The notes under the pieces are model-generated. The model had not been told where the DNA came from. It was given only the letters and a program-made list of their open reading frames with translations, and did no database searches. A stretch of 64,000 nt of DNA from Paragordius varius (lineage: Eukaryota > Animalia > Nematomorpha). Below are positions 1 to 64,000 of the stretch, one piece after another. Location of the stretch: the NCBI GenBank assembly GCA_964247055.1, contig OZ176051.1:6014001-6078000 (forward strand), written 5' to 3'. The position numbers were made by a program, and so were the translations under genes. Every line of letters begins with the position of its first letter. Positions within the stretch are counted from its first letter, which is position 1.

Positions 1-306
1 TTTATTTTATATTAATTTTTAAACTAAATGGCAAAAATATATATTAGTTAGGTTATTTAGAGCAAATGAAAACTTTATTGGTGTAAGGAAAAAAAAACTT
101 CCAATACTCAAATTATGTTTAGATCAAAACAATTTAGCTTATACAACTTTTAAATTATGCACAATTAAAATATTAAAACAGCAGAAATGCCATAAGACCA
201 TTGACCCTCGTGTAATTAATGTCCACCATAATTGGTTTAAAAAATGAAAAAAAATCAAATTTTAATCCCTTTTGCCAATAAAATCAAGAAATACGCTTTT
301 TCTTAC

Positions 307-3300
307 AGCAGAAATAAGGCCATAAGACCATTGTCCTTCACCCTCCTGTGATGACGCGTGTCCACCACGTCCAATAAGTGTGTTTGGGCTCAATTTTCCC
401 AAGCGAACCAGTTCTCGTTGGGCCGAACATGCGGCACGTATAAGGGCAGCCGAGGCTTGGGCTATCGATTGCGTAGCACCCAGGATTCTTGTATCAAATG
501 ATGCCATACTACCATCTATTTCATTTTATCACACAGTAAAAATTGAAAAATATTATACGGACAAAACGTAAAAATTAATAGAAAACAACTCTAAAAAAGC
601 GGATAATCTTTTTAATTATTTATTTTGTCCCAGATAGTTTACTGTAATGGGCTGTTTTGTTTAACTAAGTAGGGAGCCATAAAACTATTGGCGATTTAAA
701 AAAATATTCACATAATCAAACCGCGGTTGGTTGGTGCAATAATGTATTCACAGTTTATGTTAATAAAACTCGAAAATTTTTAAATTGAATTATATATTGG
801 AAGAAAAATGGTTATTTATTTAAAAATTAATTAATTTTAAAAAAGTAATTTTTACAACTTAAATTGAACTAAATAACGTAAATTTATATATGATTTAATT
901 GGTTTATATTACCTTGATCAAATTCAAAGTTATCCTCAATGGTAGAATCATCATGCACGAGAGTAGCATTTATTTTAGTTTGTGTCTGTAAAAAAAAGTG
1001 AATAAATATTGGTTATATTTTTCGCGCTGGGCTAAAAAATATTTTTTTTTATTAATAATTAATATAAAATAAAAACTTTTAACGTTGAAGTTTGCGTGGC
1101 ATTCCCATAATTCATGTGGGATATGGCTTCAGATAAACTATCCTCACTTTCATTACCTGACTTAACACTGCTGGTATTTAATCTAAAATAAACATAATTA
1201 AATAATTGGTTTAAACTAAATCAAAATTAAGCGAATTCGATAGATAATTTTTGTTATAAACGATTAAATTCATTTCCTAAAATCATGTAATAACCAAATA
1301 ATAAACCGATGGAACATATAGTTGATAAAGAGTTATGAATAGATAATTTTGCTAAAAATAACTCTCAAAATATATCTATTGCATTTCAAATAAAATTTAA
1401 ATCCTAAATTTTTTCTAATATACAGAAAAAATTGAAATAATAAAAAACGTTAAAAGACATGTATAATATAGGTAATTTCTTATACTATTACTTTTTTGAT
1501 ATAACACAAATGATTATAATTGTGAAACTTGTTATAGAGTCTGTTACCAATTTACACTTATCTTTTCCTTGTTTAAAGGTTATATCAGCGTTTACACTTT
1601 GTCTTTAATATAACTCTTTATTTTTAACTGTTAAACTAAATATTGCTTGCTTTCCACTTACTTGTAAGGTTGTGCTTGTTTTGTACTAGAGCTATCATTT
1701 CCATTCGCTAAAGATTTATGTTTTGTGGTCGTTGGGGTAGAAAGGGAAAAAGCCGCTTTTTCAATCGACATGGCTGCTGCCAATAATTCTTTTTCAGTCG
1801 AATTTGGGGACCAGCGCATACTTTCCAAGCTTTTATGCATTAAAAAAATGCACATAAAAATTGGATAATATAAAATAATTTTATAGATAAACTTTAAAAT
1901 AATTATTTTTTAAAAAAATAGTTTGTTATAAAGGGAATAAATGTTACTAAGGAAAAATGCGTGAATACAATTCTAATGCCCACTCATTGATTTTAGACAA
2001 ATAAAATTGAACATTTAAAAACTGCTTTTTATATAAAAGAAAAGATATTATCAAATTACAATTCGAAAGAAAATTCTTTTAGCAATTTAATACTTTTCAC
2101 ATTTAATTTGTTGTTAGACATTATAGAATTTTCATATAAATGCCTTGTTATAAAGGATGGATGATATTGGATAAAAATGCGTAAATAAAAACCTTTTCAC
2201 TTATTCAATAAATACTTTTATTACAAGAAAAGTAATTATAATGTTTAAATAAAAAATATAAATTCTCCTTTTATTACAATAATCTCAAAAGTTTACTGTT
2301 TCGTATCAATCTCAAGAGCTGATTCATTTAATTCATTCCCAATTTTTTCGTAAACTTTATTCGCATCAGTTAATGACTCTTCGCCCACCCCAAATTTCCA
2401 GGAAACAAAAGTTATACATTCACCTAAAACATCTATGATCTGTTGCCAAAACGCTTCGACTTTTTCATTGTAAATTATAGGGAGTAAGGGACCCGTTACT
2501 GTTTTCATGTGTATTTGAATCAAATTCTACATATATAATATTTGAAACAATACAAAATTATCACAAAAAGCTATAGTCGTTATTTTAATTTTTTTGACAG
2601 TGAGTAAAAATATTATTTAGGAAATAAAATTATACATTTTTAACCAATTAACTTTTACATTAAAGGGGTATATAAACAAATGCATGTCGTTTTTTTACAA
2701 ATTGTTTTCCTATATATTCAATTCATATAAAAAATATATTAATTTAATTATTAATAATCAAATCATAATGAAACATTATTTCTTAAAGCAAATTATATAT
2801 GGAGTTTTTATATCATACCTGACTTAACGTTTCTAGAATTTGGATAAATTTCAAACAAGCCTCTTTACCAAACGTTAATAATTTCGTTTGATGCTCCGTG
2901 TTTGGTTCCAAAGAATGATGTGCTACACTCTATATTATATACATATATTATAAAAAACCACCATTTTTGGAGAAAAAAATCTTATTTTCGTATAAAATAC
3001 TTTGCAGGCCAAGAGTAAATCCGTGCACATTAGACGGAAAAATTCGCAAACTTCCAAAATGCCTAAACCATTAAGTCGATCACTATAATTTGCATCAAAC
3101 TCACTAATATTAGTGTTGACGAATGGAGGTGGGTATGTAGCTAAATCATCTAACATACGTCGGCAAATTAACCATAAATCTCGGGGGTTAGAAATCTGAA
3201 TTGGGGCTCCATACGTCTCATACAACTATGATAAAGCATATTTTTAATTTAAAACTATATACAATATGGATCTATATCGATTTCATTACCAAGTAATCAA

Positions 3301-6300
3301 TGATTTTTCAAATAAGAAAAATCTAATTACTACCAAAAATGATTCTTTCCTTTTTATATATCGAAGCATTTTGATTAATTCAAAGGAAAGAAAAAAACAT
3401 TACCCTTAATTGTTGTTTCAATGATTGGATTGTGCTTTCAAGAGCAGAATTTTCACGTTGTTCAATATCCTCAATATTTTTTAGGGTTTTTAGTAGGCGT
3501 GTTACATTACTTACCATAACCTATGCCATATGAAATATATATTAATTTAAAAGTTTAAATTACTAAATAAGGAATATATAATTATTATCAATAAAAACCT
3601 TGGCTGATTGTTTAAGGTAGGATATGGAGGTTTGTACTACTTCATTATTTTCGATTTCACTCAAACTTGAATCTTTTTCACTATTCAAGGCGCTTTTATT
3701 GTAAATGGTTATAAAGGTTTTGGATGTGTGCTTAGAAGACTGAATTAAATCCCCCAAAGATATAGCAATATCTTTTACGGACGTTAATAGTATGGTCTAA
3801 GAGGAATACAAATTTTGAAAAATAATATAATCACAATGTTATATTCAAAAAAAATAATCGTGTGTTTTTTCCAAAAACACATAATTATAAGCATATTTTT
3901 ACATTTTGGTACGTCTAAACAAATATATATTATATAATTATTATTTTGGCAAACAAATATAGCTATCAAATTATATATTAACCAAAGGCATAATTTAAAA
4001 TTCGCATCCGTATACAATTGTTATATACAATGGAGATGTTTAAACAAATTAAAATAATAAATCGCAATCGGATTCATAAATAGGCTATGTATTCTCAAGA
4101 AAAATAAATCAATGGTATTTTGAGTGAAATAGAATTTCTTAATATTAAATCATCCATTTTTTGGCATATTATATGCATGGATTTTCAAACATTTATAACA
4201 AAAATGTTTTATGCTATTTAATATCTAACCTGCATTTCCTGTGCGCTTTTTGCATCGATTGAGTTGTCATTGTACAATTCATGGGCCAAAGTCTAATAAA
4301 TAATAAATTAAATCTAAAATTTTTTTAATTATGGCAGAAAATTCTAATAAAAAAATATATTTTAAGATATATCCACCTGTATTTTTGCAAATATTAGGCA
4401 TTTTATAATTTTTAAATGGACCAACAGATGTTAAAATTATAAATTTATATGCAATAGTAAGAGGATGTTCTTAAATATCCATTTAAATAATTTCATTTTT
4501 TCAAAACCTAACATAACTTGCTAACCTTAATTTTGGTAGCCAATTGAGCCATCGTTCGTACAGCAGACGCGGATGAGGCTCCAATATGATCTTCCATTGC
4601 AGAAATACCATTTGCGTTTACAAAAAGTAAATTATCATTTTTATTTTCCAAGTAAGTATTGCTTGGTGAGTTTGAGGCACCAGCCACAATCATTTTGGAA
4701 TCATCTACAAGTCTACGAGCTAAATCTATAATTCCATCTCTAAACACAACACGAAAAATTGTGTAATTTTTGAGTTTTGTCTCTATTATTTTAATTTTTA
4801 CTGTTGTTCCTAAAGGCTTAAGCCTAAAACCGAAAAACTGGAACTGGTTCTTGAACGATTTTGAATAAACCATGGTTCAAAATTTAAAATCAAGTCCTTG
4901 CTCATAATTTTTTTGAGAAATATCGTTAATACCTCATTATTATGGGTTAGAGGAACATTGTTGCAACAATAAGATAACGACATCATACCCAATCAAATTT
5001 TCACACCGGACGAACAGGTGTACATGAAGAATGAAATCAATAAGGGGTGTAGAAAAGGCTGAATCTGGGAACAAACTGGGGTAGTTTCGTGCACTATAAA
5101 AGATTGTAATCAAACCCTAGCAAACATGAGCGGATAAATTACAGCTTAACGCCGCGAAGGGTGGAGACGAGGATGAGGGAATTCAAGCGGTAGACAAAAC
5201 TGAGGAGTTTAGTTGTTCAACCAATAACTTGGAAGTGGTAAAGGGACAAAGGAACGGAGAGCAAAACGATAAAGACCCCCCCGGTTAAAATGAAAAAGAG
5301 AAAAACAACGGATAAAAAACCAGAAAGAAGATATCTGCTTAGGGAAAGAAAAACACCGGATCGGCTCTGATAAAAAGATATGGTAGATGATTTGTTTATA
5401 TCCTTTAAACACGTAAATTTATTTTAATGACAAATCTAGTATTTGAATACTATGGTAAACTTTCTATTTTTCACCTTTGTATTGAACATGCTCACAAAAA
5501 GATATACATTACATAGCAAATTTTATGTAGATTTAACTTAAAAAATATTATTGTATTGTTTCTATGCCTCACCGCATACATATTAAATTGTGTAATTTAA
5601 ATTTGTAATAATTAGATTTCAAATTTATTAGCAAAAATAGATATTTTAAAATATACTTTTTTGTCTTTTTATAAACTTTTATTGCAGAGAGCATTAGAAT
5701 TTCGATTCTAGTTTTAATCTATGTTATCTTCCAGAATATTATGATAAAACCAATTTTTTGTATTTATATCAGTAAAAAAATACTTACCGATGTTTAACAA
5801 ACACATCATGTTTGGATAATACTGTCGTCCCGTTTTGCGTTGCGTCACATGTTAATTTATTATTTTCGAGGGCAGATATAATCGATTTAATGTCTTGAAA
5901 TATAGTAATTTCTTTCGATTCGTCTAAATAAAATGCGAGTGAAAAAAATTTAAGAAAAAATATATTCCAAAATTTTCTACAGTTTCCTTTTAAAATAAAT
6001 TATATTGATAAAAAGTTGAATGTATGACTTAGCTTGGCCAAAAAATAAATATTAAAATGGAAAATCAATGTATATTTTTTTAGATATAAAAAATTACCAT
6101 TCATAACTGTATCATCTTTCATCATTTGTAATTGGTTGACTAAATGTTTTTCGTTTTCTTGCAAAACAGTATTGACGGTATCTGAGGGTAAAAAAATAAT
6201 TAAAAAAATCTTTTATTTTCAAGCAAAAGCATCTGTTAATGATAATATATATATTTAATTTTAAAAATTATTTTGGGTTTACCAAATTTCGTTATTTTGC

Positions 6301-7568
6301 TTTTTAAAAATATTGTCAAAGTTTATTAAGTGAACTAATTTATCTTGTGGGATTTAAACTTACTCATTGCTTGCTAAATTTTAAAAACGCATCTTTCCGA
6401 AAAACTATATGAAATCTTTAAATAATAAAATAATTTCAAATAGATTTTAAGTTCTTGTTAAATTAATTGTAGAAACTTATAATCTATTTTACACATACAT
6501 ACCGTTAAAGTTCTCAGTATCACTGCCATAAGATGATACAAGTTTCATAGGGTGTTTATCAGCAAAATCATTTTGCAAGTAAATAAGTAAGGAAGTTGCC
6601 ATAGGTTTTAAGCGTTGATTCAAAAAATCTTTAGGGTTAAATTGTTCCCCGTTATCAACGAGATAGGCAATGTGCTTATTGGGGTCAGATTGATCTGATG
6701 AAGGATGTATGCATGCCGCCCCCATAGATTGTTGTAAATGATCAATTTTTTCACACCATATCCTTAAGCTGTTTTGTGCATCGTAAATCTTGAAAAGTAC
6801 AACAAATTGGCATTAATTATTATATATAAATATTGAATTTAGTAGGAATATAAGTAACTAATTTATTTATTTTTCCGGTATAAAAAGTGGTATTAGGGTT
6901 GGGTTAAACCGGTTATGAAACCGTACTATTTGAGCATATCAAATAAATTATATCCATTAAAAATAATGGTGTAAAATTAATTTTAATTTTTATTAAATTT
7001 TCGTTTCACGTAGCTAGATATTTAATTCATTTGTTTTTGTTTTATTAATTACAACATATTAATCAGTTTTAAGAGATTGGACACGTTACTACTTTTCAAC
7101 CCGTAAAAATCCAAATTTTTTTAATTTAATGTTTTGTAATAAATTTATGTATACCGGTATTTCAATGTATTCTCGGCTCCCATTGTTCAGTGCATATTTT
7201 ACAACACGATCCATATCATTAATTAACTTGATTTGAGCTAAATGAACGTGTTTTGCCTCCTAAAAATGATAATTTTTACAGATACAAGGATGATGATCAA
7301 AACGATTAGTGAAAAGATTAATTTTTATATAATTAATTAATTAATAAACAAATTTATAAACGTGAGATATTGATATGTGATCAGGTATTTTGGTTAAAGT
7401 TGATTCCATAGCACAGCATATTTCCTCCAAATTGTGTTTAAAAGCTTTACAAGCCTTAAATCCGGGCATACTCTCACTAATGCAAAATAAATATATGAAA
7501 GCTAAAAGGATAATTATGACTGTATTAATAATAGGTATACTCCTCTGCTTTTACATAAATAAACTAAA

Positions 7569-7599
<31 letters not shown>

Positions 7600-10500
7600 C
7601 TAAATATTGATTATTTTTTGCATATTTCAAAAACTAAGACCCTATTTTATATTTAAAAGTGGATGATAATCAACATAAGCTAGCTAATGATAGTTATTAT
7701 ATTTTCGAGGAGGGAATGTATATAAAATTGTAAGCCTTCGGTAGTAAAAATACTATTAGAATACCTTGTAATTTCTAGGACACGATTTATGTAAGCCAAT
7801 ATTTCATCCATTTTACCGTTTGATAGGGGCAGTTTTACCATGTTTTGCAAAACAATATCACAGGCCAGACGTGATGCTTCAAAAATAGGTTCTTGCGCTA
7901 TTTTTGCCTAATTTATGATTCATTCAAAGAGTTAAATTTATGAAGAAAAAAATTTTAAATAATAAAAATGTTACCATTTGAGGGTCCATTGTTAAAGCAT
8001 GAATTTGATTTAACGAGACAATGCTGTTATTTTGATTAGTAATAAAATCTGTGGATGCATCAGACGACTTAATGGATGATTTTTGTAAATTTTGAGTCGA
8101 TTTTTCCATGGCATTTTTATTTTTTGCGTAATCAAGCAATCTAGCCAAACAGGTATCCAAACATTCAACGATATCGAAAATGGAATCAATGTGCTGATTA
8201 ATTTTACTTGCTTCATTTTGTGGTAATGTTTCGGATTCAAACGACTATATATATATATATATATATTAATAAAATGAATATCAATATGAATAAAATAAAG
8301 TTGATAAATTTATAAAACTGTTTTTTTTATATTTATTGATTTTTGCACCAAAAATTGCTCTTTATAAAAAAACAACTTAATAACCGGTGTGAATAAATAT
8401 ACATTGCTAGTTTTGCTTATTAGATGATACCAGATAGCATATGCAGCATAGAGTATTATTGTTAGTCAAGGGCAGTAAAAAGTGAAAAAAATATAACATA
8501 ATATTTCGCCTTGCTTTTAATGCTATCTGTCATTATTAATAAAAAAACTGGCTGTATAATAAAAATAAGTAACGCATTTTTATTCATACAGTGAAATTAA
8601 ATAGTAGTTAGCCCATAAAAATATAGTTTATAAAACCTTTACCTTTATATTTGAAACTAATTCACGAGTTAGATTAGCGACAGATTTGGCACTCTCAACC
8701 AAAAACGCTTTACAGTCTTTTACTTCCCTTTCTTGAATCGAATAATTATTATTATTGCTATCATTTGAATTACTAAAATTAGTTAATGCGTTTGTAGCTA
8801 GTCGACAACAATTACATACTGAGGATGTGTGCTTAGCAATTATCGTAGCCGCCGTTAATATCTATATGGGATTATCATAATAATCAATTTTAGTCAAAAT
8901 CAAGTAGTATCACACTATAATATGAAGTGGTAAAAATGTTTTTATAGCATGTTTGGATAAATAAATTCTTAGTCTAAGATTTTGATTAATAACTTACGCA
9001 TATCTAATAAATTATTTCAATATATGCGGTATTTAGCAAAACGGAGAAAACAAGCTATTCAAGTTAAACATATTTTTAAAATTAATTTGAATTACTACAT
9101 ACGTTTCAGTTTACAAAATTTAGTTAAATCATAGTTATAAATTTTCAGGTTTTTCCTACTTTTTGTTGATCGATAGCAATGTTTCCAACCAATCTTTCTT
9201 CCTTCAGTCTTTCAAGTACTTCAACGTATGATTGTTTGATTGAGATAGATGCTTCTTTAATAGCCAAATAAGATTCCGTTAATTGACTAAGGTTGATATC
9301 AAGAGTTATTCCATCATTGATATCTTCTTTTCGGCTAAATATATGAAATATATAGGATTGATATATAAATATAAAAAAATGGTTTATTATATAATTATTC
9401 ATCAATGAATTCTAAAAATAATTGTAAACTTTTTATCATTATCATAATTAAACAGTTATTCGGAATAGCATGGTAGCTTAATTCAATGTGTTAAAATCAC
9501 GTTTTCATTGAAATTAAAACAAAATAAATATGGAAAAAAGGTGAAATTGTAGAAAAAAACATAGATTCCTGCATAAAAAATTAAAAAATCCATTTACGGA
9601 TTAAAATCTAATCAATAAATTACGTATTTTCTGGCGGTGTAGTCATATTATGTGGATTCTTTTGATACCACAGAGTTTGTCGCAGATTCCATCGTTCTTT
9701 GATTTGAAGAGGTAAGGCCATTAAGTATGAAAGGACATGTCCTCGATCAATATCTGCCCGTATTAAATGCGCCTCTTGTTTAATCACACAATTTATAAAC
9801 TCAACGCACATGCAATTGATAACACCACACTGTAATAAAGTAGAGTAAATGAAAACAAATTGAAAACATACTATCTCCATTTGTTGGTCTTGAACACCTC
9901 AAGAGTTCCCTGAACACTTCAAGTTGGTTCTTGAACAATTCAAGTTGGTCCTTGAACAAAAAATTATGGTTAAATCAAAATTTTAAATTTTTAAGTACCA
10001 ACTTAAAGTGTTCAACCGTGTTCAAGGACCAACTTGAAGTGTTCAAGGAGACTTTTCAAATGCAAATGGTATATATGAAGACAAAACATAAAAAGTTAAA
10101 ATTAATAATTATTGAAACTTATTAATCATTTTTTTCTAAAACTATGATTGAAAATGACACTTTTTACGTCTCTACCAAAAATAATCAGTTTAATTATTAT
10201 AAATACTAATATCATTGTATCCACAAAAACATTCTAAATTTATACGTTTTCTCTTTATATTCGCATTGTTTAATGTAAAATTGAAAGGATCGAAAATATT
10301 TAATAATTATTTTTTTTCAAAATATTTAATTAAGTTTATAATTGGTATTAGTTATAAAAATAATTTTTTTTTTAATTTATTGATTCATTTACGAAGTTTT
10401 ACAATAAATATATATTTTAAAAAATATCTTTTTTTTTACATAAAATTTTAAATTGTTAAAAAATATTGATGATAAATATAAACTTTGATGGCTTGTTCCA

Positions 10501-13500
10501 AATAGGTTATAATGTGTGGAACCATAATATTTTCCATATGATTAGGGATTTGGCTAAAATTTTCACGCGATTGTTGGTCTTTCAAATAATTCATATCTAT
10601 ATTTAAGCATTTTATTACATTTTTATTATCAATTAAAGCTTTTTTTTTCAAAAAAACCGCCTTTTATCATATAAAATCAAAATTTAAAATATATTGTGAA
10701 ACTTTTGGTTTAATCTTAAAAACATAACATAATTTAGAAAGATCCAAAATTAAAATGTCAAGCTATCTTTTCAAAGTTTATATCGTAAATACATAAATTC
10801 ATAAAAATATTTGTATAGCAATAATGACATAATTTTATCAAATTTTATATAACATTTCTTTACCCATCTTTAAAAGCTTAATAATAGCAAAAAAATTAAA
10901 TAAAATTAATTTTACCATTCCTAACATGCTTAAGGGTATCTCGTAGTCTTTCCAACTCATCAGACGGAGATAATGAGCATGGATGGGTGCATATGTTTAA
11001 AGGAAGCTTGAACAAATCCTTATATATGGGACCACATCCGTTTGCGGGATCAAGACGTGTATTTCGAAAATTCTATCAAAAATTAATCGTCAGTCAAGAA
11101 AATTCATCATTTAATATATTTGTAATTATTCAATTGAAATTAACATACAAAGGGGAGAAAAGGAAAAAAATATGCAAAAATATTTTGATATGGTAAAATA
11201 TATAAAATAAAATAAAATGTGGATATGGTGCATTATTACTTTTAAAATGATAATCGCAACCAGATATATTTAACCATAAATGCACAATAATAAAGTTGAC
11301 GGAACCCAGGTGCTTTTTGAAAAAAAACATTACATTTTATTATAATTAAGCCACCGATATAATTTTTTTGCTCAAAATGCAATATAAAGCCACCGATATA
11401 ATTTTTTTGCTCAAAATGCAATATAAGGGTAAACCCCCCGCCCCCCATAATTTATAAAATCAAATATCAAATAACATTAGTTAAAATACCTTGAGTGCCA
11501 TTAACACATTGTCGGGTATTAGGTATGCCGCACTGTTAGAGGGTGGAGCAGGGTGCATTAATGCGCCTTCATTAATATTTGGTGGTTGTAAACTTTTTTC
11601 GCTAATCATGGCATGATGGAGTTCATTTTGATATGTTTTAGTGACAGATTTTAATTCACGTGTCGCCTTTAAACTAGCCAATTTGGTCTGAAAATTTTTT
11701 TATAACCATTTCATTAGGAGTGGTTAAAAAAAGCGAAATCATAATGGTCTTAAATAAACCGTTCATATTTATATTAATATATTAAAAAAATATTAACATT
11801 TAGGCACATTTAATAAATTTTGATCAGTTTTTTTCATTATACCAATTTTAATGACTTAATAAACCTATGTTTATAGTTCTTGATTTAGTATAAAGCAGCG
11901 TCGATTAATACATTCAGAATCTGAATATAACCCTACGCTTTTTGAAAAACTTGGTAAATATTAATTGTTTTAATGAATTTATATATATTCACAAAAATTA
12001 TAAACCATAAAATCGGGAGAAACTTTGTTGTTTGACAAAGATGATAATGCACCATGTGCCGATGATTTTAAATGTGTGGCTACATTAATAAATTCTCGTA
12101 GTTTTTGTGAAACTTCGCTTCTATAAATATAAATATTGTGATTGAAATAAAAATTTATTCAGGATTCAAAACGAAACCGTTTTTAGTTCCGATTATACAT
12201 AAATTATAAAAAAATAGTTTCACCCAGTAAAATTTTTTATTCCTTAATAAATAAAAAATAATAAATGCACTCTTTCTCCAACATTTTGAAAAAAATGATA
12301 AAAAGGAAATAATAACCTAAAAAATTAACCTACGTTTAATATTGAGTTAAAAATTAAGAATCTATAATTTTTATAAATCAATTTTAATGGCAATGTTTTC
12401 ATTATATCCGTTTACAAAATTAGACGTTACAAATTTTTTCGATATATAATTTACCCATTTCATAATCTACTGTATCGATATTCATTACTATTAAAAGTTT
12501 TATAAATCTTTACAAATATCCCTAATGATTTTGATTATCAAAAAAAAACATTTATGTAAAAACTACATGCGCTTAACAAAAAACCCATACCTATCCAATG
12601 TAAACGACGATATATAATTAGGATTGGAGAAATATTTGGCATATTCAACTGCATGAGTTGTACTTTCTGCCAATTTTTTTGCCGCATCAAACAAAGCTTT
12701 TTTGTGTAGATTACTTTGCTTTTGAAGAGATTGGACTATTGATTTAGTAGAAATTAAATATTGAAATATAAATGGTTAAACTTTTTTTAATAAATACATG
12801 GGACCACATAAAAATACGGAAAAAAGTAATATTAAAAATCAATACAGATATGATATGAAAAGAAATTTTTTTTGCTAAATACATCAGAACAATTTATTTG
12901 CTTTCGAAAAGAGCTTTAAAAATAGTTTATTTAATATGATCAAAACTCTCATGATACTAAAAACGGATGATACACAGATAAAGAGCTCTATGACAAAAAG
13001 TTGGATAGTGTACCATAAAAACCCTAAATATCTAAAAACAACATCCACTATACTGCACAAAAAAGGTCAATTACAACGTCAACAAAAGTAGTCCGTATAG
13101 AAAATTTTTTTATAATGTGACTTCTAATAGAAAAAAAAGCAAAAATTATTTTATAATACATTCTTCATTGTTTGAATCCATTTCAAGGTGATCAGCAAAT
13201 TCGTTATATAAATCGTCATATGCGTGGGCTTCAGATTTAATTACGGATACTAATTCAGCAGTGGCCTATTGAATAAAAATATAGAAAAACAAACTTAAAA
13301 TTTGGGCATGTAACTATTAAAATTTTAAGTATATTTGGAATTAATATTTTGATTAATTCGACAGACAATACCTCATATATATATATATATATATATATAT
13401 TAATGTTAAGTACTATAATCGTAAATATATCTTCCCCCCAAAAATTATGATATTATTAAATCTATCTATTGGAATTATGAAAAATTCAGCGTTAAACGTA

Positions 13501-16500
13501 AACCACATTAATATTATATCAAATAGTAGGTTAATAAAAACAAAACTAACTCCTTTTAATAATTAAAATTATAAAACATTTTTTGATTTTCATTTACCCA
13601 CAATTCTTTTTCAGTATATATATATAACCAAAAAAGAAAAGTACAAACTTGAGCAAAAACTTTGGCTTGTTGAATGACGGCATTACATGGGACAGGTATT
13701 CTCGTTTTAAGGCTACTTTGAAGTTCATCAATTATAACGTTACTGGCACGGTAAAGTTGAAGGCCAGCTTGAATTTCTTTATCCCCCAAATTTTTCCAAC
13801 AACCATTTTCACGCCAAAATTCAGAGTCTATGTCAGTTGGTAGGTTTTCATTACTGCAAAATTTTATTTAAATTAATTAAAGTATGATGGATGATAGCCA
13901 GTAAAATACTTAATCGCTGGTCTAATTAATAAATGAATCCTAAACAGTCATAATTAGTCAATTGACATGACCTCTTAAAATCAAAATAACAAATTAAATT
14001 GCTTACAGTAGGATTAGCATATAATAGTTGGAAATTTATACTTTTTATATAGAATTTTTCTCTATCACAGAATGATTAATTTCTATATACCTACGTTTAA
14101 TTTTTTCTATCGTTATTATTCAAACGATACTAAATGATTACATATTAATAACTGGTTAAACCCACACTTAATTAAAATTAATTTAAAAATAAAATCAATT
14201 ACTATATATTTCGTAAAATTTTTCTATCATAAATTTATATAAATTAAGTTACAATTTAATAAAATCTACTTTTGGATTGCATTATTATTGGCTGAGTTAA
14301 TCACAGCATTTTCACCCGTTATACAATTTATTTTTTTCTCCAATTCCTCCTTAAATAATCCATCCCCTTCTGCATAATCTAAAAAAAGAAAATTAATAAA
14401 AATGTAATATATTATTCATAAAATACTCAGGAAAATTAAAAAATTGAAGTAAAAGGAAAAAACTTTGATTAATGGCTGAAAGTAAATCATCCAATGAATG
14501 TAGGACTTGTTTGGCCGCCTTATCCAAATCATTCAATAAATTTTGTTCTTGAGTGATGGCCTAATAAAGGTAAAAATTTAATTAGTTTTTTCATATTAAA
14601 TATATATAAATATAGGTAAAGCTCTTTCCATTTAATTTTCTCAAATAAAAAGTGCTTACATGTAATATTCTTCAAAGTAACTAGTTTTAAAAACAATTTT
14701 GCATCTAACAAACAACAGTAAAAAATATTATTTTTTTATAAAGATGGCCATACTTTTTAAGACCATGATTTTTACATAAACTTTATTTGCAGATTTATAA
14801 TATATAAATAAGGGTTTAACTAATTTATACCTCTAGCGACGAAAAACGATAAGTTTTATACAAGATTAGGAAAGTTTAAAAATTATGGTCCTTTTTTAAA
14901 AAAATTTTTTTATGTTTACTTTTTTCTTTATAATTTATACTGTATAAGTAAAACAAAAAAGAATTTTACTATGTTATGTATATCATAAATATGTTTAAGT
15001 TTTTAAAAAGTCTAATAAAATTATTTTCCGATATTTGTGGTCACTATTTATTAAACTTACTTTTGCGACATGGACCACATTAGTTACAGAATTGGAGACA
15101 GAATCCACGCTATCAGCTGTTTGTTTTCGGCACACATCTTTAGTTATAGTTGGGGCCATAACCTAATTAATAAAATAAATTTATTATAAAAAATATATTA
15201 TTCCTAAAAACAAATCCCTTTAAATTTATAAAACCTTAACACAAGTAATAAGTTCTGAAGTTTTCATAGCGCATTTTGTGGCTGCCGCAACGATTCTATC
15301 CCTTCTAGCAAGGGATAACTTTTCAGCTTTGGGTGAAACTGAATTTGAATGGGATTTATCTGTATCAAGAGAAAAATTATTACACACATTTTATAAATAA
15401 AATTTTATAAAAAAAATTTGTTAATTTCTACTATATAATAAAAAATGGGAATTTTAGCATGAGGACCTAAAACGGAATTTTGACTTTTAATTAAAATGTA
15501 AATTATATTATTAACTGGCTTAAAAATGAGTTTTTTAAATGTAAATACATTATAGAGAATATAATTATATTAATATATATCTATAAGTACCATACTATAT
15601 AACTTAAATCTACAAAACAATAATATAAAAATTATTTTGCATGTAATAATAAACTCTTGGATTAAAGTAAAGATTTTAAGGCAAAATCGTATAAATAGGT
15701 TAACTTTTAAAAATGGGCCCATTAAGTCATAATTTTAAATTATTTGCTTTAACGTTTTTCCTAATCTATTAAATCTAACAAACAAGTACCATCATTATTT
15801 TTATTGAGTAATTTTTCCGATTTTAAAGTCATTGACGCGTCGTCTGAATCTGTAGTTGAAACTATTGAATTTTTTCTCTGATACATTTCCCCTCCACCCT
15901 CCTCCATAACATAATTTGCGATTCGTTTTGCACCCAAAACTAAATGAGCTGCACTATTTGCTACACCCTTGGCTAGACTCATAAGACGCGCCGTTGTAAG
16001 CTGATATTCTGTACTAACATTGTCAATATTTGAATTGTTAAAATCATTATTTTCGGCATTATTGCTGTTGCTGTGTTGTTGTTGAACACCATTCAACAGG
16101 GTTAAAACACGAGCCCCACACTCACCTACCCGGGATAAATGATTGGACATTTCTGTGATTCGACGTTTAGATATGTGGTGATGTGAACGCATACCATTCA
16201 TTGACTAATATATACATATACATATTTGTTTCTGAAAAAGGTAAAAACTAATTTATTGAATGTTTATTAAATAAATTATTATCATATCAATTTATACGAG
16301 ATTATTAAAATTTTGGAGGTAAATGACATTATATCTTTTTATTACATATTAAAATTATGTAATTGAAATATGAATGTTACGAGATGAAAAAATAGAGATT
16401 TGTTAAAATCGATGATAATAATATACTCGTTATTCATATTACAATGATTTTTAAAAATTATTTCATTCGAATTTATATTTTGTTACCTCTAACACATAAA

Positions 16501-18170
16501 ATGTAAATTATTTTTTAAAAGCCATGTTTATTTTTATTTTTTTCTATATAATCTTTATATTTAAAATTTATAAGTTGAGTGAGTCTATAACTTACATCAA
16601 TATCACTTATCAACAAACTCAAAAGATGAGGTTAATAAATTATGGTTGTTGTAAAATTTATTACCTAATCTATATATTTTTTTCTTATATTCATTCGGCT
16701 TTATGGGTGAATTAAAAATGTTAGCCAATCAAAAACTGTATAATATATTCAAACAATTTTATAGTTACTAAAATTTTTATAATAATTATGTAATTTTCTG
16801 GTCATAAAATTAACTCTGAGCTCAATATCATTTTCATTTTGGTCTTCTGTATCGCCTTTGAGACATTCTAGGAGGTTAGTTGTTGCAAGAGCTAATTCTT
16901 TTGCCGCACATAAAAGTTCCAATTTTTTGTCATCGCCCCCATTCATATCATCATTATTTATCATTCCTATAAAGCAATAATTACAATATATATAATATGA
17001 TCTGAAAAAATTTCCGCAAAAATAGATAAAATCAAACCCCCACTATATCCATTTGCACCGTTTTGGGTTTGATTTGCATGGGAATCATTGGTATTAATTT
17101 CGCCCAAAAGTGCTTCCAAAGCTTCGGCGACCTCAGTCACAGCTGAACGTAAAGTATTTTCTCGCATTTCGATGGCCGATGCCGAAGCCCATGCTTCACA
17201 ACTATTTGGCATTTTCGTTTCGTTTCTGATGATAAAAAATAAAAAAAATTTAATTTTCGATCTATTAATAAACTGCAAAACTTAAGTATGGAATATTTAT
17301 TGTAATTAATATTGTGAAAGGATTATATTTGCTGTAAAAATAAAAATCCTTAATATTCCTAAATAAAATCTTCAAAGTATTTACGTGGAATTTGTATCAC
17401 GATCGTTTGAATTAATACTGCCATTTCTTAATTCAATAGTTGTTGAATCACTATTCTCATCCTCTGAGCCATACGCTATTCTACATTCTTCTTCCTGATA
17501 GTAAGTTTCCTGTTCGTGACTAAGTGTCGATAAAATTGAAACAATTTTAGCCGAATTTGCCGTCAATTGGGCCAAACTGTCTTCGACAAAACGTACACGT
17601 CGTTTTTTACTTTTTTGCAGGGAGCTTTGATGCCCATCATCATTCATGACACCATCATGAGATTTTGCTATCAATAAAGAAATGAATTTTAAAGCAAAAA
17701 TGCAAATATGCTTGACGACGAAGAAAATTGTATACTCAATAATTTAAATGATTTTTGTCAAAATAGGGATAATCATTTATTTGAAGCATGCGTTTATTGC
17801 TCTACATTGTGCCTCACTTTAACTAAGCGCGAATTGGCATATTATGATTATGATATTATATAATATTAAAACTTATGTAATTTATATAAAGAGCACGTTG
17901 CCCATCCGAATTTAAAAATTGGATTAATAGTTTTTAAAATTAGGGCCTAAATATTAATATTTCATTTTAAATGAATTAAACCATGATAAATATTTTACGC
18001 AAGATAGAAAATAATAAAATATCAGTGTTTATCAGATTATTTTTATATTTAAAAACTGAAAATCAAATATATTTTCAGGGGTCCCTTATTTATCAAATTT
18101 TACAACATTTTTTGCCTATATAAACAAAAACTATGCACACTCTCACAACGTCTCTGTGGCGCAATCGGTC

Positions 18171-18216
<46 letters not shown>

Positions 18217-21200
18217 AGGGACGATTCTTTTTTTTCTTATAAAATTATATATTATTGCTATTTTAAATTAATGAAAAGAAGCACTAAATTATATTAATTT
18301 TTGTGCAGCTAATTATATTTTTTCATAATTGTCTAAAACACAAAAAGTGTACACCAAATTTCGATATCATATTATAGCTCTATACGGCTTTTGTTACCTA
18401 ACTTCTAATTAATAATGCTCTTTAAAGTAAATGAAAAAGTAGAATGCTTTAGCTAGTACTCATGTATAAAGGGTTTATTTTAAACAAAAAACTTGCAAAA
18501 TACTTAGACCATGAAATAAGATAAATGAATGCGCACACATAACTCACATTTTATTCCAACCTTTATGATCCGATTGTTGTGATCAATAATATCAAATAAA
18601 AATACAGTATGAGTAAGTATTTGCTAGTTATTCATTAATTATTGCCAGATAGCATATTCAGCAAAGATCAATATTATTGGATTATTTTTTTACTTTCAAA
18701 AATAATTCTCTTTGCTGATGCAATCCAACAATATTTAACCAAAAACTAGAAATGTATACTTACTCATAATGTGATTTCATTCTATTAGTCATAAGAAAAA
18801 AAATATCGCATTATTCAAACCTTTATTATCCGATTGTTGTGATGATAGACCTTGAATAGCTTGACCAATCCTTAGAATCCCATGTTCCAGACATTCCCTA
18901 TTGCGGCCATCTTGACTCAGCAGACGAGTCAGGCCAGATGCATGAGCTGGTCCATTCATACGGACACGACCACTTCGAGTTGCCATATCGGGAGCTCTAA
19001 CATTTGCATGCACTCTTAACATGTGTTCATCCGTTCTGCAATAAAAATTTGGAGTAAAAATGTTAGTCAGGTTGTTTAGCGCAAACTTTTTTGTATTACT
19101 GACCGACTGCATTCACACCTAAATTGAAAGCCAATTGGTAATTGGGGTATAGAAAAAAGTAGTTTTAAAACTCTAAATGACTACGAAAATTTCAAATGCT
19201 CTGCTCGGGATGTTTAAATAATAATATCAATAATTCAACAATTAACTCAATTTCCAACCCTTAGAAACAGTAAGCACTTTTTGCTAGCATTATATCAGCG
19301 GTGGTGGAACAGAACATACTATTAAACATCGCATATCACAAATATGGAATAAATACCATAAAAATGACAATAAATTCGTCAAACTACAAACTAAATGTGC
19401 CATTTATACAACCATTCATCCGTCCTTACTTACGGATCCGATCCTGGCCGATGTCAAAAAACGCTAAATCCAAATTACTAAAAACAATATTATTACACAA
19501 TCCATCTGAATTCAACTACTGAATCCATAAACCCGTACCATATACTCAATCTCAACCCCATCAACAACGTAATCAAGAATATCCGGTTACAATGGACTAG
19601 ACATGTTGAGAGACGGGAAGATACCCACATTCTTAAAACTATGAAAAATTACTCGGAACTACCGCGAAATCCGGCCGACCCCATACATGGATCAACACAA
19701 TAACTAAAGACCTCGAATCGCTTAATTTAAATCGAGAATTAGTCAGATCAACAAAATATTGTAAAAAATCAAAGAGTGTACTGTTATTTAATGGCGAATC
19801 CCCATACAAATTATGATGATATATATGAAAATATAATTTTGTTCATAATTAAATAAAACTTAATGTTGTGAGATAGAAAAAATTGCAATATCAACCAGTT
19901 CTTGTTTTATAACCATACGCTACTATATTGCCAAGTGATCAACAATAATCTGAATTAATCAATATTAATGTGCATACTATATATCAGTTAATTATAAAAA
20001 ATTATGTATCGTACTAATAAGTGCTAACAAGCACGAAACTAGTTTCGATTAAACTAGTGTGAAAGGGTTTATACATCTAACGTTTCAGTGATATTTTAAA
20101 TTATAATTTTTAGTTTTATTTTCGCATAAAATAAATTTTTTACAGTTAATTCTCATTAAATTTTCATTTTTATTTTATCAACTATTTGTTAATATATTTT
20201 CATACGCTTTTTGAAGCAAATTCGTTAACAAAATATAATATACCCGTTTATATTATCACTATTTTTGTTGGCACCTTGAAATTTTATGTACGTGGCCCTG
20301 TGAGGTGATATTACCTCCTCCATAAGCGCACTAGATTCATCATCTCGTCCAACCATTAAAGATTCTAAAATGTTATGATAATAAAAATTTATTTTTACAA
20401 TATGAAAAACCAAAAATATATTTAAAAACTGAAAATTTTGATTATCATACAATATATGGGTCATTTTATTATCCAATGTTATTTATATAATATTTAATTC
20501 TTTAAATGGGAATAAACCATCTAATTTTGATATATTATTGATCGTAAAAAATTTGATTTCCTAAAAAATAAGATTGATTGCATTATATTAGTGGCGGTTT
20601 TATCCATATTCTTTTTTCACCAAAACTCGCTTCTTAAAGAACCCTTTGTAATGTGTAAAAATGCCTTTTAACATCCCAAATACCAAATCCAAATAAATTA
20701 CTGGGTAAATTAATGATGGCAATTTCGTTGTAAGGAAAAATTGAAAAAATCAGATTTAATTATATACCCTGTATGCCAAATTCTTCGCCATATCGATTAG
20801 CAAAAGCTTCATCCATATACATAACACCATCGGCTCCAATCTTTTTCCCACCGAGTAATTTGTCTTTATTACGATTTTTGAGTATTATATCAATATACCC
20901 AGCTATGAGACCACTTATTTTTTCCCCTTCAGCCGTTTGTACACTGTAGTAACTATCCTACAAAATTTAGAGTCAAATAAATTTTAATAAGAAAAGTTAA
21001 CAGGTAGTAATATCTTTTATTCGAATATATTTTTGGGCGAGTCTCCTAACATTAGTTTTAGATTTAATAAAATAAAAAATTGTTTACTAAATTTTGTTTA
21101 TGGAAATATAATTTTGATACATTGTATTTCTGGCACTATATAACCTTTCCTTTTTTTATCTTTTTGTAGTTTCTACAAGCAAATTGTGAACTTTTCCATA

Positions 21201-24200
21201 ATCCATTCAAAATTAGCAGGTAATATAAAAAATTCCTTATAATTAAAGATATTATATTCAAAATAATTTTATTCATGAATCAATTAAAAAATTATTGCAA
21301 GTTTAAGGCCATTTTTCGAGAATTCGAAAAATTCAAAGTTAAAAAGACCATATTTTTGATTAAAACTTTAAAAGACCAGAGAAAGCGTATTTTTTATTTA
21401 TGGATCCCGTTTTCTTACATTTTTGATTAAAATTACATTCCAAAAAGCTCTTTTTAATTAAAGATACTATATTGAATATCACGAATCAAAAATTATTGCA
21501 AGTTTAAGGCTATTTTTCGAAAATTCGAAAAGTTCAAAGTAAACAAGACCATATTTTTGAATTAAACACCTAAAAGGCCAAAAAAAGCGTATTTTTATAT
21601 ATTGCCCTATATCATTGATCTTTTTTCTTATATTTTTGACTATAACTACAATCCAAAAAGGTCTTTTTAATTAAAGATATGATATTTAAAATAATTTTCT
21701 TTACGAATCAATTAAACAATTATTGCAAGTTCAAGGCTATTTTTCGAAATTTTGAAAAATATAAAGTAAAAAAGATAAATTTAATTTTTAAAAATAAAAT
21801 AAACTTGATAATCGCCAAAATCCAGCGTAAAGGAATGAGGGGTTGCGCCCCAACGTTTGACACGAGTTAGCGGCCAACTTTTAACGCATTCTTTGGTGTT
21901 TTCATCCAGTTTAAGGACACTTTCTTTCGTAACACCCAACAACCTTGGACGTAATTTATTTTTCCCTTTTACTTTTTCCTATAAACATCATGAAATATAT
22001 TTTATCAATTCAAAAAATAGATTAAAATATACCATAAAAATAGATATATATATATACAGGTAAAAAGAATAAATAAAAGTTAAAGTTTTTCAAAGAAAAA
22101 TAGGCAATTAGTGATAAAGCCCCATATTTTATGAAGACTTTGTAATTAAGTCTTAAAATAAAACCCATTTGTTAAGGTTTTTAGATAAAGGAAATTCATG
22201 GTGTTATTTATCATGACCCTTCCATATTATTTCACAACCGTAATCTAGGTTATGAATAAAAATAAGGTTTTAATATGATAGTAATTATAACAAATATATG
22301 TTTTTTAAGACTTTTACTTTCTATATTTATTCCGTATAATTTCAATAATTAGTGTAAAATATATATAAAAATATTTATAAACGCTGTTGTTAGAGGTTGT
22401 GCAATTTTTCTTTTTTTAATCCAAAACAGAGGTAAAAATTAAAATATATAATGCATAAATGTATAAAATATCATCACATACTTTAACAAGGAAAAAGGTG
22501 ACACCATATGTTTTTAGCCCACGGGCTAATTTAACGTAGTGGACTTTGGTATCAATTTCATTATTCCCTGCCATAAGTCGGTGTTTTTCATAAATGCGTT
22601 TTTCTAGCCCTTTCATTTTACGAAAATCTTTGACAATCAATTCGTTCAAACTTCACATTTATTTGGACAAAAAATAATAAAATTTAATAACAGACAAACA
22701 TTTTGTTCATAAAAACCATAGTTTATAAAATATAAGTTATTTAACCTATAAATTTTTGGGTTGCAAAGGCAGAACTAGAAATATTCGTATTACAATATCA
22801 AATTTACAACAATAATATTTAGGTCACATTGAAAAGAATAAGTATTAGTTATGGGTTTTTTATGAAAAAATTGTCTTTTAGTTTTTTTTATTTTTTGTTT
22901 TTTTTATAATTTTAATTTTCATTATTGTAAAGATGTGTAAGTAAGTTACTCCAAAAATCCTGGTTTATGTTTTGCCGGATTATAATCACCAAATTGAATT
23001 TGGCATTGAATTCCAGCAAATTGACAAGCTTGTTCTAATGTTACAGGATGCGTTCCATCAATAATTGCATCACGACACTATATTATATATTTGTAATAAA
23101 ATTTTAAAAAAATGGAAATTTTTTTATACATTACTAGCGTGAATCTCGTGCTGCTACGCAGCCCGAGGAAGTCCTTCGGACTTCTGGGGGGGGGGGGGTT
23201 CGAAGTTTGGATTTGAATGGTTCTACCGGTTTTCCTGTACCAGATCACAAAGCCAGCATTTTCCATTTTTATAAATATATAGATTACCATCAATAATGTA
23301 TTAATATCCATATATCTTTTAACATGCTATACATATGATAGATACTCCTTACTCAGCAGCTATCATCAAAGAAATGCCTCACTAAAATTTTTGCCTTTTA
23401 ACAGGCATTACGAAAAATCTTTCTCGAATTTTTACAGTCTCATACCTTGGGCAAAAAAATACAATCAAAAAAATATTTTTGTGGACTTTGTTTTTTTTTT
23501 TGAAAAAAATGGCATTTTACGGGGGGAGCGGGTAAAAAGAGGGCCTAAATCAAAAAAGTGACTCGACTATGTTCGGCGCAATCGAAAGTAAGTAAACAAA
23601 AATCATATTTGAAATTGAATGGTCCAACACGTTCTCCAAAAAATTGACTTAACCCATTTTTCACACGGGGTGGGCCCAAACTGGGGACCTAATTCCAAAA
23701 AAGGGCGGAGCTATTGTCGGGGCATTCATTAATGATTAAATTTTTTCGATGTTTGGATTTGATTGGGTTCACCGGTTTTCCGGAAACAGATCACAAAGTT
23801 ATATGAAAAATCAGTTTTTAGCAGGTAGCTCCTTACCCAGCAGCTATCATCAAATAAACGGTAGACTAAAATTTTTGCCTTTTAACAGGGAATACGTGGA
23901 ATCTTTATTGAATTTTTACGGTCTCATACCTAGGGCGAAAAATCGATTTAAAAAATTATTTTTGTGGACTTTGTTTTTTGAAAAAGGTGGCATTTCACGG
24001 GGGGAGCGGGTAAAAAGAGGGCCTAAATCAAAAAAGTGGCTCGGCTATGTTCAGCGCAATCGAAAATAAGTAAACAAAAATCATATTTAAAATTGAATGG
24101 CCCAACACGTTCTCCGGAAAATTGTCTCAAAGACACGATTTTTGTGGACTTCTGTTTTCAAAAAAAACCCGTTTTTCATACGGGGTGGGCCCGAACTGGG

Positions 24201-27200
24201 GGCCTATTTCAAAAAAAGGGCGAAGCTATTGTCGGGGCATTCATTAATGATTATATTTTTTCGATATTTGGATTTGATTGGGTCTACCGGTTTTCCTGTA
24301 CCAGATCACAAAGCCAGCATTTTCCATTTTTATAAATATATAGATGTAATTTTTAGTTTTTTTAAAAAAACAAATGTGAAAATTTAAAAAGATATATTTA
24401 AACTTTTTTCTGTGGGGAATTTGTGATAAAAGCCATTTTTACCCCTCTTTTTATGGCTCGTGACCTTTTTAAATGTAAAAAATTATGCTTTAAAAGTATA
24501 GTGTAATATTTTTATGATCTATGATTACATTTAATATTACTTCGATAAAAAACTGTTTTGTGGGATTTATTTTGTACCAAAAAATCTGTTATATTTTAAT
24601 AAATAATCATAGTAATTAGTGTTTTTCAATTTCTAAATTTAATTACTTTATGCGAAAATATGTGGTCTGTAATTTTTACGAAAAAAATATAGGTTTAACT
24701 GTAATGTATAAATACCTGAACGTACAACAAATTCAATTGAACAGGATCATGGGAATCAATATTTTGATCGGAATAAAAAAATTTCCTTCGTAACAATAAA
24801 ATCTCAAACTCCTCAATCCCTTGTTCTCGTAATGTTTTACAGTGATCCACCCATTTTACTAAAAATGAAAAGAATTAAATTGAATTCAATCATTAAGATT
24901 AAAATAATTAGATTATAATGTAATGTTTAAAGCTAATTATAACGCTTTCACATTAATTAATAATTAATTAGTATTGTTTTATAAGAATTAGATATCGAAA
25001 CAATAGTATGAAATTTTCATATGCAATTAAAGTCTAACAAACAGAATTTGAAAGTATCACATTTATTTATTCAATTTTTAGTTTAAATATTTTAAACCAG
25101 AACACATCTACCAATTTAAAGCCATTAACAATTAAAACTTCACATCAAAAATAAATCTCTAAAATTTGACAATATAATATAATAAGATTAAAACATTTTC
25201 GCATATTTACATCATAATTTTATTCAAAAATTATATATAAAAAATCTAAAAAACCAATTCGTTTTTCTTACTTTCATCATCGGTGTGCAGACGACGTTTC
25301 ATTTCATCCATTTTTTTCTCATTTTTGGTTCGAGTATCTTTCGTTAACGTTCCAGTGTTAAAAGAAGTACCACCCCCCATAAGGTTAGATGCAGAGACGC
25401 CACTTTTACCAAGCGTGGCATATTCAGTATGTGTTCCGGCTGTTAAAGTACCATTTAACATATTACTGGATGATTTAGTTCGACCATATAGACCGCCAGT
25501 TGAATCATTCTAGGTAAATATATTTTAAAAAAAAATATTTTAAACATCCGTTTGTTTTAAAGGGTGTTTTGAATGCAAATCCCCCCCCCCCCCACAAATA
25601 CAACACTCTGCAGTTGTGGGAAAATACATGTATTATTAACCGCTTCCTGACACTTTTAAAAAATCATAATAATAATTTCATTGTATATCATTTTACCCTT
25701 AAACAATTCAAATTCACCCTTGAATAATTTAAATTCACCTTTAAACAAATTAAATGCACTTAAACAATTTAAATTCACCCTCAAATAAAATATATGTTTT
25801 TTAAGATTAAAAAATGATATTATATTTTAAAAAACAAAAATTTTGTTTTAAATTAAAATAATACTGAAAAAATAATAAACTATGCCATAATATTTCATAT
25901 TAATAATGAGTTGTATTAGTTCGAAAACACATAATTTATTTTTAGGGTGAATATGAGTTCAAGGGTGAAATCGAATCGTTCGAAATGAATTTGAATTGTT
26001 CAAGGGTGAATGTGAACTGTAAATGGTATATATCAAATATCTATTACATATATTTTATTAAATTCAAACAATCAAATTTATTTTTTAATGTGTTTTATTC
26101 GCGCGCATAATACCCTAAAACTAGCAATTTTGCAGTGTTATCAACTTGAGTTTTTTGATTATAAAATTAGAACCTTCAAAAAAAGGAAAGATAATGGCAT
26201 ATATAATTAGAAAATGTGTCAAATATGAATGCTTAAAATAAATAAATATATTTGCATTTATTGCTTCAAAATTCTCAAGCATAGTTGAATATAATGGTTT
26301 TAATTCAAAGTAAAACATATCGATTTATAAAAATTATACTGATTTATTTGCAGGGTGACTAAGGGTTCCATATATGGAAAAAGGTTGGCCCGATATGGAC
26401 ACATCGCTAAAGGGTGTAAGAGTTCCAGAAAAATCAGTTTGTCTTACCAACGAATATTCATCACAATTTGCAATACCTATTTGCAAAACAGTTAATATAA
26501 TTATTACATTGGATATTTTAACTTATAAAATGTATCAAATGTATAAATTTTAGCATTTTAAAATTATTTGCGTATAAAAAATTTAAAAATTAAACCGTAA
26601 TTAAAGTTTGTGCTTATTATTTATATACTGCCCTATAGAAAAAATATCGATATTCAAATTAAATGAGTATTTATTTCTTAGTTAGTATTGTATTGTTTAT
26701 AAAGATATAAAGTAGTATTTAATTTCTATATAGTAAATCCGATATATAGTGTTAAGAAAGATAAAGTATGATGTATGTATAATTCACATAAAATATTGAT
26801 TCAATTAAGGTCATAAATTATAAAACCATATAATACAACACTATATAAATTATGCATATAAAAAATAAATTGTATTATTGTTGATAATAATTTAATTTTA
26901 TTTCATAAAAAGGAATAATCTCACCTATTCGATTGCAAATAACAACCATGAGTTGTGAAACTGGTTGACTCTCATCAACAAGCACAGTTTTAATTGATTC
27001 ATCCATCATTCTTATACGGAGTGGTCTAATCTTTTTCTTGTATTCAAGCAGATCCTAACATAGTTTCGTAATATAGAAAATATTTTTTTGTTAAAATAAA
27101 TGAATTTAATAGATGGTTACTCAGATTGTGTTTAGAAAATATATTAATCTCACAAACACAAATAAAAATAAAAGCTGGAAATAATTTTTGGGGACAAATA

Positions 27201-28402
27201 TCTTTTTTTGGTTGGATGGATGAAACAATATTTGCTTAAAAAAATGGTAAAATTTTAAATGATTCCAAATTAGTAATATTTGTTCAATAAAAATTGGTTG
27301 CATTAAAATTTAAACATGATGTAAATAATTATATAGTAAAATCATAAACGTGGCAAAAATATTCATACCCCCTCTTTTAACATGTAATAATCGAGATTGC
27401 GATTGGATTCTAACCAAACGCCCTTTTTGTAATCATCGTTGGGCATAAAAAGACCCCATTCATGATCTAAATGCGCAAGATTTTTTTTATGTATAACAAT
27501 ATTGATTAAAGAAGTATACTATTCTTCCGTTATGTTTGAAAGAAATTGAAATTTAAGTAATCAATTATCCAGGTATACAAGATATTCATGACATTTACTA
27601 TTTTTTAAATAAAATATGAAAAAAAAGTAATAATAACCTTATACTCAATTTTTAAACTTGTTGATCAAAACACTAGACTTTATACGTTTCAAATTATGAT
27701 AAAATTAACGTCTTTAAAGCCAAAGAATGTTTTATTGATTTACCACCGCATTGCTTAAATTTTATTCAAATGAATTTGTTGATTCGTATCGTTTATTAAT
27801 ACGAATGTTATTATAGTTATGGTAATAAAAATAAAATTTTGTCAATAGTTAATTGTGAAAGCTATATTTATAAAAATGGGTCAAAACTGGTCGCATTTAA
27901 AAAAACAATTAAACATCATTAGGTATTATAATCAACAGATGTACCGATTTAATTTTTGTCTATTACCATATAAATTAAATGTTAAACTCTTTAAGTTTGC
28001 CAATATTCAAAAATCAAATTCAATTTATTTAAATCAAGAAGGCATGCTCCCTCAAATACACAATTGAATATCAAATTGGCAACAAAATTTTGATCCTTTT
28101 TTAATCGGTTTACAGCAGTGGCACTCGAGAAAAAAATAAAAGGCCGCAAAAACGATTAATTTTATTTAAAAAGCCATGAACCATACATACCGATAAAAAT
28201 TTTAGTGCTGTTTTAAACATTAGCAAATAACGATAGAAAAAATTTGTAAAAAATTTTCATTTTTACTTTGATGTTCGCGTAGATTTTCTTTGTCCCGAAT
28301 ATAATCACAAACGATAGAAACTGATAAAGATTGATCAAGGGGTATGGTTCGTGTCACGTTTCGATCCAAAAAATGGATTTTGAGATTCAAAGTTGGTGGC
28401 AT
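307..28402 (-). CDS. TLN: Talin (FERM F0-F3 head, helical-bundle rod, start of I/LWEQ/THATCH domain); 48 exons, 3'-partial (continues past window start)
   Basis: Phase-consistent GT-AG exons in transcript order: 28267-28402, 27369-27466, 26925-27054, 26340-26476, 25272-25509, 24716-24858, 22950-23077, 22482-22650, 21805-21978, 20768-20957, 20244-20364, 18821-19035, 17385-17667, 17038-17225, 16815-16966, 15790-16204, 15235-15359, 15061-15162, 14464-14560, 14270-14378, 13649-13853, 13160-13265, 12591-12735, 12006-12120, 11490-11687, 10916-11072, 10484-10596, 9624-9829, 9160-9334, 8643-8861, 7975-8244, 7765-7907, 7362-7476, 7155-7259, 6503-6788, 6098-6181, 5788-5923, 4526-4739, 4230-4292, 3599-3796, 3404-3520, 3001-3225, 2819-2929, 2297-2526, 1662-1829, 1077-1182, 913-985, 307-515. 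Sum 7,842 nt = 2,614 codons with no internal stop. Talin hallmarks: KKGVWLESNRNLDYYML, LRRKFFYSDQNIDSHDPVQLNLLYVQCRDAIIDGTHPV, LKTYGVTFFLVKEK, SFTLDFGDYQDSYYSVQT, IAGYIDIILK, AATIIAKHTSSVCNCCRLA, KELLAAAMSIEKAA, AQRELVRLGK, GQWSYGLISA. Mid-rod exon boundaries are less certain than head exons. Confidence 0.95.
4940..5395 (+). mobile_element. Highly decayed Ty3/Gypsy integrase C-terminal fragment in a talin intron
   Basis: Translates as QIFTPDEQVYMKN...IWEQTGVVSCTIK. AAACATGAGCGGATAAATT resembles the KHADQL segment near 33160. Ends RYLLRERKTPDRL*, a typical Gypsy pol end. Confidence 0.6.
9870..10076. mobile_element. Small foldback/MITE-like element made of inverted arrays of a ~21-bp unit
   Basis: Left units such as TTGAACACTTCAAGTTGGTTC; right arm GACCAACTTGAAGTGTTCAAGG; right terminus AAATGGTATATA. 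Confidence 0.6.
11348..11425. repeat. Perfect 39-bp tandem duplication
   Basis: AAGCCACCGATATAATTTTTTTGCTCAAAATGCAATATA twice. Confidence 0.9.
18150..18223 (+). tRNA. trnN-GTT: tRNA-Asn (GTT), antisense inside a talin intron
   Basis: GTCTCTGTGGCGCAATCGGTCAGCGCGTTCGGCTGTTAACCGAAAGGTTGGTGGTTCAAGCCCACCCAGGGACG (74 nt): acceptor stem GTCTCTG/CAGGGAC, anticodon loop CTGTTAA, T-loop GGTTCAAGCC. Near-identical to the canonical eukaryotic tRNA-Asn. Confidence 0.97.
18228..18236 (+). terminator. Pol III oligo-T terminator of tRNA-Asn
   Basis: T-run a few nt after the tRNA 3' end. Confidence 0.75.
18605..18772. repeat. Imperfect ~165-bp inverted repeat (MITE-like)
   Basis: TATGAGTAAGTAT (~18608) pairs with ATACTTACTCATA (~18757); inner ATATTATTGGATT pairs with AATCCAACAATAT. 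Confidence 0.55.
19240..19725 (+). mobile_element. RTE-like non-LTR retrotransposon 3' remnant in a talin intron
   Basis: Frameshifted ORF2 C-terminus: LETVSTF, IKHRISQIWNKY, VLTYGS-SWPM, IKNIRLQWTRHVERREDTHILK, GRPHTWINTITKDL. Confidence 0.8.
21240..21790. repeat. ~215-bp tandem repeat, about 2.5 diverged copies, in a talin intron
   Basis: The motif AATTAAAGATA...AATTATTGCAAGTTTAAGGC.ATTTTTCGA recurs at ~21240, ~21457 and ~21670. Confidence 0.85.
23134..24344 (-). mobile_element. Non-autonomous Helitron with internal ~520-545-bp tandem amplification
   Basis: Minus strand reads A|TCTATATATTTATAAAAATGG... at 24344 and ...CACGCTAG|T at 23134. A GC hairpin CTCG-T-GCTGC-TAC-GCAGC-C-CGAG (23145-23167) lies ~8 nt from the CTAG. 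The insertion sits between A and T. A second 5' TC end is at 23283, and repeat junctions are at ~23209, 23754 and 24269. Confidence 0.85.
25684..26033. mobile_element. Second small foldback/MITE-like element with inverted ~21-bp unit arrays
   Basis: Left units TTAAACAATTCAAATTCACCC (about four); right arm GAATTTGAATTGTTCAAGGGTGAA; right terminus AAATGGTATATA shared with the 9.9-kb copy. Confidence 0.6.
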
Positions 28403-28889
28403 TTTCTACACCCTTATATTATAAATGAATAAAAACAAAATGATATATATCAAAATTTCAAAAGTTTATCTCAAGGGTGTCATGCAGCCGGCGAAAAATT
28501 TAAAAATCAATAATTCGCAAAATGCTTGAAAAATTTTAGTAAAATTGACATTTGCTAAAGCAAATTTTTTGATTGTAAGTCATACAAAAAATTTTGTTAT
28601 ACTATATTTGCATTTTACAGTATTATGTTTGAAATTAAAGTATATATATCGACCCAAAAAGACTTTTGTGTGGAGACCCATCTTTTAAATAATTGATATA
28701 TCAGAGCAAAAAATAGCATATCTAAAATTTTTCAGAGCTCAGGTACTGAAAGTTTGAGAGATAATTCATTTATAATTAATATAAATTGAATAAGGATATT
28801 ATAATTTAAAGTTAAACATTTCCAATTAAACTTTTGTTTGAAAATATATTTAATTATAATGTTAATTGAAATTATTAAAAAAAAAAGTG

Positions 28890-28925
<36 letters not shown>

Positions 28926-31679
28926 AAATAACATTATCAATTAATTAGAAAAAATATAAATAGTTATCATGTAATGCATTAAAGACGCACACCTATACGC
29001 ATTACTCATAATCTAATTTTAAGTGTTTTTTACCGTTTTTTTATCTAAAACGATTTTTATATTTTAATAAAAAATATAAAATTGAAATAAAATAATATAG
29101 TTTATGTATGAAATAGTTATATATAAATATACGATTTAAGTACAAAGGTTAAAAATCAAAAATCAAAAAGATGCAAAAACTTGTCTTTTATAAGTCTAAA
29201 TAAGAAATATTTGATAAATCTTAATTGTATATAACTGGCCAACAAATTTTTCAGCCTTTAAAAAATCCTTTTATTTATATTGAATTCTTTAATGAAAGAC
29301 ACTGTTAATGTATAATAATATTTGATCTTGAAAATTATTTTGTCATTAAAGAAAAAATTACAAGCTCTCTTAAGGTACATATACAAAACATACAATAAAA
29401 CTCGACCGCTAAAATCTTTTTAAAGGAGCAAAAAATATAAATAAATCAAGATGTAAAAGATTTGTGATGCAAGATAAAGAATTATATAACCAGAACAAAA
29501 TTTAGCAATATATAAAAAAGACAACATCCTTTACAAAGGTTATGGTCTATTACAAAAAAATAGTAAGAGAATCTTGGTGGATTTCCAATTATTTAATTAC
29601 ATAATGTCCAAAATTATTGATTAATCCCATAAATCTTAAAGAGTTTAGATAAAAAACTTTTAAAAAACAAGGTCCCATGTATAAATATATATATAAACTT
29701 AAAACCTCGTTAAATTTGTGTACTAAAAACCTAAAACAAAGTTTAAATTTATTTCTTTTTATAAACAATGGCTATTCATCGCTATTGTTAAAACATTTTT
29801 TCGATTTTTAATTATGAAAAATATAACATTATCGTGTTAAAATAATGTAAAAATACTATATTTCATATTTCAAAAATATAAATTTATATAATATTTTTTT
29901 GTAAAAAAAAACATTATGAAAAAAAAGTAATATCCGTAAAATTTAATGCACAGGCATAATTTATAAATGGGGAGATGGGGGGAAAAATAGGCATGGCATG
30001 CAATAAAAATGAAGATTTTCCTCTTGTTTCTATTATAATGCGTGCTATTTTATAAACAAAAAAAAATAAGATAAAAAAATATTTGATCAAACAAGATGTA
30101 ATCATATAACGTCCATCCAGCCCTGTATAATTTTTTATATTGTAATGATACAAAATGTAGCATCTGCAAGAATTATGTATAATAAAAAATAATTATACTA
30201 ATTAATATTTTTGCACGATGTAATATTTTGTACGAATTTAAGTTGTTTTAAATATATTATAATAATCAAATATTTATGTAGTTTCGATCCGAATTGTTGG
30301 TCTTGCAAAAAAACAATAAAAAAATATCTAATTGCATCGGTAAAACCAAATTTTTATTAAATCCGTTGTTATTAATATAGTCAAAAAAATGGTATTATTT
30401 CATCTTTATTGATAAAGGGATAATACAAGTTTAAAAATAAATATTATAATATCAATCAATTATCAAAAATTTTATAGATAAAATGTACCTAGGGTTGAGG
30501 TTGAATCATGTTTAAGGACGAATGCATGCAATTTAAATGATTAAAGCATGCTTATCGTAGGGTTAATATATAAAAGTATATTATAATTTAAATCTCGTTA
30601 AATTTGCCTATATCTAATTATTGATTATGTTATATTGATAAAATTGTTAGTTCTTATATATAACCAATTATTTATTGGAAAAAATTTGTGTTAATATTCG
30701 TTATGAAAACATTAGGCTTTTTTAAAATCAAAATTATGAAGTTATGAAGATTTTCAGTATAATGACATTGCCATAACTTTTTGTTATATCATTCACAGTG
30801 TTATACTGTTTTATTATGGTCCAAAATATTATAGAATGGGCCTCAACATAATATATAATAACAAATTGCGCCCCCATTCTTTTGAGTTTTTGTAAAAATT
30901 ATCTCTTCCAGGAAGATTAAACTTTGGGAGCTTCTTATGAAATTAGAGCTAGATATTTTAGCATTCCATAACTTTTTTGGGTGGTTTTATATCCCAGAGT
31001 GATTTAAGATTAATATAGCTTAAATATATTTAAGGTATTAAGCGCAATTTAAAAATTTATTTCTTTTATGCGCGTTATTTAGAAAATATACAAATTTGTA
31101 AAAGAATTTTTATCTCAAACTTTTTTGACGCCATTCGTTTGCATATTTTTTTACTTGGATATAACACATTCATTTAATTCGATTGAAATTGGGGTATAGC
31201 ATATCCCAGGTCTGTTTAAAATTAAATACTTTAGATAATATTGAATGAATTGTAAACCATGGCAAAAGTTTGAACCATTTAACATTAATGAACCGAAATA
31301 TATAAAAAATTCAAAAATATTTGGTAGGATGGAAGCAAAATTTAAATTGGGACCGTTTCTCTAAGTATTTTTTTTTAGAATTTACATATAGTTGTAAGAT
31401 ACCCAAATTCAAATCGAAATTTTAAATCGCTAATGCAAGAGGCAATACAAGTATTTGTATATTATTGTTAAAAAATGTAAATAACTAACTTTAAGATAGC
31501 AGCAAAAAAATCAGCTGTTCATATCAATAGGTTGGAGCTGTCCCGATTTTAGACTCTAGAATTCCCATATCTGTAAAAATATTAACTCTCTTTATCCCAT
31601 TGAGAACGATGTTTGATAATTAAATTTGGGTAAAATAATGTCAAAACAATACTTTATTTTTGACTTACTTAAAAAATGT

Positions 31680-33412
31680 AGGGGACATGATAAAACCTTA
31701 ACGAAACCCTAGCAGGTTGCGAAAATTCGGTTTTACGTGAAGGAAAGATAAGCTGAAACTTTATCAGAACAATATTAATTTCCTGGGTTTTGAGCTATCA
31801 AAACAAGGAATTCGTCCTGAACAAAATAAAATTGACGCCATTACGAAATGTGCGACATTTACCAATAAAGCGGAGTTAAGATCGTTTTCGGAATTGAATT
31901 TCCATGAACGCTTTAGTTCAGGCTTACATGTCAAAGTTAGCAATTTACATGCATTAACAGGATCCAAAAGGGAATGGAGATGGTCACAAGAACATCAAAA
32001 TGGATTTTAGCGAGCAAAAAACTTAATATCAAGAAAATTTTTACTTGCCACTTATAACATAAATAATATGACAATAATACAAGTAAATGCGTCTACAAAA
32101 GGCTTTGGAGCTGTATTTCTGCAAATAGAAAATGAGAGAATGGGTCCAATTGCATTCGCGTCAAGAAATGCCAGAATGCAGAAAAAAATTATTCTGTGAT
32201 TGAATTGGTAACTAAAGCTTTGCTATTTGAGTTAGAAAAATTTCATTATTATATATATGGCCCAATATGTGAGGTGTGGTCAGATCATAAGCCGTTAGTT
32301 TATTTATTCGGAAATAATCGGAAGTTAAGTGATATTAAAAACTGTGAATTGTTAAGATGGATCCACAAGGCCGCCGCGTATGATTTTGATATGAAATATA
32401 TCGCGGGATCGACAAACATGGCCGATGTGTTTTCAAGACTTCCCGAGAGTCAGACACCATTAGCCAATGAAGATGAATATATAGCCGAACAAATCCGACA
32501 AATCGCATTCGTGAATATGAATTCATTATAACCCAAATAAAAAAAAGATTGTTTGGAGGATAAACTATTTGAACGATTAAGTATGGCACTTAAAAATAAT
32601 GATTGGTTATCCCGGAATTATCCGCATTCAAAGCCGTGAAAAATGATCTTAAAAAAGCTGATGGTTTCTTTTATGTCGAACTCTTTTGGTTTTCCAAGAA
32701 TGTTAATATCTGATAATGCTACTTATTTCAAATCGTTCAATTTTCGAGAAAAGATGACAAACTGGAACATTAATCATGTGACGTCTGCTCCCTATCACCC
32801 AAGGACGATTGGTTTAATGGAAAGAGTGATTTACACGTTGAAATCCAGATTTCGTTCTACGGATGATTGGCATAAGTCAAGAGGCTTTAAATAATGTATT
32901 ATTGGCCTATCGAAACTCGTGGCCAAATGAAATAAAGACGACTCCCGCATAGTTGTTTTTGAAGAGGAACATTAACACACCGTTGAATTGGTTGCAAGAT
33001 CAAGAAGTGCCAAAAGAATGTACACCACCAATACCGTTAAGAGACTTCACACCCTCACAACCAATTTTCATAAAGAATGAGATAACGAAAGGATGGCGAC
33101 CGGGAACGGTGTAAGTACATTGTCATACAAAGTAAGTGATGAAGAAGGGAAAATGAGGAAACATGCGGATCAACTGGTCTGACGGTGGGCAGAGTATAGC
33201 CCCCAGGCGTTACACAGATCGAGTCCGCAAACCTCCTAGACTTTTTTTAGAGGATGAAATGATAAGTAGTTGATATAACACAACATTGCATGATTGTCTT
33301 TTTATCTTACATCATATTATTATTATATTAAACGCTTTTGGCATATGATCGTGCGTCATTATTCGTGGAATTCTGATATAAATATTCGTAGAATAAAAGA
33401 CATATTCTTACA
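31680..33412 (+). mobile_element. Decayed, 5'-truncated Ty3/Gypsy LTR retrotransposon (RT C-terminus, RNase H, integrase core, 3' LTR)
   Basis: Frameshifted pol: INFLGFELSKQGIRPEQNKIDAI, ASTKGFGAVFLQ...PIAFASR, VWSDHKPLVYLF...YIAGSTNMADVFSRLP (32196-32531), FGFPRMLISDNATYF...SAPYHPRTIGLMER (32643-32894), RKHADQL. The integrase zinc-finger region appears deleted. Confidence 0.93.
33260..33412 (+). repeat. 3' LTR of the Gypsy remnant
   Basis: TGATAAG...CTTACA inverted termini, preceded by the purine-rich tract AGAGGATGAAA and containing AATAAA near 33392. No partner 5' LTR seen. Confidence 0.65.
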
Positions 33413-33917
33413 ATTGTGACGCACATTCATGTTTATATTATAACTAATAAAATGTATGCATGTGTTTTTAGAAAAGTATAATTATCACAACAATTTTAAT
33501 AAATCGACATTATTTTAATTTGACGATAATTTAATAAATTTGTAGATTTCTGGGATATAACCACCCCTATATATCAACTAGAACAAAAATGTGAATAGAT
33601 AAGGTTTTTAGATTGAAGCGTTTCCATTTAAAAATTATTCGCCATCGTGCATCGATTCTGTAATTTAAATGAACAATTTATATAAGAATGGTATAATTTT
33701 TTAATTTCGTTTCTCGGGCTAACTGGATTCCCTTAGCCAACTCTATCTTAAATATTATTAAAAATGAAGGAAACCGGTAGTTCCAATAACTCTATCTTGG
33801 ATAAAGCCAAAATTTAAAATAGTTTAAAAAAAACTTTGATATCAATTTATTTTGGCGCATTTTTATTTAACAACTAGCAAATAATCGTTTCATACAAATT
33901 TTACCGCTAAATATAGA

Positions 33918-34119
33918 TCAGGGAACCGGGTCGAAAGAATATGAGAAATGGAGCTCGCCGTTCCTAATAATAACTTAAAAATGGAATCGGTATGGTTTTA
34001 AAAATTTGGAACCGGAACCATGGTTCCTGAGCAAGTAAAACCGGAACGGTCGTTTCCTAAAAATATAACGGTTATAAAACCGGTTCCTTATTTTAAAACG
34101 GATTGATTTTAATTCCTGA
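33918..34119. mobile_element. ~200-bp GC-enriched MITE-like element rich in GGAACCGG/CCGGTTCC motifs
   Basis: TCAGGGA...TTCCTGA ends and multiple internal GGAACC/GGTTCC inverted motifs. A related motif cluster lies at ~57500-57575. Confidence 0.4.
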
Positions 34120-34199
34120 CTTTGTTTAAATGTTTTCATATAACACACTCATTATAATGAAACGTATATTACACAGTGTGTACAAAAAATATTTTGTTG

Positions 34200-34237
<38 letters not shown>

Positions 34238-36378
34238 TGACAGAAAAATGTATCAGGATTATCAAAGTACTTTTGGTATTAAGAAAGTTATTTATCCGCA
34301 TTGTGATAAGTCTATATCAGAAATTCTCAAAATTTGAGCACCTTTTATTAAACATTCTGGGCAAAATTTAGATACCAAAAATTATCACTAAAATATATCA
34401 TAAACTACAAAAATACAAAACAATATTATCAAGAGAAATTTATTTTAGATGCGGCTCCTAACGTCCCATTTTCGCTCTCTAAAATGGGCTGGTTCTCCTA
34501 AATAAACGCAAAATGCCGGCGCGATGAAAATTAATAATATCTGCAATATTTGGATATCAACTAAATATTTTGTCAAAAATTTAATTTTTAGCATATTGCT
34601 GAAGCGTTCATATTTGGAGGCATGAACGGTATAAATGCTTAACGATAATAAAAAACCTTGCTTCTACATCAATGATGCTGAACATTTACTTCAATATTTT
34701 AATTCAAAGGGTAATTTGCTATGCATTTTTGGTGAATTTTACATATTTGAAGATGAACCCATATTTTAATCAAAAATTCTGAAGCGATAAAAATAATCAT
34801 CGATTATGTAAAAAAGCATTTCTAAAATATCTTTAAGCGTTTTTATACCGTTTCCATTATGCTTCAAAAAGTCTATGGTTTTTGGCATTGATTAACAATA
34901 TTACTAATTAATGAACTTTTCACATTTTTGCTCGCGATGACATTGTAATTTGGTTTTATTAAAGCTCAATTTTGTGAAGATAAGACTGTTTTGCAAGTTA
35001 TTTTATTAAAGTTTAATTAACAAGCATTGTTTGTTTTAGATATAAAAGTTTATATTTTTTACAGTTTTGTCAGTTCTAAAGCCTGCAATTGTAAAAGCTC
35101 CAAAACACGATCGAAATAAACAGGTGGTATATATCAAATTTTCGCTGGTGAAATGCAACCTAAAAAATTACTCAAGTTCAATTTACATTAATTTATAATA
35201 AATATTTATTTGCCTATATTAACTATTTAAAAAAATGGCACGGGTTTGAGATGTTATTATTATTTAGAATTTTACATATTTTTAAAAAAAAATACTAAAA
35301 GAGAACACATATTTTTAAATTCGGCCTAATATCTCAAATACATTTTATGCCATTCAATTTATATATGGCCCTGATAAAAAACCCTAAAAGGTCATGAAGT
35401 GAAAACACACGTTATAAGCAAATTATTTTCGCTTGTGGCAAATTTGTAAAATATATTATCTCTATTAAAAAGATTTAATTTTCTCACTTACTATATCCCA
35501 TGGCTGCTATAAAACCTAAAAGTTTGTTAACCCAATGCAATACATGTTTTTGGCACCGTAACTTGTTAAATATTAGGATTTTTTTATAATTATTATTATG
35601 GATGTGTTATTATGTTGATTTCATAGTTTATGAATGTTAATCGCAAACATCACAAATTAACACTGGAACATTTCGATTAAGTTATACCTAAAAGCACTAA
35701 TCTTGGATTTAAATAAGCAAAATGGAATGCTTTAATTTCTTTAAATATGAACAGAAAATACGTCATTCATCTTGCACTATTAATTGCAGAAACTATCAAA
35801 AAATACAGGTATAAATTTTATATTCACCGTTTATTGAAATAAATAAGCTAAACTATCGAAAATGGGATATAAATAATATTAATAAATAAAATTTGATTAA
35901 ATTTACCACACAAATGAGATAATGTTCTAAGCGAAATTAGAAATGAAAATAATGCATACATATATATATATATATATCTAATACATAATATTTCTAAGTT
36001 TTTTTTTATACTGGGCATATGTAAAAATCATTAAAATATATATAAAGATGCAAGAGCAGTCATTGTTATAAATAAAAATAATTGATATTTACGATAGAAA
36101 TTGAGTATATAATTCATAGGGTTATAAGTTTGTTGTTAGGGATCGGTGGTATACAAGAAGTAAGGCTTGAGCTAATTATTATACACAAACAGGGAGAGTA
36201 TGGACGTAAATGGGAAAAAAGCATTCAATTATAATTTGTGATACATTTGCTATTACAACAGATTAGCAAGAATGAGCTCAGAATAAATGTATATGTGCTA
36301 AGTAATAATAAATACATATATTCATTATGGTCATATCATAAAAGAAGAGTTTTTTGTTCTTTTCAAAAAAACTTGCGT

Positions 36379-51192
<14,814 letters not shown>

Positions 51193-51690
51193 AAAACTTA
51201 GTTATACCATCCCTATCTGTTGTTTGGGTAAACTAGAAAAAATGCGCATATGACTTTAACAAACACTTTATTCAAATGAAATTTCCAAAAACAAAATCTA
51301 ATGTGTTCAATTTGAAATGAATTTAACCAATAATATTTGTTACATTAATTTTAATAAAGTTTAAGAGTCTGCGGATTATATTTTAGAACGGCAAAAAGAA
51401 ACAAATCTACACATTAAAATAATTTTTTTTGATTATACAAAAAATTAAATTATAATAGTCACCAAATAATATATATGTTATCTATAATTCCAAAACATTT
51501 TTAGTTTTTCTTTCATAATAAGTGATGGACCAAAATATATTTAAAAACGATGTACATAGGGCCATAGTAATATCTGACTTATGTGTTACAAAATAAAAAA
51601 ATTAAACTATAGTATGGATTGTTAATCCTAGGATTCTAATGACTATATCACTGTTCGCCAAATCGAGGGTGCATAAAAATATACCAAACA

Positions 51691-51882
51691 TTATTTCGGT
51701 AGAAAATGGATCAGGATAGTGATGATGCTTTCGGTATAGTGCTTAAGAATGATGGTAGCAACAGCTTTATCATCGTTTTTACTTAATAATTTTTGGAGGG
51801 GGATTCTAAATATTCCAAAAAATACCATTAATATATACACAAAGCCGACAAAAATTATGATGAAATTTTTCAGGACTTTCAT
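51691..51882 (-). other. 63-aa small ORF with an N-terminal hydrophobic segment, upstream of the kinesin start
   Basis: MKVLKNFIIIFVGFVYILMVFFGIFRIPLQKLL...: ATG start, signal-anchor-like. Could be chance in AT-rich DNA. Confidence 0.25.
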
Positions 51883-52689
51883 AGTCTTTTTGGTTTTGGC
51901 CCTTACAAGTGATTTATATTAACTTGAGGAATCTACTCCATATCTGAAATAGAAAAATATGTACACAATTTATTGATTAAAGTTACTTAGTGTAAAAACT
52001 AGCTGCTTCATTAAAAACAAACACTAAAAATTACAATGAACATATAAAGATCAAAACAATAATTTTATACAATGTTATTATTTATTTATTCAAAAAGAAG
52101 ACGTTCTCCCAAAATAAAGGCGAAAGAGCTTTTTACAATTTTATATTTTTGAAAAAAAAAAGAAACATGCGCCGAAAAGACAAGAAAGCATGTTTAATTT
52201 GGACCAATATATTAGATTTAAAAAGTGGACTAATTTATATGGCTTATAGTATATTTCAATGAAAGTTTTGGAATGAAGCATTTTTACAGAAATATTTTTT
52301 TAAACATGTGCGGGAATTTGCAATTTTCCAATAAGCAATCACCACCAATTATTTAAATCACAAAATCCAAAGAAATCCATTGAATCCTGAAACATATCCC
52401 TATTAGAAAAAATATATTTTATCAAATATTTTGTTGGGCCCTGTTTTATTATGTTTTTACTTTTTTTAAACGCATATTTTTGGGGGTATTTTGAAAGAGG
52501 TACGTCATATATCAAATTTATTTTGACTAAATAATTTAATGTGCAATTTCTCCACTATGATTGCTTTATTAAAATATGAATAAAAATATGGTCAATTTTT
52601 TACATTTTAACTTTTAAATCCTAAACTTTGGGCAGCATCCAATTCAAACAAACAACTGATTAAGTCAATAATTACATTAACACTTGGAT

Positions 52690-52760
52690 TCAACACATTC
52701 ATTTTAGTCCTTCGATTCAAATTGGGGTAGTTGGATACCCCAGGCCTTTGTAAAGCAAAT
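52690..52760 (-). repeat. Dispersed repeat family X copy (inverted relative to the 54340 copy)
   Basis: AACACATTC...TTCGATTCAAATTGGGGTA...ATACCCCAGG. A same-orientation copy is at ~31160-31215. Confidence 0.7.
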
Positions 52761-54339
52761 AATTTACTAAACACCTATTGTTTTTAAGTCATATCGCTTA
52801 TTTTATATTTATTGATGGCTAATTAACTAAATACAACAGGAAAATTACATATTAATTCAAGTCTCTACATGCTTCAGACAATTGATTTACAAATATCTAT
52901 TATTTATGTCTCGCATCGCCATAATAGAAAGAAAAAATCTTTGAAAGTAAGTTTTTCTAATTCATAGGCTTATAAAGACATACACTTGAATATCCTTATA
53001 TAGGATATTGGAGAGTTATTCTCGAGAAGAAACTATAAAATTAGTCCTATAAATTTTGTAAAGAGACTTGCTTAAATTGAAAACATTCCACGTACTTTCT
53101 GAAGATTTAGGTTTACTATAATAGTATTAATATCATGAAGGAACAGAATCATATACACCAAGATGGTTTTGTCAACAGGTCATCAAAATTTATATAAATC
53201 TTGATCTCCCAGAATAGTTCTACCGAATAATTTTATATTTGATGCTTTATATCTAATCATGTATTTTTATTTATTCTACGTCAAAATAAATAAAAACTTG
53301 CTTTTTGCCTGTTAGAAGTAAATCGTTTATTATTGGATCAGTGAAACTTATCGCGGCCCGGGCACCTCTATTTTAATCAATTATTAGATTATTTTTTTGT
53401 GATTGTTTAAAAAATAATGCTAATTTCTCATTTTTAAACCCTTCAAAATTTATGTCGTTTAATAGGTATTTAGTTAAATTTGATCCAAGTATTTAATTTT
53501 CTAAAGCGATCTTGTTTTGTCAGCTTGGATCAAAGCACATTAAAATAAATTATTTTTAATGAGATTTGTCAAGAAGGATAATCACAACGGATTCCAATTA
53601 AGCATTGATCGATAAATATAGTATAAAAAAATCTTATTTCCAAATAATTTATTTAGATTATTTTCACAGTTTGTGCAAACAAATTAAGAGGATCGCAATA
53701 AATAATTGTTTTTCTGTTGACATGCTTGGCAAAATCTTACAGATTTTTTATGAACAGATCTTCGACGCAAATAGCACCTTGTAGAATATATAAGTATATA
53801 TATACCTTTGGCACATTAATATATTGCAAACCGTTATAAAGCCAAAAAAGATTATTTAAGGGACCATGTATGATTTGCGCAAGCCCATAGCAATCAAGAT
53901 ACCTAAATTTGTATATAGAAAATATACCTAAAAAGGCATCAAATCAAATTTTTTACGTCATAGTTTATGTTAAATGTTGTAAGTGGGTCCTAGATAATTG
54001 ATTTCAGCCCGGGGATAAAACGAATTATATTGGATTGCTAGATTTTCCATTACAATATAAACTAAATAAAATAATTTTATACCTGACTTTGAAGATTAGG
54101 AGTCATCCACATTATAATCTCTGCTACTATCAAAATTATCTGAATAACCTTCCAAAACAACAAAATAAGTGCTTCGTAACGGAAAATACTTTAAATGATG
54201 TGTTTACAGGAGGTGGGATTGTGCATCCAAGTAAAAAATTCAAAAATAATTCTGGCGCCAACCAATTCGAGATGAGAATTTTTTTTCAAAACTAAATTTC
54301 ACTAAGTTTTTTTGGTTTAATTATATAATTTTTATAAAG

Positions 54340-54455
54340 ATAGAAGCATAAATTTAAATTAGGACTATTCTATTGGGTAGTTTTTTAAAAACACTAATTT
54401 GAAAAGGGTCTGGGGTATTTAGATACCCCAATTTGAATCGAAGTGTTAAATGTGT
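54340..54455 (+). repeat. Dispersed repeat family X copy
   Basis: AGAAGCATAAATTTAAATT.GGAC...CTGGGGTATTTAGATACCCCAATTTGAATCGAAGTGTTA. Further copies at ~31335-31430 and ~63260-63360. Confidence 0.75.
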
Positions 54456-55354
54456 AAAAATTAAAGCCATAAAATTAATTATATCATTATTATAATATAT
54501 TTTTCAGTTTATTAAATGTTTTTAAAAATCAAAAAAATAAATTTGGAGGCTAAAAGTTTGAAATAATTTTCACAATTTTAAAAAATTATTTGCTCCAAAA
54601 AGGGCACAGAAACGCTACAAATGCGTTCCTATCATATACTTTTTAAGTCTTTTATACTTTAAATCGTTTTATAAATACAAATTTAGTTAGTTAAAATGAA
54701 ACTTTAGGACAAAAATAAGAAGTCAAGAAAAGAACGCATGTTGGCAGTATCAAACATTTATGTTCATATAGGTTTGGCAGCTATGCATTAAGTGTTGGCA
54801 TGTGATGTTACCCGTGAATAATAATGTTTTAACATAAAAAATCAATATATGCTCCTTTTTATTAATATTGAAATAAAAGTATTTACGCTAAACACCTAAT
54901 TTATTAAGTAAATAATTGCAACATTTTAAAAAGGGGTTTTATTGTTTATACACAGGTTGAATAAATCATGTTTGTATAGTAAATACCGAACATGTCTGGC
55001 CTTTTAGTATTTTTAAAAAATAGTTCCCACTGCAACTTGATTTTTGACGCCTATACATAAATTTCCTTATATATTTTTTAAGACTTTATTCCTTTTCTAT
55101 TTTTTTTCGGGTACATACAGGCGGGCGTATTTCTTATCCAAAAAACGGTGAACTACAACAATTATTTGACATGCTGATTAAAAATATAATTTGCAATTTA
55201 AGCTATTATATGATATAAAATAAACAAATAACTATCAGATAAAAAATTTTCTAGTCCATCAATTTTTTTCAGAATATTTCCTTAAACACTTGAAGATAAG
55301 GCCATATAATCTATTGAACTAATGTAACTTCTGGGAAAAACCTTACTATATATT

Positions 55355-55728
55355 TAGGTCTCCAAGCTTTTAAGCATGCTGGAGAATGCTTTGTGATAAA
55401 AAATGGAAGGACAAACTCACTAATGAATGGATTCAATACAATCACCTCTGAGACAAAATAACTTCCATGATCACTAAACGGCGATTAGGCTACTTTGATT
55501 ACGTCATCCGCAACGTCAAATTGGAAAACACAATCATGCTGGGCCTGGTAGAGGGTAAGCGAAAACGATGCACACCCAGAAAAGATGGTCAAAACATTTA
55601 ACAGACAACACCCACCTAACAATCTCCAATCTGATCAATTTATCCTCAGACAGATCAGCCTACAGAAAATTTCTCCATGAAGTCCAGAAAAAAGTTGAAT
55701 AATTAACCGCTGACATTCATTCATTCAT
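55355..55728 (+). mobile_element. RTE-clade LINE 3' end with (TTCA)n tail
   Basis: CWRMLCDKKWKDKLTNEWI...ITKRRLGYFDYVIRNVKLENTIMLGLVEGKRKRCTPRK, a typical RTE ORF2 C-terminus, ending in CATTCATTCATTCAT. Confidence 0.85.
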
Positions 55729-56544
55729 AGCTTAGGAAACGTAAAATAGGATAACCTATACAGGTTTATGCCATTTTTATATTTACACTAAAAATGTTAA
55801 ATATTTTTTAACCATTTTTATTTTATGATTGTTGATATTTTAGTAATAGTATTATAATAAAATTGTTATATAAAAACTTTACTAGAAAGACCAAATGAAA
55901 CCGGATCCAAATAAAAAGAATTTTTTTATTCTCGCGTACCATAGATTAAGTAATATATAATTTATGCTTTGCCGTTGATATAACATTTACAGCAAAATCC
56001 TAGAACATAATCCATCCGTCATGAATAAAATGAACAGTGGAATCGTAAGGCTATTTACAATAATTAAAATACGACAAATGCCATATACCTTATTCACGAC
56101 TAATTTCCTTAAAACCGAAAAGCGTAAAACTAAATATATATTTAAAAAATTGCCTTCAGACAGAGCTTTAAAAATAAAATATATCCTATTATTTATTTTT
56201 ATTTCTTTAATATCAAATACACTTTTATCACCATTCCTTTATCGCATCACAAAGCCCGACAAATTGATAGGTAAATTCTCACCGTGACTATCAAAACTAA
56301 ATTGATTATTATTTTTTTGTTTACGTCTTTAAGGTTCTTTATAGTGGGATAATCGGATGACTAAGCAAGTTATTGATTTAAATAATTGTTGAATCCATTA
56401 TTGATTGGAATATTCATTAGTATCGTTCCACAAATCTGAATAAAAGTTTGCTTCAATATCAATGTTTAAATTTTGTTTTCTTCTTTGATTTCTGTAATTG
56501 GAAAAATTATGACTTAAACTCTCATTTTCAGTTGATGCTTTTTA

Positions 56545-57448
56545 TTATATCCATATTTTTTCATTCGAAAAATTGCGTTCGCTTAATGAGCCTTGATTGT
56601 TACGCAAAATGCTTTTAAGAGGTGCCAGTAATGTTGTATTGTTTGTACTATTAATCTTGCCATGAATGGAGGAAATACTTGGATTTGGCCGTCTTCTAAA
56701 AGAAATAACAAAATAACAATTTCAATTTTCGTAAAAAGAGAATTTTCTCACTATATGAATTAAATTATACTTGTTGGATTCGATGGAATAATCAAACGAT
56801 TGCACCGATTCATCTGCTAAATCTGCTATTTCGGCAAATTGTTTCATCAGTCTGTATTCTCTATCTGATGTTTGAGGATTCGTTTCCTTTCCTAAATATG
56901 ATTAACCAATTTATAATTAATATGTTTAAACCTGAAAATGTTTCCGTGTAGGACTAATAAAATGTATGCTGATGCATGCCATTAATAAATAATCACATTG
57001 CAATAATAGGTTAAATTAAAATTACAATCATGTTGAAGCAATTTTGTGAAAAACATCATATCAATTCGAATTCAATGGATAATATAGGAGGAGTTTACAA
57101 AAATATAGGTACTCAAAATCGTCACTTTAAAATTACATTTGGACAAAGTATAGAATTATCATCTGAATAAGTCTTTTCTTTAATGAATATACCGATCAAA
57201 AGCTAAGCCTTTATAACAATGGATAAGAGTTTTAGATTCCGCAAAACCAGCACAAAAATTGTTAGAAAATTTTGAGGAAAACTTATAGACTCATTTAAAG
57301 TCAAATTTAATCTCCTGTTTTCCATAATTAGTTAAAAATGTTTTAAACTGTTGCGTAAAAATTAAACTATACTAAATCGTTAGTCGGAAGCTTAAAAATG
57401 CGAACCTTTACAAATATCATGATTTGCAGATACACTATTTTGTATAGT

Positions 57449-57490
<42 letters not shown>

Positions 57491-59282
57491 TGCTTGCAAT
57501 CCATCGAAACCGGTTCTTGCCCAAATCTAAAGGTCTGATCCCGATTCCAGAAGGTTCCGGTTTTAAGCCGTTAAAATCCAATAAGGTCAAAACAAATTTA
57601 GTTTATGTTTGCGCAACTTACCAAATATCATTTTAAAAACTTAATGATATATAATAAACTCGGTTTTTCATCATAATTATACATTAATTAAATTAATACG
57701 ACGCGTGATAGGACGCATTATGAATTATGGTATCATAAATGGATTAATAAAAATATTTTAGTTATAAATTTGATTAAAGCATGATACAATCCAAACAATA
57801 TTATGTAATACCAGATGTCCGTATTCTCCGTAGTTCTGCATTTAACTCATATTTATGTCTTAATGTACATCCCTCTATAGTCTTATCTTGGCTTTTGCAA
57901 TTTGGAAAAACTCTTGCTTGGAAAGAATTGTAAAGTTGCGATGGATTAGCATTAATTACCATTTCACTTTCATTTGGTTTGATTTGATCTATCCATCTTA
58001 CTTTCTTTCTTGATTTCGATGCAGGATTGATCAGGTTTTCGTCACTATTATCATCGGAAGTATTCTTTGGCTTAGAAATATTTAAACTTTTATCCAAACT
58101 TTTTTGTGTTTGATTATGAGGATGATCCATAATTATAGCGTCTTTTAACATATGATTTGCTTTAGTATTTGTATAAACATTTAATTTAAATGGTTTAGCA
58201 CTCACTGGGTTTATCTCCAATGGATGAAAATGGCTATCAGCCTTGTTGACCTCTTTTATTATTTGTTTTGCAATGATATGTGTAAATTCCCTCAGCCTTA
58301 ATATTTTAATAATCACTGTGTTTATCTCCGTAGGATGTAAATGACCATCAGCTTTGTTGACCTCTTTTATTATTTCATTAGCAATGTTATTTGTAAAATC
58401 CCTCAGCCTTGATGTTTGAGCAATCACTAGATTTAGATCCGATGGGCGACTACCATCTCCCTTATTGACCACTTTTATGATTTGACTTGCAATCATATTT
58501 GTAAAATCACTCAGCCTTAAAGTTTTAGCAATCACTGGGTTAAGATCCGACGGATGCAAATGGCTGTGAGCTTTGAGTTTGATCTCTTTTATTATTTGAT
58601 CTGAAATGATGTTTGTAAAATCCCTCAGTCTTAATGTTTTAGCGATCACTGGGTTTATGTCCGATGGATGCCAAAAACTATCAGTCTTGTTGACCTCTTT
58701 TATTATTTGATTTGCAATGATATTTGTAAAATCTCTCAACCTTATTATTTTTGCAATCACTGGGTTTATCTCCCATGTAGAATAGCTATCAGCCTTGTAT
58801 ACCTCTTTTATTATTTGATTTGTAATGATATTGGTATAATCACTCAGCCTTAATGTTTTAGTAATCACTGGGTTTATCTTCGATGGATGCAAATGACTTC
58901 CAGCTTTATTGACATCTTTAATAATATGATTTATAATGAGATTTGCGAATTCCCTTAGCCTTAGTGTTTTACCAATTACTGGGTTTATGTCCAATGGGTG
59001 CAAATCAGCTTTGTATACCTCTTTTATTATTTGATTGGCAACGATATTCGTAAAATCACTCAGCCTTAATGTTTTAGCAATCACTGGGTTTATCTTCAAT
59101 GGATGCAAATGACTATCAGCTCTGAGTTTGGCTTCATTTATTCTTTGATTTGTGGAGATATTTGCATAATCCTTCAACTTCGATTCCTTTACGTTATGAA
59201 TAGGTGTACAGTGGTATTTTGTTTTTGGATTCGAAATTAAATCGTTTTTGTTCGCACACAATGTGTGAGAATCAATAAACAT
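56545..59282 (-). CDS. Uncharacterised tandem-repeat protein (~580 aa): nine ~37-aa amphipathic-helix repeats; candidate PKA/PP1 scaffold
   Basis: A 493-codon ORF (57801-59282) stays open in very AT-rich DNA. A donor at TCT G|GTATT (exon 57812-59282) joins in phase to exon 56771-56891 (GKETNPQTSDREYRLMKQFAEIADLADESVQSFDYSIESN) and exon 56545-56695 (KRRPNPS...LKSILRNN...KIWI*). Repeats at ~58140-59125 keep frame despite indels. No family recognised with certainty. The 5' end (AG immediately before the ATG) and the last exon are less certain. Confidence 0.7.
57451..57488. repeat. (AT)n microsatellite
   Basis: Pure AT run. Similar runs at ~7572-7599, 8246-8266, 13376-13400, 28894-28923 and 34202-34234. 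Confidence 0.95.
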
Positions 59283-60414
59283 CTTTATAATAATTTGTAA
59301 ATTTTTAGAATATTGTTTATAAATTTGCGATTGTTGTATAATGTAATATAATAATGCTTAACAATATTTCAACAATCAAAATCAAACTTAGTTAAAAAAC
59401 ATTAAACTATATTTAATTAATCAACTTTAATTTTCAATAAATTTAAATAGTTTGCTATAAATTTAACTTTTAAACAAAATTTCCATTTTTTCGTTGATGT
59501 CAAAATTATATTACTCGATAAGGCTAATTCTATCGCTTCAGAATTTAATTTAATTTTGTTTGCTTATATAAAATAGCAATTTATATTTAATATAATTTTA
59601 AAGACAAAACTGTTTTTATAATGTCTTAAGCGGTTTTACCGTTTGAAATATCCTTCAAAATAGTATGAAATACGTTTTAACAAAATTTTGCTAAAAATAT
59701 TTTAGAAAAAATATGCATTTTGAAAATATTTTCGATTGACATCAAAGCTTAATTTTAACCTTATTATAGGGCAATATCGGCATTTTTGTTTTTTTAAAGA
59801 AAAATAGCCTATTTTATAAGAGCAAAAAAAATTGTGACTTTTGGAACCATCTTAAAACCAAAATTTTAAAAATATTGTTTTGCTTATAACATGTAGTTAA
59901 TATATATTTATTTATATTTTAATGATATTTTTTGGAATGAAGCATTTCGCTTTCAAAATATATTAAAAAAATATGCGCAATAGTTTCCATTTTCTCATAG
60001 GAAGCATTTACATCAAACCTGTAAATATTAAATCATGTAAGGGCGAAAACCAAAAGCACCATGATAATCATGATGCAATTTCCTATCAAATATATATTTT
60101 ATGTGGTTATTTTTTGTAGAGCGGTGTTCATATATCAGCATATTATAACCCCAGGCCTAATTTGTACGCATAGTAGAAGCTTCTAAACATGATGGAATTA
60201 CAAACAGATCATTTTTATATCAATAATTATCAAAAAGCTCCATGTAATATAATTTTTCTAACAACATTATTCCTTGATTACCTTGTAGTACTAGCGTTTG
60301 TTAAAAATCCATAGAAAAAAAATCCGATGAAAAGGTTCCCGATGAATTTTTTACAAAAACAAGTAAAGGAAGCGTCGAAAGATTGTCGTCCCCCTCCGTC
60401 AACGTCCCTACCCA

Positions 60415-60570
60415 CCCGTAACGCACGGGGCTTCACAGCGGGAAACATCGGAGGTTCGGTGTGATGTTAATATCTATATATATAAACAAAGCCTTTATGT
60501 TGGGTGTGTTAATGTAAGTAAGTATGGTTTATAAAGGTGTTACTCAAACCGCGGACCGCATGCGGCTTTA
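60415..60570 (+). mobile_element. Possible Helitron-like junction (hairpin followed by an A|TCTATATATATAAA start)
   Basis: CCCGT-AACGC-ACGGG hairpin at 60415-60429, then ATCTATATATATAAAC at 60472. No matching CTAG end located. Confidence 0.35.
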
Positions 60571-63500
60571 AGAGTGCCTTAAAATTGCCTATGACCATAT
60601 TGATACTTAGATTATTTTTATTGATGAATTTTTAAAATAACGAATTTTCGCTTATTTTAATATTAATTTATTTTCTTTAGATTTAATTTTGGTAATTTTT
60701 ATTTTTTAAGCAATTTGAAATGTAGATTAATTTTCCTACATTCTTCGGGTTGATTTTCCACTAATTGTAAATTTTATTTTACATTAATTTATATACATTA
60801 TAATTTCCGCTCATATGAAATAAAATAAAACAGTATACCGTCATAAACTGAGAAACAAAAATATGAAAAAATAAAAAAACACTATTTTTATATAAGTATT
60901 TTTTATTTAATAAAATATGAATGGTAAGATTTAAATAGTGAGTTTGGCTAATAAATAATTAAAAAAAATGTTTTAATATAGTTTCATAAAAATTTTTTGT
61001 CTTCTAAATGTGTTTAAACAAAATTGCCATCTTTGAGCTGAGATTTTATAGAAACCCTAACTATATGATTTCAGGCTATCTTTATATTAAAAATATCTCC
61101 TAAAATGATAACAAACCATAAAATTTCAAATTTGATTTTTTTTGAATTATCCTTAATTTTCACTTTTTTCCCGATTTCGATTCAAAATTAGGCCCAAACT
61201 CCCAAAGTAATGTCAAAGGTCTATGTCGAGTCAAATGTAGTTATTTTAAGAATTATATTTGGTGCAAAAGAGGACATCTATTGCTTCTAAATGAGTGTGG
61301 CCTTTAAGGTAGACCAATTTTGGAGATATTGGACATGAGAGTGTTGAGGTTACTCCTTCGTGCGACCATGTTTCAGCTGTACATCCAACTGAGATTCTAA
61401 CCCGGGATAAATAACCGGCGATAATTCCTTTGAACCAACTCTCAACTTCGGTAAGAGATGCCAAAGATTGGTAAACCAGCCCTGCTCAATCAGCGGTTAC
61501 GACATTGCTTCCCAGGACGTCATTAATTGACAGGTAATCTCGTCGGAGTCGGATCTTGCTGTTTGAAACGGTAAATAAAGCTCGTGTCATAATAGAGATC
61601 AATCCACAACATTAGCCATAACTCTTTTCCAAAGAATTATATAAAAAAAATTTATATACCTTAATCCGGCATGGAAATTAACATTAAAATAAACAACCGA
61701 GTCTGCAATAAAACCATTTCATATGTCAGAGTAAAATATCCAGCTTAAATAAAATGCCGAAGGTTGGTGATTAGCCCTGCTAATATATCCGCGGCTCTAA
61801 GGTCACCGTTTGACAATGGTTAGCCATTAGTTTCGTTTTTTAAATTGATCATTAGATAACATTTTTTTCTATCATCCAAGAAATAGAATTACTATGTCAA
61901 CATTTTTTTTTATCTTACCTTTTAACACTTGAAGATAACCACAAACATAATTATTTACGAGATTTTTTTTATTCTATAGAATATAGACATTTTTATTAAT
62001 AATCTGGTAAAAAACAATAATCTATAATTTCCACAATCAATTACTCATAACAAAAAGAGCAGCACTATATATCAATGGTAATAAAACCGCGGCCCACGGG
62101 CCTCATCGGGCCCTCAAGATTTGCGGTACATATTACGGCTACCAACATAGAAGAAACTTTTCACACTATATATATTTTCAAATCTGAAAAGTAGTCTGAC
62201 GACCGATTTGGTTGGTCAATTATGTTAGTTTCCTTTATAGATGTAGTCATACTTATTTTGCACTCATACATTTGGCTCTTGATTGTTTAATAAATTGAGT
62301 ATGTTTTAATTTATATGATAATAAAAATGTTGTATGAAAATCATATAATGAATAGTCAGAAAATGGAACTGGTTCCACAACCTTTAACTTATTATCAGAC
62401 CCATGTCCCCACTTGATCAGGGACGACCCAGCTTCCGGTAATTTTAACAGTCACCTAGGTTTCATTTTGAAAATCGTAAAACCAAACTGGTTACACCACT
62501 TTTTTTGAACGGGTATATATGTATTCTCTTCACCTTTTAAAATAAACGGTATTATCTAATTGGGTGTGAAATAAATGTTTTAGGTGATAAAGAAAAGACA
62601 TGACATAAGTTTTTTATCGCCGATCTTAGAGTGCAGACTTGCTGGCTAAAAAACTTGCTGAACTTGCCCTTTTTACTTCAGAGTCAAGTGTGCTTCTTTT
62701 ATCACCCCTACTCTTTACAAATCCTTTTTTACGTTCGATACGAATTGGTGGCCCAAAGATCAGTTGTAATGAAGTATTTTATTAAATATGGAAGGTATGA
62801 ATCGATATCAGTAGTTTACATTTTAACATTATTGATGCGCCAGAATATGAAGAAAATTTATTCAAAATGACTAGTTCATATATTAAGCTTAGGCAAAAGT
62901 TTAGACAGCATTAAAATATTACTTTTTATTTTTCTGTCTTTATATTGTTTAATGCATTAATTGAGCTGTAAAATCTAAAAAAAGACATTTTTCATAAGTT
63001 TTGAGATAATAATGGCGTCGAAATTTTTGTGAAAATATTTCTCAAAATTTACCTCAATAATATAGCTTTAGATTATTTTATGAAGATAAAATCTTAAATT
63101 TGAATGTAGCTCGCTTTAGTAATTTTTGGATCATCAGTTTAAATTACTGGCCTATCCAGTGCCCCTGTATCTAATTGTAAATTATTTTTGTAAAGATAAA
63201 AGCGTAAATTAAATTGAGACTAAATAGTTTTCAAATTTTATCAATTTAAAGATGGCTTATAGAAGCATAAATTTAAATTGGGACCTCAGTAGTTGTTAAA
63301 AAATCCTAACTCAAATTTAGTCTGGGGGATTTAGATGCCCCAAATGGAATCGAAGTGTTATAATCTATATCTATATATTGGTTAAAATATAACTTAGAAT
63401 TCACAAAAAAATATATGTATATATATTGATAGGATGGTGCTTTTGGTTTTGTCTTTTACGGGTGATTTAAGAAAGTTATTCTCACTTTTGTGGTTACTGC

Positions 63501-64000
63501 TCCATATCACAAAATGGCATTGTGCACATTTTGTAAGATAAAAATTTGGTGAAAGTTAAATGCTTTATTCCATAAATCATTAAAATATATATTTATTCAA
63601 AAACAATATTTTTATCAATCAGAATCATAATTAAAAGGTTAGTTTGCTTTCATATTTGGGAGAATTTTTTAGAAATCCATATATTTAACATCGATTTGAA
63701 GACGAAAAAAGAATTTACTAAATCTTCCTAGGTGGAAATGTCTTAGCATCATCAAATGTATAGAAATATTGTTTGTAGAATATTTAAAGCGTTTTAAACT
63801 GTTTCCAGCTTGCCTTAAAATGGTATGGAGTATTGCTATTTTTTAAATTTAGTATTTAATATATTCAATGATATTATTTGGAATAAAGCATTTAGCTTTT
63901 ACCAAAAACTTTTATCAATATTAATGTCAGAAAATTTTGCGGTTTTCGGAGCTATTACTCTAAATGGGAAATTATCTCAAAACCAAAAGTGCCATAATAA

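Follow-up and report, generated by a model that had tools for sequence, protein, structure and literature searches.

The window analysed here is a 64,000-nucleotide stretch of contig OZ176051.1 of the Paragordius varius assembly GCA_964247055.1, with a G+C content of 27%. The sole open reading frame (ORF) of more than 150 amino acids within it lies on the reverse strand, is intact from ATG to TAA and encodes 493 residues, with a predicted mass of 56 kDa and a pI of 9.6 (Table 1). An in-frame stop is found 26 codons 5' of the ATG, and a kinesin heavy chain gene lies on the same strand about 6.6 kb downstream. The N-terminal region of the predicted product is not hydrophobic and thus lacks a signal-peptide-like start.

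The central part of the ORF is a tandem array. TRF reports a period of 111 nt in 8.7 copies (75% matches, score 1027) at 58189-59152, and resolution of the array into linker plus core yields nine units of 35-38 residues at 58134-59129. Their consensus, KADSHLHPxxINPVIAKTLRLRDFTNIIANQIIKEVN, is identical to that given in the original prediction, made from the DNA letters alone, so that the nine tandem units described there are borne out. The hydrophobic spacing assigned to the helix of each unit, L-x-x-[FY]-x-x-x-I-x-x-x-I-I-x-x-V, is found in each of units 1-8, and position 5 of that helix was rightly described as usually threonine (eight of nine units, with alanine in unit 2 alone). The same spacing arises in 5.7% of shuffles of one unit and, since all units descend from a single ancestral copy, it counts as one occurrence. 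Among polar residues, N14, R22 and K36 are conserved in the unit alignment.

Table 1. Features of the repeat-protein locus (positions within the window; aa, residues of the 493-residue product)
Feature	Positions	Strand	Remarks
Complete ORF, 493 aa	57801..59282	-	Composition boundaries coincide with ATG and stop; most readily interpreted as one exon
Unique N-terminal region, aa 1-51	59130..59282	-	No Pfam match
Repeat unit 1, aa 52-90	59013..59129	-	
Repeat unit 2, aa 91-125	58908..59012	-	Sole unit with F-A for F-T; linker 6 nt shorter
Repeat unit 3, aa 126-162	58797..58907	-	Core DNA 93% identical to unit 1
Repeat unit 4, aa 163-198	58689..58796	-	
Repeat unit 5, aa 199-235	58578..58688	-	
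Repeat unit 6, aa 236-273	58464..58577	-	
Repeat unit 7, aa 274-309	58356..58463	-	
Repeat unit 8, aa 310-346	58245..58355	-	
Repeat unit 9, aa 347-383	58134..58244	-	Degenerate terminal unit; DNA identity to others 62-69%
Unique polar C-terminal tail, aa 384-493	57804..58133	-	No Pfam match above threshold
RKKVRW, aa 425-430, candidate extended RVxF PP1-docking motif	57993..58010	-	Consensus fit; 0.4% of shuffles
Putative exons 2 and 3, both open (59 and 58 codons) and sharing a frame	56548..56901	-	Not shown to be part of the gene

Coding constraint and gene structure

Several signs point to constraint on the encoded protein. The window has a median of 11 stops per 150 codons, against 493 open codons in the ORF, and the array is free of stops and frameshifts although its units differ from one another by about 20%. 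When substitutions were placed at random at the observed divergence, the array acquired 4.7 stops on average and remained free of stops in 0.66% of trials (P = 0.0066). At least four indels separate the units, all of them multiples of three. Pairwise differences between units are distributed 136/74/204 over the three codon positions, with an excess at the third, and pN/pS is 0.46 in frame compared to 0.61 in the off-frame control, a modest selection signal; counted as minimal substitutions per codon position (25/20/38), the skew is weak. The 161 codons outside the repeat are likewise open. Taken together, the ORF is very probably a real protein-coding gene.

Base composition delimits this gene sharply. 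An A-T skew of +0.17 to +0.25, together with raised G+C, extends across 59200-57801, and the skew drops to -0.06 in the first bin past the stop. Because the coding-type composition ends at the ORF's own stop codon, we read the gene as a likely intron-free, single-exon one.

Three other accounts of the locus have to be weighed against this reading. The original prediction placed a second phosphatase-docking motif, KSILR, in a third exon, and the sequence is indeed present at 56602-56616, in the 58-codon open stretch 1.2 kb downstream of the ORF stop; as the ORF has its own stop, KSILR would be part of the protein only if two putative introns exist. In such a three-exon gene, the ORF would be spliced just before its stop to exons at about 56.9-56.5 kb, adding some 97 residues that include KSILR. 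The shared frame of the two adjacent open stretches, the phase-compatible GT and AG sites visible on inspection by eye, the occurrence of short introns in this genome (33 nt and 56 nt, both from the kinesin gene) and a mild A-excess over 57000-56801 would all fit. However, GT and AG sites are abundant in DNA of 27% GC, the bin that holds KSILR has an A-T skew of -0.02, which is not coding-type, its stretch is not among the stop-poor regions of the window, and neither open stretch, searched separately, has a Pfam match. With coding-type composition ending at the ORF's own stop as well, we consider the spliced gene quite improbable. The absence of relatives (see below), a low protein-language-model score, DNA identities of 72-93% between units, which imply a young array, and the modest selection signal would also suit an ORF with no specific function, either recent or in decay, in which a tandem amplification has stayed open by chance. 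This account has a low probability given the rarity of an open array under random substitution, the in-frame indels, the open unique codons and a sharp coding-type composition confined to the ORF. A satellite or transposon cargo, suggested by the tandem array itself and by retroelement debris nearby at 55.4-55.7 kb, was rejected as highly improbable: the array keeps its frame, is present in a single copy within the 64-kb window and has no flanking terminal repeats, and the ORF contains no transposase, RT or other mobile-element domain. The direct repeats that do flank it, at 54.3 and 63.3 kb, are part of a short dispersed element, of which a further copy lies at 52.7 kb.

Predicted fold and search for relatives

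AlphaFold prediction of the whole protein without an alignment was poor, with a pLDDT of 36.6. For the repeat we rely on a model of units 4-6, which rests on a three-row alignment built from the protein's own other units as non-overlapping three-unit pieces (MAFFT). This model, with a pLDDT of 73 and a pTM of 0.61, displays a single long helix in each unit (H7-37, H44-76 and H82-110); it is a modest model, and the helices, of about 30 residues each, are antiparallel in a generic arrangement. Given amphipathic helices, AlphaFold is prone to pack them together as bundles. Comparison with the PDB using Foldseek gave antiparallel helical bundles of the vinculin-tail/FAT type and designed bundles as the nearest shapes, the best of them non-significant (E 0.41), and phasin-like shapes were among the nearest predicted folds in the Atlas shape search, where the matches were generic.

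Searches at the sequence level returned no relative. The best Pfam rows reach 12-22 bits, below the cut-offs of 25-27, and concern unrelated families, with none at the curated threshold; the HEAT, TPR, PUF, PPR, Sel1 and other alpha-helical repeat families give no profile match at threshold. The PDB, searched by sequence and by unit profile, yielded nothing except a chance match to ribosomal protein L27. A sequence word search and phmmer against 1.84 billion representative proteins, the ESM Atlas searches and scans of metagenome and prokaryote contigs likewise found no relative, and the protein-language-model recognition score of the protein is low. Public assemblies have no record of this exact product. 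These results agree with the earlier description of an unknown, lineage-specific protein, in the sense of an apparent orphan with no detectable relatives in the collections searched. Within its own clade this status is weak: a control query, a kinesin stalk exon from the window, was also without match, so the collection probably lacks sequences from the clade, at least as pieces of 70-224 residues, and the blanks say little on close relatives.

Compared to known helical repeats, the predicted protein shares tandem organization with HEAT, TPR, PUF and spectrin-like proteins and with designed bundles, in its case with a unit length of about 37 residues and a predicted helical, antiparallel arrangement. 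It differs from them in having one helix per unit instead of a hairpin or a three-helix unit, in giving no profile match at threshold, and in that its structural matches are generic and non-significant.

Candidate kinase-anchoring and phosphatase-docking motifs

Known AKAPs carry one to a few kinase-anchoring helices and are not known to have nine in tandem. The units were originally predicted to be AKAP-like, and one published peptide comes closer to them than was argued at the time. A gap-free alignment of the repeat segment LRDFTNIIANQIIKEVNK with RIAD (LEQYANQLADQIIKEATE) has 8 of 18 residues identical, including the run QIIKE, and a BLOSUM62 score of 41. All units score between 31 and 41 in this alignment, none of 3000 shuffles of a unit reaches 41, and matches of the RIAD type occur in random residues at 0-0.25 per 5 million. 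RIAD is a synthetic RI-anchoring peptide with a KD of 1 nM for RI-alpha (PMC4526808). The AKAP-is, Ht31 and AKB peptides align to the repeat unit at chance level only.

RI-type helices are hydrophobic at positions 2, 5, 6, 9, 10, 13, 14 and 17 and bear an FA motif, with F or Y at position 1 and a near-invariant alanine at position 2, 96-98% conserved (PMC12083921). In the repeat, five of the eight hydrophobic positions fit (I5, A6, I9, I10 and V13), while T2, N14 and D17 do not; RIAD itself has threonine at position 14 and ends at 15. The aromatic residue of the FA motif is found in all nine units; the alanine is confined to unit 2, with threonine in its place elsewhere. The 18-residue segment has a hydrophobic moment of 0.43, against 0.44 for AKAP-is and a range of 0.44-0.50 for the reference peptides (AKAP-is, RIAD and Ht31). 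It is thus predicted to be amphipathic over the 14-18 residues of a docking helix, although the predicted helix is about 30 residues long, and its net charge is +1 compared to -1 to -4 in the reference peptides (RIAD -3, Ht31 -4). A Hundsrucker-type AKAP signature pattern with an acidic-pI criterion matches only unit 2; the surrounding 25 residues have a pI of about 10, and both pattern and criterion are given little weight.

The profile search for AKAP families that had been proposed along with the original prediction found none in Pfam at E-values up to 10, and no AKAP chain matched the protein or its unit profile in a PDB set that excludes peptides shorter than 20 residues. The predicted amphipathicity and the resemblance to RIAD stand, whereas the alanine is mostly threonine, the helix is basic and no AKAP family is recognized. 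In the repeat, as in RIAD and in the FA-motif helices known from smAKAP, SKIP and the AKAP220 distal site, hydrophobic pairs at i+4/5 and i+8/9 follow an aromatic residue. Several copies per protein are a further point in common with SKIP and AKAP220, which have two anchoring helices each. The repeat departs from these RI-anchoring helices in copy number (nine, against one or two), in its setting, as part of a predicted 30-residue helix within an array where theirs stand isolated in a disordered region, and in having no sequence-family relationship to them. At the level of short motifs, a kinase-anchoring role is thus a candidate only.

The phosphatase-docking motif KKVRW was located correctly, at 57993-58007 (residues 426-430), and with the preceding arginine it satisfies the stringent extended RVxF consensus [KR][KR][ACHKMNQRSTV]V[CHKNQRST][FW] (PMC4794898). 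Such a motif is found in 0.4% of shuffles of the protein. RVxF motifs are short, and the predicted proteome of Plasmodium falciparum has 55 proteins with the extended form (PMC4794898). RKKVRW lies in polar surroundings poor in hydrophobic residues, preceded by basic residues and followed by acidic ones; in the low-confidence single-sequence model, residues 381-446 have no predicted helix and a pLDDT of about 30. The likeness to RVxF-type PP1-interacting proteins consists of this consensus fit in a polar tail that may be disordered. A motif scan of the 493-residue ORF revealed no second PP1 motif, neither [GS]IL[RK] (SILK) nor MyPhoNE, and the protein has no relation to a named PP1 regulator family. 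KSILR not only lies outside the ORF, with the composition of its putative exon arguing against it, but would, if joined, be C-terminal to the RVxF motif, whereas a SILK-containing PP1 design has SILK on the N-terminal side (PMC11536154). Functional PP1 docking at RKKVRW, judged from the motif, is a candidate that we regard as possible but unlikely, and its KKVR cluster could equally be a basic, nuclear-localisation-like one.

A candidate helical-array scaffold

The explanation that we favor is a lineage-restricted single-exon gene for a helical-array scaffold with a candidate PP1 motif, a reading that, taken as a whole, we consider evenly balanced. Its product would be intracellular and basic and composed of three parts, a unique head, the nine-unit array and a polar tail. 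Each unit would contribute one amphipathic helix of about 30 residues with a broad heptad-like hydrophobic stripe, and short loops rich in histidine and proline would separate the helices. These would pack antiparallel on one another into an elongated array that may serve as a scaffold for protein-protein interactions; on the predicted model, such self-packing is plausible, if slightly short of an even chance. The tail would probably be disordered, and RKKVRW, as a candidate PP1 docking site, would be the best single functional handle. Of the multivalent kinase/phosphatase scaffold originally proposed, a real-looking protein with nine amphipathic helices and one RVxF motif is retained, and the SILK motif and AKAP family membership are not.

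Two other uses of the helices can be set against self-packing. The C-terminal 18 residues of each unit might instead form a free docking helix for a D/D four-helix bundle, of the PKA RI type or of the DPY-30/R1D2/R2D2 kind, which would place up to nine dimers beside PP1 at RKKVRW. The gap-free RIAD alignment and its rarity among shuffles, the aromatic residue and five hydrophobic positions in RI numbering, a hydrophobic moment like that of AKAP-is, the good RVxF motif and the small-scale multivalent RI anchoring known from SKIP and AKAP220 speak for it. We nevertheless find it improbable in view of threonine at position 2 in eight units with Asn and Asp at 14 and 17, the positive charge, the AKAP signature confined to unit 2 in pI ~10 surroundings, the chance-level alignment of the other anchoring peptides, the lack of a Pfam or PDB match to AKAPs and a predicted helix too long for an isolated 14-18-mer. 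Moreover, amphipathic helices are common in real proteins, so that the chance rate of RIAD-like segments lies well above the random-residue figure, and the screen selects for such resemblances. Accepting all of it, namely nine RIAD-like helices that dock a D/D-type bundle (PKA RI, DPY-30 or other) and an RKKVRW that recruits PP1, would imply an independently evolved, highly multivalent scaffold that clusters kinase and phosphatase or other D/D proteins, with an AKAP helix that arose convergently beyond the known AKAP families and stands nine times in tandem, a possibility that on motif resemblance appears rather remote. The helices could also be surface-active, coating lipid droplets or membranes in the manner of exchangeable apolipoproteins or perilipins. 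With those proteins and with phasins the product shares tandem amphipathic helices punctuated by proline-containing loops and a phasin-like predicted shape, and its mean hydrophobicity of about 0 and moment of 0.36-0.43 are compatible with such a role. Its period of 37 instead of 11 or 22, the lack of a signal peptide and of any sequence relation to apolipoprotein- or perilipin-type families, and the conserved polar N14, R22 and K36, which lipid binding does not explain, make this equally doubtful.

Should D/D binding and PP1 docking both fail, the product would be an ordinary orphan repeat protein, and the locus a caution that resemblance to an amphipathic helix and a short linear motif is weak ground for function. 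If expressed, the gene represents a further, lineage-restricted family of helical-repeat proteins in an animal genome, and it offers a compact test case in which a natural sequence is identical at 8 of 18 residues to the engineered RI-anchoring disruptor RIAD.

A single long reading frame of tandem repeats

The window is AT-rich, animal-like DNA (G+C ~27%), and its median reading frame holds 11 stops per 150 codons. Only one frame in the 64 kb exceeds 150 amino acids, an ORF preceded by an in-frame stop 26 codons before its ATG. It shares its strand with a gene for kinesin heavy chain, whose ATG lies ~6.6 kb further downstream. TRF returned a 111-nt period for the array within this ORF (8.7 copies, score 1027), and we resolved nine units, in each of which a 27-residue core comes after a variable, His/Pro-rich linker of 8-12 residues. 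Their consensus, KADSHLHPxxINPVIAKTLRLRDFTNIIANQIIKEVN, is exactly that of the original prediction. The cores of units 1-8 are 72-93% identical in DNA, compared to 62-69% for the degenerate unit 9.

Features of the window and of the ORF protein
Feature	Position	Strand	Remarks
ORF	57801-59282	minus	intact, ATG to TAA, 493 aa
Nine repeat units	58134-59129	minus	linker and core resolved per unit
RKKVRW	aa 425-430		candidate RVxF motif
Downstream stretches of the three-exon model	56901-56725 and 56721-56548	minus	open stretches in one frame
Successive open stretches	56401-56901	minus	59, 58 and 47 codons, one frame, single stops between; partly A-rich on the minus strand
Kinesin heavy chain gene	37100-51200	minus	first coding exon ATG near 51192 (~51.19 kb)
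Kinesin P-loop exon	50.7 kb	minus	
Kinesin switch I/II	48.6 kb	minus	
Kinesin stalk exons	37-39 kb (stalk at 38 kb)	minus	
Large palindrome in kinesin intron	40597-41902		two opposed tandem arrays of a 117-118-nt unit
Dispersed ~100-nt element	52703-52754, 54340-54450, 63259-63360		three copies, one inverted
Retroelement remnant	55467-55601	plus	fragment with end ...EGKRKRCTPRKDGQNI
Retroelement remnant	32196-32531	plus	RNase H-like RT domain (Pfam RT_RNaseH, E 1.8e-06)
tRNA gene	18150-18223	plus	no other Rfam match in the window reached gathering score
Open stretch	15761-16201	minus	146 aa, one stop per 150 codons around; no Pfam match; probably an exon of some gene

Several agreeing lines of evidence lead us to regard the ORF as a genuine gene, or as a gene that still functioned until very recently. 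When the 130 observed substitutions were placed at random on an array starting from the unit consensus, the simulated arrays acquired a mean of 4.7 stop codons, and only 0.66% of the trials stayed free of stops. Outside the repeats, the remaining 161 codons are open as well, with a chance probability below 1e-5 at ~0.085 stops/codon, a rate from our own arithmetic on the flanking composition. The indels between units (at least four) are 3 or 6 nt in size. Pairwise unit differences at codon positions 1/2/3 number 136/74/204, and the minimal substitutions per column 25/20/38; the selection signal is modest, with a pN/pS of 0.46 in frame versus 0.61 in one off-frame control. On the coding strand, G+C is raised from 59200 to 57801 and the A-over-T excess is +0.17 to +0.25; both are low before the ATG, and both return to background levels (skew -0.06) in the bin directly past the stop.

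No relative was detected in Pfam, by word search or exact look-up, by phmmer against 1.84 billion representatives (zero matches at E <= 0.001), in PDB sequences queried with the whole protein and the unit profile, in the ESM Atlas, or in metagenome and prokaryote contigs, and the window contains no second copy. Since a kinesin stalk exon from the window, taken as a control, also lacked a match in the protein collection, and the ORF did not retrieve itself, the searched collections probably lack this clade. "Orphan" is accordingly to be taken as without relatives beyond the clade rather than as species-specific.

A mobile-element reading was rejected, the flanks and domains of the ORF bearing no such mark. 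Elsewhere in the window, the dispersed ~100-nt element, with its palindromic core GGGGTATTTAGATACCCC, is probably a repeat of the MITE or SINE kind.

Exon structure and neighbouring sequence

The original prediction joined the ORF, from a point shortly ahead of its stop, to two open stretches downstream, so as to include KSILR, a SILK-type motif for PP1 docking. Splice sites of compatible phase are present, and very short introns are in use here, as the kinesin gene has introns of 33 nt (50755-50787, GTAAAT...ATAATAG) and 56 nt, besides others of up to ~2 kb. However, GT/AG pairs are common in such DNA, and the three-exon gene is not supported by composition, stop-poverty ranking or family match: the bin containing KSILR lacks coding-type composition, and the downstream stretches are not among the stop-poor regions of the window and match no family when searched separately rather than as a joined product. 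We consider it likely that the ORF is a single-exon gene. The successive open stretches at 56401-56901, two of which were tested and match no family, may be what is left of a decayed coding region, or may be due to chance.

The palindrome in the kinesin intron has arms of 313 nt, 91% complementary and 680 nt apart; its repeated unit starts CAGGTAAAA, a sequence that resembles an exon end with a splice donor.

Predicted helices and their likeness to anchoring peptides

Folded without an alignment, the whole protein gave an unusable model (pLDDT 36.6). Using a three-row alignment whose other rows were units 1-3 and 7-9, AlphaFold predicted units 4-6 (pLDDT 73, pTM 0.61) as one continuous ~30-residue helix per unit (H7-37, H44-76, H82-110), joined by His/Pro loops. 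In shape the model comes nearest to generic antiparallel bundles (designed bundles, vinculin tail, FAT domain, phasin), none of them a significant match. Each unit has a broad, heptad-like stripe of hydrophobic residues (I, V, I, L, L, F, I, I, I, I, V), which fits multi-helix packing; this is only suggestive, because the tiny alignment was made of repeats of this one protein and AlphaFold is prone to bundling amphipathic helices.

The units had been likened to AKAP helices, which dock D/D domains such as those of the PKA regulatory subunits RI and RII. Their predicted helices are amphipathic, and units 1-8 show the proposed spacing, equivalent to one ancestral occurrence; the pattern appears in 5.7% of shuffles of a unit. 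A stronger point at the sequence level, absent from the original prediction, is the likeness to RIAD (LEQYANQLADQIIKEATE), a synthetic RI-selective disruptor (PMC4526808). The ORF segment LRDFTNIIANQIIKEVNK aligns with it gap-free with 8/18 identities and a BLOSUM62 score of 41, reached by 0/3000 unit shuffles; all nine units score 31-41, and random residues yield 0-0.25 matches this good per 5 million. However, random sequence is a poor model of natural helices, and the search selects for resemblances.

RI-type helices are defined as 14-18 residues long, with F/Y in the first position, Ala in the second almost without exception, and a hydrophobic face formed by positions 2, 5, 6, 9, 10, 13, 14 and 17 (PMC12083921). 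Position 1 is F/Y in 9/9 units, whereas position 2 is Ala in unit 2 only and Thr in the others, and the units carry Asn and Asp at positions 14 and 17. The net charge of the unit 18-mer is +1, compared to -3 for RIAD, -1 for AKAP-is and -4 for Ht31. Owing to the Thr at position 2, this charge, chance-level alignment of the units to AKAP-is, Super-AKAP-is, Ht31 and AKB peptides, and the lack of a match to any AKAP Pfam family or AKAP chain in the PDB, the protein is not demonstrable as an AKAP. That it would work like one appears quite improbable; multivalent D/D anchoring would be a low-probability, cheaply testable alternative.

A candidate PP1 docking motif

Both KKVRW and KSILR lie where they had been placed. 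Loose RVxF patterns occur at random in ~25% of proteins, and the extended consensus [KR][KR][ACHKMNQRSTV]V[CHKNQRST][FW] was picked for specificity (PMC4794898). RKKVRW satisfies both, and the extended form arises in only 0.4% of shuffles of the ORF protein. The tail around it is polar, with basic residues preceding the motif and acidic ones following it; disordered regions are where PP1 motifs are expected (PMC11536154). An alternative reading of RKKVRW is a KKVR basic cluster. The ORF contains neither SILK nor MyPhoNE, leaving RKKVRW as its only PP1 motif; KSILR would in any case lie C-terminal to the RVxF, in contrast to the N-terminal SILK of the described design (PMC11536154). RKKVRW is a reasonable candidate, for which PP1 docking is possible but not likely.

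Taken together, the original observation is confirmed. Its interpretation is supported in part: the good RVxF motif, the helices with their amphipathic character and the lack of relatives stand, while SILK, the three exons and AKAP membership, which fails on the near-invariant Ala, do not. The locus is best read as a lineage-restricted single-exon gene, whose product may be a basic scaffold of helical repeats bearing a candidate site for PP1 docking.
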